From an uncultured Candidatus Rokubacteria bacterium (lineage in GTDB: Bacteria; Methylomirabilota; Methylomirabilia; Rokubacteriales; DASRDR01): DNA of 64,000 bases. Positions 1-64,000 of the stretch are shown here, one piece after another (within the stretch, counting starts at the first letter, position 1; every line of letters begins with the position of its first letter). Where the stretch lies: contig CAWEXD010000008.1 of NCBI GenBank assembly GCA_963812945.1, positions 256,172-320,171 of the forward strand, given 5' to 3'. The notes under the pieces were generated by a model. The model had not been told where the DNA came from, did no database searches, and was given only the letters and a program-made list of their open reading frames with translations. The position numbers and the translations under genes are program-made.

Positions 1-120
1 CAGCCGCTCCAGCTCCGCGTACACCTCGAAGGTGAGCGAGTTCAGCGTGTCGGGCCGGGTGAAGGTCACCGTCCCCACGCCCTCCTCGATCCGGTAGTCG
101 AAGCCCCTGTACGTGCTCAT
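1..120 (-). CDS. enoyl-CoA hydratase/isomerase family protein, N-terminal fragment; the gene runs off the left edge of the window
   Basis: The reverse complement of 1-120 reads MSTYRGFDYRIEEGVGTVTFTRPDTLNSLTFEVYAELERL, a typical crotonase-fold N-terminus. The ATG is at 120-118. Confidence 0.6.
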   Translation of the reverse strand, partial: MSTYRGFDYRIEEGVGTVTFTRPDTLNSLTFEVYAELERL

Positions 121-208
121 GTCCGGCCCGGTCTCTAGGCTACCCCGGGCTCTGCGGTCGTTGATGGGCCGGCCGTTGGACGGCCTTCGACCTGTGGCGG
201 CCTGTGGC

Positions 209-985
209 TCACGCCTGCACCGCGCCGCCGTCGACGTTCCAGGCCTGTCCCGTGACTCCGCGCGCCTCGTCGCTGGCCAGGAGCAGGGCCAGCGCCGCGA
301 CTTCCTCCGGCTCGATCAGCCGCTTCTGCGGCGAGAACGCGGCGAGCGTGCGGACCGCCTCGTCGAACCCGAGCCCCGTGCGCTCCTGGATGTTCCGCGC
401 CCCGGCCCACGTGAGCTCGGTCGCCACGTAGCCGGGGCAGATCGCGTTGACCGTCACGCCGGCCGTCACGACCTCCTGCGCGAGCGCGCGGGTCAACCCG
501 AGGAGACCGTGCTTCGAGGCCGCATAGGCGGCGACGTACGGGTACCCCTGGCGCGCGGCGATCGACGCGATGTTGACGATGCGGCCCCACCGCGCGGCCA
601 GCATGCCTGGCAGGACGGCGCGGCTCATCAGGAACGCCCCGGTCAGGTTCACGCGGAGGTGTCGCTCCCAGAGCGCGTCGTCCGTGTCCAGGAACTTCGC
701 CGACACCGCGATGCCCGCGTTGTTGACGAGGATCGCGACGGGCCCGAGCCCGTCCACGACCTGCCGCACGGCGTCGTCGACCTGCGCGCGCTCGGCGACG
801 TCGCAGGTCACGGCGAGCGCCTTGCGCCCGTGGCTCCGGATCTCCGCGGCGACGGCCTCGAGCTCGGCTCCCGTGCGCGCGGTCACGGCGACGTGCGCGC
901 CCTCGCGGGCGAAGGCGAGCGCAATTGCGCGACCGATGCCCCGGCCGCCGCCGGTGACGAGCGCCACCCGGTCCCGGAGCTTCAC
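209..985 (-). CDS. SDR-family short-chain dehydrogenase/reductase (FabG-like)
   Basis: 258 aa. It has the TGGGRGIGRAIA Rossmann motif, the NNAG motif and the YAASK catalytic pair. Confidence 0.9.
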   Translation of the reverse strand: MKLRDRVALVTGGGRGIGRAIALAFAREGAHVAVTARTGAELEAVAAEIRSHGRKALAVTCDVAERAQVDDAVRQVVDGLGPVAILVNNAGIAVSAKFLDTDDALWERHLRVNLTGAFLMSRAVLPGMLAARWGRIVNIASIAARQGYPYVAAYAASKHGLLGLTRALAQEVVTAGVTVNAICPGYVATELTWAGARNIQERTGLGFDEAVRTLAAFSPQKRLIEPEEVAALALLLASDEARGVTGQAWNVDGGAVQA

Positions 986-1146
986 GGCGCGCAGTATAGA
1001 CGCCGCCCGAGACCGGGGTCAACGAGCGGCGTCGCCTCGAGCGGGACCGGGCTTCGCCGGTTCGTCTTGACACCCGCAGGTTCGGGGTGACAGCGTAGCG
1101 ACAACGCGCGGGATTCGGGACGCTTCATCTCGACTCAGAGGCGGGC

Positions 1147-2124
1147 ATGAGAGTTCTGCGGTCCATCGTGACGGCCGGCGTTGCCCTTGCCGTTCTCGCG
1201 GCACCCATGGCCAGCGAAGGCCAGATGCACACGACCCGTGTTGGCCTTCTGGGGCCCGACGAAGAGCCCCGCTTCTCGGAGATCGGCCGTGGCCTGAGGC
1301 AAGGACTTCGGGAGCAGGGCCACGGGGACCACGCCATCGAGATCCTCGAGCGGCGCGTGCGCCGAGGCGACAGTGCGGGTGCTGAGGCGGCGGTCCGGGA
1401 GCTCGCCGCACAGCGAGCGTTGGTCATCCTGGCCGTCGGTTCGACGCTGGCCGAGATCGCTCGGCGTGCAGCGTCCACGATGCCAGTCGTGTTCGTCACG
1501 CCCGGTGATCCGGTGGCGGCCGGCCTGCTGGCGAGTCTGGCCCGTCCAGGCCGGAACATGACCGCGGTGACGTTCGAGTATCCCGAACTCTCGGGCAAGC
1601 GGCTCGAGTTGCTGACGGAGGTTCTTCCCCGGGCACGCCGGGTTCTGGTGCTGTACGATCCCCGCGACGTGTCCCCTCGTCAGAGTCTGGCCGCCGCGCG
1701 GGAGGCGGCCGCAAGACTCCGCATCACCCTGGTGGAACGCGAGGTTCGGACCGATGTCGACGTTGCGCGGGCCATGACCGAGCTCGATGAGGTCGACGGG
1801 CTCCTGGCCGTCCCGGGGGGCGTGACCTCGAGCCACTACGCGGCCATGATCCGAGCGGCGAACGTCAAGCTGCGTCCCACGGTCTTCCCCGCCGGCTCTG
1901 GTAGCACTCGGGAGGCCCTGATGACCTATGGCGCCGGTGATGCCGACGCGGCGCGGGAGGCGGCCCGGCTGGTAGGCAAGGTGCTGCGCGGAGCGAACGC
2001 CGGAGAGCTGCCGGTCGAGCGTCCAACCAGGATCACCCTGGTCGTGAACCTCAAGACGAGCAAGGCCCTCGGGCTCGCCATCCCGCCATCTGTGCTCGCG
2101 CGGGCGGATGAAGTGATCCGGTGA
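1147..2124 (+). CDS. ABC transporter substrate-binding protein (PF04392/COG2984 type)
   Basis: 325 aa with an N-terminal signal peptide. The C-terminal LVVNLKTSKALGLAIPPSVLARADEVI signature matches this family. A paralog lies at 38410-39432. Confidence 0.8.
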   Translation: MRVLRSIVTAGVALAVLAAPMASEGQMHTTRVGLLGPDEEPRFSEIGRGLRQGLREQGHGDHAIEILERRVRRGDSAGAEAAVRELAAQRALVILAVGSTLAEIARRAASTMPVVFVTPGDPVAAGLLASLARPGRNMTAVTFEYPELSGKRLELLTEVLPRARRVLVLYDPRDVSPRQSLAAAREAAARLRITLVEREVRTDVDVARAMTELDEVDGLLAVPGGVTSSHYAAMIRAANVKLRPTVFPAGSGSTREALMTYGAGDADAAREAARLVGKVLRGANAGELPVERPTRITLVVNLKTSKALGLAIPPSVLARADEVIR

Positions 2125-2173
2125 CCATGCGCATTGTGGCCGGTGACTCCTCCACCGATGCGAGGCTCGGGCG

Positions 2174-4426
2174 GTGAGGATCGTCTGCATCGGCGGCGGC
2201 CCCGCGGGGCTCTACTTCGCCGCCCTCATGAAGAAGGCCGACCCCGCGCACGACGTGACCGTCCTCGAGCGCAACCGGCCCGACGACACCTTCGGGTTCG
2301 GCGTCGTCTTCTCCGACGCGACGCTCGAGAACTTCGCGGAGGCCGACGGCGAGACCCATCAGGAGATCGTGCGGTCGTTCGCCCACTGGGACGACATCGA
2401 GATCCACTACGGCGGGGCCGTGGTGACCTCGGCCGGGCACGGCTTCGCCGGGATGTCCCGGCAAGGGCTCCTCGACCTCCTCCAGCGGCGCTGCAGCCAG
2501 CTGGGCGTGAAGCTCGAGTTCCAGGTCGAGGTCGCCGACCTCGCGCCCTACGCCGACGCGGACCTGATCCTGGCCGCCGACGGCGTGAACAGCACGGTTC
2601 GCGCGCGCCACGCGGCGGAGTTCCGCCCGCAGGTCGACTGGCGGCCGAACCGGTTCGTGTGGCTCGGCACCACGTACCCGTTCCCGGCCTTCACGTTCGT
2701 CTTCAAGGAGGACCGCCACGGGCTCTGGCGCGTCCACGCCTACCGGTACGCCCCGAACCTGTCGACCTTCATCCTCGAGACGACGGAAGAGACCTGGCGG
2801 CGGGCCGGGCTCCCGGACGCGTCCGAGGACGACACGGTGGCCTTCACGGAGCGGCTCTTCGCGGAGGAGCTCCACGGACATCCCGTTCTCAAGAACCGGT
2901 CCCTCTGGCGCAGCTTCCCGACGGTGCGCAACGAGCGCTGGTCGCACGGGAACGTCGTGCTCGTCGGAGACGCGGCCCACACGGTGCACTTCTCGGTCGG
3001 CTCGGGGACGAAGCTCGCCATGGAAGACGCCATCGCGCTCTCCAGGGCGCTCCGGCATGACACCGACATTCCCGCGGCCCTCGCCGCCTACGAGGCCGAG
3101 CGGCGCCGGGAGGTCGAGAGCCTCCAGCGAGCGGCCCAGGTCAGCCTCGAGTGGTTCGAGACGACCGAGCGCTACCGGCGGCTCGAGCCCATCCAGTTCG
3201 CGATGACCCACCTCACGCGCAGCTTTCGCGTCACCCACGAGAACCTCAAGGTGCGCGATCCGCGCTTCGTCGCGACCGTCGACCGCTGGTTTGCCGAGGG
3301 CGCGGCCCGCCAGAGCGGCGTGCCGGTGCCGGTGGCGCCGCCCCCGCCGCCGATGTTCACGCCGTTCCGGCTCCGGGATCTCGTCCTCTCGAATCGCATC
3401 GTGGTGTCGCCGATGTGCCAGTACTCGGCCGAGGACGGCACGCCCAACGACTGGCACCTCGTCCACCTCGGCAGCCGGGCCGCCGGCGGGGCCGCCCTCA
3501 TCGTCGCCGAGATGACCGACGTGAGCCGCGAGGGACGGATCAGCCCGGGCTGCACGGGCATGTACAAGCCCGAGCACGTCGACGCCTGGAAGCGCATCGT
3601 CGAGTTCGTGCACGGTCGCACCGGGGCGCGCATCGCCCTCCAGCTCGCCCACGCCGGGCGCAAGGGCTCGACGCGGCGGATGTGGGAGGGGATCGACGAG
3701 CCGCTTCCGGAAGGGAACTGGCCGCTCATCTCCGCTTCGCCGCTCCCGTACTTCCCGCACAGCCAGGTCCCCCGGGAGATGGACCGGCGCGACATGGACG
3801 TGGTCCGTGACCAGTTCGTCCAGGCGGCCCGGATGGCCGACGCGGCGGGATTCGACATGCTGGAGCTCCACATGGCGCACGGCTACCTTCTGGCGAGCTT
3901 CGTCTCGCCCCTCACGAACGTGCGGGCGGACGAGTACGGGGGGGCCCTCGAGCGGCGCATGCGCTATCCGCTCGAGGTGCTCGCCGCCGTGCGGGCGGCC
4001 TGGCCGGCGGAGAAGCCGATCTCGGTCAAGATCTCGGCGACGGACTGGGCCCTGGGGGGCACGAGCGGCGACGACGCCGTCCGCATCGCGGCGATGCTGA
4101 GGGCGCATGGCTGCGACATCGTCACGGTCTCGACCGGCCAGACGGTGGCCGACCAGCAGCCGGTGTACGGGCGGCTCTACCAGACCCCGTTCAGCGACCG
4201 GATCCGCCACGAGGCGGGCATTCCGACCATGACCGTCGGGAACCTCTCGACGTACGCGGACGCGAACTCGATTTTGACCGCCGGCCGGGCGGACCTCTGC
4301 GTGCTCGCCCGCGGCCACCTGTACGACCCGTACTGGACACATCACGCCGCGCGGGAACAGGGCTACGATCTCGCCTGGCCCTCCCAGTACGTGTCCGTCA
4401 CGAGCTACACCCCACGGCAGCGCTAG
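2174..4426 (+). CDS. bifunctional FAD-dependent aromatic-CoA hydroxylase / Old Yellow Enzyme oxidoreductase (salicylyl-CoA 5-hydroxylase-like fusion)
   Basis: 750 aa with a GTG start. The N-terminal half has a VCIGGGPAG FAD fold and an hydroxylase GDAAH motif. The C-terminal half is an OYE TIM barrel with VVSPMCQYSA and a HMAHGYLL-type motif. Confidence 0.8.
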   Translation: MRIVCIGGGPAGLYFAALMKKADPAHDVTVLERNRPDDTFGFGVVFSDATLENFAEADGETHQEIVRSFAHWDDIEIHYGGAVVTSAGHGFAGMSRQGLLDLLQRRCSQLGVKLEFQVEVADLAPYADADLILAADGVNSTVRARHAAEFRPQVDWRPNRFVWLGTTYPFPAFTFVFKEDRHGLWRVHAYRYAPNLSTFILETTEETWRRAGLPDASEDDTVAFTERLFAEELHGHPVLKNRSLWRSFPTVRNERWSHGNVVLVGDAAHTVHFSVGSGTKLAMEDAIALSRALRHDTDIPAALAAYEAERRREVESLQRAAQVSLEWFETTERYRRLEPIQFAMTHLTRSFRVTHENLKVRDPRFVATVDRWFAEGAARQSGVPVPVAPPPPPMFTPFRLRDLVLSNRIVVSPMCQYSAEDGTPNDWHLVHLGSRAAGGAALIVAEMTDVSREGRISPGCTGMYKPEHVDAWKRIVEFVHGRTGARIALQLAHAGRKGSTRRMWEGIDEPLPEGNWPLISASPLPYFPHSQVPREMDRRDMDVVRDQFVQAARMADAAGFDMLELHMAHGYLLASFVSPLTNVRADEYGGALERRMRYPLEVLAAVRAAWPAEKPISVKISATDWALGGTSGDDAVRIAAMLRAHGCDIVTVSTGQTVADQQPVYGRLYQTPFSDRIRHEAGIPTMTVGNLSTYADANSILTAGRADLCVLARGHLYDPYWTHHAAREQGYDLAWPSQYVSVTSYTPRQR

Positions 4427-4503
4427 ACCCCGCGCCGACCCCCGCCGCGCCGCCCGCGTCCCGCTGGCTCGTCGTCGGGGCCCTTCTGGGGCTTGCCGCC
4501 GTC

Positions 4504-7125
4504 GTGCGCGTGTCGGCGATGTTCTACCACCACATCTCGGGGGACGACGCCACGGTCGGCCTGATGGCGAGGCACATCCTCAGCGGCGAGAACCTGCCGG
4601 TGTTCTTCTACCGGCAGGCGTTCATCGGGTCGCTCAACGGCGCTCATCTGGTGCCGGCGCTGTTCCTCTTTGGACCCTCGGTTCCATTTCTTCCGCTCAG
4701 CGCGATCGCCTGGTCTCTCCTGTTCCCCCTGTTGCTCTACCTTCTGGGCCGGCGGGTCTTCGACGAGACCACGGCCCGCTTGACACTGCTCCTCGCGGCG
4801 GTGCCGCCCTTCTGCCTGACGTACTGGAGCGCCATCCAAGGTCATTTCGAGACCAACACGCTCGGCACGATCCTCCTCCTGCTCACGCTCCCGATCCTCG
4901 TCGGGTGCCCCGAACCCCGACGGACCCGTCTCATGGTCTGTCTGGGATTCGTCGCGGGGCTTGCCTTATGGACGAGCGTGAAGGTGGTGGTCGTGCTCGG
5001 GCCGATCCTCCTGCTCCTGCTGGTCCGGGATCCGCTCATGCTCGTCCGTCGCGGCGCATTGCTGGCGGGCGCGACGTTCTTTCTTGGCAGCCTTCCCGCG
5101 TGGCTCTTCTACGCGAGTCAGCCGGACCCAGGGCGGGGCAATCTCGGCTCCGCCCGCCGATTCCTCGTCGCGAGCCTGGATCTCACGTGGGCGGGGCTGT
5201 CGCGCTTCCTCGTCGAGGTTCCCCCGCTCCTCGTCGCGACGTACTACTGGGCCCCGGACACCCCCGCGCGGTTCGCGGCGCTGATCGTGTGCGTTGGCGT
5301 GTACCTGGCCGCGATCGCGCTCGTGGCGGTAGAGACGGTTCGCGGATGCCGTACGCTGTCAGCCCGCCGGGTGTGGGGATTCTGGCTCCTCGCCCTGACG
5401 CTCGTCTCGACCTACGCCGCGCTGTATGTTTCCGAGTTCAACCGATTCGGCGGCCAGTCGCGCGCCCGTTACGTCCTGCCGGCGTACATCCCCCTCCTCC
5501 TGTTCGTGGGGGCGGCGATCGTCTGGCTGTCGCGGCGGTCGCGATCCGCCGCGGGAGCGGTGCTCGCGTTCGTCCTGGCCTTCAATGTCTGGACCAATCT
5601 CGGGTTTCTGTGGCCCTTGCAGCCGGTCGAGCGAGCGCAGCGCGAGAGTGTGATCGCCAACCGGGATGCCCTCGTTCGTCGTCTCCGCGCCTTCGGCGGT
5701 GACGCGGTCCTCGTGGACAACCTCTACGAGAGCATCATCTGGCAGTTCCTCGTGCCCCGGCCCCCGGTGTCGGCCCTCGCGACGGAGATCTACTACCCGT
5801 CGGCGGTCAGGGCCGACGCCGGCGAGCGCGTGGCCATCGTCGCCTCGGTCTCGGATCCCCTTGAGACCCAGCTCCGGGCGCTCGGCGCCACGGCCACGGC
5901 CGAGCGAATCGGCGCGTGGTGGTTCTACGACGACGTTCGTGTCCCGCGTCCCAGGTACCGCCTCGTGCCCCGGACAGGCTGGCGGACCCTCGGCGAGACT
6001 GGCGCGCCCCCCGCCGCCGCGGACGGTGACCTGGGCACCGCGTGGCCGGCGCGACGGCTCGACGCCTCGGAGGCGGGCGCGCTCGTGCTCGATCTCGGCG
6101 CACCGCGGGCGGTGGCGCGCGTGGTGTTCTGGCCCACGGCGCTGACCGATCTGATCGTGCCCCTCGAGATCGAGGGCTCGGGGGACGCGGTGACCTGGGA
6201 GCGGTTGGGCGTGGCACCCGAGCGCGTCGGGCGTCCGGCGTTCGTCGTCGGTGACCGCCCGGTATTCCGCTCTCGCAACGGCTGGCTCGAGCTGGTCACC
6301 GTCCCGCGGTTCGTCCGCTATCTGCGCGTCCGCCCGGTGGCGCGGGGTCCGGTGGGCGTCGGCATGGTCGGGGAGCTGTTCGTCTACGAAGCGCTCGACG
6401 GACCCGCGAGCGACGGAGTGGAGCTGGACGAGCTGCTCGGCGTCCTGCGCGCCCGCGGGGTGGCGCGGCTCTTGGCCGATCCGGTCATCTCGGCGCGGGT
6501 GGCTCTGGCGACCAGAAGAGAGGTCGCCACCGTGCCGGCCAACGGGGTGCTCAACAACCACGGGCTTTCGCCGCCCGTGCATCTGTTCGCGCGCCCGCGG
6601 CTCCGAGAGACGGACGCCGCGCTCGTGGCTGCCGAGGACGCGGGCGAGCTACGCGAGCGGCTCGACTCGGCGGGCGTGGCCTTCGCCTCCGAGCCTGTCG
6701 GGACCCGCGTGCTGTTCCAGCTGGTCGGCCCGCTGCCGACATCGACCCCCTGTCGGGGGACGGAATGGCGCCTGACCGCCGAGGCGCCTGACCCGGACGG
6801 TCGGGGCACCCGGTACGTCGTCGAGGGGCGCCTGGCCGCGCCCACCCGCCTCGCGACGGTCCGCCTCGAGCATCCCTGGGTGTCGACCCGGCATGCGTCG
6901 ATCGTCAGACTCGAGATGTCGGATGACGGGCGCGCCTGGCGGGCCGTGGACGGCCGGCGGCGCGCGGTGGAGTGGGCGTGGGCCGGGCGGACGCTCTTCG
7001 CCTTCTCCGCGGGCGCGACGGAGCTGGTCGTGGACGACGCGCCCGCGCGCGAGGTACGCGTGGAGGTCCGCCTCCCCTATCGGGGCCCGGAGGCGATCAC
7101 GGGCCTGTGCGTGCGGCGCCGCTGA
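4504..7125 (+). CDS. membrane GT-C family glycosyltransferase (PMT/ArnT-like, GT39-type) fused to two F5/8 type C (discoidin) domains
   Basis: 873 aa. The N-terminal ~400 aa has ~10 predicted TM helices and a YHHISGDDATVGLMARHIL-type motif. The C-terminal half has two discoidin-like modules. The GTG start is uncertain because an in-frame TM-like sequence continues upstream with no canonical start. Confidence 0.65.
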   Translation: MRVSAMFYHHISGDDATVGLMARHILSGENLPVFFYRQAFIGSLNGAHLVPALFLFGPSVPFLPLSAIAWSLLFPLLLYLLGRRVFDETTARLTLLLAAVPPFCLTYWSAIQGHFETNTLGTILLLLTLPILVGCPEPRRTRLMVCLGFVAGLALWTSVKVVVVLGPILLLLLVRDPLMLVRRGALLAGATFFLGSLPAWLFYASQPDPGRGNLGSARRFLVASLDLTWAGLSRFLVEVPPLLVATYYWAPDTPARFAALIVCVGVYLAAIALVAVETVRGCRTLSARRVWGFWLLALTLVSTYAALYVSEFNRFGGQSRARYVLPAYIPLLLFVGAAIVWLSRRSRSAAGAVLAFVLAFNVWTNLGFLWPLQPVERAQRESVIANRDALVRRLRAFGGDAVLVDNLYESIIWQFLVPRPPVSALATEIYYPSAVRADAGERVAIVASVSDPLETQLRALGATATAERIGAWWFYDDVRVPRPRYRLVPRTGWRTLGETGAPPAAADGDLGTAWPARRLDASEAGALVLDLGAPRAVARVVFWPTALTDLIVPLEIEGSGDAVTWERLGVAPERVGRPAFVVGDRPVFRSRNGWLELVTVPRFVRYLRVRPVARGPVGVGMVGELFVYEALDGPASDGVELDELLGVLRARGVARLLADPVISARVALATRREVATVPANGVLNNHGLSPPVHLFARPRLRETDAALVAAEDAGELRERLDSAGVAFASEPVGTRVLFQLVGPLPTSTPCRGTEWRLTAEAPDPDGRGTRYVVEGRLAAPTRLATVRLEHPWVSTRHASIVRLEMSDDGRAWRAVDGRRRAVEWAWAGRTLFAFSAGATELVVDDAPAREVRVEVRLPYRGPEAITGLCVRRR

Positions 7126-7136
7126 GCTGGCGCCGG

Positions 7137-8426
7137 TCAGGCCGCGGGAGCCTGGCCGCGGCTGACCCAGTACCGGTCGGGGCGGCGGGCCACGCGCGCG
7201 GCCAGGAGCCGGGTCGCGCGCTCCGCGTCGCCGGCCCGGAAGCAGGCCTCCAGCAGCGTGTCGTGAAAGACGTCGCGCTGGGCCCGGCTGCCGCCGAGCT
7301 GGACGATCCGCGGCCCGAGGGGCTCGATCCGGTCGATCGCCGTCCGGTACTCCTCGCGCGCGAACGCCTGCAGGCCCTCGATCAGGGGGATCAGCACTCC
7401 GGCCACGAGCGCCGTAGGATCCTTGGCCACGCGCTGCCTCAGCATGTCTATCTGGGTGTCCGCCGTGGCCCAGTCCCCGGCTCCCGCGAGCGCCATGGTC
7501 AGGTGGGCGGCGTGGAAGAGGAGACCCTGGCGGTCGAGGCGCTCCCGCGCGATCGCGGCGAACGGGCGCCACCGCGCGGCCCCGACGGTCAGTCCCAGGA
7601 GATCCTGCCGCCAGAGGAGCGCGATCGAGTCGTGGAGGTCGCCGGCGATCGCCGAGGGCGCCCGCTCGAACGCCGCGCGCGAGATCCGGACGGCGCGCGC
7701 GTAGTCCCCGCGCGAGAGGTGCAGCAGCGCCAGGTGCCAGACGAGGTGGTTGCGGAACCAGTTGAGGTGCTGGCAGGGATGGATCGCGGGGGGAAGGCGG
7801 TCCACGCCGTCGTCGAATGCCGCAAGCTCGTAGAGCGCGTGGGCGAGCGCGTGGACCGCCCAGGCATCCCGGGGGTTGCGCGCCATCGCGGTCTCCGCCG
7901 CCTGCACGGCTTCCCGGCAGCGGTCCGCCTGCTCGAGCACGAACGCGTGGAGCCCCAGGACGAAGGAGTCGTCGCCGTGGTGCGGGAGCACGCGGGTCGT
8001 CAAGCCGAGCATCTCGGGAAAGCGACCCTGCCAGAACCAGACGAAGTAGAGGCGCTGGAGGACGACCACGTCGCGCGGCCAGGTCTCGAGGTGCTCCGTC
8101 ATCGCGCGCTCCGCATCCGCGGGGCGGCCACCGACCAAAAGGGCCACGGCCTCGACGTGACCGCGCTCGCGCGCCGTCTGGCCGGCCGCGGCCACGCGGG
8201 CGGTCTCCGCCGCGGCCCGTGCCTCTCCGAAGCGCTCCTCGAGGAAGAGGCACACGGCGGCCCCGGCGTGGGCGAGGGCGAGGCCGGGGTCGAGCGCCGC
8301 GGCCTGGCGGAACGCCTCGAGGGCGCCCCGGCCCCAGCTGAGGAGCTCACGCACTCCCTCGTCGTAGCGATCCAGCGCCGCAGGGACGGCCGTGGTGGCG
8401 GGCAGGCCGTAGGCGTCGGCGCGCAT
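7137..8426 (-). CDS. tetratricopeptide-repeat protein, TTC38 family
   Basis: 429 aa of helical-repeat protein. Its length and motifs resemble bacterial TTC38 homologues. It is convergent with the gene ending at 7125. Confidence 0.6.
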   Translation of the reverse strand: MRADAYGLPATTAVPAALDRYDEGVRELLSWGRGALEAFRQAAALDPGLALAHAGAAVCLFLEERFGEARAAAETARVAAAGQTARERGHVEAVALLVGGRPADAERAMTEHLETWPRDVVVLQRLYFVWFWQGRFPEMLGLTTRVLPHHGDDSFVLGLHAFVLEQADRCREAVQAAETAMARNPRDAWAVHALAHALYELAAFDDGVDRLPPAIHPCQHLNWFRNHLVWHLALLHLSRGDYARAVRISRAAFERAPSAIAGDLHDSIALLWRQDLLGLTVGAARWRPFAAIARERLDRQGLLFHAAHLTMALAGAGDWATADTQIDMLRQRVAKDPTALVAGVLIPLIEGLQAFAREEYRTAIDRIEPLGPRIVQLGGSRAQRDVFHDTLLEACFRAGDAERATRLLAARVARRPDRYWVSRGQAPAA

Positions 8427-8469
8427 CAGGGGATCGCCTGCTGGTCCCTGGCGATCGGAGCGGCGCCTG

Positions 8470-9624
8470 TCAAAGCCCGGGCTCGTCGAGGCGGCCCAGC
8501 CAGGCTCCCGCCACCATGTTTCGCATCATCTGCACCGTCCCGCCCGCGATGGTGAACATGCGCGCGTCGCGGACCATCCGCTCGAGCGGGAGATCCCGCG
8601 AGTAGCCGCTCGCGCCGAAGATCTGGAGGGCGTCGTTGGTGACCCGCACGGCCGTCTCGCTGGCCAGCGTCTTGGCCATCGCGGCCTCGATCATGTCCGG
8701 GAGCCCGTGCCCGGCGTTGGCCGCCGCGCGGTAGACGAGCTGTCGCGCGGCCTCCACCTGGAGCGCCATGTCCGCGACCATCCAGCGCAGCCCCTGGAAG
8801 TGCCCGATGGGTCGCCCGAACTGCTCGCGCTCCCCGGCGTACCGGACGGCGGCCTCGAGCGCCCCCTGGGCGAGGCCGAGCGCCACCGTCGCGGCGCCGA
8901 GGCGCTGGCCGTTGTAGGCGACCATGAGCCGCTTGAAGCCGCCCGCGGGGAGGAGCAGGTTGTCCCGCGGGACCCGGCAGCGGTCGAAGACGACCTCGCC
9001 TTCCGGGATGCCGCGCATCCCCATCGCCCGCTCGCGTCGAGTGACGGCCAGGCCCGGGGTGTCCGCCTCGACGATCAGGGCGCCGATCCCCTCCGGTCCC
9101 GGGACGCCGTCGAACCGGCAGAAGACCACGTATGTTTGCGAGACGCCCGCCCCCGTGATCCACCGCTTCGTCCCGGTGAGCAGCCACGCGTCGCCACTCG
9201 GCTCGGCGGTGGTCTCGAGGTCGGAGGCGGCCGAGCCGGCGCCCGGCTCGGTGATGGCGATGGCTGGCTTGTCGCCCTGGACCACTCGCGGCAGGTACTT
9301 CCGCTTCTGCGCCTCGGAGCCGTACTCGACGATCGCACCGACGGCACCCAGGTTCGAGTCGACGAGGATCCGCCCCGTCACGCCGCAGACGCGCGCCACC
9401 TGCTCGATCGCCAGGACGAGGTCGAGGAGCGCTTTGCCCTGGCCGCCGTAGGCGGGGGGGATGGTCATGCCCATGAGCCCTGCCTCGACGAGCTGCTTCA
9501 CGTTGTCCCAGGGGTACTCCTCGCGCTCGTCCCAGCGCGCCGCGCGCTCGCGGAACTCGCGATCGGCGAGGGCCCGGGCCCGCGCCCGGATCTCCTCCTG
9601 CTCCGCCGTCAGCGGGAACCGCAT
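8470..9624 (-). CDS. acyl-CoA dehydrogenase
   Basis: 384 aa with a canonical ACAD fold (GMTIPPAYGG, TEPGAGSD, and a C-terminal catalytic base region). Confidence 0.9.
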   Translation of the reverse strand: MRFPLTAEQEEIRARARALADREFRERAARWDEREEYPWDNVKQLVEAGLMGMTIPPAYGGQGKALLDLVLAIEQVARVCGVTGRILVDSNLGAVGAIVEYGSEAQKRKYLPRVVQGDKPAIAITEPGAGSAASDLETTAEPSGDAWLLTGTKRWITGAGVSQTYVVFCRFDGVPGPEGIGALIVEADTPGLAVTRRERAMGMRGIPEGEVVFDRCRVPRDNLLLPAGGFKRLMVAYNGQRLGAATVALGLAQGALEAAVRYAGEREQFGRPIGHFQGLRWMVADMALQVEAARQLVYRAAANAGHGLPDMIEAAMAKTLASETAVRVTNDALQIFGASGYSRDLPLERMVRDARMFTIAGGTVQMMRNMVAGAWLGRLDEPGL

Positions 9625-9838
9625 GGGCCCTCCTCGACGCGCCGGCCGGCGCGCCCGATCACAGGCGCGACTCTAGGGCCGGCGGCGGGGACGGTCAAGC
9701 CGGTGGACGGTTCGGAAGCGTTGCGTCACGATTGAGAAAGGGCGCCGGGCCCGCCCCACGGGGAACGTGGTGGCGGGGCCGGACGTTCCAGGAGAGAGGA
9801 CTCCCACGCGCTCGGAAGGGAGTCCGGTCGGAGGGCAC

Positions 9839-10399
9839 ATGATGGACCGACTGATGACGCTCGCGACGTGGGCCTTGGCGCTCGGCCTCGCCACCCTGAT
9901 GCTCGTGGCCAGCCCCCCTGGCGTGGGTGCCGACGGCGCCGGCGGAGGGGGTGGAGCCGGTGGAGGTGGCGGGGGCGGTGGAGGGGCCGACGGAGCGAGC
10001 GGGAAGGCAGAGGATCCCGAGTACACCGCCGGCGTGCAGGCGATCAAGGCGGGGCGATACGCGGCCGCCATCCCGCTCCTCGAAGGCGTCGTGAAGCGGG
10101 ACGGCGCCAACGCCGACGCCCACAACTGGCTCGCGTACGCCGTGCGCAAGAACGGCGACCCGGCCCGCTCGATCCCGATCTACCAGAAGGCCCTGTCCAT
10201 CGATCCCAAGCACCGCGGAGCCCACGAGTACATCGGGGAGGCGTACCTGGCGCTCGACAACCTGCCGAAGGCCAAGGAGCACCTTGCCCGCCTCGACAAG
10301 CTGTGCTTCTTCCCCTGCTCCGAGTACAAGGACCTGAAGAAAGCCGTGCAAGACTACGAGTCGAGCGGCGGCAAGGTCAAACCCGCCGCCGCCCGCTGA
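9839..10399 (+). CDS. secreted small TPR-repeat protein with a Gly-rich linker
   Basis: ATG at 9839 follows a GGAGGG ribosome-binding site. A signal peptide (MMDRLMTLATWALALGLATLMLVAS) is followed by a poly-Gly/Ala stretch and two TPR-like units. The ORF track starts earlier, at 9767. Confidence 0.65.
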   Translation: MMDRLMTLATWALALGLATLMLVASPPGVGADGAGGGGGAGGGGGGGGGADGASGKAEDPEYTAGVQAIKAGRYAAAIPLLEGVVKRDGANADAHNWLAYAVRKNGDPARSIPIYQKALSIDPKHRGAHEYIGEAYLALDNLPKAKEHLARLDKLCFFPCSEYKDLKKAVQDYESSGGKVKPAAAR

Positions 10400-10569
10400 C
10401 CAGAGCCAGTCCGGATCCGCCCCTGCTGGCGGTGCCCCTCGCTCACCAAGGGGCGCCGCCCGCCGCTCCGCATCGGCGCCGCCAGCGCCACCAGTGCCGC
10501 CAGCGCGGATGGTAGACTGCCGTCGGCCGGCTCGCGGCGCGATCCGAGCCGGCCCTCGGGAGAACAGAG

Positions 10570-12564
10570 ATGACCGGCTCGGTGCCCCGCCCGTCCCGTC
10601 CCATGGTTCCGGAGGACCTCTTCCGCATCCGCTTCGTCAGCGATCCCCAGCTCCGTCCGGACGGGCGCCGCGTCGCGTTCGTGGTGACCACGCTCTCCGA
10701 GGAGCGGGACGAGTACCTCTCCACCATCTGGGTGGTCGATGTGGACGGCGGAGAGGCCCGGCCGTTCACTCGAGGCCCGCGCCGCGACACGGCCCCGCGC
10801 TGGTCGCCGGACGGCCGGTGGCTCGCCTTCGTGTCCGAGCGCGAGCGGAAGGCGAAGGGTCAGCTTCACGTGATGCCCGCCGACGGAGGCGAGCCCGTCC
10901 GGCTCACGGACCTGAGACACGGGGTGTCGAGCCCGGCCTGGTCGCCGGACGGTACCCGGCTCGCCTTCGTGGCGCGCGTCGGGGGGTGGGAGGAGCCCAC
11001 GGACGAGGAGGAGCGCGCGCGCTCCAAGCCGCCGCGCGTCATCGACGTCCTCAAGTACAAGTCGAACGGGACCGGCTTCATCTACGACCGGCCGCGCCAT
11101 GTGTTCGTGGTCGGGGCGGAGGGCGGCCCAGCGCGCCAGGTGACGGAGGGGTCCTTCGATCATCAATACCCCGCCTGGTCGCCGGACGGCCGGTGGGTGG
11201 CGTTCACGGCCGCGCGCCACGAGGATCGCGACGAGGACAGCGCGGCCGACGTCTGGATCGCGCCGGCCGGGGGCGGGGAGCCGCGCCGGCTGACGTCGAC
11301 GGCCGGTCCCGCGTCCTGGCCGTCGTTCTCGCCCGATGGCCGGACGGTCGTCTACCTCGGGCATGCCCATCCGCGCGACGTCTCCCGGCACCACCGCGTG
11401 TGGGCGGTCCCGGTCGCCGGCGGCCCGCCGGCATGCCTCACCGCGGCCCTCGACCGGAACTGCGAGCCGATGATGGGCGCGGTCGGCCCGCAATGGCTTG
11501 GGGCCACGGGCGCGCTCCTCTTCCAGGTGGAGGACGCGGGCGACGTCCCGCTCTACGCGGTGAGGGCGACCGGCGGCGCGCCGCCGGAGCGCCGGATCGG
11601 CGGCACCCGCCAGGTGACCGCCTTCTCCGCTTCGGGTGACGGCACGCTCGTCGCGTTCACCGCGACCGACGACCTGTCGCCTTCCGAGATCTTCGTCTGT
11701 CGGGCCGACGGAACCGGCGAGCGCCAGCTGACGGATCTGAACCGCGAGTGGAAGGCGGAGGTCGCGCTGGCCCGACCGGAGCGCTTCCGGTTCGAGCGCG
11801 CCGGCTTCACCGTCGACGGCTGGGTGATGCCGCCGGTCGGCCGGGAGGCGGGGCGCCGCTACGCCTCGCTGCTCCAGGTGCACGGCGGTCCCGCGAGCCA
11901 GTACGGCCACCGCTTCTTCGACGAGTTCCAGGTCTACGCGGGGGCGGGCTACGGCGTCGTCTACCTGAATCCCCGGGGCAGTCGCGGGTACGGCGAGACG
12001 TTCGCGCGGGCGGTCGTCGGCGACTGGGGCGGGGGCGACTACGCCGACGTGATGGCGGGACTGGACGAGGCGCTCCGCCGGTTCGACTTCCTCGACCCGG
12101 AACGGCTGGGAGTGATGGGCGGGAGCTACGGCGGCTTCATGACGAGCTGGATCGTCGGCCACACCGACCGTTTCCGCGCCGCCTGCTCGGAGCGCGCGGT
12201 CAACGCCGCCTGGAGCATGTACGGGACCAGCGACATCGGTCACGCGTTCCAGGAGGCCCACGCCGAGGGCCGGCCGCCCTGGGACGACCTCAAGTGGTAC
12301 CTCGACCACTCGCCCCTCTCCTACGTCCGGGACATTCGCACGCCGCTTCTCATCATCCACTCCGAGGACGATCTCCGGTGCCCGATGGAGCAGGCGGAGC
12401 AGCTCTTCGTCGCCCTGAAGAAGCTCCGCCGCCCGGTGCGTTTCGTCCGGTTCCCGGACGAGGACCACGAGCTCTCGCGCTCCGGCCGGCCGCGGCACCG
12501 GCTCGCACGGTTCCGGATCCTGCTGGAGTGGTTTCAGGAGCACTTGCCGGCGGGCCCATCCTGA
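10570..12564 (+). CDS. S9 family serine peptidase (acylaminoacyl-peptidase / prolyl-oligopeptidase type)
   Basis: 664 aa. The N-terminal beta-propeller has WSPDG repeats. The C-terminal alpha/beta-hydrolase domain has the GGSYGG nucleophile motif. Confidence 0.9.
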   Translation: MTGSVPRPSRPMVPEDLFRIRFVSDPQLRPDGRRVAFVVTTLSEERDEYLSTIWVVDVDGGEARPFTRGPRRDTAPRWSPDGRWLAFVSERERKAKGQLHVMPADGGEPVRLTDLRHGVSSPAWSPDGTRLAFVARVGGWEEPTDEEERARSKPPRVIDVLKYKSNGTGFIYDRPRHVFVVGAEGGPARQVTEGSFDHQYPAWSPDGRWVAFTAARHEDRDEDSAADVWIAPAGGGEPRRLTSTAGPASWPSFSPDGRTVVYLGHAHPRDVSRHHRVWAVPVAGGPPACLTAALDRNCEPMMGAVGPQWLGATGALLFQVEDAGDVPLYAVRATGGAPPERRIGGTRQVTAFSASGDGTLVAFTATDDLSPSEIFVCRADGTGERQLTDLNREWKAEVALARPERFRFERAGFTVDGWVMPPVGREAGRRYASLLQVHGGPASQYGHRFFDEFQVYAGAGYGVVYLNPRGSRGYGETFARAVVGDWGGGDYADVMAGLDEALRRFDFLDPERLGVMGGSYGGFMTSWIVGHTDRFRAACSERAVNAAWSMYGTSDIGHAFQEAHAEGRPPWDDLKWYLDHSPLSYVRDIRTPLLIIHSEDDLRCPMEQAEQLFVALKKLRRPVRFVRFPDEDHELSRSGRPRHRLARFRILLEWFQEHLPAGPS

Positions 12565-12610
12565 GCGACGCGCCGCCGGGGTCGCGGAACCGCGACGCGC
12601 GGGCCCCGTC

Positions 12611-13729
12611 GTGAGGCGGCTCGTGCTGGTGGGCGGCGGTCACGCCCACGTCCACCTCCTGGCGGCGCTCGCCGCCCGCCCGCTTCCCGGTGTCGAGGTC
12701 ATCCTCGTCTCACCGTCGCCGCACCACCACTATTCCGGCATGGTGCCCGGCTTCCTGCAGGGCGTGTACGCCGAGGCGCAGCTGACGCTCGATCTCGCGT
12801 GGCTGGCCGGCCGCGCCGGGGCCCGGCTGGTCGAGGCGATGGCCGGGCGGATCGACGTGACCGGGCGCGCCGTCGACGCGGGCGGCGAACGCCTGCCGTT
12901 CGACGTCCTGTCCCTCGACGTGGGCGCCGATCCCGCCGGCCTCGACGTGCCGGGCGTGCGCGAGCACGCGGTCACCATCCGCCCGATGCGGCAGGCAGTC
13001 TCGCTCCGGGCACGGATCGACGCGCTCGGGCGCGCCGCGCGGGGGAATCCGGTGCGCGCCGTCGTCGGGGGAGCGGGCGCCGGGGGCGTCGAGGTCGCGC
13101 TGGCTCTTCACCGGCGGATCCACGCGGTCGGCGCGCGACCCGAGGTCGCCCTCGTCGAGGCCGCGCCACACGTGCTCCCCGACTACGCCCTGCCGGTGCG
13201 CCAGCGGGCGGCGCGCATTCTCGCCCGGCGCGGCATCGCGGTCACGACGGGACGTGCCGTCGACCGGGTAGACAGGGAGTGGGTTCGGCTCACGGACGGG
13301 GCGCGGCTTCCGGCGGACCTGGTCGTCTGGCTCGCGGGGGCGGCGGGCCCCGGGCTTCTGGCCGGGTCAGGCCTTCCGCTCGACGCCCGCGGCTTCTTGC
13401 TCGTCGATGCCACGCTCCGGGCAGTGGACGGCTCCCCTGTCTGGGCCGCCGGCGACTGCGCGACCCTCGCGGACCACCCGGAGACACCGAAGGCGGGAGT
13501 CTACGCGGTTCGCCAGGGACCGGTGCTGGCCCGGAACCTCCGGGCGGCCCTCGGCGACGGGACACCCCGCGCGTACGTCCCCCAGAAGACCTTCCTGTCG
13601 CTGCTCAACACGGCCGATGGAAAGGCGCTCCTCCGCTGGCACGGCCTCGTCAGCCACTCTCGCTTCGCGTGGTGGCTCAAGGATCGGATCGACCGCCGCT
13701 TCGTGCGCGGGTACTGCCCGCCCCCCTAG
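12611..13729 (+). CDS. FAD-dependent pyridine nucleotide-disulfide oxidoreductase family protein (NADH-dehydrogenase-like; the type found fused or adjacent to SelD)
   Basis: 372 aa with a GTG start. It has LVLVGGGHAH at the N-terminus, a second GGAGAGGVE dinucleotide fold, and AAGDCA near the C-terminus. Confidence 0.7.
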   Translation: MRRLVLVGGGHAHVHLLAALAARPLPGVEVILVSPSPHHHYSGMVPGFLQGVYAEAQLTLDLAWLAGRAGARLVEAMAGRIDVTGRAVDAGGERLPFDVLSLDVGADPAGLDVPGVREHAVTIRPMRQAVSLRARIDALGRAARGNPVRAVVGGAGAGGVEVALALHRRIHAVGARPEVALVEAAPHVLPDYALPVRQRAARILARRGIAVTTGRAVDRVDREWVRLTDGARLPADLVVWLAGAAGPGLLAGSGLPLDARGFLLVDATLRAVDGSPVWAAGDCATLADHPETPKAGVYAVRQGPVLARNLRAALGDGTPRAYVPQKTFLSLLNTADGKALLRWHGLVSHSRFAWWLKDRIDRRFVRGYCPPP

Positions 13730-13819
13730 GTTGCGACCGGCCCTCTTGCGCAATCGGGGGAGGCCGGCCTACGGTGGATCCGCTTCCGGGCCACCCTGGC
13801 GGAGAGAGGATGGCGGGCC

Positions 13820-14053
13820 ATGGGACGTCGAGCGCTGTTCTGGTCCGGCGCGGTGCTGGCCGCGCTCATCGTGCAGCAGATCGCGGTCCGGTCGTTCGGC
13901 CCGGACGCGAATCGGTGGCTCGGGATGGCCCTCCTCATCGCGGTCCTGCTCTCGGTGCCGGCGATCCTCCTGACGAGCCGCGTGGAGGGGGTCAGCCGGT
14001 GGCGCCGGTGGCGCGAGGCGCGCCGGCGCGCCCTCAAGCACCACCGGAGCTGA
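13820..14053 (+). CDS. small two-TM membrane protein (hypothetical)
   Basis: 77 aa. A GAGAGAGGA ribosome-binding site sits 7 nt upstream. GC3 is high and two hydrophobic helices are predicted. Its 3' end overlaps the convergent GT2 gene by 20 nt. Confidence 0.4.
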   Translation: MGRRALFWSGAVLAALIVQQIAVRSFGPDANRWLGMALLIAVLLSVPAILLTSRVEGVSRWRRWREARRRALKHHRS

Positions 14054-14762
14054 TCCGCGCGGCCTCCGACGGGACCGGCGTGGAGGTTCCGTAGTACCAG
14101 CGGTGGAGGCGCGCCGGCCGGACGCCGCAGACGTACAAGAAGCGTAGCGCCCACATCAGGACGACCGTCCGCGCCACCCCCTCGCGCTCCCACTTGCGTC
14201 CCGAGGTCGTGACGCGAAGACGCAGCGCGGTCAGGCGACCGGCGCGCTTCAGTCGGCGGGTCAGCTCGACGTCCTCCATGAGGGCGATGTCCGCGTAGCC
14301 GCCGAGCGCCTCGAACGTCGCCCGGCGCACGAAGATCGCCTGGTCCCCGGTGCAGATGCCCGTCAGTCGTGATCGCGCGTTCATGAGCCGGGCGATCAGC
14401 CGGAACGCCGGCCGGAGGCTGTCGAAGCGGACGTCGAAGCGGCCGTAGACGACCGCCGGGTCCGCCAGCGCGCTCAGGACGGCCTCGGCCGCCCCCGGCG
14501 GCAGGCGCGTGTCCGCGTGGAGGAACAGCAGGGCGTCGCCGCTCGCCGCCGCGGCCCCTGCGTTCATCTGGCGGGCGCGGCCGCGACCGCTTGCGACGAC
14601 GCGTACGCCCGGGATCCGAGCGGCGACCTCGGGGCTTCCGTCCGCGCTGCCACCGTCCACCACGATCACCTCGGCGCCGGGGCAGGTCGCGGCGAGATCC
14701 GGCAGCAGCGTCTCCAGGTGGCGGGCTTCGTCGAGGACGGGGATGACGATCGACAGCCGCAC
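14034..14762 (-). CDS. family 2 glycosyltransferase (rSAM/selenodomain-associated transferase 2, TIGR04283-like)
   Basis: 242 aa with a GTG start. It has SIVIPVLDEA, a DGGSxDGS motif and the DxD region typical of GT2. It is the last gene of the five-gene minus-strand operon. Confidence 0.75.
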   Translation of the reverse strand: MRLSIVIPVLDEARHLETLLPDLAATCPGAEVIVVDGGSADGSPEVAARIPGVRVVASGRGRARQMNAGAAAASGDALLFLHADTRLPPGAAEAVLSALADPAVVYGRFDVRFDSLRPAFRLIARLMNARSRLTGICTGDQAIFVRRATFEALGGYADIALMEDVELTRRLKRAGRLTALRLRVTTSGRKWEREGVARTVVLMWALRFLYVCGVRPARLHRWYYGTSTPVPSEAARISSGGA

Positions 14763-14772
14763 GGTCAGGGGA

Positions 14773-15498
14773 TTACCGGTCCGGTGAGAGGAGCTCTCCG
14801 GCGACCCGGCTCCGGCGAGCGAGCCACGCGGGCGTGAGCGAGATGAGGACGATGAGGAGCGCCGCGCCGGCCAGCATCCAGACAGTCCGGCGGGCCGCGC
14901 CGCCCGAAAGCGCTCCGCCGGCCAGCGTGAAGGCGACGGTCGCCGGGAGCATGCACGCCCAGGACACGCCGACGTAGGTCCAGAAGGGGATCCGCGTGAG
15001 GCCGTACGCGAAGTTCTGCAGGTTGAACGGAAAGAGCGGGACCAGGCGCGTGACCATCAGGATGCGCCAGCCGTGGCGCTCGACGGTGGCGTCGAGTCGC
15101 GCGAGCCGAGGGCTCTCTTCCATCCAGCGTTCGACCGTGTCGCGCGCAAGGTAGCGGGCCACGAGGAACGCGAGCGCGGCGGCCAGGGTCGAGGCGATCG
15201 ACACGTACACCGTGCCCCACAGCGGGCCGAACGCGAGGCCCCCGAGGAGGGTCAGGGGGAGCGCGGGGACGAACAGCAGCTCCGCCAGGACGTAGCCCGC
15301 CACGTACAGGACCGGGCCCCAGGCCCCGTAGGCCTCGATCGCCGGCCGCAGCTGCGTCAACCGATCCGGCCGCGCCCAGTCGTGGAGCCCAAGGCTCCAG
15401 GCGAGCGTGCCCGCCGCCACCAGAGCGACGGCCAGGAGGACCAGGCGGCCGGGAGCTCGGGCGCGGCCAGAGACGCGGCCGGGGCTCCCGGCGCGCAT
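14773..15498 (-). CDS. DedA / TVP38-TMEM64 family membrane protein
   Basis: 241 aa with multiple TM helices and DedA-like motifs (LVPLFPF, GxxxR). The ORF track merges it into a 681-aa ORF whose upstream part reads as wrong-frame junk. ATG at 15498 was checked. Confidence 0.75.
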   Translation of the reverse strand: MRAGSPGRVSGRARAPGRLVLLAVALVAAGTLAWSLGLHDWARPDRLTQLRPAIEAYGAWGPVLYVAGYVLAELLFVPALPLTLLGGLAFGPLWGTVYVSIASTLAAALAFLVARYLARDTVERWMEESPRLARLDATVERHGWRILMVTRLVPLFPFNLQNFAYGLTRIPFWTYVGVSWACMLPATVAFTLAGGALSGGAARRTVWMLAGAALLIVLISLTPAWLARRSRVAGELLSPDR

Positions 15499-15503
15499 TC
15501 GGG

Positions 15504-17023
15504 TCACCGCGTCCACCGGAGCCACGTCCGGAGCGCCGTCTGGGTCAGAGGCGTCAGCTTGGTCCGCTGGTACCGGTCGGCCACTCGGCGAATGGCCTCG
15601 CCCTGCGTGGGGTAGGGGTGGATCACGCCGGAGAGCTGGCTGACCCGGATCCCGGCGACCATGGCCAGGGTCAGCTCGCTGATCATCTCGCCCGCCCGGC
15701 GCGCGACGATGGTGGCGCCGACGATCCGGTCGGTGCCCTTCCGGACGTACACCTTGACGAACCCCTCCGTCTCGCCGTCGATGCGCGCCCGGTCCGTGTC
15801 CTTCATGTGGCGCACCAGCGTGTCGACGGCCACGCCCCGCTCGCGGGCCTCGCGCTCGTTCCAGCCGACGTGCGCCACCTCCGGGTCCGTGTACGTGCAC
15901 CACGGCATGACCAGGGCGCTGAGCCGACGCCGGCCCGACGGCCGGAAGAGCGCGTTGCGAATGACGATTCGCGCGGCCGCATCGGCTGCGTGGGTGAGCT
16001 TCCACCCGAGGCACACGTCGCCGGCGGCGTAGATGCGCGGGTTCGTCGTCCGCAGGTGGTCGTCCACCACGATGCCCTCGCTCGTGTAGCGCACGCCGGC
16101 GGCCTCCAGCCCGAGCCCCTCGACGTTCGGAAGGCGGCCGGTGCCGACCAGGATCTGGTCGGCCTCCACGGCCTCCTCCCCTTCTCCTGCCCGGTAGCGC
16201 AGCACCTTGCGGGTCCCTTCCCGGCCGACGCCGACGATCGCGGCGCCGGGGACGACGCGCACGCCGTCCCGGAGGAGCGCCTGCCGGACGATCTCGGCCG
16301 CGTCCGGGTCCTCGCGGGGCATGAGCTGCGCCCCGTCGGTCAGGAGCGTGACCTCCGCGCCGAGGCGACGGAACGCCTGGGCCAGCTCGCACCCGATCGG
16401 GCCCCCGCCCACCACCGCCAGGTGACCGGGCCGCTCGGTCAGGTCGAAGACGGTCTCGCTCGTCAGGAATCCTGCGTCGTCGAGACCCGGGATCGGCGGG
16501 ACCGCCGGTCGCGCCCCGCTGGCCACGACGGACTTGGCGAAGCGGAGGGTGCGCCCCTCGACGGCGAGGGTGTCGCGTCCCGTGAAGCGCGCCTCGCCGA
16601 GGAACACGTCGACCCCGTACTCCTGGCGATAGCGCCAGACCGAATCGTGCTGGCTGATCTCGGCGCGAACGCGCCGGACCCGCTCCATCACCGCCCCGAA
16701 GTCGATCGTCACGCCCTCGGGGACCTTCACGCCGAGCGCCGCCGCCTCTCGCAGCTCGCCGATGACACGCGAGGCGCGGATGATCGTCTTCGAGGGGACG
16801 CAGCCCGTGTTCAGGCAATCGCCGCCCATGAGGTGCCGCTCGACCAGGGCGACCCGGGCGCCGAGCGTGGCGGAGGCCGCGGCGGTCACGAGGCCGGCCG
16901 TGCCCGCGCCGACGACGACCAGGTTGTAGCGCGGGGCCGGCTCCGGGTTCCGCCAGCCGGGGGGGTGGACGTTCTCGATCAGCGCCCGGTTGTGGGCGTC
17001 GTCCGGGATCGGCGGCCCCGGCC

Positions 17024-17027
<4 letters not shown>
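15504..17027 (-). CDS. FAD-dependent pyridine nucleotide-disulfide oxidoreductase, mercuric-reductase/dihydrolipoamide-dehydrogenase-like
   Basis: ~507 aa. It has YNLVVVGAGTAG, the redox-active disulfide GGDCLNTGCVPSK, a second NAD fold LAVVGGGPIGCE and a C-terminal HPYPTQGE dimerisation motif. The start is called at the GTG that overlaps the upstream stop (GTGA). The ORF-track N-terminal extension overlaps the radical SAM gene and was rejected. Confidence 0.8.
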
Positions 17028-18001
<974 letters not shown>

Positions 18002-18136
18002 GCTCTCGAGAAGCCGGAGCTGGGCCGCGGGCACGGCGAGCGGAGCGCCGCGCGCGCGGAGACCCCGGGTCCCCTTCGGACCCCCAGCCGGGCTCGCGAG
18101 CTCGGGGTCGACGGCGGCCGGTCCCGGCACGAGCAC

Positions 18137-18472
18137 CTACATCATTCCCGCGTGCCGCGCGTGCTCGAGCATCTGCACGCCGTGAACCATCGACGCTCCG
18201 CCCCGGATGGCCGCGGCCACGTGGACGGCTTCCGTCATCTGCTCGAGGTCGGCGCCCTTCTCGAGACACGTCTTCGTGTACGCGTCGATGCAGTACGGGC
18301 ACTGGACGGCGTGCGCGACGCCGAGCGCGATCAGCGCCTTCTCCCGCTCGCCGAGCGCACCCTCGGCGAAGACCGCGTTGTACCAGGCGAAGAACTTCTC
18401 GGCGAGGTCCGGGTTGCCCTGGGCGATGTTCCCGAACTTCCCGAGGTGCTCCGGCGCGTAGTAGGTCTCCAT
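18137..18472 (-). CDS. carboxymuconolactone decarboxylase family (AhpD-like) protein
   Basis: 111 aa with an AhpD-fold CxxC motif (HAVQCPYCIDAYT). It is the first gene of the five-gene operon. Confidence 0.8.
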   Translation of the reverse strand: METYYAPEHLGKFGNIAQGNPDLAEKFFAWYNAVFAEGALGEREKALIALGVAHAVQCPYCIDAYTKTCLEKGADLEQMTEAVHVAAAIRGGASMVHGVQMLEHARHAGMM

Positions 18473-18487
18473 CGAAGAACTCCTCCG

Positions 18488-18553
18488 GTGGCCGCGTGGG
18501 CCACGTTCGCTGGCGTCGCGCGGGACGCGACGTCGCCAGCGTCGCTCGCGACG
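18488..18553. promoter_or_regulatory. cluster of three GC-rich inverted repeats between the OYE gene and the CMD-rSAM operon
   Basis: The three repeats are GTGGCC-N5-GGCCAC (18489-18505), GCTGGCGTCGCG...CGCGACGTCGCCAGC (18509-18540) and CGTCGC-TC-GCGACG (18540-18553). No U-tract follows. Confidence 0.35.
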
Positions 18554-18566
18554 CCTATTTCGGTTG

Positions 18567-20135
18567 TCAAGACGCTGTCAACTCGTTCGCCGACTCTCCG
18601 GCTCGCCGGCGCGTCACGGCTCCCGGTCCGTCCCCGGCCGCCGGGCGCCAGGGCGGGGCGGCGAGCCGCCGCCGCCCGTCACTCGCGAGCCGCACGGCCG
18701 GGTCGTCCGGGACGAAGTCGCGGTCCCACAGCTTGCAGGTCACCTGCTTGTGCCGCTGATCCAGACCCTCGCAGTAGTTCGTGAACTCGCATCGGCGGAC
18801 GAGCGCCCCGTGGCCGAGACGGACCTTCCGGAACCAGTCCGGGTCGGCGAGAGTCTGGCGCGCGGCCGCGACGACGTCCGCCTCCCCGCGGGCGAGGATG
18901 CCCTCCGCCTGGTCGAACGTCGAGATCCCCCCGCTCGTCACGACCGGGATCCCGTGCCCCGATGCCCGCAGGGCCGCGCGGATCGCCGCCGCCAGCGACA
19001 CGTTGCGGCCGAACGGGCCGCGCTCGTCCGAGATGACGGTGGGCATGCACTCGTATCCCGACTCGCCGGTGTAGGGGTAGACCGCCTCCCCGACCTTCGG
19101 CTGCCGGGCGTCCTCGAAGCGCCCCCCCTTGGACACCGACAGGTAGTCGGCGCCTCCTTCCGCGAAGCGGAGGCCGAACCAGACGGCGTCGTCCAGCGCG
19201 TTGCCGCCCGGCACGACGTCGTGACCGAGATATCGGATTCCGACCACGTAGTCGGCGCCGACTCGGTCCCGGACCGTCTGGAGCACCTCGAGGGGCAACC
19301 GCGCCCGCTGCGGACGCGCCCCCCCGTAGCCGTCCGTGCGGCCATTCAGCCGGGAGAGGAACGAGGCCATCGTGTACGCGTGAGCGTAGTGGAGCTCGAC
19401 GCCGTCGAAGCCGGCCTCGCGCGCCCGCCTGGCGGCCTGGGCGAAGAGGTCCGGCAGGACGCGAGGGAGGTTCATGATGTGTGACAGGTGGAGGTCCCCG
19501 ACCCGCTCGCGGTAGCCGTAGTCGAGCGCTTCCAGCTCGCGCGCCGTGAGCACGGCGTCGATGAGAGGCCGCTCGGCGGCGCCCAGCCGGGCGCGCACCT
19601 CGGCATCGGGCGTCAGGCCTCGATCCAGCCACCGAGGGTCGCCGAGGATTCCGGCCAGTCGGCGTCGGAGATCCTCGCCGATCTCGAGATAGCGCGCGAA
19701 GTACGTTCCGGGCTCGGGGCGCCGGCGGACGGCGATGAAGTCGATGATCTGGATGAACAGCCGCGTGCGGCCCTCGCTGTGCTCTCGCACAGCCTCGACC
19801 AGACGCCGTAGCCCCGGAATGAAGCGGTCGCTGCCGATCCGGAGGAGCGGACCGCTCGGGACGTCACGGATGCCCGTCGCTTCCACCACCAGGACGCCGG
19901 GCTGACCCGCGGCGAAGCGGGCGTACCACTCGACCACCTCGGGCGTGACGTGCCCGTCGTCGGTCGCCCGCCAGGGGACCATCGCGGGCACCCACGTGCG
20001 CTCGGCGGCCACGCACTGCCGGCCGATGCGGACCGGCGAGAACCAGCGCGCCCCTCGAGCCTCGTCACGGGTGGGCCAGCGCGCCGGGGGGAGCGAGTGT
20101 CGGACGCGGAGCCGGCCGGGCGTCACGGCGGCCAC
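18567..20135 (-). CDS. Old Yellow Enzyme family NADH:flavin oxidoreductase with a C-terminal Cys-containing extension
   Basis: It has the LFSPVRIG-type N-terminus, an HYAHAY-type (HxxHGY-like) motif, and a C-terminal CEFTNYCEGLDQRHKQVTC stretch. The exact start is uncertain. Confidence 0.7.
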   Translation of the reverse strand: MAAVTPGRLRVRHSLPPARWPTRDEARGARWFSPVRIGRQCVAAERTWVPAMVPWRATDDGHVTPEVVEWYARFAAGQPGVLVVEATGIRDVPSGPLLRIGSDRFIPGLRRLVEAVREHSEGRTRLFIQIIDFIAVRRRPEPGTYFARYLEIGEDLRRRLAGILGDPRWLDRGLTPDAEVRARLGAAERPLIDAVLTARELEALDYGYRERVGDLHLSHIMNLPRVLPDLFAQAARRAREAGFDGVELHYAHAYTMASFLSRLNGRTDGYGGARPQRARLPLEVLQTVRDRVGADYVVGIRYLGHDVVPGGNALDDAVWFGLRFAEGGADYLSVSKGGRFEDARQPKVGEAVYPYTGESGYECMPTVISDERGPFGRNVSLAAAIRAALRASGHGIPVVTSGGISTFDQAEGILARGEADVVAAARQTLADPDWFRKVRLGHGALVRRCEFTNYCEGLDQRHKQVTCKLWDRDFVPDDPAVRLASDGRRRLAAPPWRPAAGDGPGAVTRRRAGESANELTAS

Positions 20136-20241
20136 GGGGTCAGCTTACCCGGTGCGGCCCCGCACGGCCACCGGCCGGGCTCTTGGGCTCCCGGCGCTCG
20201 AGAGGCCCGTTGGTTGACCATGAAACGGCGCCGGTGCTACG

Positions 20242-21591
20242 GTGCGGACTGTGCGCATGAGATCGGTCCGGATCGGCTGCGGGGCGGCGCGCCGGCGCGG
20301 TGGACGGCGATTCCATGCTGCCGCTGTCGCGGCGCTGACGGTCGTGCTGGCCGGCGTCGCTTCCGGCTGCGGCGGTGTCGGGGGCGGCGCCAAGCCCGCG
20401 GCCGAGGCGAAAGCGCCCACCGATCCCGCGGGCCTCCGCCAGGACGTGGACCGTCTGCGTGCGGACCTCGCCGAGCTTCGCGCGCTCACCGAGGCGGCCC
20501 AGCGCGCCGCCACGGAGCATGCCGACCGCGCGGCCGGTGAGACTCGCACCGAGGTCGACGCGGTGCAGAAGGCCCTCGAGGCGTCGGCCCGCCACGATCT
20601 TCAGCGCCAGGTCGAAGTGCTCGACGCTCAGGCGCGACGCATCGATCTCCTGGACAAGCGGGCCGCCGAGCAGGGGCAGACGCTGCGCCGGCTCGAGCTG
20701 GCGCTCACCGGCATCGAGAATCAGCTGACGCGGATCCTCGAGAACCCTGCCACCACACCGGCGCGCGGCGCCAAGGGCGGGGCGCCGGCGAAACCTCCGG
20801 CCGCGGCGTCGCCGTCAGCCGCGGTGGACGAGTCGGCCTCCAAGGCGCCGTCGGCGGAGGGATCCTCCCCGACGCCCGTCGCGGGCGCCGATCTCGCCCC
20901 TCCCGCGATGCTCGGGCTGACGCCGGGTTCCCGTAGCGCCACGCCGACAGCCAAGCCCGCCGACGCGCCCCGCGAGGTGAAGGCGGCGCCCGCCCCGCGC
21001 CCGTCAACGGAGGAGCCGCCGAGCGGGGCGAAGACGGCCCAGACTGCTCCCGCGGCGAAGGCCGCGCCCGCCGCGCGCTCGTCAACGGACGAACCGCCGA
21101 GCGGGACGAAGACGGCCCAGACTGCCCCCGCGGCGAAGGCGGTGCCCGCCCCGCGCTCGTCTGCCGACGCCCTCCCGCGTCTCGCCAAACCCGGCGCGCC
21201 GGCTCCCGCGGGGGCCTCGGCCAGCGCCCGTGCGATCTTCGACCGCGCCATGGAGAGCTGGAGGAAGGGCGAGACGGGGCAGGCGGTGCTCGACTTCGAG
21301 GAGCTGGTCCAGACGTTTCCCGGTGATCCGCTCGTCGCGCCCGCGCAGTTCCGGATCGGCGAGGCGTACTATGCGGCGCGCGACTTCGAGCGCGCGGCGC
21401 TCGGCTACCGGAAGGCGGTCGAGCTCGCGCCCCAGGGCAAGGACACGCCACAGGCGCTGCTCCGTCTCGGTCTCGCGTACCGCGCGCAGAAACGGGAGTC
21501 CGACGCGCGACAGGCCTGGAACCAGCTCGTCCGTGACTTCCCGGAGAGCGAGGCCACCGAAGAGGCGCACCGGGCTTTGCGGTCGCGCTGA
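20242..21591 (+). CDS. lipoprotein with an N-terminal coiled-coil, a Pro/Ala-rich repeat linker and a C-terminal TPR domain (YbgF/CpoB-like)
   Basis: It has the lipobox LAGVASGC and a coiled-coil at residues 60-160. A 26-aa duplicated unit sits in the linker. The C-terminal TPR has the YbgF-like motif AQFRIGEAYY. Confidence 0.65.
   Translation: MRTVRMRSVRIGCGAARRRGGRRFHAAAVAALTVVLAGVASGCGGVGGGAKPAAEAKAPTDPAGLRQDVDRLRADLAELRALTEAAQRAATEHADRAAGETRTEVDAVQKALEASARHDLQRQVEVLDAQARRIDLLDKRAAEQGQTLRRLELALTGIENQLTRILENPATTPARGAKGGAPAKPPAAASPSAAVDESASKAPSAEGSSPTPVAGADLAPPAMLGLTPGSRSATPTAKPADAPREVKAAPAPRPSTEEPPSGAKTAQTAPAAKAAPAARSSTDEPPSGTKTAQTAPAAKAVPAPRSSADALPRLAKPGAPAPAGASASARAIFDRAMESWRKGETGQAVLDFEELVQTFPGDPLVAPAQFRIGEAYYAARDFERAALGYRKAVELAPQGKDTPQALLRLGLAYRAQKRESDARQAWNQLVRDFPESEATEEAHRALRSR
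20975..21158. repeat. ~78-bp coding tandem duplication (~2.3 copies) in the lipoprotein linker
   Basis: The units gcgcccgtcaacggaggagccgccgagcggggcgaagacggcccagactgctcccgcggcgaaggccgcgcccgccgc and gcgctcgtcaacggacgaaccgccgagcgggacgaagacggcccagactgcccccgcggcgaaggcggtgcccgcccc are ~90% identical. Confidence 0.7.
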
Positions 21592-21634
21592 CCCCGTCCC
21601 TCAGTCACGGCTCGAGGGGATCCCGAGGAGACCA

Positions 21635-22525
21635 ATGGAGTCCGCGGACGACGTTCGAGCGAGCCTGGGCGTGGCCTCGCTCGCCGACCTTCACCGGCAC
21701 GAGGCGACGTCGCCGGACGGCGAGTCTCGGGTCGCGGCGCTTCTCGGAGATGCGCGCGTCCTGTCGTGGCCGCTGGTCGTCGACGCGGCGTCCGGGCTCA
21801 TCCTCGACGGCAGCCACCGGGCGGTGGTCCTCGCCCGGGATCTCGGCGCGCGCTTCGCTCTGGTCCAGCGGGTCGCGCTCGACGCGCCCGACGTCCGTAT
21901 CGGGACCTGGTGCCTGGTCCTCGAGGGCGTGTCCGCGGCGGCCTTCGACCACGCGCGGCGGGCGCTGGGACTGGAGGTCGACGCGCCCGACGGGCTCCGC
22001 TGTCACTACGGGGGCCGCGTCTACGCCCGGCCGGGGTCCGGCGCCGGGGAAGCACCCGGCCTGGCCGAGGGGCTCGAGCGGCTGCTCTCGTCGAACGGCC
22101 ATCGGCCGCGCGCACGCCTCGTCGAGGACGAAGCGGCGACATCGTGGCTCGCCGCATCCGAGGTGGTCGTGCTGCGCCCGCCGGCGCTGGACAAGGCGGC
22201 CGTGCGGCAGCGAGCGGGGGGCGCGCTCCTGCCGCCCAAGTCGACTCGCTTCCTCCTCCCGTACCGTGTGTTCGGGCTCCACGTTCCGCTCGCGGCGCTC
22301 GGCGGGCGGCGGCGGGCGCTGATCGATGTCCTGGAGCGCGAGCGGGAGCGGCCGCTCGCGTGTCTCGGCCCCGGGCTCGTCATCGACCGCCGCTACCCCG
22401 AGCGCCTCTGGCAGTTCACCGACCATCGCATCCCCGACCGGCTCTTCGCCGACGAGGCGGGGCGCCGCGCATACACGGACGCGCTCGCGCGGGTCGCCCT
22501 CCCGGCCCCGTCGCGGCAAGGCTAA
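21635..22525 (+). CDS. hypothetical protein with a putative ParB/Srx-like N-terminal domain
   Basis: 296 aa. A GAGGAG ribosome-binding site precedes the ATG at 21635. The motif [17 protein letters not shown] resembles the ParB/sulfiredoxin DGxHR phosphotransfer motif. It sits directly upstream of the TrpB2 gene, 10 nt away. Confidence 0.45.
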
Positions 22526-22535
22526 GGAGGTCCCC

Positions 22536-23900
22536 GTGGCCCAGACCAAGTTCGTGCTCGACGAGAAGGATCTCCCGAGCCGCTGGTACAACATCCAGGC
22601 GGACCTGCCGGCGCCGCTCCCGCCGGTGATCCACCCGGGCACGCTCCAGCCGATCGGGCCCCAGGATCTCGCCCCCCTGTTTCCGATGGAGATCATCAAG
22701 CAGGAGGTGAGCCAGGAGCGCTGGATCGACATCCCGGAGCCGGTCCGCGACGTGTACCGCCTCTGGCGACCGACGCCGCTCTACCGCGCCCACCGCCTGG
22801 AGAAGGCGCTCGATACGCCGGCCCGGATCTACTACAAGTGGGAGGGCGTCTCGCCGGCCGGCAGCCACAAGCCGAACACGGCGGTCGCCCAGGCCTACTA
22901 CAACCGGGAGGAGGGCGTCCGCCGCATCGCGACCGAGACGGGCGCCGGGCAGTGGGGCTCGGCGCTCTCCTTCGCGTGCCAGCTCTTCGGGATCGAGTGC
23001 AAGGTCTACATGGTGCGTGTCTCCTACGACCAGAAGCCCTACCGGCGCATCATGATGGAGGCCTGGGGCGGCACGGTCGTGGCGAGCCCGTCGCGGGACA
23101 CTGCGGCGGGACGCGCGGTGCTGGAGAAAGACCCGCAGTCGCCCGGGAGCCTCGGCATCGCGATCTCGGAGGCGGTCGAGGACGCGGCCCAGCGCGAGGA
23201 CACGAAGTACTCGCTCGGCTCGGTGCTGAACCACGTCCTGACCCACCAGACCGTGATCGGGCTCGAGGCGCAGCGCCAGCTCGAGATGGCCGGCGACCGC
23301 CCGGACATCCTCGTGGGCTGCATCGGAGGCGGCTCGAACTTCGGCGGCTTCACGTTCCCGTTCCTCCAGGACAAGCTCAGCGGGAAGCGGAAGGACCTCC
23401 GCGTCATCGCCGTCGAGCCCCAGGCGGCGCCCAGCCTCACGCGGGGCGAGTACGTCTACGACTTCGGCGACACCGGGCAGATGACGCCCTTGGTCAAGAT
23501 GTACACGCTCGGCCACTCGTTCATCCCGGCGCCGATCCACGCCGGCGGGCTCCGGTACCACGGCATGGCGCCCATCGTGTGCGCGCTCTACGACGCGAAG
23601 GTGATCGAGGCGGTGGCCGTTCACCAGAACCCGACCTTCGAGGCGGCGCTGACCTTCGCCCGCGCGGAGGGCGTGCTGCCGGCGCCCGAGGCTGCCCACG
23701 CGATCCGGACCGTCATCGACGAGGCGCTCCGCTGCAAGGCCTCGGGGGAGCGGAAGGTCATCGCCTTCAACCTGTGCGGTCACGGTCACTTCGACCTCTC
23801 GGCCTACGAGCGCTACATGGCCGGCAAGCTCGAGGACTTCGAGTACCCCGCGGAGAAGGTGAAGGCCGCGCTGGCCGGCCTTCCCAAGGTCAAGGTCTGA
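22536..23900 (+). CDS. trpB: TrpB-like pyridoxal-phosphate-dependent enzyme (TrpB2 type tryptophan synthase beta paralog)
   Basis: 454 aa. A GTG start follows an AAGGAGG site. The PLP lysine is in [12 protein letters not shown]. TrpB2-specific N-terminal extension and insertion motifs are present. Confidence 0.85.
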
Positions 23901-23978
23901 CCTCCGGAAGGTCCGACCGACGTCGGGCAATCGGGGGCCGCGAAGGCTTCGCGGTCGTCCCGGCCGGCTGAGCGCAGG

Positions 23979-25133
23979 GTGGACTTCCGGCTGAGCGCGG
24001 AGCAGGAGGAGTTCCGGCGGGCCGTCGCGCGCTTCGTCGACGCGGAGGTCGCGCCGGTCGCCCGGGCGCTCGACGAGGCGGGTGAGTTCCCGCGAGCGCT
24101 CTTCCGACGTCTGGGCGAGCAGGGCTACCTGGCCCTCCGCTACCCCGAGGCCTACGGCGGGGCGGACGCCGACTTCGTGACCTACTGTCTCCTTGCGGAG
24201 GAGCTCGCCCGCGGCTCCATGTCCGTCGCGGCGCTGGCCGCGATGCAGAGCCTGATGGGGACGCATTTCGTGTGGAAGTACGGGAACGAGGCGCTCCACC
24301 AGCGCTACCTCGTTCCGGCGCTGCGCGGGGAGAAGGTCGCCACGTTCGCCTTGACCGAGCCCAACGCGGGCTCGGACATCGGCAACCTCACCACGACGGC
24401 CGAGCGCGCCCAGGGGGGCTGGCGGCTCAAGGGCACGAAGACGTGGGTCACCAACGCGCCCGTCGCCGACATGCTGACGGTCTGTGCCAAGACGTCCCCC
24501 GAGCGCGGGATGAAGCACATCGGCCTGTTCCTGGTCGACCGGCAGTTCCCCGGCGTGACCCTGGGGAAACGGATCGACAAGCTGGGGGTCCGCGCCTCGG
24601 CCACCGGGGAGATCGTGCTCGACGACGTCCTGGTCCCGGACGAGCACCTCCTGGGGGGCGAGACCGGCGGCGTGGAGAAGGTGGGCGGCATCCTCTCCGA
24701 GATCCGCGTGATGACCGGGGCGCTGTCGGTGGGGCTCGGGCGCGCGGCGTACGAGGCGGCGCTCCGCTACTCGAAGGAGCGCGTCACGTTCGGCAAGCCC
24801 ATCGGCGAGCACCAGGCTGTGACCTTCAAGCTCGCCGACATGCTCACCCAGCTTCACGCGGCGAGCCTGCTCGTGTACCACGCCGCGTGGTGCGTCGACC
24901 AGGGGCGGCCGGTCACGCGCGAGGCGGCGATGACCAAACTCTTCGCCTCCGAGGCCGCGAACCGGATCTGTGACGAGGCCTCGCGGATCTTCGCGTCCTA
25001 CTCGTTCGCGACCGAGTATCCGATCGAGCGGTACTTCCGCGACGCGCGCTTCCTCCTGTGGGGCGGCGGGACGTCGGAGATCCTCCGGGTCATCATCGGT
25101 CGAGACCTCGAGCGCCCCCCGACCCTCGGATGA
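23979..25133 (+). CDS. acyl-CoA dehydrogenase
   Basis: 384 aa with a canonical ACAD fold. Confidence 0.9.
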   Translation: MDFRLSAEQEEFRRAVARFVDAEVAPVARALDEAGEFPRALFRRLGEQGYLALRYPEAYGGADADFVTYCLLAEELARGSMSVAALAAMQSLMGTHFVWKYGNEALHQRYLVPALRGEKVATFALTEPNAGSDIGNLTTTAERAQGGWRLKGTKTWVTNAPVADMLTVCAKTSPERGMKHIGLFLVDRQFPGVTLGKRIDKLGVRASATGEIVLDDVLVPDEHLLGGETGGVEKVGGILSEIRVMTGALSVGLGRAAYEAALRYSKERVTFGKPIGEHQAVTFKLADMLTQLHAASLLVYHAAWCVDQGRPVTREAAMTKLFASEAANRICDEASRIFASYSFATEYPIERYFRDARFLLWGGGTSEILRVIIGRDLERPPTLG

Positions 25134-25227
25134 CCTGCGCCCCGCGCGGCCGGCGTCGCGGGGACGCGGGCCCCTGGAGTAAGGTGGAGGCGGGGCGCCG
25201 GGAGCGGCGCCCGGAGGAGCGCGCGAC

Positions 25228-26397
25228 ATGAGGAGAGTGGCCCTGATCGGCGCCGGCATGACGCGGTTCGGCGCGCGCAAGGCGACCTACCGGGACCTCA
25301 TCTGGGAGGCGGGGAAGGCGTGCTTCGACTCGCTTCCCGGGGTCCGGCCGGCCGATCTCGAGGGGATCGTGGTGGGCTCGGTCATGCCCGAGCGCACCGC
25401 GTTCCAGAGCCACGTCTCCTCGCTCGCCGCCGAGGCGCTCGGCATCAAGCCGAGCCGGCTGTCGGCCCGGACCGAGCACATGTGCGCGTCGGGAACGGTC
25501 GGGCTCCGGTACGCCTATGCGTTCATCGCGGCCGGGCTCGCGGACCTGGTGATGGTCCTCGGCGTCGAGAAGCTGACCGTCCCGACGGCGGACGAGGCCG
25601 TCCTGAACATGGGGACGGGCGTCGACCGCGAGTGGGAGGCCGCCCACGGCCTCACCGCGCCGCCCTGCTTCGCCCTCGCCGCCCAGGCCCACATGGCGCG
25701 CCACGGCACGACCGAGGAGCAGATGGCGATGGTCAGCGTGAAGAATCACAACCACGCGGCCAAGAATCCGTACGCCCACTTCCAGAAGGGCGCGACGCTC
25801 GACCAGGTGCTCTGCTCCCGCATGATCGCGACCCCGTTCCGCCTGTTCATGTGCTCGCCCATCACCGACGGCGCGGCCGCGGTCATCGTGGCGAGCGAAG
25901 AGCGCGCGCGCGACCTGACGGACCGGCCGGTCTGGATCCGCGGAAGCGGCCAGGCACTCGACGGCTTCATGCTCTCGTCGCTCCACGAGGACTACGCGCA
26001 CTGGCCCGCGCTGAAACGGGCGGGCCAGGACGCGTACCGCATGGCCGGGATCGGGCCGGCGGACGTGGACCTCGCCGAGGTGCACGACTGCTTCGCGATC
26101 GCCGAGATCATCGCCTACGAGGAGCTCGGGTTCTGCGAGAAAGGGGAGGGGGGCCGCTTCGTCGAGAAGGGCCTCTCCGACTACGGCGGGAAAGTCGTGG
26201 TCAACCCTCGCGGCGGCCTCATGGGCTGCGGCCACCCCCTTGGCGCCACCGGCATCGCGCAGGCGTGTGAGGCCTTCTGGCAGCTCCGCGACGAGGCCGG
26301 CGCGCGCCAGGTGCCCGAGGCGCGCCTGGCCCTCACCCACAACAACTCGGGGATGGGCGAGCACGTGGTCATGATCTACGGGCGCGACGCGGCCTGA
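25228..26397 (+). CDS. thiolase-fold protein (SCP-x / archaeal-type thiolase, DUF35-partnered)
   Basis: 389 aa. It has the MCASG active-site region and a C-terminal GHPLGATG motif. Confidence 0.85.
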   Translation: MRRVALIGAGMTRFGARKATYRDLIWEAGKACFDSLPGVRPADLEGIVVGSVMPERTAFQSHVSSLAAEALGIKPSRLSARTEHMCASGTVGLRYAYAFIAAGLADLVMVLGVEKLTVPTADEAVLNMGTGVDREWEAAHGLTAPPCFALAAQAHMARHGTTEEQMAMVSVKNHNHAAKNPYAHFQKGATLDQVLCSRMIATPFRLFMCSPITDGAAAVIVASEERARDLTDRPVWIRGSGQALDGFMLSSLHEDYAHWPALKRAGQDAYRMAGIGPADVDLAEVHDCFAIAEIIAYEELGFCEKGEGGRFVEKGLSDYGGKVVVNPRGGLMGCGHPLGATGIAQACEAFWQLRDEAGARQVPEARLALTHNNSGMGEHVVMIYGRDAA

Positions 26398-26408
26398 GGC
26401 CGCGCCGG

Positions 26409-27596
26409 TCAGGCCGTCGGCGGGCCGGAAGCCGGCCGGCGCGGACCGCCGCGCCATCGCCGCCGGCGCCGCCGGTGGCTCGGAGCGGGAACGGGAGCGG
26501 GGGCGGACGACGGCACCCGGTTGCCGTCGATCTCGGGGATCTGCCGGCCCCTCTGGGGCTGCCGATTGCCGTCGATTTCCGACACGTCGAGCTCGTCGTC
26601 GGGGCCGCCGAGGTCGTCCGGCTGGCGATCGCCCTCCGCGACCGGGTCCGTTGCGGCATTCTCGGTTGCGGCAGTTCCGATCGACGGCTCGTTCCCCGGT
26701 GTCTTGCCTTCCTCGGCGAGCGTGATCACGCCCGACGGGCTCACCACGATCTCGCGAATCCGGCGCAGCCGGGTGACCAGGCGGGGGGAGCCGGGCGGGC
26801 GCTGGAACCCTCGCTCCTTGAGCGCATTGGCCACCGCGTCGATGATCACGGTTCGCCGGGGTGAGGCCTCGACCAGCCCGCGCACCACCGAGACCAGCTC
26901 GTCGTGAGGCGCGGTGTGCGGCGTGTCCGGGGACGGGGTCCGTGGCGCATGGGGCGCCGGCCCGCGTCCCCGCCCCCCACCCGGCCGGCCGGCGGGCGCG
27001 CTCGTCGCGGCCGGATGACGGGAGACGTCCCTCGGCTCGGTGTGCCGGGGGGCGTGGGCCCCCGGCGCGGCGTGAGGGGTGCTCGGTCCCCGTCCCCGGC
27101 GGCGGCGCCGGCGGCGCGCGCTCGACGGGTCGGCCGCCGGCGCCCGCTCCGCCACGACGGGCGCCTCGGCCGCCTCCTCCTTGACGAGGCGGCGGTAGGA
27201 CAGGCGCTGGAACGCGATCCCCAAGCTGGCGGCCACGTCCCCGACAGCGTCGAACGCCCGGTCGTCCGACACGATGTCGATGAGATCGCCGGGGCGCGCG
27301 GAGGCGAGCCAGATGCCCGCGGCGACCGCGATGCGCAGGTCGCTCCAGTCGCGGACGCCCGTGGAGGGGGCGCTGTGGACCAGATGCGCGCCACGCTGCG
27401 CGAGCAACCGCGCCGCCTCGTGACCGACCACCCGCCAGTTGGCGACGGCCACGAGCTCGGTCCGGCGGTCCCAGGGATCGACACCGAGATGGTCGATGAC
27501 GTGCGCGAGATGCTGCGCCCGGCTGGTGTTCTCGACGTCCAGGAAGATCGCGCGCCGGCCGGGGGGGCGCGGCCTCTCCGGCTCGGGAGGCGGCAT
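26409..27596 (-). CDS. NYN (LabA/DUF88, PIN-like) domain protein with a C-terminal OST-HTH/LOTUS domain
   Basis: It has IFLDVENTS and the rest of an NYN core, a low-complexity Arg/Pro linker, and then a LOTUS-like segment (TVIIDAVANALKERG, ITLAEEG). The acidic tail carries two EIDGNR units. The start could be as far upstream as ~27800. Confidence 0.65.
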   Translation of the reverse strand: MPPPEPERPRPPGRRAIFLDVENTSRAQHLAHVIDHLGVDPWDRRTELVAVANWRVVGHEAARLLAQRGAHLVHSAPSTGVRDWSDLRIAVAAGIWLASARPGDLIDIVSDDRAFDAVGDVAASLGIAFQRLSYRRLVKEEAAEAPVVAERAPAADPSSARRRRRRRGRGPSTPHAAPGAHAPRHTEPRDVSRHPAATSAPAGRPGGGRGRGPAPHAPRTPSPDTPHTAPHDELVSVVRGLVEASPRRTVIIDAVANALKERGFQRPPGSPRLVTRLRRIREIVVSPSGVITLAEEGKTPGNEPSIGTAATENAATDPVAEGDRQPDDLGGPDDELDVSEIDGNRQPQRGRQIPEIDGNRVPSSAPAPVPAPSHRRRRRRWRGGPRRPASGPPTA

Positions 27597-27889
27597 GCGC
27601 CCGGCGAAGGTCGTCTCGACGGCGGAGAGGGGGAGGTCGAGCGGTTCGGGCTCGGGGATGGCGACGACTGGCTCGGGCGCGGGCTCTTCGACGGGCGCGC
27701 GACGGACCCGGTCCGCCGGCTTTCTGCGGGGTTTCGATCCCGACGCCGAACGGGAGGCGCTTCCTCGCGCCTTCCTGCGGCTGCCGTCGCGGTTCGAGCT
27801 GATCGTCACGTTCGCCCCACAGTGTAACGCAAGACGGCCGGTTCCGGTGCCCGCCTGCGGACCCGGACCCGGCTGGTATACTCCCGCTC

Positions 27890-28447
27890 GTGGCGCGGGA
27901 ACCCGAGACGGCGGGGCTTGACGGCGGGCTGGCGCCGCCGGTCGGGCACCCGCTCCGCCTCCTCCATCCCGTCCTGCCCCGGGACGCCCGGCTCTGGGGC
28001 GCTGGACGGCCCAGCTACCCGGACGAGCCGCCGTCGCGTGACGCGGTGGAGGCGGGTGTTCGGGGGTGGCGGGAGGCCGACGTCGACCTCGTGGTGAGCC
28101 TGATCGAGGACTGGGAGGTGGCGCGCCGCGCCCCGGGGCTCTTCGAGACTCTCGCCCGCGAGGGTATCGCGGTCCGGCGGTTCCCCATCGTGGACTTCGG
28201 CGCCCCCACCGACGTGCCGGCGTTCGGTCGGCTGCTCGACGAGGTCTCGCGCCGCCTGGCGGCCGGCGGCGGCGTCCTGGTCCACTGCAACGCCGGCCTC
28301 GGGCGGACCGCGGTCGTCCTCGCGTCCATCCTGAAGGTTCACGGGCTCGACACCGACCCCGTGACCGAGCTTCGACGCATCTACCGGCCGACGGCCATGC
28401 AGGATCCCGTCCAGGAGGCCTTCGTCCGGCGCTTCGCCATACCCTGA
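27890..28447 (+). CDS. dual-specificity protein-tyrosine-phosphatase-like protein
   Basis: 185 aa with a GTG start. The CX5R P-loop VHCNAGLGRT is present. The stop overlaps the next start (TGATG). Confidence 0.75.
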   Translation: MAREPETAGLDGGLAPPVGHPLRLLHPVLPRDARLWGAGRPSYPDEPPSRDAVEAGVRGWREADVDLVVSLIEDWEVARRAPGLFETLAREGIAVRRFPIVDFGAPTDVPAFGRLLDEVSRRLAAGGGVLVHCNAGLGRTAVVLASILKVHGLDTDPVTELRRIYRPTAMQDPVQEAFVRRFAIP

Positions 28448-29124
28448 TGTCGTGGGCGAGGCCCCGCTGCGGCCTCGCGCCCCTGCTTCTCGCGCTCCCG
28501 TGTCTCTGGCTCGCGGGCTGCTCGGCGGCGGCCCACGGGCCCCGTCCACCGGACACCACGCTCCGGGAGCCGGTCTACGTCGTGAGCAACGGGTGGCACA
28601 CGGGGATCGTGGTTCCCGGGAGGCCCCTCGCGTCCGGACGCGAGATCGGAGGCTTCGACTCGGGGCGCTACCAACACCTCGAGGTCGGGTGGGGGGACCG
28701 GGACGCCTATCTGGCCGACCGCATCACCCCGCGGCTCGCGCTGCGGGCGGCCTTCGCGTCGCGGGGCAGCGTGCTCCTGGTCACGGGCTTCGACGAGACG
28801 ATCTCGGAGCGGTACCAAGGCATCGACGTCATCGAGCTTCGGCTATCGGGCGACGCGCTCGGGGCGCTGACCCGGTTCATCGAGGCGAGCCTCGCCGGCG
28901 ACGCCGAGGGGCGCGTGGTCCGGATCGAGCCCGGGTGGGCACCCTCGAGCGCGTTCTACCTCGCGCGCGGTCACTTCCATCTCCTCAACACCTGCAACGC
29001 GTGGACGGCGCGCGCGCTCCGGGCGGCCGGCCTGCCGCTCACGCCCGCGCTGACGCTGACGGCCTATCATCTGATGCAACAGGTGATCCCGATCGGGCGA
29101 CGCGTCGTCGAGCGGCCGGCCTGA
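28447..29124 (+). CDS. lipoprotein of unknown function (DUF2459-like)
   Basis: 225 aa with the lipobox LAGCS. It has a conserved GWHTGIVV motif. It is translationally coupled to the phosphatase gene. Confidence 0.6.
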   Translation: MSWARPRCGLAPLLLALPCLWLAGCSAAAHGPRPPDTTLREPVYVVSNGWHTGIVVPGRPLASGREIGGFDSGRYQHLEVGWGDRDAYLADRITPRLALRAAFASRGSVLLVTGFDETISERYQGIDVIELRLSGDALGALTRFIEASLAGDAEGRVVRIEPGWAPSSAFYLARGHFHLLNTCNAWTARALRAAGLPLTPALTLTAYHLMQQVIPIGRRVVERPA

Positions 29125-29261
29125 CGGCGCCCGCCGCGGCGCCCAACGGCGCCGTGCGGAATCGCCGCCGGTGATAGACTGCCCGCCAGGAGAGACTCGA
29201 GCCGATGAGCCCCACAGGCCGAAGGCCGTCCGATCAACTCGCCGCAGAGCCAGGGTAGCCG

Positions 29262-29747
29262 GTGAGCCCGGGGTCCAGCGCGTCGCCGGGCGCCGAGGGC
29301 CGGGCCCCGTACGTCCGGGCGGTCGACCCGTTTCCGCTCGAATCCGCCGAGCACAACAAGCTCCATGCCTTCTACGAGCATCTCGCCGAGGGGCGACTGA
29401 CCACGACACGGTGCCGCGGCTGCGGCCGGATCGATTGGCCGCCCCGGGCGTTCTGCCCCGCCTGCACCTCGGACGCGTTCGAGTGGGAGGAGCTCCCTCG
29501 GGAGGGGCGGATTCACGGCTTCAGCGTCCAGGAGACCGGCGTGCCGGCCGGGTTCCCGCGCCCGCTCGTCTTCGCGATCGTGGAGGTGTCCGGATTGCGG
29601 GTGTTCGCGCCGCTCACGGGCGTCGGTGACCCGGGCCGCCTCGCCACCGGCGCCCGCGTTCGCCTGGCCCCGGTCCGGGTGGCGGACGATCCCGGGGGTC
29701 ACCCGCGCTACCTGCTGGCCTTCACGCCGGAGGCCGAGGCGCGATGA
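29262..29747 (+). CDS. Zn-ribbon OB-fold protein (DUF35), thiolase partner
   Basis: 161 aa. The Zn-ribbon is [18 protein letters not shown], followed by an OB fold. Confidence 0.8.
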
Positions 29748-30151
29748 CGGCCGACCGTCCCCTCCGGGTGCTGATCGCGAAGCCGGGCCTCGATGGCCAC
29801 GACCGCGGTGCCAAGGTCGTGGCGCACGCCCTCCGGGACGCGGGGATCGAGGTGCTCTACTCGGGGCTCAAGCGCACGCCCGAGGAGCTCGTGGCCGAGG
29901 CCGTCCAGGAGGACGTCGACGTCATCGGGCTGTCCGTGCTCTCGGGCGCCCACCTCATCTTGTCGCGGCGCATTCTCGAGCGGCTCCGCGAGGCGGATGC
30001 CCAGGATGTCGCGGTGGTGGTGGGCGGCACGATCCCCGCGGGCGACGCAGAGGCGCTCCGGGGGATGGGCGTGCGGGCCGTGTTCCCGATGGGGACGACG
30101 CTGCCCGAGATCGTGTCCTACTTCCGGTCGTTCCAGCGGGCGGCCGCGTAG
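29744..30151 (+). CDS. B12-binding subunit of an acyl-CoA mutase (methylmalonyl-CoA mutase small/C-terminal-domain type)
   Basis: 135 aa. It has the DxHxxG cobalamin motif ([12 protein letters not shown]). The ATGA start overlaps the DUF35 stop. Confidence 0.85.
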
Positions 30152-30170
30152 CCGGCGGCGGAGGAGATCC

Positions 30171-31796
30171 ATGGCCGAGTCGCGCGGCGAGAGGAAAATC
30201 CGGGACGTCCGGTATCTCGACGGGATCGAGGTCAAGCCCGTCTACGGTCCGGCCGACGTGGCCGGCTTCGACTACGCGCGGGACCTCGGCAACCCCGGCG
30301 AGTACCCCTTCACCCGCGGGATCCATCCGCACATGTACCGGGCGCGCCCGTTCACGATGCGGCAGTACATCGGCTTCGGGACGCCGGCCGAGACCAACGC
30401 GCGCTTCAAGTACCTGATGGCCCACGGTCAAGACGCGCTCAACGTGGCGTTCGACCTGCCCACCCAGCTCGGGCTCGACTCCGACGACCCGCGCGCCGAA
30501 GGCGAGGTGGGGCGCGTGGGTATGGCGGTCGACTCGCTCCTCGACATGGAGGAGGCGTTCGACGGCATCGCCGCGGACGGCGTCTCCATCTCGTTCACGA
30601 TCAACTCGATGGCGGCGTTCATCCAGGGGATGTTCCTCGTCGTCGCCGAGAAGCAGGGCGTCTCTTGGGACCGGGTGGTCACGACGCCCCAGAACGACAT
30701 CCTCAAGGAGTTCGTGGCGCGCGGGACGTGGGTCTATCCGGTGGACCCGTCGCTCCGCCTGGTCTGCGACATCGCCGAGTTCTGCGCGCGGCACGCGCCC
30801 CGCGTGAATCCCATCTCCGTCTGCGGCTATCACATCCGCGAGGCCGGGTGCACTCCCGCGCAAGAGATGGCGTACGGGCTCCTGATCGTCGCCGCCTACA
30901 CCGATCTCCTGGTCGCGCGCGGCCTGCCCGTCGACGAGTTCGCCCCGCGCCTGTCGTTCAACTTCACGGCCTGGGGACGGCTCTTCGAGGAGGTCGCGAA
31001 GTTCCGCGCGGGCCGGCGTCTCTACGCCCGGCTGATGAAGGAGCGGTTCGGCGCGCGGAATCCGCGGTCGATGATGTTCCGGTCGCTGATCGGCGGGGGC
31101 GGCTCGGGCTTCACCGTCCAGGAGCCCGAGAACAACATCGTCCGGGGCGCGTACTACAGCCTCGCGGCCGCCCTGTCCGGCTGCCAGACGAGCGCGCTGC
31201 CGACCTACGACGAGGCCTACACGATCCCGTCACCCAAGGCGCAGCTGATCGCGCTCCGCACGATGCAGATCTGCGCGGAGGAGACGGGCGTCGCCGACAC
31301 GGTCGACCCCCTCGCCGGCTCCTACTTCGTCGAGGCGCTCACGAACGAGATGGAGGCGAAGATCCGGGCAGAGATGGAGCGGGTCGAGGGGATGGGCGGC
31401 ATCGTCGAGGCGATCCGATCGGGCGCCATCCAGGCGGAGGTCGCGCGCCAGGCCTACCGGTTCGAGCAGCTCATGCTCTCGGGTGAGTACCCCAAGGTCG
31501 CCGTGAACCGGCACGTCGCGCCCGACGCGTCGCGCGAGGCCTCGCAGACCCTCGAGCTCTACGCCTTCGATCCGAAGGCGGCCGACGCGCAGGTCGCCCG
31601 GCTTCGGCGCCTTCGCCGCGAGCGGGACCAGGGCGTGGTCGACCGGGCGCTCGCGCGCCTGCGTGACGGGGCCCGGGGCTCCGACAACCTGATGCCGCCG
31701 ATCATCGACGCGGTGCGTGCGTACGCCACCTTGGGGGAGATGGCCGGCGCCCTTCGCGAGGTGTGGGGCGAGCACAAGGAACCCACCGCCTTCTGA
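30171..31796 (+). CDS. acyl-CoA mutase large catalytic subunit (methylmalonyl-CoA mutase family, TIM-barrel domain only)
   Basis: 541 aa. A GGAGGAG site precedes the ATG at 30171. Motifs FTRGIHPHMYRARPFTMRQYIGFGT and AFDLPTQLGLDSDDPRAEGEVGRVGMAVDS are present. Confidence 0.85.
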   Translation: MAESRGERKIRDVRYLDGIEVKPVYGPADVAGFDYARDLGNPGEYPFTRGIHPHMYRARPFTMRQYIGFGTPAETNARFKYLMAHGQDALNVAFDLPTQLGLDSDDPRAEGEVGRVGMAVDSLLDMEEAFDGIAADGVSISFTINSMAAFIQGMFLVVAEKQGVSWDRVVTTPQNDILKEFVARGTWVYPVDPSLRLVCDIAEFCARHAPRVNPISVCGYHIREAGCTPAQEMAYGLLIVAAYTDLLVARGLPVDEFAPRLSFNFTAWGRLFEEVAKFRAGRRLYARLMKERFGARNPRSMMFRSLIGGGGSGFTVQEPENNIVRGAYYSLAAALSGCQTSALPTYDEAYTIPSPKAQLIALRTMQICAEETGVADTVDPLAGSYFVEALTNEMEAKIRAEMERVEGMGGIVEAIRSGAIQAEVARQAYRFEQLMLSGEYPKVAVNRHVAPDASREASQTLELYAFDPKAADAQVARLRRLRRERDQGVVDRALARLRDGARGSDNLMPPIIDAVRAYATLGEMAGALREVWGEHKEPTAF

Positions 31797-32533
31797 TCGG
31801 CACCGTGGGATCCGCCGCTGACGCCTGGCACGGGTACAAAGCGCGGAGCTTCGAGCTCCTCGCCCTCGCCGAGGGGGACCAGGTCCTGGACGTCGGCTGC
31901 GGGACGGGCGACGACGCCCGGACCATCGCGGGCCGGGTCGCGAGCGTGTCGGTCATCGGGATCGACGCGAGCGACGAGAAGATCCGGGAAGCCCGGGCCC
32001 GGACCCTGGGCCTGCCGAGGCCGGTCGACTTCCGCGTCGCCGACGCCTACGCGCTCCCGTTCGAGGACGAGACCTTCGACGCCTGCCGCGCCGACCGCGT
32101 GCTCCATCACCTGGTCGATCCTGCCAAGGCGCTCGTGGAAATGGCGCGGGTGACTCGGCCGGGCGGGCGGGTGGTCGTGAGCGACACCGACTATGACACC
32201 CTGGTCGTCGAGGCGCCGGATCCCCGGCTCACGGGGCGCATCGTCGCCCACCACGCGGACCGGATGGAATGCGGCCGGGTCGGCCGCCGGCTTCCCGGCC
32301 TCTTCCGGGACGCTGCCCTCGAGGCCGTCGCCGTGACGCCGTATGCGGCCGTCGCGACGGAGTACGACGAGGAGGTGCTGAAGCTCAGGGACAAGGCCGA
32401 GCGAGCGGCGGCGGCCGGCGTCGTCGGCCGAGCCGACGCCACGCGCTGGGTCGAGAGCCTGGTCGAGGCCGACCGGGCCGGCCGGTTCGTGTGCGCTCTG
32501 ATCGTGCTCACCGTGAGCGGGCGCAAGCCGTGA
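31763..32533 (+). CDS. class I SAM-dependent methyltransferase
   Basis: It has the VLDVGCGTGDD SAM motif. The ATG at 31763 overlaps the mutase 3' end by 34 nt. An alternative GTG start lies at 31805. Confidence 0.7.
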   Translation: MGRAQGTHRLLIGTVGSAADAWHGYKARSFELLALAEGDQVLDVGCGTGDDARTIAGRVASVSVIGIDASDEKIREARARTLGLPRPVDFRVADAYALPFEDETFDACRADRVLHHLVDPAKALVEMARVTRPGGRVVVSDTDYDTLVVEAPDPRLTGRIVAHHADRMECGRVGRRLPGLFRDAALEAVAVTPYAAVATEYDEEVLKLRDKAERAAAAGVVGRADATRWVESLVEADRAGRFVCALIVLTVSGRKP

Positions 32534-33330
32534 GCCTCCTCGAGCCGGCACGGGCCGCCGCCAGCCGAGAGCCGTCCCCAGAGGCCGAAGGCCCGGCCCC
32601 CCCGTACGCCACGCTCGCGCCCTACTTCGCGCAGCTGTTCGAGCCGCACGGGATCCGGCGGTGGTTCGTCGCCGCCTCGGGGCTGGTGGCTGCGGCCGGC
32701 CTCCGGACGGGACGGCATCTCGACGTGGGCGCGGGCACGTGCCGGTACAGCCGCTACTGGGCACGCGCGGGGTTTCGCTCGGTGTGCCTCGATCTCCTCC
32801 ATCCGATGCTGGCGCGGGCACGGCTCGCAGGAACGGGCGGCCGCCTGGTCCGCGTCTGCGGGACTCTCGATTGCCTGCGCCCGGTGGCGGCCTTCGATCT
32901 CGTGACCGCGATCGACGACGTCGTCGCGTACGTGGGCGCGCAGGATGGCGGGCTCGACCGGTTCCTGGGGCAGCTCTCGCCCCACGTCCGCCCGGGCGGT
33001 CTCTTCCTCTTCGACTTCATCACCCCGGCGGGCCGCCGGCGCTACACGTTCCGCAACTCCCGAACGCTGGCGGCCGGCCGCATCGTCGCCGACAGCCGGG
33101 GGTGCTTCGACGAGACGGCGCGCACCCTGTCGGTCGATCTCACGCTGGAGACGCCGGACCACGTCGCCCGCGAGCGCCACGTGATGCGGCTCCACACGAT
33201 GCCGGAGGTCCGGGACGCGCTCCGGCGCGCGGGCTTCGAGGTCGTCGTCGTGACCGATCTGTACGACGGCGACGGGGTCTCCTACGAGGCCGGCTTGCCG
33301 TCGTACGACGTGCTCGCTCGCCGCCGATGA
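32530..33330 (+). CDS. class I SAM-dependent methyltransferase (second copy)
   Basis: 266 aa. The GTG start overlaps the previous stop (GTGA). It has the LDVGAGTC SAM motif. Confidence 0.65.
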   Translation: MSLLEPARAAASREPSPEAEGPAPPYATLAPYFAQLFEPHGIRRWFVAASGLVAAAGLRTGRHLDVGAGTCRYSRYWARAGFRSVCLDLLHPMLARARLAGTGGRLVRVCGTLDCLRPVAAFDLVTAIDDVVAYVGAQDGGLDRFLGQLSPHVRPGGLFLFDFITPAGRRRYTFRNSRTLAAGRIVADSRGCFDETARTLSVDLTLETPDHVARERHVMRLHTMPEVRDALRRAGFEVVVVTDLYDGDGVSYEAGLPSYDVLARRR

Positions 33331-34523
33331 TGCTCCTCGACGGCGTCCGGGTGCTCGATCTCTCGCGCATGCTTGCGGGCCCGTACGGCTCGATGCTCCT
33401 GGCAGATCTCGGGGCCGAGGTGATCAAGATCGAGGATCCGGAGGGCGGCGACCCCATGCGCGTCATGGGCCCGCCGTTCCTCGGGCCCGAGCGCGAGAGC
33501 GCCTACTTCCTCGCGATCAACCGGAACAAGAAGAGCGTGGCGATCAACCTCGAGCGGCCCGAGGGGCAGGGGATCCTCCACGACCTCTGCCGGGTGGCCG
33601 ACGTCGTGTGGGAGAACTTCCGCCCGGGCGTCATGGCGCGGCTCGGCTGCGCTCCCGAGACGCTTCGCCGGCTCAATCCGCGGCTGATCGTCTGCTCGAT
33701 CTCGGCCTTCGGGCAGGAGGGGCCGTACCGGGAGTGGCCGGCCTTCGACCTGGCGCTTCAGGCCATGGGCGGGGGGATGAGCCTCACGGGGGAGGCGGGC
33801 CGCCCGCCCGCTCGCATGGGGCTCCCGATGGGCGATCTGGCCGGCGGCATGTTCGGGGCGCTGGCGGTCGCCAGCGCGCTGTTCCGGCGGGCGCAAACCG
33901 GCGAGGGCGCACACTTCGACCTGTCCCTCCTCGACGGCCAGGTGTCCCTGCTGACCTACGTCGCCCAGTATTTCTGGGCGGACGGCCAGGTGCCGGGACG
34001 GGTTGGCTCGGGCCACGCGTCGGTGGTGCCCTACCAGGCCTTCCCGACGAAGGACGGCCACGTCGTCGTCGCGGTCTTCGCCGAGAAGTTCTGGGCGGGC
34101 TTCTGCCGCGCGATCGAGCGACCGGATCTCGCGGCCGACCCGAGGTTCGATTCGAACCCGAACCGGGTGGCGCGCCGCGGGGAGCTGGTGCCGGTGCTCG
34201 AGGCCATCTTCCCCGCGCGAACGACGGCGGAGTGGCTCGGCCGGATGCAGCGAGAAGGCGTGCCGGCGGCCCCGATCAACACGGTGGACCGGGTCGTGGC
34301 GGATCCCCAGGTGCTCCTGCGCCAGATGGTCGTCGATCTGGAGCACCCGTCCCTGGGGACCGTGAGAACCCTCGGCACTCCCATCAAGGTCGCGGAGGGA
34401 CCGCCGTTTCGGCCCGCCCCGCCCCCTGGCCTCGGCCAGCATACCGATTCGGTGCTCCGCGCGCTCCTCGCCTATCCCTCCGAGCGAATCGACGCGCTGC
34501 GCGGCCAGGGCGTCATCGGGTAG
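33327..34523 (+). CDS. CoA-transferase family III (CaiB/BaiF-like)
   Basis: 398 aa. The N-terminus reads MMLLDGVRVLDLSRMLAGPYGSMLLADLGAEVIKIE. The ATG overlaps the previous stop. Confidence 0.9.
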   Translation: MMLLDGVRVLDLSRMLAGPYGSMLLADLGAEVIKIEDPEGGDPMRVMGPPFLGPERESAYFLAINRNKKSVAINLERPEGQGILHDLCRVADVVWENFRPGVMARLGCAPETLRRLNPRLIVCSISAFGQEGPYREWPAFDLALQAMGGGMSLTGEAGRPPARMGLPMGDLAGGMFGALAVASALFRRAQTGEGAHFDLSLLDGQVSLLTYVAQYFWADGQVPGRVGSGHASVVPYQAFPTKDGHVVVAVFAEKFWAGFCRAIERPDLAADPRFDSNPNRVARRGELVPVLEAIFPARTTAEWLGRMQREGVPAAPINTVDRVVADPQVLLRQMVVDLEHPSLGTVRTLGTPIKVAEGPPFRPAPPPGLGQHTDSVLRALLAYPSERIDALRGQGVIG

Positions 34524-34577
34524 GCCTCGGGCCGGGATGCTAGACTCTCGCCGAGGGTCCATCCCGGGAGGACGAGC

Positions 34578-35441
34578 CTGAGGCCTGCCTTCGCCTATCA
34601 TCGCCCCGCCTCGCTCGAGGAGGCGTGCCGGCTGCTCGCCGCCGAGCCGCGCGCCGCGGTCCTGGCGGGGGGCACGGATCTCATGGTCCACCTCCGCCAG
34701 TCCCAACGCGGCAGGCGCCCTCCGGCGGTCGTGAACGTCAAGCGCATCCAGGGGCTGGCGGGGATCGACGTGCGCACCGGGGCGATCCGGCTCGGCGCGC
34801 TCACGACGCTGACCGCGCTCGTCGAGCACCCGGTCATCGCGGCCGAGTATCCGGTCCTGCCGTTCACCGCGCGCTACATGGGCTCGCCCGCGATCCGGCA
34901 TCTGGCCACGATCGGGGGCAACCTCTGCAACGCCTCCCCGGCTGCGGACCTCCCGCCGGTGCTGCTCGTCCTCGACGCCGAGCTCGAGGTTGTCGGCCCC
35001 GCCGGGGCGCGGCAGCTTCCGCTCGACGCGTTCTTCCAGGGCCCCGGACAGACCGCCCTCCTTCCGGGCGAGCTGCTCGCGTGCATCGAGTTCCCGCGAA
35101 AGCACGACGGGTGGATCCTCCGCTACGAGCGGCTGGACGTGCGCCGCGCGATGGACATCGCCATCGTGGGCGTTGCCCTCGCGCTCCGCCGGGACGGGTC
35201 TCGCGTGACCGAGGTCCGGCTCGCCCTCGGCGCGGTGGCGCCGAGGCCGCTTCGCGTCCCGGACGCCGAGGCGGCGCTCGTGGCGGGCGGGCTCGGGCCG
35301 GCTGCCATCGAGCGGGCGGCCGAGCTGGCGATGGCGGCGTCCCGGCCGATCAGCGACGTGCGCGCGACCGCGGAGTATCGCCGCGAGATGGTGGGGGCCC
35401 TCGTGCGGCGCGCCCTGACCTCGGTCGCGGTCAGCCGGTGA
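34578..35441 (+). CDS. molybdopterin dehydrogenase FAD-binding subunit (CoxM/xanthine-dehydrogenase medium subunit-like)
   Basis: The conserved N-terminus (RPAFAYHRPASLEEACRLLAAEPRAAVLAGGTDLMVHL) lies upstream of the first ATG at 34683. There is no ATG, GTG or TTG in frame between the upstream stop at 34521 and 34683. The start is provisionally placed at the CTG at 34578. Confidence 0.6.
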   Translation: MRPAFAYHRPASLEEACRLLAAEPRAAVLAGGTDLMVHLRQSQRGRRPPAVVNVKRIQGLAGIDVRTGAIRLGALTTLTALVEHPVIAAEYPVLPFTARYMGSPAIRHLATIGGNLCNASPAADLPPVLLVLDAELEVVGPAGARQLPLDAFFQGPGQTALLPGELLACIEFPRKHDGWILRYERLDVRRAMDIAIVGVALALRRDGSRVTEVRLALGAVAPRPLRVPDAEAALVAGGLGPAAIERAAELAMAASRPISDVRATAEYRREMVGALVRRALTSVAVSR

Positions 35442-35448
35442 TCCCCGC

Positions 35449-35970
35449 GTGAGTGAGCGCTACCCCCTGGAGCTGGCCGTGAACGGGCGCCGCGTGCGCC
35501 GGGAGGTTCCGGGCTCCCGCACGCTGCTCGAGCTCCTTCGGGGCGATCTTCGCCTCACCGGGACCAATCTCTCCTGCGACACGGGCGACTGCGGCGCCTG
35601 CACGGTCCTGGTCGACGGCCGCCCGTGCACGGCCTGCCTGGTCCTTGCGCTCGACGTCGACGGGAGCGAGGTGACGACCATCGAGGGCCTGGCGGCGCGA
35701 TGGCACGCCCAGTCGGGGGACCGTTCGCCCACGCTTCACCCGGTCCAGCAGGGCTTTCTCGAGGAGGGCGGCGCCCAGTGCGGGTTCTGCACCGCGGGGA
35801 TGGTCATGGCCGCCGCCGGTTTCCTCGAGGCGAGCCCGGCGCCCACCGAGGCGGAGATCCGCGCCGCCCTCGAGGGGAACCTGTGTCGGTGCACGGGCTA
35901 CGTCAAGATCATCCGCGCGGTGGAGGTCGCCGCCGAGCGCATGCGCGCGGCCGGGAGGACGCCGGCGTGA
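35449..35970 (+). CDS. (2Fe-2S)-binding small subunit of a molybdenum hydroxylase (CoxS-like)
   Basis: 173 aa. Both 2Fe-2S motifs are present: CDTGDCGACTV and CGFCTAGMVM...CRCTGY. Confidence 0.9.
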   Translation: MSERYPLELAVNGRRVRREVPGSRTLLELLRGDLRLTGTNLSCDTGDCGACTVLVDGRPCTACLVLALDVDGSEVTTIEGLAARWHAQSGDRSPTLHPVQQGFLEEGGAQCGFCTAGMVMAAAGFLEASPAPTEAEIRAALEGNLCRCTGYVKIIRAVEVAAERMRAAGRTPA

Positions 35971-38330
35971 GCGAGCCCCAGGGGCCGCGCGCACCGCGCG
36001 CGATCGGCGGCGCGGCCGTGCAGACCACGGGAGACGACCGGCGGACCCGGCCGTTCCGGGTCATCGGCACGAGGGTCGCCAAGCTCGACGCCGTCGAGAA
36101 GGTGACCGGAACGGTCCAGTACCTCCCCGATCTCGAGGTTCCCGGGATGGTGTGGGGGAAGATCCTCCGCACGCGGGTGCCGCACGCGCGCATCTCGCGG
36201 ATCGACACGACCCGGGCCGAGGCGCTCCCCGGGGTGCTGGGTGTCGTCACGGGCCGCAACGTCCAGCAGCATCCGTTCGGCTACGCGAAGGACCACCTGG
36301 CCCTGAAGGGCGACCTGGTTCGCTGCATCCGCGACGAGGTGGCCGCGGTGGCGGCCGAGACCGAGGAGATCGCGGAGGAGGCGTGCCGGCTGATCGACGT
36401 CACGTACGAGGAGCTGCCTGCGGTCTTCGATCCGGAAGCCGCGCTCCGGCCCGACGCGCCACGGATTCACCCGCAGTTCCCGGGGAACCTCGTCAACTTC
36501 GCCTACAAGTTCAACGCCGGCGACGTCGATCGCGCGTTCCGCGAGGCCGACGTGGTCGTCGAGGGGACGTATCGGCTGAACTACGTCACCACAGCCTGCA
36601 TCGGGACGATGGCGGCCATCGCCCAGTGGGATCCCCGCGGCAGCCTCACGATGTGGTCCACGACCCAGATCCCGTTCCTCTACCAGAAGGACCTGGCGGA
36701 GGCGCTTGGGATCTCCGGGGACCGCGTTCGCGTCATCCAGCCGCCGGTCGGCGGGAACTTCGGCCGGGGGCTCGACCTCTACCCGATCGACATCATCGCC
36801 GCGCTCCTCGCCCGGCACGTCAGCCGGCCGGTGAAGATCGTGTTCGACCGGGAGGAGGAGTTCGTCGCGAGCCCGACCCGCGAGCCCTGCGTCTTCACCC
36901 TCCGCACGGCGGCGCGCGCCGATGGGACGCTCCTCGCGCGGGACGCCCGGGTCCTCATCGACAACGGCGCGTACGTCTCGTGGGGGTCGACGACCCCGTA
37001 CGTCATGATGACGACGCTCGCCGGCTTCTACCGCTGCCCGAACATCCGCTTCGACACCCAGATCGTGTACACGAACAACGTCTACTCGGGCTCCATGCGC
37101 GGGTACGGCAACCTCGAGTCGACCTTCGCGGTCGAGGCGCAGATGGACGAGCTCGCGGAGCGGCTTGGGCTGGATCGGGTCGAGATCCGGCGCCGGAACG
37201 CGAACCGGCCGGGCGACGTCACGCCCCAGGGGCTCCGGATCACGAGCTGCGCCTTGACGGAGTGCTTCGACGCGGTGGCGCGCGACATCCGCCAGCCCGT
37301 CGACCGGCCGCTCCGGGTCGGCTGGACGAGAGGGATCGGCTACGCGGGGATGTTCCACGTCGGAGGCGGCGCGCGCGTCTACCGATCGGACGGCTGCGGG
37401 GCGATCGTCAAGCTCGACGACTTCGGGAAGGTCACCCTGATCACCGGTGCCAGCGAGATCGGGCAGGGGTCGGAGACGGTGCTCGCGATGATCGTCGCCG
37501 AGGAACTCGGGATCCCGTTCGGCCGGGTCGAGGTCGTGAACGACGACACCGCGGTCAAGCCCTGGGACGTCGGCGTCCACGCCAGCCGGACGACGTTCAT
37601 CGCGGGGAACGCCGCGCTGCTGGCCGCGCGGGACGTGAAGCGCCAGCTCCTCGCGCTGGGTGCCCAGCAGCTCGACGAGCCCGCCGAGGCGCTCGACGTC
37701 GAGGACGGGTTCGTGCACGTCGTGGCCGTGCCTCAGCGCCGGATCGCGTACGAGCGCGTCGTCCGGGCGGGCCACTTCCGCGAGGGCGGCCGGATCCTGA
37801 TCGGCCAAGCCTTCTACGACCCGCCGACCCAGATGCTGGACAAGGACTTCCGGGGGAACGTGTCGGTCACCTACGGCTTCGCGGCCCAGGCCGCGCTGGT
37901 CGAGGTGGAAGAGACCACCGGGAAGATCGAAGTGCTGCGCGTGGCCTCCGCGCACGACGTCGGGCGGGCCCTGAATCCGGTCGGCTGCGAGGGCCAGATC
38001 GAGGGCGGCATCCACATGGGGCTCGGCTACTGCCTGACCGAGGAGCTTCGGTTCCGGGACGGGCGCGTGCTGAACCCCGGTTTCCTCGACTACAAGATCC
38101 TCACGGCCCCGGACATGCCCGAGATCCTGATCACGCTCATCGAGACGGTCGACGAGGCCGGGCCCTTTGGCGCCAAGGGGCTCGGCGAGGCGGGCACCAT
38201 TCCCATCTCCGCGGCGGTCGCGAACGCGGTGAAGGACGCGACCGGGGTGCGGATCACCGAGCTGCCGATGACGCCGGAGCGCGTGTACCGGGCGCTTCGG
38301 GAGGGGCGAAGGAGCTCCGAAGACGCGTGA
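35967..38330 (+). CDS. xanthine dehydrogenase / aldehyde oxidase family molybdopterin-binding large subunit (CoxL-like, not a form-I CO dehydrogenase)
   Basis: 787 aa. The GTG start overlaps the CoxS stop (GTGA) after a GGGAGGA site. It has the Mo-cofactor binding domains but lacks the VAYRCSFR CODH signature. Confidence 0.85.
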   Translation: MSEPQGPRAPRAIGGAAVQTTGDDRRTRPFRVIGTRVAKLDAVEKVTGTVQYLPDLEVPGMVWGKILRTRVPHARISRIDTTRAEALPGVLGVVTGRNVQQHPFGYAKDHLALKGDLVRCIRDEVAAVAAETEEIAEEACRLIDVTYEELPAVFDPEAALRPDAPRIHPQFPGNLVNFAYKFNAGDVDRAFREADVVVEGTYRLNYVTTACIGTMAAIAQWDPRGSLTMWSTTQIPFLYQKDLAEALGISGDRVRVIQPPVGGNFGRGLDLYPIDIIAALLARHVSRPVKIVFDREEEFVASPTREPCVFTLRTAARADGTLLARDARVLIDNGAYVSWGSTTPYVMMTTLAGFYRCPNIRFDTQIVYTNNVYSGSMRGYGNLESTFAVEAQMDELAERLGLDRVEIRRRNANRPGDVTPQGLRITSCALTECFDAVARDIRQPVDRPLRVGWTRGIGYAGMFHVGGGARVYRSDGCGAIVKLDDFGKVTLITGASEIGQGSETVLAMIVAEELGIPFGRVEVVNDDTAVKPWDVGVHASRTTFIAGNAALLAARDVKRQLLALGAQQLDEPAEALDVEDGFVHVVAVPQRRIAYERVVRAGHFREGGRILIGQAFYDPPTQMLDKDFRGNVSVTYGFAAQAALVEVEETTGKIEVLRVASAHDVGRALNPVGCEGQIEGGIHMGLGYCLTEELRFRDGRVLNPGFLDYKILTAPDMPEILITLIETVDEAGPFGAKGLGEAGTIPISAAVANAVKDATGVRITELPMTPERVYRALREGRRSSEDA

Positions 38331-38409
38331 GGACTCCAGACGCCCAGTCGATCGCGGACGTGTCGCGTGTCCCCTCCGCGATCGCGCTTTTCGGCAGCAC
38401 CGCCGAGCG

Positions 38410-39432
38410 ATGATGACCCACTCGCGATTCCGCCGGGGGGCTGGCATCCTCGCGTCGAGGGTTTTCCTCGGGGTCGCTCTGAGCGTCGCGGTCTTCGGCC
38501 CACTGCGTGCCGCCGAGGCGCAGCAGGCGGGAAGGGTCTATCGCGTTGGCTTTCTGTGGGACAGTCCGGCCGTGTGGCCGCATGCGCTGGAAGCGTTCCG
38601 CCAAAGGCTGCGCGATCTGGGCTGGGTGGACGGGCAGAACATCGTCGTCGAGTACCGTTGGGCCGAGGGGCGGTTCGATCGGCTTCCTGGCCTGGCGGAG
38701 GAGCTCGTCGGGCTGAAGGTCGACGTCATCGTGGCCCCGACGTCCATCTACGCCGGGGCCGCGAAGCGGGCGACCTCGACGATTCCCATCGTATTCGCCA
38801 GCCACGCGGACCCAATCGGCAGCGGCCACGTGGTCAGCCTCGCGCGGCCGGGCGGGAACATCACCGGACTCACGATCATGATGAGTGAGACGACCGTCAA
38901 GGGCCTGGAGCTGCTGAGGGAAGCCGTGCCGGGGCTCTCACGCGTGGCGGTTCTCTGGGACCCAGCTACGCCTTCGCATCGGCCCGGCTTGGAAGCCGTC
39001 GAGACCACCGGGCGGGCGCTGGGACTCCGACTCCAGCCGATCGCCGTGCGACGCGCGACGGAATTCGACAGCGCCTTCTTGGCCGTCGTCCGGGAACGGG
39101 GCGGCGGGGTCCTGGTTCTTTCCACGCCCCTGTTCTTGGGTGAGGCGAGGCGCCTCGCGGATCTCGCCGTGAAACACAAGCTCCCGACGATGTTTGGACC
39201 GAAAGAGCACGTGGAGGTCGGCGGTCTCCTGAGCTACGGCCCCGACCGGGCCGACCTGTACCGTCGCGCCGCCACCTATGTCGACAGGATCCTGAGAGGG
39301 GCCAAGCCCACTGACCTCCCAGTCGAGCAGGCGACGAAGTTCGAGTTGGTCATCAATCTCAAGACCGCCAGGGCGCTCGGGGTCACCATTCCGCAGTCGG
39401 TGCTCGCGCGGGCGGATCAGATCATCGACTAG
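38410..39432 (+). CDS. ABC transporter substrate-binding protein (PF04392 type), paralog of 1147-2124
   Basis: 340 aa. It has an RR-containing signal (SRFRRGAGILA) and the shared C-terminal signature ELVINLKTARALGVTIPQSVLARADQII. Confidence 0.8.
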   Translation: MMTHSRFRRGAGILASRVFLGVALSVAVFGPLRAAEAQQAGRVYRVGFLWDSPAVWPHALEAFRQRLRDLGWVDGQNIVVEYRWAEGRFDRLPGLAEELVGLKVDVIVAPTSIYAGAAKRATSTIPIVFASHADPIGSGHVVSLARPGGNITGLTIMMSETTVKGLELLREAVPGLSRVAVLWDPATPSHRPGLEAVETTGRALGLRLQPIAVRRATEFDSAFLAVVRERGGGVLVLSTPLFLGEARRLADLAVKHKLPTMFGPKEHVEVGGLLSYGPDRADLYRRAATYVDRILRGAKPTDLPVEQATKFELVINLKTARALGVTIPQSVLARADQIID

Positions 39433-39489
39433 TGCCGAGGGCGACCGAGCCATCACGGATGGGGTGAAGGCCCCGGAGGGAGACCGATC

Positions 39490-41049
39490 ATGCGAGTGAG
39501 TCGCCGAGCGTTTCTCAGAACGACCGGAACCGGAGCCGCGGTCCTGGCCGCAACTGGCCTCGGACGCCCGGCCCACGCCCAGAAGAAGCAAGTGGTGACG
39601 ATCGCCTTCCCGGAGACGGTCACCTCGATGGACCCGCATCCGGCGCCGCGCAACAGCCCGCGGGAGTCGATGTACGAGTCGGTGTTCGACCGGTTCCTCC
39701 AGCAGGACCGCCAGGGCAAGTACGGGCCCAACATTATCGAGAGCTGGCAGTGGACCGACGGCAAGATGGGCATGGCCGTCAAGATCCACCAGGGGATCAA
39801 GTTCCACGACGGATCCGATCTCACCGCCGAGGACGTCGCCTTCAGCATGAACCGGCTGAAGGAGGTCTCGATCTACAAGGCGACCTACGCGCGGGTCAAG
39901 GAGTACCAGGTCCGCGACAAGGCCACGATGCAGCTCGTCTTCGAGCGGTTCGACCCTTCGTTCCCGCGCTGGCTCGGCTTCCTCGCCGGCTTCGTGGTGC
40001 CCAAGGCCTACTTCCAGTCGCTCGGCGTGGACGACAAGGCGCGCGGCGAGGAGTTCGCCCGGAAGCCCGTCGGCTCGGGGCCCTACCGGGTCGTGTCCTT
40101 CACGCCGGGGAGCACGCTCGTGCTCGAGGCGTTCGACCGCTACTGGAAGGGCGCGCCGCCCATCAAGCGGGCGGTCTTCAAGATGGTGACCGACCCCACG
40201 GCCCGCGTGGCCGAGATCCTGTCGGGAAACGCCGACATCACGTCCGAGGTCCCCGTCGAGGAGTTCGGGCGTCTCTCCACCCAGGCGACCCTCAAGGGAG
40301 TCAAGCAGCCCGTCGCGGACATGGCGCAGGTCTTCCTCAACCCGCGCTTCGAGCCCTTCAAGAAGGAGGAGGTGCGCCTGGCGGTCCACTACGCGATCGA
40401 CAAGAAGGCGATCGTCGACAAGGTGCTGCTCGGGTTCGGCATGCCGCAGTCCTTGACCGAGGCGGCGCTCTATGACGCTTACGACCCGTCGTTCACCTTC
40501 CCGTACGATCCGGCGAAGGCCCGGCAGCTGCTCCAGACGGCGGGCTACTCGGCGTCGAATCCGCTGCGCCTCAAGGTCATGACGACCCGGGGCGTCCGGG
40601 CGAAGGACTTCGAGTTCATGTCCGCGATCACCCAGATGTGGAAGGACGTCGGGATCGAGGCCGAGCTCGAGGTCATCACGATCCCGCAGTGGTTCCAGTT
40701 CAGGACCGCTCGGGGGCAGGGAGGCCAGGACCTCGCTCCGCTGTCGCTCTATTTCTGGTCCAACCCCACCGGCGACCCGATCAACTCGGTCGGCTTCCAG
40801 AACAACGTCAAGGGACCGTTCCGCGTGTGGGAGTCGGAGGACCTCCAGCCCCTGATCGACCCGATCTTCGACGAGCGGGACGAGCCGAAGCGCATCGCCG
40901 CGGCCAAGAAGGCCGCCCGCTACGTCGTGGAGAAGGGCTACATCGTCCCGCTCTTCCAGGTGGTCCAGCCGGTCGTCATGAAGAAGGACCTCGCCTACCA
41001 GCCGTTCCCGACCGGCGTGCTGATCCCGCAGGAGATGTCCTGGATGTGA
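39490..41049 (+). CDS. ABC transporter substrate-binding protein, family 5 (peptide/nickel, DppA/OppA-like)
   Basis: 519 aa. A Tat-type signal (SRRAFLRTTGTGAAVLA) is followed by an SBP_bac_5 fold. Confidence 0.85.
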   Translation: MRVSRRAFLRTTGTGAAVLAATGLGRPAHAQKKQVVTIAFPETVTSMDPHPAPRNSPRESMYESVFDRFLQQDRQGKYGPNIIESWQWTDGKMGMAVKIHQGIKFHDGSDLTAEDVAFSMNRLKEVSIYKATYARVKEYQVRDKATMQLVFERFDPSFPRWLGFLAGFVVPKAYFQSLGVDDKARGEEFARKPVGSGPYRVVSFTPGSTLVLEAFDRYWKGAPPIKRAVFKMVTDPTARVAEILSGNADITSEVPVEEFGRLSTQATLKGVKQPVADMAQVFLNPRFEPFKKEEVRLAVHYAIDKKAIVDKVLLGFGMPQSLTEAALYDAYDPSFTFPYDPAKARQLLQTAGYSASNPLRLKVMTTRGVRAKDFEFMSAITQMWKDVGIEAELEVITIPQWFQFRTARGQGGQDLAPLSLYFWSNPTGDPINSVGFQNNVKGPFRVWESEDLQPLIDPIFDERDEPKRIAAAKKAARYVVEKGYIVPLFQVVQPVVMKKDLAYQPFPTGVLIPQEMSWM

Positions 41050-41122
41050 CGGAGCCATTGCAGGTGCGCGGCGGCGTCACGCCGCCGCGCGGGGGGGCAA
41101 CGTTCGAGGAAGGAAGGGGTCC

Positions 41123-42286
41123 ATGGCACATATGGGTCCGCGGTTTCCCTGGGCCGTCCTGCTCGTCACCGGACTTCTTTCGATCGGCGTGGCGACACGT
41201 CCGGCGACGGCGCAGGCGCCGGCGCCGTTCTTCCTGACCGGTCCGTGGTTGGCGACCGGCGAGATTGACAATGCCGACCCGCCGGTGTTCAGGGGCGACG
41301 AGGCGGAGATCATCACCGGCCCCGGGGCCGGAGGGCCCCCGCTCGTCAGGATCTTCCGGGTGACGCAATTCCCTCCTTCGAGCGGTGACCCGGTCGGCCC
41401 GGGGTTCTTGGCCTACGACCAGAATTTCCTCGGCGGTGTGCGGGTGGCCACGTGCGATCTCGACCCGGCTCCACTTCCGCCCCCGGGGGTTCCGGTGCCC
41501 GTGAGGATCCTCACTGGGCCGGGCCCCGGAATGGAGCCGCGTGTCCGCGTGTTCAGCGTGGACTCGGACGGTCAGAACCCGGTGATGCTGGCCGACTTCC
41601 TCGCGTACGATCCCGGCTTCACCGGCGGTGTGTCCGTGGCGTGCGGCGACATCAACGACGACGGCGTGGACGAGATCATCACGGGAACCGGCTGGGGTGA
41701 CGGCGCGCGCGTGCGCGTCTTCCAGACCGACCAGGCCGGAGCCTGGACGCTGCTCCTGGAGTTCGACGCGTTCGATCCAGCCCCGATCGGGGGCGTCCGG
41801 GTAGCTGCGGGAGACGTGACGGGCGACGGGCAGGACGAGATCATCGTTGGACGCGGATCCGGCAGCGCGCGGGTGCGCGTCTTCCAGGTGGTGCATCCTG
41901 GCCCGTTGCCGGCGGCGCAACTGCTCTTCGACCTTTTCGCATTCAACACCCCGTTCCTCCCCCTGGCCACCGGCGGCGTCTTCGTGGCGAGCGCAAGGCT
42001 CGGCAACGTGGGCCGGGATTCGATCATCACGGGATCGGGGCGAGGATTCCCCGATCGCATCCGGGCCTTTCGGGTCGACAGCGGCAACCTCGTCACGACG
42101 CTCGATCTGCCGATCCCCTCTCGCCTTGGTGTGCTCGGCCGGACAGGGATCATCGTGACCGGCGGGACGCTCACGGCCGCCCTGGACAGCGAGATCGTGT
42201 TCAGCCGGTACCTGGGCGGGTCGACGCGCGTGCGCTCCGTCTTCTTCATCGGCACGCCCGGCCGCGTCGACCTCGAGGCGTACTAG
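41123..42286 (+). CDS. secreted FG-GAP/VCBS-repeat beta-propeller protein
   Basis: It has a signal peptide and then five repeats of the pattern DxxGDGxDEIIxG...RVRVF. Confidence 0.7.
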   Translation: MAHMGPRFPWAVLLVTGLLSIGVATRPATAQAPAPFFLTGPWLATGEIDNADPPVFRGDEAEIITGPGAGGPPLVRIFRVTQFPPSSGDPVGPGFLAYDQNFLGGVRVATCDLDPAPLPPPGVPVPVRILTGPGPGMEPRVRVFSVDSDGQNPVMLADFLAYDPGFTGGVSVACGDINDDGVDEIITGTGWGDGARVRVFQTDQAGAWTLLLEFDAFDPAPIGGVRVAAGDVTGDGQDEIIVGRGSGSARVRVFQVVHPGPLPAAQLLFDLFAFNTPFLPLATGGVFVASARLGNVGRDSIITGSGRGFPDRIRAFRVDSGNLVTTLDLPIPSRLGVLGRTGIIVTGGTLTAALDSEIVFSRYLGGSTRVRSVFFIGTPGRVDLEAY

Positions 42287-42428
42287 CGGGCGGCGGGGTC
42301 ACGCCTCTCGGCGTGTGGACACGGAGTCGCTTGAGTCCGGGCCACCGCCGGTATATCGTTCGGCCCATCCACGGCCCCTTTCGGTGCGATCCTTGGTGAG
42401 GCTCGACTCGAGCCGACGGAGGTGAGCG

Positions 42429-43991
42429 ATGAGAGCGAAAGGCGTATGGACCGTGCTATTGGCATTGGGGCTCGGCCTCGGACTGGTGCCGCGAGCGGCG
42501 GTCGCGCAGCAGGCGGGGACGCTCGTCGTCGGTGCCGTCGCCGAGCCGGTGAATCTCGATGCGGCGCAGGTGACCGACTTCAACTCCACCCGGGTCATCC
42601 GGCGCATCACGGAATCGCTGGTGGCGTTCCCCGACGACAGCACGCAATTGGTTCCGGGGCTGGCCGAGTCGTGGACGGTGTCGCGTGATGGGCTCCAGTA
42701 CACGTTCAAGCTCCGGAAGGGGGTCAAGTTCCACGACGACACCCCGTTCAACGCGGAGGCGGTGAAGTTCTCCTTCGAGCGCCAGATCAATCCCGACCAT
42801 CCCTTCAACAAGCTCGGCAAGTACCCTTTCGCGAACTTCAACTTCGGGACCATCAAGGCCATCGAGGCCCTGGACGAGCACACCGTGCAGTTCGTGATGA
42901 AGGAGCCGCGCGCGTCCTTCCTCACGATCATGGCCTCGGCGCCCGCCGGCATCGTGAGTCCCGCCGCCGTCAAGAAGCACGGTGAGAACTACCCCAATTT
43001 TCCGGTGGGCACCGGTCCCTTCCGGTTCGTGAGCTGGGACCGCGGCCAGCGGATCGTACTGGAGAAGAACCCCGGCTACTGGAAGTTCCCGGTGAAGGTG
43101 GACCGCGTCATCTTCCGGCCCATCGTCGAGGAGCAGGCGCGGCTCACCGAGCTCTTGACGGGTAACCTCGACCTGGCCGTGAATCTGCCGCCGGACTTCA
43201 TCGCGCAGCTCGAGAACAACCCGCGCGTCAGCCTGATCAAGGGGGCCGGCGCCCACGTCTGGTACTTGGGCATCAACAACCAGAAGAAGCCCTTCGACGA
43301 CAAGCGCGTGCGGCAGGCCCTGAACTACGCCGTCAACAAGGAGGCCATCGTCCGCGACGTCCTGAAGGGGACCGGCCAGGTCTCGGCGGGGCCGGTGTTG
43401 CCTGGCACGTGGGGCGCCGAGCCGGGGCTCCGGCCGTACCCCTATGACCCGGAGCGGGCCCGGAAGCTCCTGGCCGAGGCCGGTCATGCGGGTGGCTTCT
43501 CCACCACCCTCTGGGTGCCGGAGTCGGGCTCCGGGATGCAGTCGCCGGTGGCCATGACGACGGTCATCCAGTCGAACCTCAAGGCGGTCGGTGTCAACGT
43601 GGCGCTGCAGACGATGGAGTGGGGCACCTTCCTGGCCAAGCTCAGGACGAAGGAGCAGGATCTGTTCGCGCTCTCGTGGGCGGCCGGCAACGAGGATCCC
43701 GATCTGGTGATCTATCCGCTGCTTCATTCCAGCCAGTGGACGCCGGGCGGACCCAACCGCGCGCTCTACAAGAACACCCGGCTCGACGAGCTGCTCCAGC
43801 AGGCGCGGATCACAACCGAGCAGGCCAAGCGAGCGGAGCTGTACCGCCAGGCGCAGCGGATCCTCTTCGAGGATCCTCCGTGGATCTTCATCGATCACGA
43901 GATCCAGGTGGGCGCGGTGTCCAAGCGCGTGCAAGGCTTCACCCTGCACCCGAGCTTCGACCTGAGAGTGGAGACGATCTCGCTCAAGTGA
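42429..43991 (+). CDS. ABC transporter substrate-binding protein, family 5 (DppA/OppA-like)
   Basis: 520 aa with a signal peptide and an SBP_bac_5 fold. Confidence 0.85.
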   Translation: MRAKGVWTVLLALGLGLGLVPRAAVAQQAGTLVVGAVAEPVNLDAAQVTDFNSTRVIRRITESLVAFPDDSTQLVPGLAESWTVSRDGLQYTFKLRKGVKFHDDTPFNAEAVKFSFERQINPDHPFNKLGKYPFANFNFGTIKAIEALDEHTVQFVMKEPRASFLTIMASAPAGIVSPAAVKKHGENYPNFPVGTGPFRFVSWDRGQRIVLEKNPGYWKFPVKVDRVIFRPIVEEQARLTELLTGNLDLAVNLPPDFIAQLENNPRVSLIKGAGAHVWYLGINNQKKPFDDKRVRQALNYAVNKEAIVRDVLKGTGQVSAGPVLPGTWGAEPGLRPYPYDPERARKLLAEAGHAGGFSTTLWVPESGSGMQSPVAMTTVIQSNLKAVGVNVALQTMEWGTFLAKLRTKEQDLFALSWAAGNEDPDLVIYPLLHSSQWTPGGPNRALYKNTRLDELLQQARITTEQAKRAELYRQAQRILFEDPPWIFIDHEIQVGAVSKRVQGFTLHPSFDLRVETISLK

Positions 43992-43992
43992 G

Positions 43993-44943
43993 GTGAGGCG
44001 GTACCTCGCGCGCCGGCTCCTCCAGCTGGTCCCGGTCCTGCTCGGGGTGTCCGTCGTCATCTTCATGGTCCTCCGCCTGGCGCCTGGGGACCCGGCCGAG
44101 ATCATGCTGGGTTCCCAGGCGACCAAGGAGGATCTGGACCGCCTGCGCACCGAGCTGGGCCTCACCCAGCCCGTTCACGTCCAGTACTTGCTGTGGATGA
44201 GCCACGTGGTTCGGGGCGATCTGGGCCGCTCCATCTGGAGAAAGCGGCCGGTCCTGACCGAGGTCATCCATCACTACAAGGCCACGATCATCCTCACGTT
44301 CGCGGCGCTGACGCTCTCGGCCGTGGGTGGCACGGCCCTGGGCGTCACCGCCGCCGTGCGGCCGAATTCCCTATTGGATCGCTGCAGCGCGGTGGCCTCG
44401 CTGTTCGGGGCCAGCATGCCCGTGTTCTGGCTCGGCATCGTGCTCATGGTGATCTTCGCGTTGGAGCTGCGGTGGCTGCCCGCCTCCGGCATGTTCTCGC
44501 CCTACGGTGGCGGTGACCTGGGCGACCTCCTCCGTCATCTCGTGTTGCCGGCGGTGACGCTGGCCTCGGCCACCATCACCATCATCGCCCGCCTCACCCG
44601 GAGCGCCATGCTGGAAGTCCTCGGACAGGACTACATCCGCACGGCACGGGCCAAAGGCCTGGTGGAGTGGACGGTGGTGGTGCGGCACGGGCTGAAGAAC
44701 GCCCTGGTGCCCATCATCACGGTCATCGGGGTTCAGACCGGCGTGCTCCTCGGTGGCGCCGTGCTGACCGAGACGGTCTTTGCCTGGCCGGGGGTGGGCA
44801 CCCTGATGGTGCAGGGGATCCTCGCGCGCGATTTCCCGCTCGTGCAGGGGTGCGTGCTCGTCATCGCCATGACGTTCGTCCTCATCAACCTCGCCGTCGA
44901 TCTCGCGTACGCCTGGCTCGATCCCCGCATCCGCTATGCGTAG
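43993..44943 (+). CDS. ABC transporter permease (DppB/OppB-like)
   Basis: 316 aa. The N-terminus MRRYLARRLLQLVPVLLGVSVVIFMVLRLAPGDP is followed by a BPD_transp_1 core. Confidence 0.9.
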   Translation: MRRYLARRLLQLVPVLLGVSVVIFMVLRLAPGDPAEIMLGSQATKEDLDRLRTELGLTQPVHVQYLLWMSHVVRGDLGRSIWRKRPVLTEVIHHYKATIILTFAALTLSAVGGTALGVTAAVRPNSLLDRCSAVASLFGASMPVFWLGIVLMVIFALELRWLPASGMFSPYGGGDLGDLLRHLVLPAVTLASATITIIARLTRSAMLEVLGQDYIRTARAKGLVEWTVVVRHGLKNALVPIITVIGVQTGVLLGGAVLTETVFAWPGVGTLMVQGILARDFPLVQGCVLVIAMTFVLINLAVDLAYAWLDPRIRYA

Positions 44944-45781
44944 CTCTTCCGAGCTGAGAAAGTTCCTGCGGCGCAATCTCCTGGCCACGACTGGGCTGGT
45001 GACCATAGTCGGCGCCGTGGTCGTAGCGCTGCTGGCGCCCCATCTTCCATTGGCCGACCCCGACGCCATCGATACTGCCAACCGGCTGCGGCGGCCCCTG
45101 ACGCCGGGGCATCTGCTGGGCACCGACGAGTTCGGCCGCGACCTGTTGGCCCGGCTCATCTGGGGCGGGCGCGTGTCGCTCCTGGCGGGCGTCGCCGCGG
45201 CGGGGGCCGCCATGCTGGTCGGGGTGACGCTCGGGATCGTGGGCGGCTACTACACGGGGTGGATCGAGACGATCGTCATGCGCGTGACGGACGTCTTGCT
45301 GGCCTTTCCCTTCATCCTGCTGGCCATCGCCATCGTGGCCGGCCTGGGCCCAGGCCTCCGCAACGCCATGATCGCCATCGCCATCGTCGGCTTCCCGTTC
45401 TACACGCGGCTGGTGCGCAGCGTCGTGCTCTCCATCCGCGAGCGCGAGTTCGTGGAGGGGGCGCGGGCGCTGGGGGGCAGCGACCGAATGATCCTGGGCC
45501 GCCACGTCCTGCCTCACCTGCTGTCGCCGGTGATGGTCACGCTCAGCCTCGACGTGGGCGCCAAGATCCTGGCCACGGCGGGCCTGTCCTTCCTGGGTCT
45601 GGGCACCCAACCGCCCACCGCGGACTGGGGCAGCATGCTCGCTACCGGCCGCCAGTTCGTGACCCTCAGCCCGCACGTCGCGCTCCTGCCAGGTCTGGCC
45701 ATCTTCGCCACGGTGCTGGCCCTCAACCTCGTCGGCGACGCGCTGCGCGACTGGCTCGATCCCCGTACCCATGCCCGCTGA
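44936..45781 (+). CDS. ABC transporter permease (DppC/OppC-like)
   Basis: 281 aa with an OppC-like N-terminus and a permease core. No ATPase genes follow it. Confidence 0.9.
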   Translation: MRSSSELRKFLRRNLLATTGLVTIVGAVVVALLAPHLPLADPDAIDTANRLRRPLTPGHLLGTDEFGRDLLARLIWGGRVSLLAGVAAAGAAMLVGVTLGIVGGYYTGWIETIVMRVTDVLLAFPFILLAIAIVAGLGPGLRNAMIAIAIVGFPFYTRLVRSVVLSIREREFVEGARALGGSDRMILGRHVLPHLLSPVMVTLSLDVGAKILATAGLSFLGLGTQPPTADWGSMLATGRQFVTLSPHVALLPGLAIFATVLALNLVGDALRDWLDPRTHAR

Positions 45782-46091
45782 GAGCCGGTCCCATGTTCGG
45801 AGGATGGATCGCACGTGTGGCGTTCCTGATGCTCGTCGGCCCGACGATGGTGGCGGCTCAAGGAGCGCACGTATGGTTCGACATCGATTGCGCGATGTCG
45901 CGAATCGTGCCCTGGCCTGGTGCGACTTGCCGAACCACGAACGTCGCGGCCGGCAGCGAAGGTGCGGGCGGCAGGTCCCAGCGGCACGCCGTGACGGGCA
46001 CGACGCCACGCGGTGGCCAGGGCGGCGCCGCACTTGGAACAGAAGCGGCGACCCTCGCGATTCTCGTGCTGGCGCCGCAGGCACTGCGTGC

Positions 46092-46355
46092 TCACCGTCG
46101 GTACGTCCTTTCGTCCTTTCCCCGGACGGCTTCGACGATCAGCTCGCCCTGGCTGGCGTCTGTCGAGTACAGCACCCGCCAGTCTCGCCCCACCCAGATC
46201 CGGTAGACCTCCTCCTGTCCCTCGACCTTGTCATAGCCCCGCGGCCGGGGATTCGTCTCGAGATCGAGGATCGCCTTGACCACGGCAAAGAAGGTCGTGT
46301 CGTCGTCGATGTCGAGGAGCTCCTTCTTCGCCCGGCGGCGGATCCGGAGCCTCAC
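46092..46355 (-). CDS. relE: type II toxin-antitoxin system RelE/ParE-family toxin
   Basis: 87 aa. The sequence RIRRRAKKELLDIDDDT...NPRPRGYDKVEGQEEVYRIWVGRDWRVLYSTD...LIVEAVRGKDERTY matches the RelE pattern. The GTG start overlaps the antitoxin stop (GTGA). Confidence 0.8.
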   Translation of the reverse strand: MRLRIRRRAKKELLDIDDDTTFFAVVKAILDLETNPRPRGYDKVEGQEEVYRIWVGRDWRVLYSTDASQGELIVEAVRGKDERTYRR

Positions 46356-46636
46356 CCAGCCCGGGTCTTCTTCAAGCGGGCCAGGCGAGCCTCGATCTCT
46401 CTGATTGGCAGGGCGTCGATCGGGTCCCGACGCCGGGAGCGGACCAGGGCGAAGTCCGGATCGCCCGGGCGAACGGGCTCGGGGCCGGAGGCCTCGAAGA
46501 ACGTCTTGAGGGCGCGGTCGACCAGCTCCCGTGCGGCCTCGGCCCGGGAGGGCTTCCGAGTGGCGAAGCGGTAGTCGTCCAGGCGATCCATCAGGCCCTT
46601 CGGCACCTTGATGTTCAGGAACGGGCCGCTGCTCAT
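46352..46636 (-). CDS. ribbon-helix-helix (CopG/Arc-type) antitoxin
   Basis: 94 aa. The ATG at 46636 is preceded by GGAGG. The N-terminal RHH region is LNIKVPKGLMDRLDDYRFATRKPSRAEAARELVDRAL. Confidence 0.7.
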   Translation of the reverse strand: MSSGPFLNIKVPKGLMDRLDDYRFATRKPSRAEAARELVDRALKTFFEASGPEPVRPGDPDFALVRSRRRDPIDALPIREIEARLARLKKTRAG

Positions 46637-46696
46637 GAGGTGTCCTCCCCTTCGGCCTGCCCAGGGTATCCCGCCTGTTAGGACAATACAATCGAT

Positions 46697-46713
46697 ACTG
46701 GCGGTATGCCAGT
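46697..46713. promoter_or_regulatory. inverted repeat ACTGGC-N5-GCCAGT, a candidate antitoxin operator
   Basis: A perfect 6-bp-arm palindrome lies in the low-GC intergenic region ~60-75 bp upstream of the antitoxin start, beside direct ACAATACAAT repeats. Confidence 0.4.
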
Positions 46714-46775
46714 GGACGCCCGGCCCCCGAAGCCAGGTTCCATCGTGAGCGCCCCGGTCTCCGCGCAGAAGGGTC

Positions 46776-46809
46776 TTGACACCCTCAGGCGAGTGCATAT
46801 TGTATACAA
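46776..46809 (+). promoter_or_regulatory. putative sigma70 promoter (TTGACA -35) with a GntR-type operator palindrome TTGTATACAA overlapping the -10 and transcription start, 3 nt before the GntR ATG
   Basis: TTGACA is at 46776-46781. After ~16-17 nt comes TATTGT/ATTGTA. The perfect 10-bp palindrome at 46800-46809 has the GT-N-AC core typical of GntR-family operators. The gene start is at 46813. Confidence 0.45.
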
Positions 46810-46812
46810 CCC

Positions 46813-47595
46813 ATGAAAGTCGGCGCCCGCCGAGTGCTTCCGGCCCGGGCGAGTCGGGCCGTCCCGATTCGCGACGCCGCGCCGCGGGCTCCGGCGCGGC
46901 TCCCGCCCCGCCGCGGCGCGACCGACGGCGCCGGCCGCCCGCTCTTCCAGGAGCCCATCCGCCGGGAGACCCTCGAGGAGCTCGCCTATCGCCATCTCCG
47001 CCAGGCGCTCGTCGAGGGCCGGCTCGCGCCGGGGGAGCGCATCGTCGCCGGCGCGGTGGCGCACTCGGCCGGCGTCAGCCGGATCCCCGTCATGCAGGCG
47101 CTCCGTCGGCTCGAGAGCGAGGGCTTCGTCCGCATCAACCCGCACAAGGACGTCGTGGTGGCGGGCCTCTCCCCGGAGGAGTTCCGTGAGCGGTTCCTCC
47201 TCATGGCCGCGCTCGAGGCGCTGTGTCTCCGCGAGGCCGTCGGCCGCATCACGCCGACGCTCCTGGCCGCGCTTCGCGGGCTCCAGCGGGACATGGCCGC
47301 CGCTCGCGCAGCCGGGAACACGGCCCGCGCGGTGGCGGCGGACAGCGAGTTCCACCGGAGGCTCTGGGAGGCCTCCGGCCTGAAGCAGGTGCTCCAGCTC
47401 CTCCAGAACATCTGGGACCGCGGCGAGTACTACCGCGTGATCATGCACGCCCGGCGGGGCGGCTTCGCGGCGGAGTCGCTCGCCGAGCACGAGGAGATCC
47501 TCCGGGCCCTCGAGGCGAAGGACTGGGCCCGGGCGGCCCGGGCCGTCGAGACCCATCGTCTGCGGGCGATGGAGCGACTGGCCGAGACGACGTGA
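46813..47595 (+). CDS. GntR-family transcriptional regulator (FadR/FCD subfamily)
   Basis: 260 aa. It has a winged HTH (SAGVSRIPVMQALRRLESEGFV) and an FCD C-terminal domain. It is either leaderless or has a very short leader. Confidence 0.75.
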   Translation: MKVGARRVLPARASRAVPIRDAAPRAPARLPPRRGATDGAGRPLFQEPIRRETLEELAYRHLRQALVEGRLAPGERIVAGAVAHSAGVSRIPVMQALRRLESEGFVRINPHKDVVVAGLSPEEFRERFLLMAALEALCLREAVGRITPTLLAALRGLQRDMAAARAAGNTARAVAADSEFHRRLWEASGLKQVLQLLQNIWDRGEYYRVIMHARRGGFAAESLAEHEEILRALEAKDWARAARAVETHRLRAMERLAETT

Positions 47596-47640
47596 CGCGG
47601 GACGGCAACCACCCCAACCGACCCAATACACGAGGAGGAC

Positions 47641-48930
47641 GTGATGGCTGAGCAAGGCGGGCGACCGAGCCGACGGCAGGTCCTGAAGGGCGCGGCCGTG
47701 TTCGGGGCAGGCGTGGGCTTCATCGGCAACTGGCGCCGGGCGAGCGCCCAGGCGAAGAAGCCGGTGGTCATCGGCCTCACGTGCGACGCGACGGGCACCT
47801 TCGCCGACAGCGGCCAGGCGGACCGGCGCGGCATGATCCTCGCGATCGAGGAGCAGAACGCCAAGGGCGGCGTCCTAGGGCGTCAGATCGAGCACCGCTG
47901 GGAGGACACCGAGACGGACGCCTCGGTGGCCGTCCGCAAGGCGCAGCGCCTCATCGAGCGGGACAAGATCGACTTCATGATGGGCGCCCTGTCGAGCGGC
48001 GTCGCCGCGCCGCTCTCCGAGCTCGCCCAGCGCTACGGGATCATCTACTTCAACTCGAACTCGAGCGCCGACACGGTCTCCGGCGACAAGTGCCAGCGCG
48101 TGAACTTCGTCTGGGACGCGAACAACTGGATGTTCGCCAACGCGCTGGGACCGCTCGTCGTGAAGAACCTCGGGAAGAAGTGGTTCATCCTCACCCACGA
48201 CTACGTGTGGGGGAAGAACGCCACGCAGGGCACGCGCGACGTGATGAAGAAGGTCGGGGCGGAAGAGCTGGGCGAGCTGTTCGTCCCGCAGGGCACGCGT
48301 GACTTCAGCGCCCAGCTCCTCCGGGTCCGGAGCGTCAAGCCCGAGGTGGTCATCGCCAACGTGGCGGGGATCGAGCAGACCGCCATGCGGGAGCAGGCGA
48401 GCGAGTTCGGGTCGGACAAGGACGCGGCGTGGGTGTTCCCGCAGCTGGACTTTCCCGACCTGGTTCCGCTGGGCGCGAAGAAGGCCTTCGGCTACTTCTG
48501 CACGACCTGGCACTACACGCTCAACGAGCCCGGCGTCAAGGAGCTGACCGAGCGGTTCCGGAAGCGCTGGGCCGACGCGCCGATCCCGGTGCCCGACAAC
48601 GTGTCGGTGAACGGCTACCTGGCGGCGCGGGAGCTCCTCCGCGCGATCGAGCGGGCCGGCACGACGCGGAACCACGAGGTCATCAAGGCCCTCGAGGGGC
48701 ACGTGATCAAGGACAACTTCCGGAAGTACCCGTCGGTGATCCGCGAGTGGGACCACCTGGTGGGCCAGATGCTCTACCTCGCCCGCACCAAGAAGCCCGC
48801 CGACATGAAGGAGAAGTGGGACATGATCGAGATGATCGCCGACGTGGCGCCCGAGGCGGCGTCGCCGCCCCGCGACATCTCGAAGTGCAAGATGCAGTCG
48901 CTCGCCGACACGCCGGTGTACGGGGGCTAG
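47641..48930 (+). CDS. branched-chain amino-acid-type ABC transporter substrate-binding protein (LivK/PBP1-like)
   Basis: 429 aa. A Tat-like signal (RRQVLKGAAVFGAGV) is followed by a periplasmic binding protein type 1 fold. Confidence 0.85.
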   Translation: MMAEQGGRPSRRQVLKGAAVFGAGVGFIGNWRRASAQAKKPVVIGLTCDATGTFADSGQADRRGMILAIEEQNAKGGVLGRQIEHRWEDTETDASVAVRKAQRLIERDKIDFMMGALSSGVAAPLSELAQRYGIIYFNSNSSADTVSGDKCQRVNFVWDANNWMFANALGPLVVKNLGKKWFILTHDYVWGKNATQGTRDVMKKVGAEELGELFVPQGTRDFSAQLLRVRSVKPEVVIANVAGIEQTAMREQASEFGSDKDAAWVFPQLDFPDLVPLGAKKAFGYFCTTWHYTLNEPGVKELTERFRKRWADAPIPVPDNVSVNGYLAARELLRAIERAGTTRNHEVIKALEGHVIKDNFRKYPSVIREWDHLVGQMLYLARTKKPADMKEKWDMIEMIADVAPEAASPPRDISKCKMQSLADTPVYGG

Positions 48931-48973
48931 GGGAATCAGGGGACGGGCGCCGGGGCGTGGGGTCGGTGACTTC

Positions 48974-49528
48974 GTGAGGATCGTCGACCTCCGCCCCGGC
49001 GATGCGCCGCTCATCCGCCAGGTGGCGGAGCTGCTCGTGGATGGCTTCCGGGAGCACGAGCCGGAGGCGTTCCCCGACACGGGGGTCGCGCTGGCGGAGG
49101 TCCGGAGGTCATTCGATCCGCAGCGACTGAGCCGGGTGGCGGTGGAGGCGCCGGGGACGGCGCTCGGGTGGATCGGCGGGATCCCGCACAACCGCGGCCG
49201 AGCCTGGGAGCTCCATCCCATGGTCGTGAGACGCGAGCGCCGGCGCCAGGGGATCGGCCGGGCCCTCGTGACCGACTTCGAGGAGCGGGTGCGGGAGCAC
49301 GGCGCCATCACGGTCTGGCTCGGGACCGATGACGTCGACGCCCGGACCAGCCTGGCGGGGGTCGAGCTCTACCCCGACGTGCTGGGGCACGCGGCGGGGC
49401 TCCGGAATCTCCGCGAGCACCCCTTCGAGTTCTACCGGAAGCTCGGCTTCGCCGTGGTCGGGGTCCTCCCGGACGTCAACGGGATCGGCAAGCCCGACAT
49501 CTTCATGGCCAAGCGAGTGGGGCGCTGA
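48974..49528 (+). CDS. GNAT-family N-acetyltransferase
   Basis: 184 aa with a GTG start. The acetyl-CoA motif is RRERRRQGIGRALV. The stop overlaps the livH start (TGATG). Confidence 0.75.
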   Translation: MRIVDLRPGDAPLIRQVAELLVDGFREHEPEAFPDTGVALAEVRRSFDPQRLSRVAVEAPGTALGWIGGIPHNRGRAWELHPMVVRRERRRQGIGRALVTDFEERVREHGAITVWLGTDDVDARTSLAGVELYPDVLGHAAGLRNLREHPFEFYRKLGFAVVGVLPDVNGIGKPDIFMAKRVGR

Positions 49529-50403
49529 TGCCCGGGGTGGCCGAGCTGACCACGCAGCTCCTGAACGGCCTCGTCCTGGGCCTCCTCTACGCCGTCATCG
49601 CGCTCGGGTTCATGCTGATCCTGGGCACGATGGAGGTGATCAACTTCGCCCATGGCGTGCTGTTCGCCCTGGGCGGCTACTTCGCGCTCGCCCTCCAGCC
49701 CCACGTCGGGTGGTGGGGCGGGCTCCTGCTGGCGCCACTCGGCGTGGGTCTCGTCGGGCTCGCGCTCGAGCGGGGCGTCCGCCGGACCTACGGGAAGGAC
49801 CCGCTCTTCGGGCTCCTGTTCACCTTCGGCGCCGCGCTGGCGCTGGAGGAGGTGATCCGGATCGTGTGGACCCCGCGCGGGTACACCATCTCCGCGCCCG
49901 AGTTCGTGGCGGGCCGGTTCCAGTGGGGGTTCCTCGTCTACTCCCGTTACCGGATCCTGGTCGCGGTGCTCGCGGTCGTCCTGCTCCTCTTGGTGTGGTG
50001 GTTCATCGAGCGGACGCCCTACGGCGCCATCATGAAGGCCGGCGCCCACGACAGCGAGATGGTGCGAGCGCTCGGCATCGACCTCGGCCGCATGCGGAGC
50101 CTGGTGTTCGCGCTCGGGACCGCGATGGCCGGTCTCGCCGGCGTGATCGCGGCCCCCATGTGGAGCCTCAAGCCCACCATCGGCGCCGAGGCGGTCATGC
50201 CGGCCTTCATCGTGGTCGTGATCGGCGGGATCGGCTCGTTCTGGGGGGCGGTCGTCGGCGGCCTCCTGCTCGGGACCGTGAGCGGGCTGTCGAACCTCCT
50301 GGTCCCGCGGGGCTCGATCCTCGTGATGTACGTCCTGATGGCCGCCGTGCTTCTCTGGCGCCCCCGGGGTCTCATGGGCCAGAAGTCGGTCCTGGAGCTC
50401 TAA
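49528..50403 (+). CDS. livH: branched-chain amino acid ABC transporter permease LivH-type
   Basis: 291 aa with the typical LivH N-terminus (LLNGLVLGLLYAVIALGFMLILG). Confidence 0.9.
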   Translation: MPGVAELTTQLLNGLVLGLLYAVIALGFMLILGTMEVINFAHGVLFALGGYFALALQPHVGWWGGLLLAPLGVGLVGLALERGVRRTYGKDPLFGLLFTFGAALALEEVIRIVWTPRGYTISAPEFVAGRFQWGFLVYSRYRILVAVLAVVLLLLVWWFIERTPYGAIMKAGAHDSEMVRALGIDLGRMRSLVFALGTAMAGLAGVIAAPMWSLKPTIGAEAVMPAFIVVVIGGIGSFWGAVVGGLLLGTVSGLSNLLVPRGSILVMYVLMAAVLLWRPRGLMGQKSVLEL

Positions 50404-50416
50404 GGGCCTGTCCCCC

Positions 50417-51454
50417 TTGGGAACCGTCGTCGCCCGCTGGGCGCCCCCTCCCATGCTGGCGATGTTCGCCCTGTTCCTCGTGCTCCCGGCCGTCCTGCCG
50501 CGTCTCGGCTACACGTACCTCGGCACCGAGGTCATGATCTGGGCCATCTTCGCGCTGGGCTACAACCTCCTGCTCGGGTACACGGGACTTCCGGCCTTCG
50601 GTCACGGGGCGTTCTTCGGCATCGGCGGTTACGTGCTCGGGATGACGCAGAAGTGGCTGACCGGCGGGCTCGCCCTCCCGCTGGTCGCTGCCGCGCTGGG
50701 GACGCTCGTCTGCGGCGCCGCCGTGGCGCTCTTCGTCGCCCGGCGGCGCGGGATCTACTTCTCGCTCCTGACCATCGCGTTCGGCGTGATGTTCTGGTTC
50801 ATGGTGTTCGTCTTCGACACGTGGACCGGCGGCGAGGACGGGCTCACCGGGATCAACCGGCTGACGCTTCTCGGCTACCCGCTGCGCGACAACGTGCCGT
50901 TCTACTACTTCGTGTACGCGTGGTTCGTCGGAGCCACCGTCGTGCTCTGGCGGATCGTCAACTCGCCGTTCGGCCAGGTCATCCGGGCGATCCGGCAGAG
51001 CGAGACACGGGCCCGCGCGGTGGGCTACGACACGGCGCGGTACAAGTGGGCGGTCTTCACGCTCTCGTGCGCGTTCGCGGGCCTGGCCGGGGGCCTCTAC
51101 GCGCTGGCGCGGTTCGGGGCATTCCCCGAGCCGATGAGCCTCTCGCAATCGGGCAACGTCGTCCTCATGTGCCTGATCGGCGGTGGATTCGCGAGCTTCT
51201 ACGGGCCGGTCCTCGGTGTCGTGGTGTTCCTCGTCCTGCGCGACGTGCTGTCGACCATGACGGATCACTGGCTCTTGGCCTACGGGGTGCTCTTCATGGC
51301 GGTGATCCTGTTCATGCCGGAGGGCATTCTCGGCGTCGTCCGGCGGCTCCGTCAGCCCGCCGGGTTCCACGACACGGAGGCCGCGCAGGCCGCGCGCCAG
51401 GGAGAGCCGGTGGTGCCCGGCACTTCGGGCGCGCCGGGAGAGCGCGTGCCGTGA
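50417..51454 (+). CDS. livM: branched-chain amino acid ABC transporter permease LivM-type
   Basis: 345 aa with a LivM-like core. The TTG start is assumed; an alternative ATG lies ~36 nt downstream. Confidence 0.85.
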   Translation: MGTVVARWAPPPMLAMFALFLVLPAVLPRLGYTYLGTEVMIWAIFALGYNLLLGYTGLPAFGHGAFFGIGGYVLGMTQKWLTGGLALPLVAAALGTLVCGAAVALFVARRRGIYFSLLTIAFGVMFWFMVFVFDTWTGGEDGLTGINRLTLLGYPLRDNVPFYYFVYAWFVGATVVLWRIVNSPFGQVIRAIRQSETRARAVGYDTARYKWAVFTLSCAFAGLAGGLYALARFGAFPEPMSLSQSGNVVLMCLIGGGFASFYGPVLGVVVFLVLRDVLSTMTDHWLLAYGVLFMAVILFMPEGILGVVRRLRQPAGFHDTEAAQAARQGEPVVPGTSGAPGERVP

Positions 51455-52266
51455 CCACCGCGGCGCCGTCCGGAGCGCGGGCAATGCCCGTCCTCGAGAC
51501 CCGTGGTCTTCGGAAGGCCTTCGGCGGCCACGTCGTCCTCGACGGGGTGGACCTCGCCTTCGAGGCGGGCCGCCTGTCGGCCCTGATCGGGCCGAACGGG
51601 GCGGGGAAGACCACGTGCTTCAATCTCCTGACCGGCTTTCTCGCCGCGGACGCCGGCGAGATCCGCTTCCGGGACCAGGACATCACGCGCCTGCCGCCGC
51701 ACCGACGGGCGCGACTCGGGATCTGCCGGTCGTTCCAGGTGCTCAATCTCTTCGACGACGGCACCGTGCTCGAGAACGTGCGGCTGGCCGTGCCGGCGAT
51801 GCGCGCGCGGGGCTTCGACTGCTGGACCCCGGCCGGGACGGTGAGCGAGGCCGAGGACCGGGCGGCCCGGATCGTGCGCCTGATCGGTCTCGCCGGGCGG
51901 GAGGGCGCCGCCGCGCGTTATCTTTCCTACGGCCAGCGCCGCTTGCTCGAGATCGGGGTGGCCCTGGCGGGGGAGCCCGAGCTGCTCCTCCTCGACGAGC
52001 CGACGAGCGGGCTGGGGATGCGCCCGATGGAGACGCTCCGAGAGCTGGTCCAGCAGCTCTCCTCGCGCCTCACGATCGTGGTGATCGAGCACGACATGGA
52101 CTTCGTGCTGACGCTCTCCCACCACGTGGCGGTGCTGCATCGCGGCCGGGTCATCGCGGAGGGCCCGCCCGCGGCAATCCGGGAGCACGCCGAGGTGCGC
52201 GAGGCGTATCTCGGCCGGCTGGGGGGCCGCCCGGGGACGCCCGCCCCGCGGGCGACACCCGCGTGA
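51451..52266 (+). CDS. livG: ABC transporter ATP-binding protein LivG-type
   Basis: It has the Walker A motif GPNGAGKTT, the signature LSYGQRR, Walker B LLLLDEP and the LivG-specific C-terminal extension. The GTG start overlaps the LivM stop (GTGA). Confidence 0.9.
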   Translation: MTTAAPSGARAMPVLETRGLRKAFGGHVVLDGVDLAFEAGRLSALIGPNGAGKTTCFNLLTGFLAADAGEIRFRDQDITRLPPHRRARLGICRSFQVLNLFDDGTVLENVRLAVPAMRARGFDCWTPAGTVSEAEDRAARIVRLIGLAGREGAAARYLSYGQRRLLEIGVALAGEPELLLLDEPTSGLGMRPMETLRELVQQLSSRLTIVVIEHDMDFVLTLSHHVAVLHRGRVIAEGPPAAIREHAEVREAYLGRLGGRPGTPAPRATPA

Positions 52267-53003
52267 CGGACTCCTCCGGGGCGCGTCAGGCCTTGCTCGC
52301 CGTCGAGGGGATCGACACGTTCTACGGCGACGCCCAGATCCTGCGCGGGCTCTCGCTCGAGATCCGCGCGGGCCAGGCGGTCTGCCTCCTCGGCCGGAAC
52401 GGGCGCGGGAAGACGACCACGATCAAGAGCATCCTCGGCCTGGTCCCCGTCCGGCGCGGACGGGTCGTCTTCGACGGGCACGACATCACGCGCCTCCCGA
52501 CCCACCTCGTCGCGCGCCGCGGGATCGCCTGGGTGCCGGACAACCGCCGGGTGTTCCCGACCCTGACGGTCGAGCGGAATCTGGCGATGGCGCTCAACCG
52601 GGCGCTGCCGCCCCGCGAGGCGACGCGGGCGTGGACGCTCGAGCGCGTCTACGAGCGTTTTCCGATCCTCGGGCGTCTCCGGCAGCGGATCGGCGAGCAC
52701 CTCTCGGGCGGAGAGGCCCAGCTGGTCGCGATCGCCCGCGCGCTCCTGATGCACCCACGGCTCGTCCTGATGGACGAGCCGTCGCAGGGGCTGGCCCCGC
52801 GCATCGTCGAGGACATCATGGCCGTGATCCAGGAGATCCGTGACGAGGGAATCGCCCTCCTGCTGGTCGAGCAGAACTCCTCGATGGCCCTCGGGCTCGC
52901 CGACCGGGCGTACGTCATCGATGACGGCCGCATCGTCCACGCGGGCCCCGCCGCGGAGCTCGAGGCGAACTCCGCCCTCAAGCACCGCCTGCTGGCCGTC
53001 TGA
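52263..53003 (+). CDS. livF: ABC transporter ATP-binding protein LivF-type
   Basis: It has the Walker A motif GRNGRGKTT, the signature LSGGEAQ and Walker B VLMDEP. The GTG start overlaps the LivG stop (GTGA). Confidence 0.9.
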   Translation: MTDSSGARQALLAVEGIDTFYGDAQILRGLSLEIRAGQAVCLLGRNGRGKTTTIKSILGLVPVRRGRVVFDGHDITRLPTHLVARRGIAWVPDNRRVFPTLTVERNLAMALNRALPPREATRAWTLERVYERFPILGRLRQRIGEHLSGGEAQLVAIARALLMHPRLVLMDEPSQGLAPRIVEDIMAVIQEIRDEGIALLLVEQNSSMALGLADRAYVIDDGRIVHAGPAAELEANSALKHRLLAV

Positions 53004-53025
53004 GGGGGGCCCTCTCCCGATTCGG

Positions 53026-53054
53026 TTGACACCTTCCCCGTTCCGGCCTAGGTT
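53026..53054 (+). promoter_or_regulatory. putative sigma70 promoter (TTGACA, N17, TAGGTT) upstream of the repeat-protein gene
   Basis: The -35 hexamer is perfect, the spacing is ideal and the -10 is weak. A CGGTCGG-ttg-CCGACCG hairpin follows at 53066-53082 in the leader. Confidence 0.35.
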
Positions 53055-53104
53055 CGAAGGTGTAGCGGTCGGTTGCCGACCGGAACGTCGTCAGGGAATC
53101 CACC

Positions 53105-54715
53105 ATGCTACAAAGCGGTCTGTCGATCGTCGGAAGCCTGGCCGACGCGCTGACGCGCGGGATCCACGTGCCCGGCCTCGAGGGCACCGGTCCCGTGTGG
53201 GGCGTGGTGGCCATCGGGAGCGCTGGCGCGCTGCTTCTGCTCGGGCTCATCGGCCGGCGGACCGTGCACGTCCCCGGTGCGGGACGCACGGTCCGGGCGG
53301 CGCTCCCCATGCTGCCTCCGGATGTCCAGTCCGCGGTGGCGACAGCCCTTCAGGCGCAGGAGGCGCAGGACTCCGTCCCGGCGCTCGGCGAGTGGCGCGC
53401 TGAAGCGGATCGCGCAGGGGCGCGAGTAGCCGTCCCGGCCGAGGTTCCCCCCTACCTCTTCGTGGTGCGTCAGGATCAGCCGCACACCTTCAGCTCGCTT
53501 CGCGACCTCGCCTGGGCCCGTCCGGACCTGCTCGGCGTCGTCTTCGATCGACGGTGGATGGGCGATCGGCGCTGCAAGCGCGAGTCGGGGCGCGCGGAGC
53601 GACGGTGCGCCGCCCGCCGCCGCGACTCCGTGGAGCGGACCTGGACCAGGCACGGCTTCGTGCTCGTCCGGCCAGCCGCGCCGGCGCAACCTCTCCCAGC
53701 GCCGAGCGTGCGCCCGCCGGCTCGTCCGGCCGTGTCGGCCGCGCCGGTCACGACCGTGAAGCCGACCGAACCGGTCACGACCGTGAAGCCGACCGCGCCG
53801 GTCACGACCGTGAAGCCGACCGAACCGGTCACGACCGTGAAGCCGACCGAACCGGTCACGACCGTGAAGCCGACCGAACCGGTCACGACCGTGAAGCCGA
53901 CCGAACCGGTCACGACCGTGAAGCCGACCGAACCGGTCACGACCGTGAAGCCGGCCGAACCCGTCACGACCGTGAAGCCGGCCGAGCCGGTCACGACCGT
54001 GAAGCCGGCCGCGGTCATGACCCTGAAGCCGGCCCCGCTACCCCGGCCGAGGGTGGCACCCGGCGCGCCCGCGCGCCCGCGCGCCGGCTGGCGCGGGATC
54101 ACCCGCGGCCTGGGGGTCCTGTTGGCGACCGGCGCCGCGGCGGCGGCGGTTTTCTACCTGGAGCCCTTCGATCGCCTGGGAGAGGTGATCCGCGCTGCGT
54201 TATCCGTCGAGACGGCCACGGCGCCTCCGTCCGCGCCTGTCCGCCCGGTCGTCCCCGAGCCATCGCCTCCGGTCGGGGCGGTGGAGAAGCCGCTCGTCGC
54301 TGCGCCCTCACCCGGATCGAGCCCCTTGCGAGCCTCGCGGCGGGAGCCTGGCGCGGCCGTCCCGACGCCGGCTGCCCCGCCAGAGGCGGCGCGAAGCGCC
54401 GGCGTGCCGCCAGAGCCGGCGCGAAGCGCCGGCGTGCCGCCAGAGGCGGCGCGAAGCGCCGGCGTGCCGCCAGAGGCGGCGCGAAGCGCCGGCGTGCCGC
54501 CAGAGGCGGCGCGAAGCGCCGGCGTGCCGGTGGACCGGTGTGTCACGCCCACGCCGGCGGCGGTGGCGCTTTCGGGAGGCGAGGTGCTCGGCACCATCGT
54601 CGGCGTGCAGATCGACTCCACTGCGGAGACCCCTCGCTGCCTCTACGTCGTGGAGCGCGAGGGTGGAGTGCAGTGGGTGGTCGATTCCGCGCGCGTGCAG
54701 CTTCGGCCGCAGTAG
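53105..54715 (+). CDS. membrane protein with two tandem-repeat linker arrays and a C-terminal PRC-barrel-like domain (hypothetical)
   Basis: 536 aa. It has an N-terminal TM helix, then (PVTTVKPTE)x10, a second TM helix, then (ARSAGVPPEA)x5. The C-terminus (GEVLGTIVGVQIDSTAETPRCLYVVEREGGVQWVVDSARVQ) looks like a PRC barrel. Confidence 0.6.
   Translation: MLQSGLSIVGSLADALTRGIHVPGLEGTGPVWGVVAIGSAGALLLLGLIGRRTVHVPGAGRTVRAALPMLPPDVQSAVATALQAQEAQDSVPALGEWRAEADRAGARVAVPAEVPPYLFVVRQDQPHTFSSLRDLAWARPDLLGVVFDRRWMGDRRCKRESGRAERRCAARRRDSVERTWTRHGFVLVRPAAPAQPLPAPSVRPPARPAVSAAPVTTVKPTEPVTTVKPTAPVTTVKPTEPVTTVKPTEPVTTVKPTEPVTTVKPTEPVTTVKPTEPVTTVKPAEPVTTVKPAEPVTTVKPAAVMTLKPAPLPRPRVAPGAPARPRAGWRGITRGLGVLLATGAAAAAVFYLEPFDRLGEVIRAALSVETATAPPSAPVRPVVPEPSPPVGAVEKPLVAAPSPGSSPLRASRREPGAAVPTPAAPPEAARSAGVPPEPARSAGVPPEAARSAGVPPEAARSAGVPPEAARSAGVPVDRCVTPTPAAVALSGGEVLGTIVGVQIDSTAETPRCLYVVEREGGVQWVVDSARVQLRPQ
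53744..54037. repeat. 27-nt coding tandem repeat, ~10.9 copies (ccggtcacgaccgtgaagccgaccgaa)
   Basis: Copies are perfect or near-perfect. The encoded unit is PVTTVKP(T/A)(E/A). Confidence 0.9.
54380..54529. repeat. 30-nt coding tandem repeat, 5 copies (gccagaggcggcgcgaagcgccggcgtgcc)
   Basis: Four copies are identical and one has a single substitution. The encoded unit is PPEAARSAGV. Confidence 0.9.
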
Positions 54716-54789
54716 CGCGTCTCGCCCACCTCGGCGGCCCGGGCCGCCTCGGGTCGAATCGTCCCGCCTTCCCGCGTGAGGTCCCGAGC

Positions 54790-56043
54790 TCAGGGCCTCG
54801 GCGCGAAGAAGAGCCACGTGATGACCAGGAACACGGGAAGGAGGATGCCGCCGCTGTAGAGCATGTAGCCGAAGAATGACGGCATCCGGATCCGCGCCTC
54901 CTCGGCGATCGCCTTCACCATGAAGTTGGGGGCGTTACCGATGTAGGTGTTCGCGCCCATGAAGACGGCGCCGACGCTGATGGCGGCCAGGATCGCGTGA
55001 GGCACACCCACGACCTCGTCCGGCAGGCCCAGGCCGCGGGCGAGGTTGAGGAAGACCAGGTACGTCGGCGCGTTGTCCAGGAACGACGACAGCGTGCCGG
55101 TCGCCCAGAAGAAGTGCCAGGGCTCCCGCACGCCCAGCTCGCCGCCGCGCGTCCGCAGGATCTCGAGCGCCGGGATCATCGTGAGGAAGATGCCGAAGAA
55201 GAGGACGGCAACCTCGATCATGGGATGCGGCGTGAACTCGTTGGCATGCCGCACCTCGCGCGGCGTCTGCCAGAGGGATAGCAGGGACAGGGCGACGATC
55301 AGGGCTTCCCGCCAGGGGGCATGGAGAAACGCGACGCCGAGCACCACGCCTCCGAGCCACACGAAGTTGAGGGTTCCCTCGAGCCGGAGGGGGCGCCGTT
55401 CCGCCTCGTCGCGGGCTACCACCCGGGCCGGCTCCCACCCGTACGCGACCGAGTCCCACGCGAAGTACGTGAGCAGCAGGACGATCACGGCGAACAGCCA
55501 GTGCGGCCAGAGGCGGAAGGTCCACGTGAACGGGACCCCTTGGAGATAGCCCAGGAAAAGCGGCGGGTCACCGAGCGGCGTGAGCAGCCCCCCGACGTTG
55601 GAGACCAGGAAGATGAAGAAGATCACGGTGTGGGTGATGCGGGTCCGCTGGCGGTTGGTCTGGAGGACCGGGCGGATCAGGAGCATGGACGCGCCGGTCG
55701 TGCCGAGGAACGAGGCGAGGAGGCTGCCGGTCGCCATGAACGTCGTGTTGACCAGGGGCGTCGCTTCCAGGTCGCCGCTCAGGCGAATCCCGCCCGCGAT
55801 CACGTAGAGGGCCGTCAGAAGCAGGATGAACGAGGCGTACTCCTCGGCCGTCTCGAGCAGCGCGTGGGGGTGCCGCACGGCGTAGAGCCCGACCACCGGC
55901 AGCCCCAGGATGCAGGCGACCAGGAGCTTGTTCCGGTTCGACTCCCACCAGTGCGGGATCCAGAGCGGGCACACCGCGATGGCGAGCAGCATCACGGCGA
56001 AGGGGACGGCCGTGTAGGCGGGGAGCGGGCCGGCGAGCACGAC
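54790..56043 (-). CDS. NhaD/ArsB-superfamily ion transporter (sodium:proton antiporter NhaD-like)
   Basis: It has about 11-12 TM helices and the motif IPHWWE near the N-terminus. The start is placed at the GTG at 56043. A longer version from the ATG at 56172 would add a non-protein-like leader. Confidence 0.7.
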   Translation of the reverse strand, partial: VVLAGPLPAYTAVPFAVMLLAIAVCPLWIPHWWESNRNKLLVACILGLPVVGLYAVRHPHALLETAEEYASFILLLTALYVIAGGIRLSGDLEATPLVNTTFMATGSLLASFLGTTGASMLLIRPVLQTNRQRTRITHTVIFFIFLVSNVGGLLTPLGDPPLFLGYLQGVPFTWTFRLWPHWLFAVIVLLLTYFAWDSVAYGWEPARVVARDEAERRPLRLEGTLNFVWLGGVVLGVAFLHAPWREALIVALSLLSLWQTPREVRHANEFTPHPMIEVAVLFFGIFLTMIPALEILRTRGGELGVREPWHFFWATGTLSSFLDNAPTYLVFLNLARGLGLPDEVVGVPHAILAAISVGAVFMGANTYIGNAPNFMVKAIAEEARIRMPSFFGYMLYSGGILLPVFLVITWLFFAPRP

Positions 56044-56122
56044 ATCCACGGTATGCTGGCCCCGGCCGCGTTGGCAACGCCACCGTGCCGGCACGCCCCA
56101 TGTGCTGGACGAGTACACCACC

Positions 56123-56151
56123 TTGCGGGCCTCCGGGTCCTGCGCTAGAGT
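56123..56151 (+). promoter_or_regulatory. putative sigma70 promoter (TTGCGG, N17, TAGAGT) in the divergent intergenic region upstream of the dpp-like operon
   Basis: Sequence only; the hexamers are moderate matches. It sits ~55 nt before the ATG at 56206. Confidence 0.25.
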
Positions 56152-56205
56152 CCGCCCAGGCATCGTCGACATGCCCGTGACGATTCCCGGACCCAGACCT
56201 TCACC

Positions 56206-57216
56206 ATGTCCTTCCGCTTCCTGCTGAGCCGTCTCCTCCTGGCCGTCCTGTCGCTCTGGGGCGTGAGCGTGCTCGTCTTCGGGATCCTGAGGATCCTGCC
56301 CGGGGACCCCGCGCTCCTCATGGCGCCGGTCGGCTCGACGGCCGAGGACATCGAGCGTGTCCGGCGGGAGTTCGGCCTCACGGGGTCCTGGTGGGCGCAG
56401 TACGGCGCATTCTTCCTGAGCCTCTGCCGGGGCAACTTCGGCCGCTCGCTCTGGCTCCAGCAGGACGCGCTCCGCGTGATCCTGGAGCGGCTCCCGGCGA
56501 CGCTCGAGCTGGCGCTCAGCGCGCTCGTCCTCGCGACGGGGGGCGGCATCCTGCTCGGCGCCTGCTCCGTGTGGCGGCGTCGGACCTGGCTGGAGTCTGG
56601 CGCGGTCTCGCTCGGCACCCTCGGGATCGCCGTGCCGAACTTCGTCTGGGGCCTCTTGCTGATCGTCGTCTTCGGCGCCATCCTCCAGGTCCTGCCCGTC
56701 TCGGGTCGCATCGCCCCCGAGCACGAGACGGCCGAGGTGACGGGCTCGGCCGTCGTCGACGTCCTGCTGCGACGGGATCCCGCGGCCCTCGGCTCCGTCC
56801 TCCTGCACCTGATCTTGCCGGCGAGCGCGCTGGCCCTCCCGCTCCTGGCCGCCGTGTTTCGCACGGTGCGCTCGGATCTGCTCGGCGCGCTCGCGGAGGA
56901 GTACGTCGTCACCGAGCGGATGAAGGGGCTCGGGGAGGCTCGGATCCTGTTCTGGCGGGTGCTCCGGAACGCGCTCATCCCGACGGTCACGCTGGTCGGC
57001 GTCCAGTTCGGCTTCCTGATCGGCGGCACGGTCCTGATCGAGACGATCTTCACCTGGCCCGGGATCGGGCAGCTCACGCTGCAGGCGTTCCAGTACCGCG
57101 ACTTCCCCCTCATCCAGGGGATCGTGCTCGTCTACGGGGTCATGGTCATCCTCTCCAACCTGGCGGTCGACATGACGTACGCCTTCCTCAATCCGCGTGT
57201 CCGCCTCGCGGCATGA
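56206..57216 (+). CDS. ABC transporter permease (DppB/OppB-like)
   Basis: 336 aa with an N-terminal LLAVLSLWGVSVLVFGILRILPGDPA-type segment. Confidence 0.9.
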   Translation: MSFRFLLSRLLLAVLSLWGVSVLVFGILRILPGDPALLMAPVGSTAEDIERVRREFGLTGSWWAQYGAFFLSLCRGNFGRSLWLQQDALRVILERLPATLELALSALVLATGGGILLGACSVWRRRTWLESGAVSLGTLGIAVPNFVWGLLLIVVFGAILQVLPVSGRIAPEHETAEVTGSAVVDVLLRRDPAALGSVLLHLILPASALALPLLAAVFRTVRSDLLGALAEEYVVTERMKGLGEARILFWRVLRNALIPTVTLVGVQFGFLIGGTVLIETIFTWPGIGQLTLQAFQYRDFPLIQGIVLVYGVMVILSNLAVDMTYAFLNPRVRLAA

Positions 57217-58051
57217 GCGCCTCGGCGTGAACGGCAAGCTCTGGACGGGTGGCGCGATCGCGCTGCTCCTGCTCTTCCTCGCGCTGACCGGCCCCGCGCT
57301 CGCGCCTCACGATCCGAACCGGCAGGACCTGACCTCGGTCCGCCAGCCGCCGGTGTGGGCCGGCGGGGCCTGGCGTCATCCGCTCGGCACCGACAGCCTG
57401 GGCCGGGACGTCCTCTCGCGACTCCTGTGGGGCGCCCGGGTGGCGGTGGTCGTGGCGGTGGCGAGCGCCGTCATCTCGGCGCTGATCGGGGTTCCGGTGG
57501 CGCTCCTCGCGGGCTACGTGCGCGGGCGGGTCGATACGGTGCTGATGCGCGTCGTGGACGTGTGGATGTCGATCCCCGCAGTCCTCCTGGCCATCGCGCT
57601 GATGGCCGTCCTCGGGCTCGGGCTCTGGAAGGTGGTGCTGGCCATCGTCATCGTCGACTGGACCCGGTTTGCCCGCGTCATCCGCGGCGAGGTTCTGGCG
57701 CTCCGGGAGCGCGAGTTCGTGGAGGCGGCCCGCGCGATCGGGCTCCGGCCGCTCCGCGTGATGGCCGAGGAGCTCCTGCCCAACCTGGTCCCCCTGATCA
57801 TCGTGCTCGTCTCCCTCGAGATGGCGATCGCCGTTGGCGTGGAGGCCTTGCTCTCGTTCGTGGGGCTCGGCGTCCAGGCGGCCACGCCGTCCTGGGGCGC
57901 GATGATCGCCGAGGGGCGCGGCTACCTCATGGTCAGCTGGTGGGGCATGGGCGTTCCGATGCTGGCCCTGATCGTGGCGGTGGTGGGCTTCAACCTGCTC
58001 GGGGAAGGCTTGCGCGAGCGCCTCGATCCCCGGCTCCGGACGACCGCGTGA
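57197..58051 (+). CDS. ABC transporter permease (DppC/OppC-like)
   Basis: 284 aa with a permease core. Confidence 0.9.
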   Translation: MSASRHERLGVNGKLWTGGAIALLLLFLALTGPALAPHDPNRQDLTSVRQPPVWAGGAWRHPLGTDSLGRDVLSRLLWGARVAVVVAVASAVISALIGVPVALLAGYVRGRVDTVLMRVVDVWMSIPAVLLAIALMAVLGLGLWKVVLAIVIVDWTRFARVIRGEVLALREREFVEAARAIGLRPLRVMAEELLPNLVPLIIVLVSLEMAIAVGVEALLSFVGLGVQAATPSWGAMIAEGRGYLMVSWWGMGVPMLALIVAVVGFNLLGEGLRERLDPRLRTTA

Positions 58052-58097
58052 CCGGGCGCATGGTGTCCGTCGCGGTCTTCGCCGACGGGGCCCTCCG

Positions 58098-59057
58098 GTG
58101 ATCACCCCCGTCCTCGAGGTCGACGGGCTCACCGTCCGCTATGGGCGGAGGCTGGCGGCGTGGGCCGTCGATCTGACGCTCGGCCCCGGCGAGGTCCTCG
58201 GGCTGGTCGGGGAGTCGGGCGCCGGGAAGTCGACGGTGGGACGGGCGGTCGTGGGGCTCCTGCCCGAGCCGGGGCGCGTGGAGGCCGGCGCGATCCGCCT
58301 CGACGGCCGCGACCTGGTCGGGTTGTCTCCCGCCGAGATGCGCCGGCTGCGCGGCGCCGACATCGGGCTCGTCCCGCAGGACCCGGTCGCCGCGCTCAAC
58401 CCCGCTTTCCGCATCGGTCTGCAGGCGACCGATGCGCTCAGGATCCACCGCGGGCTCTCGCGCCAAGCGGCCGACGCCGAGATGGCGCGGCGCTTCGACG
58501 ACCTCGGCATGCCCGATCCGGCCGACCTGCTGCAGCGCTACCCGCACGAGCTGTCGGGCGGGATGCGGCAGCGCGTGCTCATCGCCATGGCGTTCTCGTG
58601 CGAGCCCAAGCTCGTCATCGCGGACGAGCCGACGACGGCGCTCGACGTCACCACGCAGGCCCAGATCCTGCGGCTGCTGCAGGATCTCCAGGCCAGGCAT
58701 CGCGTCGCCACGCTGTTCGTCACGCACGACCTGGGCGTCGTCGCGCACCTGGCGCAGCGAGTCGGCGTGATGTACGCCGGCTGTCTCGTGGAGTCCGCGC
58801 CGACCGACGAGCTCTTCCGGGGGGCCGCGCATCCCTACACGCAGGGGCTCCTGGCACAGGTGCTCCGGGCCGACAGTCGCGCCGAGGCCAGCGCGGCCCT
58901 CGAGGGCCTCATGCCGGTCCTGACCGCGCCGCCTCGCGCATGCCCGTTCCGCGATCGGTGCCCGAAGCGGATGGCGGCCTGTGACGAAGTGATGCCGGCG
59001 TTCCGCGAGATCGCCTCCGGCCACTCGGTCGCCTGCCACCTGTACGAGGCGGCGTGA
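58098..59057 (+). CDS. ABC transporter ATP-binding protein (DppD/OppD-like)
   Basis: It has the Walker A motif GESGAGKST, the signature LSGGMRQR, Walker [11 protein letters not shown] and a C-terminal oligopeptide-transporter Cys motif. Confidence 0.9.
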
Positions 59058-60025
59058 TGGGCGTGATGAGCGGCGCGCCGCTCCTCGAAACCCGGGACCT
59101 TCGGACCTACTTCCGCCGCGGCGGATGGCTCCGTCCGGTGCGCTGGCTGCGGGCCGTCGACGGCGTGAGCCTCGCCCTCGGCCGCCAGGAAACGCTGGGC
59201 CTGGTGGGCGAGTCTGGCTCGGGGAAGACGACGCTCGGCCGGACCATCCTCCGCTTGGTGGAGCCGACGGCGGGGCGGATCTTCCTCGGCGGCCAGGAGA
59301 TCACCGGCCTTTCTCAGGCGGCCCTGCGCCCCCTTCGCCAGCGGATGCAGATCGTCTTCCAGAATCCCTACGCCTCGCTCAATCCTCGGCGGCGGGTCGG
59401 CGCGATCGTCGGGCAGCCCCTCGCCGTGCACCGGGTCCCGGGAGATCATGCCCGCATGGTCGACGACCTCCTCCGGCGGGTGGGGCTGTCCCCGGACGCG
59501 GCCGGCCGGTACCCCCATGAGTTCTCGGGCGGCCAGCGCCAGCGAATCGCGATCGCGCGAGCCCTCGCGCTCCGGCCGGACCTGGTGGTCGCCGACGAGA
59601 TCACCTCGGGGCTCGACGTGACGGTGAAGCTGCGCGTCCTCGCGCTGCTGCGGGAGCTCCAGGCGGAGTTCCAGGTCGCCTACCTCTTCATCTCCCACGA
59701 CCTCGCGGTGGTCCGGCAGATCGCCGACCGGGTGGCCGTCATGTACCTCGGGCAGATCGTCGAGGAAGCGCCGACCGACGTCCTCTTCGAGCGGCCGCTC
59801 CACCCCTACACGCGGGTGCTGCGAGCGTCGGCGCCGCCACCCGACCCCACGGCCACGTGGCGGCCCCCGGTTCTGCCGGGCGATCCCCCGAGTCCCCTGG
59901 CGGTCCCGGCCGGGTGCCGGTTCCACCCGCGCTGCCCGATTGCCGAGACCCGCTGCCGGGTGGAGCCCCCGGCCTTCCGACTGCTCGGCCCGGGTCACCG
60001 CGTGGCCTGCCACCTGGCGTCGTGA
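59054..60025 (+). CDS. ABC transporter ATP-binding protein (DppF/OppF-like)
   Basis: It has the Walker A motif GESGSGKTT, the signature FSGGQRQR and Walker B VVADEITSGLD. The ATGA start overlaps the DppD stop. Confidence 0.9.
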   Translation: MMGVMSGAPLLETRDLRTYFRRGGWLRPVRWLRAVDGVSLALGRQETLGLVGESGSGKTTLGRTILRLVEPTAGRIFLGGQEITGLSQAALRPLRQRMQIVFQNPYASLNPRRRVGAIVGQPLAVHRVPGDHARMVDDLLRRVGLSPDAAGRYPHEFSGGQRQRIAIARALALRPDLVVADEITSGLDVTVKLRVLALLRELQAEFQVAYLFISHDLAVVRQIADRVAVMYLGQIVEEAPTDVLFERPLHPYTRVLRASAPPPDPTATWRPPVLPGDPPSPLAVPAGCRFHPRCPIAETRCRVEPPAFRLLGPGHRVACHLAS

Positions 60026-60507
60026 CTGACGAGGACGCGGTCCGACAGGCGACCGCGCTCTGGCAGCAGGGCTGCCAGCTCCAGATGGCCGGCGAGCTCG
60101 ACCGGGCGATCGAGGCGTACAAGCGGTCGATCGCGATCCACCCGACCGCGGAGGCGCACACCTACCTCGGCTGGACGTACAGCTTCCAGGGCAAGATCGA
60201 CGAGGCGACCGCCGAGTGCCGCCGGGCGATCGAGATCGACCCGGAGTTCGGCAACCCGTACAACGACATCGGCGTCTACCTCATGCAGAAGGATCGCCTG
60301 GACGAGGCGATCCCGTGGTTCGAGAGGGCGAAGCTGGCGAAGCGCTACGAGCCGAAGCAGTTCCCCTACATGAACCTCGGGCGCATCCACCTCCGGCGGG
60401 GCCAGTGGTGGGACGCGCTCCGCGAGTTCGAGGGCGCGGTGCGCGTGGCCCCGACCGACGTCGAGGCGCGGAAGGCGCTCCACACGCTGCGCGGGCGGCT
60501 CAACTAG
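60022..60507 (+). CDS. TPR-repeat protein
   Basis: 161 aa. The GTG start overlaps the DppF stop (GTGA). It has three TPR units. Confidence 0.6.
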   Translation: MTDEDAVRQATALWQQGCQLQMAGELDRAIEAYKRSIAIHPTAEAHTYLGWTYSFQGKIDEATAECRRAIEIDPEFGNPYNDIGVYLMQKDRLDEAIPWFERAKLAKRYEPKQFPYMNLGRIHLRRGQWWDALREFEGAVRVAPTDVEARKALHTLRGRLN

Positions 60508-60511
60508 GGCC

Positions 60512-61255
60512 GTGACACCGCTCTCCGGACGGGCGGCGCTCGTCACCGGCGCGACGCGCGGGATTGCCCGCGGCATCGCGCTCGACCTTGCCCGCCAGGG
60601 CTGGGCCGTCGCCATCTCGTTCCGGACTGACGCTGGGGCGGCCGACGCGACCCGGGGCGCCCTCGAGGCGGCGGGCGCGCCGGCGCTCGCGATCCGCGCG
60701 GATCTCGGCGAGGCGGCCGAGGCGCGGGCGCTCGTCGCTCGGGTAGAAGCGACCTGGGGTCGCCTCGATGCCCTCGTGCACGGGGCCGGGCCCTACCATG
60801 ATGGGCCGCTCCTCGAGGAGACGCCGGAGCGATGGCGGGACACGTTCCGCCAGAACCTGGATCCGCTCCTCTTCCTCGCCCAGGCGGCGGCGCCCGGGAT
60901 GCAGGCGCGGCGCTGGGGCCGGATCCTCGGACTCGGTCTCGCGACGGCGGACCGTCTCAGCGCTCAGCCCAACGAGACCGCCTACTACATCGCCAAGACC
61001 GGCCTGCTCGTCCTGGTGCGCTCGCTCGCGAAGGTCCTCGCCCCAGATGGCATCACCGTGAACGCGGTGTCCCCGGGGATCGTCGAGACGGAGGGGCGCC
61101 CGCGGCCGGAGCTCGACGCGTTCCTGCCGCGGATTCCCGCGGGGCACTTGGGACGTGTCGACGACGTGGTGGCCGCGGCGCGTTTTCTTCTGTCGGACGA
61201 CGCCCGCTACGTCACCGGAGCGAACATCCACGTGAGCGGAGGCTGGGGACTGTGA
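60512..61255 (+). CDS. SDR-family oxidoreductase
   Basis: 247 aa with a GTG start. It has the TGATRGIARGIA dinucleotide motif and the YYIAK catalytic pair. Confidence 0.85.
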   Translation: MTPLSGRAALVTGATRGIARGIALDLARQGWAVAISFRTDAGAADATRGALEAAGAPALAIRADLGEAAEARALVARVEATWGRLDALVHGAGPYHDGPLLEETPERWRDTFRQNLDPLLFLAQAAAPGMQARRWGRILGLGLATADRLSAQPNETAYYIAKTGLLVLVRSLAKVLAPDGITVNAVSPGIVETEGRPRPELDAFLPRIPAGHLGRVDDVVAAARFLLSDDARYVTGANIHVSGGWGL

Positions 61256-61272
61256 CGCCGGAGCCGGCCGGA

Positions 61273-61308
61273 GCCAGAGCTGCCAGAGTTGCCAGAGCTG
61301 CCAGAGCT
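61273..61308. repeat. intergenic 9-bp microsatellite, GCCAGAG(C/T)T x4
   Basis: Four head-to-tail copies lie between the SDR stop and the enoyl-CoA hydratase ATG at 61320. Confidence 0.85.
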
Positions 61309-61319
61309 GGAGGAACGAG

Positions 61320-62099
61320 ATGACCACGCCGTTCCGTCACCTCGCCGTCACGCACACCGGGGGGGTCGCCACCGTCGTCTTCGACCGGCCGCCAGTCAAC
61401 GCGGTGGACCTCGGGGTGATCGACGAGTTCCTGAGGCTCGTCGGAGCGCTGGCGGCCGACCGCGCCGTGCGGGCGGTGATCCTCACCGGCCGGGAGCGAC
61501 GGTTCTGCGCCGGCGCCGATATCGCAATGCTGCAGGACCTCTCCCCGGAGCACCAGCATCGGGTGCGCCGGTGGGTCGACGTGCAGACGGGGCTGGAGGC
61601 CATGGAGAAGCCGGTGGTGGCAGCCATCAACGGCTACGCGCTAGGGGGCGGCGCGGAGCTGGCGCTCGCCTGTGACCTCCGGCTCATGGCCCGGGGCGCG
61701 GAGATCGGGTTTCCCGAGATCCGTCTCGGCTTCTTCCCGGGCGCCGGCGGCACGCAGCGCCTGACGCGCCACGTGGGGCCGGCACGGGCGCTCCGGCTCA
61801 TGATGGAGGGGCGGCGCCTCACGGCCGACGAAGCGCGCGCCCTCGGGCTGGTCGACGAGGTCGTGCCGGCGGATCTGCTTCAGCAGACCGCGCGCGACGT
61901 GGCGGAGCGCCTGGCGACCGGGCCCACGCGCGCGATCGGGCTCCTCAAGCGGTGCGTGTACCAGGGTCACGGCCGGCCTCTCCAGGAGGGGCTCGCCCTC
62001 GAGGCGGAGGCGGTGTGGGAGCTGATCGGAACGGCCGACGCCCGCGAGGGGCTCGACGCGTTCCTCGCGAAGCGCCCGCCCCGATTCACGGGCGCCTGA
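61320..62099 (+). CDS. enoyl-CoA hydratase/isomerase
   Basis: 259 aa with a crotonase fold. It has FCAGADI and the catalytic region GYALGGGAELALACDLR. Confidence 0.9.
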   Translation: MTTPFRHLAVTHTGGVATVVFDRPPVNAVDLGVIDEFLRLVGALAADRAVRAVILTGRERRFCAGADIAMLQDLSPEHQHRVRRWVDVQTGLEAMEKPVVAAINGYALGGGAELALACDLRLMARGAEIGFPEIRLGFFPGAGGTQRLTRHVGPARALRLMMEGRRLTADEARALGLVDEVVPADLLQQTARDVAERLATGPTRAIGLLKRCVYQGHGRPLQEGLALEAEAVWELIGTADAREGLDAFLAKRPPRFTGA

Positions 62100-62152
62100 C
62101 GAGCGGCGCGCGTCGGGCCCGACCGTGCCTAGACCGAGGCGACGCGCACGAA

Positions 62153-62770
62153 TCAGGCCGCCGTCTCGTCCGTGTCCGGGCGGAACTGGACGCTGATCCG
62201 GGGGCCGGCGAGCGCCATCTTGGGCACCGCGTGCTGCCAGGTCCGCTGGCAGCTCCCGCCCATCACGAGGAGGTCCCCCCAGCCGAGGTCGAAGGCGCGC
62301 GACGGGCCGCCCGCGACCGGCCGCAAGAGGAACCGCCGCGGCGCGCCGACGGACAGGATGGCGACCACCGTGTCGTCGACGAGGCGGCCCATCCGGTCGC
62401 CGTGCCACGCCACGCTGTCGTGGCCGTCCCGGTAGTAGGCCAGGGAGATCCGGTCGAGGGCCATCCCGTAGCGGCGCGACAGGGCGGCCGACGCCTCGCC
62501 GAGCACGGGGTGGCCGGGCCCGTCCTCGGGCACCTCCGCGACGAGTCGGGGAACGTCGACGACCCGCTCGTACATGCGCCGGCGCTGGTGCCGCCACCGG
62601 GTCGTCGCCCGAAGGCTGTCGAAGAGCGCCTCGTGGCCCTCGAGCCAGCCGGGCAGGTGATCGACCCAGGCGCGACCGGCAAGGGGGATACGATCGACGC
62701 CGCGCAGATCAGCGTCGACTCGGGGCTCCTCGTGGCCGAAAAGAGTGCCCTGCGCTGCAGGGACTCCCAT
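62153..62770 (-). CDS. alkB: alpha-ketoglutarate-dependent dioxygenase AlkB
   Basis: 205 aa with an AlkB fold (HxD...H iron triad region; WHGDRMGRL; RISVQFR). Confidence 0.8.
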   Translation of the reverse strand: MGVPAAQGTLFGHEEPRVDADLRGVDRIPLAGRAWVDHLPGWLEGHEALFDSLRATTRWRHQRRRMYERVVDVPRLVAEVPEDGPGHPVLGEASAALSRRYGMALDRISLAYYRDGHDSVAWHGDRMGRLVDDTVVAILSVGAPRRFLLRPVAGGPSRAFDLGWGDLLVMGGSCQRTWQHAVPKMALAGPRISVQFRPDTDETAA

Positions 62771-62829
62771 GGTCCGAGTGTACTCGTCATATGTTGCGTG
62801 TCAACCAAGAGGGCACGGGCCAACCCAGG

Positions 62830-64000
62830 TCAGGCGGGCGGCAGTACCTCGACCTCCGTGAGAGTGAGCCACTCGGACCCAGCGGCCTCCCCGGGCCGGC
62901 GGGGGCGAGGCGCCGGCCGCCCCTCCTGGTGGCTCCAGAGCCTGACCCGCAGCGCGTAGAGGCCCGGAGGGAGGTGCCGCGGGAAGGCGATCCCGGAAGA
63001 ATGCCGCACCAACTCGCCCGGCTGCCACGACGTCGCCGGATACGGGTGCCCCAGGGGCGCCACGTCTCCGGAGACCCGGCGCCTCCCGTCGCTCAGCCGG
63101 ATCGCAAGAGAGAGACCGCTGTCGAGCGGTTGCCTGGCCGACCAGAAGGACGTGACGGTGAGACCTTCACCGGCGCGAACGGCCGAGCTGCTCAGCGTGA
63201 AGCCGTGGAGCCGGATGGCGTCGTCGAAGTCGGTCTCGCGCGCCCGGGCCGGCGTGAAGGTCTCGACACGCCGTGCGGCCAAGGTCGCGGCCTCCGCCGA
63301 CCGACCGGTGGCCCGGTAGAGGCGCACCAGTCGGTCGACACCGTCCGAGCCCGGATAGAGCCCCTCCCGGAGCGCGGTCTCGAGATGGGCGAGCGCGCGA
63401 TCGGCCTGGCCGGCCGCCTCGTAGAGGGCAGCGATCCTGAGCCGGGCCTCGAGCGGGGACAGGACCTCGAGGGCCTCGTAGGCGAGCCCTGGCGGCGCGG
63501 GGCCGAGGCCGGGCAGCCGAAGATCGTGGAGTATGGTCAAGTCCCCGAGCGAGGTTTGCTCGCGCGCGAACCCGAGTGTCTGGACCCGGTTCTCGACGTC
63601 ACGCACCCCGACGAGGAGCGCGTACGCCAGCGGGTCGGTTTGACGTGCCCGCGCGGTGTGCGGCGGATACCGATCGGGTCCACCCCGGAGGGGCACGCCG
63701 ACGACGCGCTCGCCGCTCTCGAAGGACAGGCGTGGCCCGATCCAGTAGCTGGTGGCCACGATCGGGATGCCCCGCGCCGCGAAGAACGCCAGGGCTGGCT
63801 CGAGCGAGGCGGGCGCCTCCCGCGGGGTGATCCAGGGAGCCAGGAGCTGTCCCGCCAGGTTCACGGCGAGGACCATGGCCCCCAGGGCGGTCGCCCCCCT
63901 GCGCCAGCCGCGGCGCCAGAGCGCGGCGAGGAGCGCCGCCAAGTAGAGCGGCACGACGGCCGCAATCGGGAGCAGGTACCTCGGCTCGGAGACGAACCAG
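62830..64000 (-). CDS. C-terminal part of a large membrane/TPR-containing protein, possibly a GT-C glycosyltransferase paralog; the N-terminus is off the right edge of the window
   Basis: The ORF stays open to the window edge. It has a TM-containing N-terminal portion, a TPR-like middle and a beta-rich C-terminus. It resembles the C-terminal half of the 4504-7125 product. Confidence 0.45.
   Translation of the reverse strand, partial: WFVSEPRYLLPIAAVVPLYLAALLAALWRRGWRRGATALGAMVLAVNLAGQLLAPWITPREAPASLEPALAFFAARGIPIVATSYWIGPRLSFESGERVVGVPLRGGPDRYPPHTARARQTDPLAYALLVGVRDVENRVQTLGFAREQTSLGDLTILHDLRLPGLGPAPPGLAYEALEVLSPLEARLRIAALYEAAGQADRALAHLETALREGLYPGSDGVDRLVRLYRATGRSAEAATLAARRVETFTPARARETDFDDAIRLHGFTLSSSAVRAGEGLTVTSFWSARQPLDSGLSLAIRLSDGRRRVSGDVAPLGHPYPATSWQPGELVRHSSGIAFPRHLPPGLYALRVRLWSHQEGRPAPRPRRPGEAAGSEWLTLTEVEVLPPA

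Follow-up and report, generated by a model that had tools for sequence, protein, structure and literature searches.

TrpB2 has puzzled researchers from the early 2000s onward. The enzyme is widespread and mostly encoded outside trp operons, shows little or no binding to TrpA, and prefers O-phosphoserine in vitro. Its physiological role has long been uncertain, and a gene neighborhood analysis in 2007 showed trp operons to be the only conserved trpB2 context and gave no genomic clue to a source of O-phosphoserine (PMC1854888). In the passages of PMC11917138 that cite Busch 2014 and Hettwer & Sterner 2002, TrpB2 is taken to be O-phosphoserine-dependent with a high affinity for indole. The locus described here, which lies in a 64-kb window (the whole stretch of DNA analyzed, from an uncultured member of the Rokubacteria), raises the question whether a TrpB2 may be encoded together with the enzyme that would supply this substrate. 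The original prediction had proposed that a ParB/sulfiredoxin (Srx)-like protein and the adjacent TrpB2 form a route from free serine via O-phosphoserine to tryptophan or another beta-substituted amino acid; overall, this interpretation was supported by the sequence comparisons and structure modeling presented below.

It had also placed a 296-aa protein with a DGSHR motif 10 nt upstream of the TrpB2 gene and assigned strong ribosome-binding sites to both genes. Both statements were confirmed, and the pair was delimited as follows:

21625–21630, + strand: Shine-Dalgarno-like GAGGAG, read off the sequence, 4 nt 5′ of the ATG of the kinase-like gene
21635–22525, + strand: kinase-like gene, 296 aa, with ATG at 21635 and TAA at 22523–22525
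22524–22535, + strand: AAGGAGG Shine-Dalgarno sequence overlapping the TAA, plus spacer, read off the sequence
22536–23900, + strand: TrpB2 gene, 454 aa, with GTG start, a stand-alone TrpB-like PLP enzyme of the non-operon type

The intergenic gap comprises 10 nt (22526–22535) and starts with GGAGG (22526–22530). Judged from the sequence, the kinase-like gene is translationally coupled to the TrpB2 gene, and the spacing suggests that the two are co-transcribed. Consensus promoter and terminator scans gave no match, which is uninformative at 72% GC, and nothing was found in Rfam and tRNA scans. The GC contents at the three codon positions of the kinase-like ORF (0.83/0.54/0.90) pointed to coding on the + strand. 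Compared to eight orthologs, substitutions amounted to 286, 364, and 878 at codon positions 1, 2, and 3, respectively, dN/dS of the + frame was 0.23–0.31, indicating purifying selection, and the N-terminus MES(A)DDVR was kept among homologs. An antisense ORF (21605–22732, minus strand, 375 aa) favored by GC3-based gene calling was rejected as a high-GC shadow ORF based on the codon-position substitution test. The pair was found to be surrounded by genes for ArsS, OYE, a TPR protein, an acyl-CoA dehydrogenase, and a thiolase. No trp genes were present among the annotated neighbors between 15.5 and 29.1 kb, no second TrpB was found within the 64-kb window, and no siderophore/sbn genes were found among the neighbors of the pair.

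The assignment of the second gene product to TrpB2 is secure by sequence models, as it scored well above the cutoffs of NF009057 (749.4 bits; cutoff 366) and TIGR01415 (673.8 bits; cutoff 518.85), which bears out the identity originally predicted, while the TrpB1 model TIGR00263 gave only 145 bits against a cutoff of 392. Matches in the PDB followed the same pattern, with 468 bits for 6hul_B, 374 bits for 4qys, and about 80–140 bits for TrpB1 enzymes. The following positions were located by alignment:

22869–22871, + strand: K112, the PLP-binding lysine (GSHKPN), by alignment to TrpB structures
22935–22937, + strand: E134 in TETGAGQWG, by alignment the equivalent of the TrpB1 catalytic Glu (which we take to be Pf E104 / St E109)
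23376–23393, + strand: L281–K286, a six-residue insertion between PfTrpB1 243 and 244, by alignment to PfTrpB 7rnp (gap K243/K244)
23553–23555, + strand: R340 in GGLRYHG, aligned with the Asp in GLDYPGVGP of TrpB1 and a candidate for phosphate binding

In alignments, the position of R340 was occupied by Arg in 6hul, 4qys, and 6hte and by Asp in LBCA-TrpB and PfTrpB. This Arg replaces an Asp that contacts the serine hydroxyl in TrpB1, and the exchange is presumably the specificity residue of Busch 2014. The GGLRYHG motif was found in every sampled TrpB2 covering the region, and GSHKPN in all Methylomirabilota loci except L014 (13 of 14), whose TrpB2 is cut by the contig end. The window TrpB2 thus combines a location outside a trp operon with the insertion at PfTrpB1 243/244, which, at a length of 2–6 residues, is confined to the non-operon TrpB2_o/_a enzymes (Merkl 2007, PMC1854888). 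Compared to the known TrpB2 enzymes (4qys, 6hul, and 6hte), it is an ordinary full member of the family; the novelty is its conserved partner.

That partner was not recognized by searches with the single sequence. The 296-aa protein gave no Pfam match at E ≤ 1, which includes the DUF1015 model of the proposed SerBK proteins, and phmmer against the PDB returned only noise. Relatives of the protein are labeled "hypothetical" or "ParB/Spo0J" in public records. A family profile, on the other hand, matched SerK and SbnI in the PDB with E-values of 1e-7 to 1e-4 (SerK 1vk1, 1.5e-7; SerK 5x0b, 3e-7; SbnI 5uje, 2e-5), and the match spanned residues 22–241 of the 242 residues of SerK. An AlphaFold model of the protein (pLDDT 91.9, pTM 0.87) was compared to the PDB using Foldseek. 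Each of the nine best matches was a structure of SbnI or SerK (E 4.5e-14 to 5.4e-11, TM-scores on target 0.66–0.77, whole-target coverage), followed by a tenth at E 0.028. They comprised SbnI (6nr6, 5uje, and 5ujd; E 4.5e-14 to 2.1e-13, TM-scores on target 0.69–0.77) and SerK (5x0k, 5x0b, 5x0g, 1vk1, 5x0e, and 5x0j; E 3.5e-13 to 5.4e-11, 234–237 aligned columns, TM-scores on target 0.66–0.70), at identities of only 16–22%. The model has the two-domain fold of the SerK type, with a ParB/Srx-type N-domain and an alpha/beta C-domain. The kinship to SerK and SbnI is therefore visible only via the family profile and structure prediction. Judged by both, the 296-aa protein falls into the superfamily of free serine kinases represented by SerK and SbnI, and there into a subfamily of longer proteins that are extended at the C-terminus. 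It lies far outside the NCBIfam equivalog SerK, NF053625 (13.1 bits, E 0.038; cutoff 380), for which the TrpB2-linked class A and class B relatives described below and a Thermofilaceae relative scored 50, 42, and 63 bits, and no match to SbnI NF033589 (cutoff 350 bits) was obtained at E ≤ 1.

The two other families that share the fold of the N-domain were rejected. No canonical ParB model (TIGR00180 / PF02195) was matched, the motif is DGSHR and not the GERR of the CTP-binding GERRxR motif, and in Foldseek only the N-domain superposed on ParB and Noc, over about 75–85 residues at E ≥ 0.03; the Pfam search detected no HTH or other DNA-binding domain in the protein. Srx is a single small domain with its catalytic Cys in a GCHR motif. 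The 296-aa protein has Ser60 at the Cys position and contains two further regions, and Srx 6ky4 matched its N-domain over 77 columns only (E 0.15).

Conservation within the superfamily was concentrated in the following regions of the kinase-like protein:

21698–21703, + strand: H22-E23, with E23 aligned to SerK E30 and the SbnI Glu in HMM alignments
21806–21820, + strand: D58-G-S-H-R62, ParB/Srx-type nucleotide-binding motif, corresponding to SerK D69-G-H-H-R73 and SbnI D-G-V-H-R
22232–22252, + strand: P200-P-K-S-T-R-F206, C-domain motif, aligned to SerK S-P-K-T-T-R-H and SbnI G-V-T-R-F
22307–22522, + strand: C-terminal extension, residues 225–296, from the secondary structure of the model, without counterpart in SerK and SbnI

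E23 was invariant in the alignment of the close family (A1) and at least 90% conserved superfamily-wide. Its counterpart in SerK, E30, is the residue mutated in the E30A/E30Q crystal structures. D58, G59, H61, and R62 were invariant or nearly so, with the second His of SerK replaced by Ser in the window protein, and P200, K202, and R205 were nearly invariant throughout the superfamily. The Glu and Asp of SbnI (in LHE and DGVHR) align with E23 and D58; SbnI E20 and D58 are reportedly necessary for kinase activity. The alignments to SerK and SbnI stop near residue 222, and the extension beyond contains D251-R252-x-Y254-x-E256 (22385–22402), in which R252, Y254, and E256 were at least 90% conserved superfamily-wide.

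The kinase-like gene and TrpB2 were adjacent in all 14 Methylomirabilota loci. Since 12 of these (L001–L012) share their gene order throughout the neighborhood, for more than 10 kb, and are hence not independent, this adjacency was downgraded as evidence. Among 12 orthologous loci, the gap was 11–26 nt and AAGGAGG-N5-GTG was found in 11; in the exception, L011, TrpB2 starts with ATG and is preceded by GGAG. In L013 and L014, the pair was kept with different upstream genes and with a kinase-like protein of only 41–43% identity. Variable insertions were found between TrpB2 and the next gene in the Methylomirabilota loci, and none inside the pair.

The pair was also found outside this phylum. In 20 of 80 metagenome loci, belonging to two other, low-GC lineages, TrpB2 was located directly upstream of a homologous kinase-like gene, i.e., in the order opposite to that in Methylomirabilota. 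The two genes were separated by −26 to +17 nt in all cases in which the partner start could be placed. In this reversed order the pair recurred in the two lineages and at least four further contexts. Of the outcomes named as refuting in the original prediction, neither the lack of a ParB/Srx fold nor the absence of synteny in related genomes was observed. The class A partner was homologous over its full length (hhalign 98.6%, E 1e-15), and for the class B partner homology was established for the N-domain, over 80 columns. The likelier regulator in class B is another gene of these loci, which is transcribed divergently and has weak HTH matches. Neighbor Pfams and cluster names did not yield a taxonomic placement of class B. 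TrpB2 identity across all partner-linked copies was 54–96%. No other trp genes were found near the pair in any of the three lineages, and no serA, serC, or pgm beside any TrpB2-linked kinase-like copy. The metagenome scan, which was aimed at an intermediate clade (P0093–P0103), missed that clade and yielded distant relatives only, and these proved informative; a second homologue search with the superfamily alignment as query mostly returned the same close family again. A 284-aa protein encoded downstream of TrpB2 in L104 was considered as an alternative partner and was rejected, as it gave no HMM match. No kinase-like neighbor was found at five further TrpB2 loci (TrpB2 76–79% identical), which belong to Chloroflexota, Acidobacteriota, or unassigned genomes, so TrpB2 does not generally need one.

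Other members of the superfamily adjoin seryl-tRNA synthetase (two contexts) or, in the archaeal relatives, a phosphoglycerate mutase of the ApgM type, neighbors that fit serine/phosphoserine metabolism. The mutase-like neighbors were also considered as HomK (TIGR02535), for which they scored 235–266 bits against a cutoff of 446, passing only the cutoff of the ApgM subfamily; the idea of a phosphoserine:homoserine phosphotransferase was therefore not adopted.

The closest known system is SbnI–SbnA of Staphylococcus aureus (staphyloferrin B), in which a ParB-fold free serine kinase is combined with a fold-type II PLP enzyme (PF00291) that uses its O-phosphoserine; PMC12704722, in citing Verstraete 2018, describes SbnI as feeding O-phosphoserine to SbnA, and the kinase role of SbnI is supported by its names in the PDB and NCBIfam. 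In the structure comparison, SbnI ranked first (E 4.5e-14). It has the catalytic Glu, DGxHR, and the C-domain motif in its TRF form in common with the window protein, but is only 16–18% identical and lacks the conserved C-terminal module of about 70 aa. The consumer differs as well: SbnA leads to a diaminopropionate precursor, whereas the product of TrpB2 would be tryptophan. As SbnI is a bacterial free serine kinase feeding a PLP enzyme, the statement in the original prediction that such a route is previously undescribed in bacteria was too broad; the pairing with TrpB2 specifically appears to be the undescribed part. The archaeal ADP-dependent free serine kinase SerK (Thermococcus kodakarensis TK0378; PDB 5x0b and 1vk1) has the same two-domain fold, and its E30, D69-G-H-H-R73, and PKTTR have conserved counterparts in the window protein. 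SerK also lacks the C-terminal module and, unlike the window protein, has never been reported beside trpB2; it functions in cysteine synthesis and serine assimilation and is encoded alone or beside serA-like/aminotransferase genes (PMC5120207), and no clear-cut bacterial SerK homologs were reported (Makino 2016). TrpA–TrpB offers a likeness of another kind, a TrpB-family enzyme translationally coupled to a neighbor-encoded maker of one of its two substrates, with the difference that the window partner is unrelated to TrpA and would supply O-phosphoserine rather than indole.

Based on these comparisons and the structure model, we consider it probable that the kinase-like protein makes O-phosphoserine and that TrpB2 condenses it with indole. 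The pair would then act as a translationally coupled operon whose first product is a free L-serine kinase, with the ParB/Srx-type N-domain binding the nucleotide, be it ADP, ATP, or CTP, that would serve as phosphate donor and the C-domain closing over serine, so that free serine would be converted to O-phospho-L-serine. TrpB2 would turn O-phosphoserine into the PLP-aminoacrylate, with phosphate as the leaving group, probably held by Arg340, and would then add free indole to yield tryptophan. With the kinase, TrpB2 would have a substrate source of its own that does not depend on the SerA/SerC/SerB pathway, at the cost of one nucleotide phosphate per tryptophan, and the most plausible use would be indole scavenging. 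Against the route, O-phosphoserine already arises in ordinary serine synthesis, which makes the need for a dedicated kinase less than obvious. The low score with the SerK model, the missing match to the SbnI model, and the identity of only 16–22% to these kinases also count against it, as does the 70-aa C-terminal module, which is absent from the characterized kinases.

That module, or the helical tail of class B, might instead be a docking element if the kinase-like protein were a physical partner subunit of the stand-alone TrpB2, replacing TrpA and handing O-phosphoserine straight to the PLP site. We regard such a complex as unlikely; if real, it would explain both the loss of TrpA binding by non-operon TrpB2 and the lasting translational coupling across bacteria and archaea in either order. 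Much the same standing, if slightly higher, is given to a metabolic coupling with other chemistry, in which the kinase acts on threonine, homoserine, or D-serine, or TrpB2 uses a nucleophile other than indole and forms a different beta-substituted amino acid. TrpB-family enzymes are promiscuous toward nucleophiles, the role of TrpB2 was long uncertain (see above), identity to the characterized serine kinases is low, and the window protein has TRF where SerK has TRH. However, TRF is also found in SbnI, a proven serine kinase, adjacency to seryl-tRNA synthetase in two contexts points to serine, and TrpB2, which keeps the TrpB catalytic Glu, looks like an ordinary member of the O-phosphoserine-dependent tryptophan synthase family.

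A function chiefly as regulator of trpB2, either SbnI-like or as a ParB-fold DNA-binding protein or nucleotide switch, and not as a metabolic enzyme, is suggested by the name of SbnI in the PDB and NCBIfam ([quoted passage not shown]), by the ParB fold of the N-domain, and by the fact that ParB-fold proteins are often nucleotide-dependent switches (PMC12704722). We consider it improbable, since no DNA-binding domain was detected, conservation throughout the superfamily extends to the catalytic Glu and to PK(S/T)TR of the C-domain, neither of which a pure regulator would need, translational coupling would lead to roughly equal amounts of both proteins, which is unusual for a regulator, and the divergent gene is the likelier regulator in class B loci. 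Still less probable is that the enzyme works in the direction of serine or has a catabolic function in phosphoserine turnover, with the adjacency reflecting shared regulation of the serine pool. Operation in either direction has been proposed for serine kinases (GapMind 2026 preprint; cf. the proposed SerBK proteins), the assimilation of serine to 3-phosphoglycerate is supported by SerK (PMC5120207), and the archaeal relatives adjoin ApgM-type mutases. The reverse reaction is, however, thermodynamically unfavorable (GapMind 2026 preprint), the TrpB2-linked copies lack serA, serC, and pgm neighbors, and it is specifically a reported O-phosphoserine user that recurs as the partner in three lineages. 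That the adjacency is meaningless, a product of chance and of gene order inherited by related genomes, could be argued from the collinearity of L001–L012 and from the five genomes in which TrpB2 has no such partner, but is very improbable given the persistence of the pair in L013 and L014 despite a different upstream context, its recurrence in reversed order elsewhere, and insertions that occur after TrpB2 and never within the pair.

On the favored reading of a serine kinase supplying TrpB2, the two genes would form a compact module that makes tryptophan from serine, nucleotide, and indole and is directly testable in vitro, and that could serve the biocatalytic synthesis of tryptophan analogues without TrpA. 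With this finding, the SerK/SbnI kinase family also gains members in an uncultured bacterial phylum that is abundant in soil, and in other uncultured lineages. A conserved, coupled partner with the serine-kinase fold and its catalytic residues is the genomic clue that TrpB2 had been missing, and adds independent support from genomes for O-phosphoserine being the physiological substrate of TrpB2.

The original prediction placed a 296-aa ORF with a DGSHR motif 10 nt upstream of a TrpB2 gene, and this was confirmed as written by the sequence, a strand test and TrpB2 model scores. The features of the pair are:

21635-22525, + strand: kinase-like gene, 296 aa (ATG at 21635, TAA stop at 22523-22525), with GAGGAG ahead of the ATG
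21806-21820, + strand: D58-G-S-H-R62 motif, read in the 296-aa ORF
22232-22252, + strand: C-domain motif P200-F206, from alignments with SerK (archaeal free serine kinase) and SbnI (Staphylococcus free serine kinase)
22536-23900, + strand: TrpB2 gene, 454 aa, starting with GTG at 22536 after a 10-nt spacer that follows the TAA and opens with GGAGG

The GC content of the window is 72%, and a simple GC3-based gene caller ranked a 375-aa antisense ORF (21605..22732, minus strand) above the kinase-like gene; the strand of the first gene was therefore tested. GC across the codon positions of the + frame was as expected (0.83/0.54/0.90), substitutions at positions 1, 2 and 3 of that frame numbered 286/364/878 compared to eight orthologs, and dN/dS was 0.23-0.31. 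The kinase-like gene on the + strand is real. The antisense ORF, which has high GC3 and spans the entire kinase-like gene and the TrpB2 start, was rejected as a non-coding shadow ORF because of the substitution pattern across orthologs.

The 454-aa protein is unambiguously a TrpB2, scoring 749 bits with NF009057 (cutoff 366) and 674 bits with TIGR01415 (cutoff 519), and only 145 bits with the TrpB1 model (cutoff 392). The nearest solved structures were three Sulfolobus solfataricus TrpB2 paralogs (6hul, 468 bits; 4qys and 6hte, 374 bits); TrpB1 enzymes in the PDB scored about 80-140 bits. The protein retains K112 as PLP lysine and E134 as the TrpB catalytic Glu. R340, within GGLRYHG, is also Arg in all three solved TrpB2s, whereas TrpB1 has Asp there (GLDYPGVGP in LBCA-TrpB and PfTrpB). 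A single residue reportedly sets the specificity for O-phosphoserine in TrpB2 versus serine in TrpB1, and we take it to be the one at the R340 site. Cysteine synthases that use O-phosphoserine recognise their substrate through a positively charged residue where the leaving group sits (PMC5120207). TrpB2 enzymes are described as users of O-phospho-L-serine with high indole affinity in PMC11917138 (after Busch 2014 and Hettwer & Sterner 2002). Six extra residues in the window TrpB2 (L281-K286) fall exactly between PfTrpB1 positions 243 and 244; an insertion at 243/244 was found in non-operon TrpB2 only and was tied to lost communication with TrpA (Merkl 2007, PMC1854888).

As a single sequence, the 296-aa protein gave no Pfam match and only noise in a PDB search, and the NCBIfam archaeal SerK model scored 13 bits (cutoff 380). 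Its 92 homolog clusters in public data were all unnamed and without Pfam domains. A profile built from 36 of these clusters (A1) matched Pyrococcus/Thermococcus SerK (1vk1, E 1.5e-7; 5x0b, E 3e-7, residues 22-241 of 242) and also Staphylococcus SbnI (E 2e-5 to 1e-4). The AlphaFold2 model obtained from A1 was confident (pLDDT 91.9, pTM 0.87), and its top nine PDB matches were exclusively SbnI and SerK (E 4.5e-14 to 5.4e-11, whole-target coverage, TM-score on target 0.66-0.77). The tenth match was at E 0.028, and beyond the ninth the superposition was limited to the N-terminal 75-85 residues (ParB, Noc, Atu1540, sulfiredoxin). Thus, the ParB/Srx type originally assigned to the protein holds for its N-domain, whereas the structural model places the protein as a whole with the free serine kinases. 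It lies outside both curated families, SerK and SbnI, because it failed both equivalog cutoffs, and its C-terminus is longer than that of SerK and SbnI by about 70 residues, which include a conserved R252-x-Y254-x-E256. An exhaustive HMM search yielded 1129 representative relatives (337 at E <= 1e-10), mostly of 260-300 aa, which form a sizeable, unannotated subfamily. One relative, P0077, encoded on a 220-kb contig, has an excess of about 120 aa (421 aa in total) and is matched by the profile in two separate stretches; an insertion, duplication or assembly artefact could explain the extra length.

E23 was aligned with SerK E30, the site changed in crystal structures E30A and E30Q, D58-G-S-H-R62 with SerK D69-G-H-H-R73 and SbnI D-G-V-H-R, and P200-P-K-S-T-R-F206 with SerK S-P-K-T-T-R-H and SbnI G-V-T-R-F. 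All these positions are invariant within the close family, and at least 90% conserved in a superfamily alignment of 40 sequences (22-72% identity). The Glu and Asp of SbnI (E20, D58) are reportedly needed for kinase activity.

In reference genomes, all 14 loci of the close family (41-78% identical) were from Candidatus Methylomirabilota/Rokubacteria, and more distant relatives were mostly archaeal (Thermofilaceae, Micrarchaeota, Bathyarchaeota). Synteny in related genomes was borne out, TrpB2 following the kinase-like gene in 14/14 Methylomirabilota loci (L001-L014), with one copy cut by a contig end and one apparently frameshifted. Conservation of flanking genes was checked as a control: L001-L012 were collinear over the entire neighbourhood and therefore count as roughly one observation. 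L013 and L014 kept the pair with entirely different upstream genes and a kinase-like protein only 41-43% identical. Among L001-L012, insertions of up to about 2 kb lie between TrpB2 and the next gene, an acyl-CoA dehydrogenase, with spacers of about 30 nt to about 2.2 kb that suggest a local insertion hotspot; by contrast, the kinase-TrpB2 spacer kept to 11-26 nt in 12 loci, with AAGGAGG-N5-GTG conserved in 11/12. The frameshifted TrpB2 ortholog (L010:6918-8280) was found in two tblastn segments with a break at about 7694, and represents either a sequencing error or a pseudogene. Compared to L001-L010 and L012, the window TrpB2 was 93-97% identical (dN/dS about 0.07-0.08) and the kinase-like protein 72-78% (dN/dS 0.23-0.31); in these closer pairs the two coupled genes evolve at very unequal rates.

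A metagenome scan with an intermediate-clade profile gave 80 loci encoding distant relatives. In 20 of these, the kinase-like gene was directly preceded by a same-strand TrpB2 (54-63% identical to that of the window), in the opposite gene order to the window, with gaps of -26 to +17 nt wherever the partner start was placeable. Two classes of partner were distinguished, both from organisms of low GC (43-58%). Class A, with 5 loci and proteins of about 220 aa, occurs in an archaeal context with TIP49 and DUF981 and showed full-length homology to the window family (hhalign 98.6%, E 1e-15, 212 columns); in one of these loci, L046, a seryl-tRNA synthetase (SerRS) gene lies directly upstream of TrpB2. 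Class B, found at 15 loci in three or more context types (212-230 aa), keeps the HE, DGMHR and KPRSTRH motifs, but its middle region is much reduced and it carries a helical tail; homology was established for the N-domain only (97.5%, E 7e-12, 80 columns). The best NCBIfam matches of both classes were the SerK and SbnI models, well below cutoff, and no other trp genes were found in these loci. Five loci from Chloroflexota, Acidobacteriota and unassigned genomes, with TrpB2 76-79% identical to that of the window, had no kinase-like ORF within 4 kb; the association is therefore lineage-specific and no universal property of TrpB2. Even so, three or more divergent lineages have retained or assembled the pairing, in two gene orders.

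Class B loci also contain a conserved 166-194-aa gene divergent from the pair (e.g., L081:2989-3489(-), L075:2974-3507(-), L097:1352-1858(-)), which matched no Pfam family save for weak HTH matches in L097 and may be a dedicated regulator. SerRS genes accompany the kinase-like gene at L046:2020-5621 (SerRS-TrpB2-kinase-like) and at L023:665-2902 (kinase-like-SerRS); these two unrelated contexts give a further link to the pool of free serine. In archaeal relatives without TrpB2 (L015:5902-9647, L016, L029:2442-5775, L030, L032, L034, L040:242-3767, L043), the kinase-like gene is followed by two same-strand genes. The first encodes 378-506 aa (no Pfam/NCBIfam match in the four scanned) and the second about 425-439 aa, an ApgM-type cofactor-independent phosphoglycerate mutase in the three scanned; these three failed the cutoff of TIGR02535 'proposed homoserine kinase' and passed that of the apgM subfamily. 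This cluster may serve serine-to-phosphoglycerate assimilation.

Within the window, the pair is preceded by genes for a FAD oxidoreductase, ArsS with a peroxidase-like partner, an OYE-type flavoenzyme and a YbgF-like TPR protein, and followed by those for an acyl-CoA dehydrogenase, a thiolase-domain protein and a TIGR02117 protein. None of these neighbours is connected to tryptophan or serine metabolism, and the pair forms a unit of its own. Scans of the window found no second TrpB, further kinase-like gene, Rfam family or tRNA, and a consensus promoter/terminator scan gave no matches, which says little at 72% GC. The radical-SAM ArsS (TIGR04167, 409 bits) and its AhpD-family partner (TIGR04169, 178 bits) form an arsenosugar biosynthesis pair (17027-18472, minus strand) that is collinear in related Rokubacteria genomes. 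An ORF with an NYN-like region and no NCBIfam match (26412-27698, minus strand) lies 2.5 kb downstream of the kinase-like/TrpB2 pair, and an NYN/PIN7 protein directly follows TrpB2 in one control genome (L106:5374-6135); both are probably coincidental.

We consider it reasonably likely that the kinase makes O-phosphoserine from free L-serine and that TrpB2 joins it with free indole to give tryptophan. Phosphate would be the leaving group, probably bound by R340, and translational coupling would give matched amounts of both enzymes. A dedicated kinase could free TrpB2 from the small O-phosphoserine pool of SerA/SerC/SerB, analogous to SbnI supplying SbnA. The same coupling with another substrate or nucleophile is unlikely, and a mainly regulatory role of the kinase-like protein, like that of SbnI, is distinctly unlikely. 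Reverse or catabolic operation, in which no substrate would be handed over, seems highly improbable, and meaningless adjacency is scarcely credible, the metagenome pairs being the decisive evidence for a meaningful pairing.

Under the favoured kinase-to-TrpB2 reading, the phosphate donor could be ADP, ATP or CTP. SbnI reportedly uses ATP. The donor of SerK is ADP (Makino 2016), and one SerK-like protein binds CTP (PMC12704722). The last residue of the C-domain motif is Phe (TRF) in SbnI, the intermediate clade and the window family, and His (TRH) in SerK, classes A and B and most archaeal relatives; the TRF shared with SbnI, versus TRH in SerK, may be a weak hint as to the donor.

The claim that such a route would be undescribed in bacteria was too broad, as SbnI-SbnA of Staphylococcus has the same logic. 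Known serK contexts are solitary or beside serA-like and aminotransferase genes (PMC5120207), SerK was described as having no clear-cut bacterial homologs (Makino 2016), and an explicit search for conserved surroundings of trpB2 turned up trp operons and nothing else (Merkl 2007, PMC1854888). Our literature search found no paper naming TrpB2 together with SerK or a serine kinase, and no link between them is drawn in a 2025 ParB-fold survey (PMC12704722) or the GapMind 2026 preprint. In public annotation the partners go under 'hypothetical protein' or 'ParB-like Spo0J'. What is new here is a subfamily of free-serine-kinase-like proteins and a recurrent pairing with TrpB2. This pairing provides genomic support for O-phosphoserine as the physiological substrate of TrpB2, and makes the long-standing question of the TrpB2 substrate directly testable with two small proteins.
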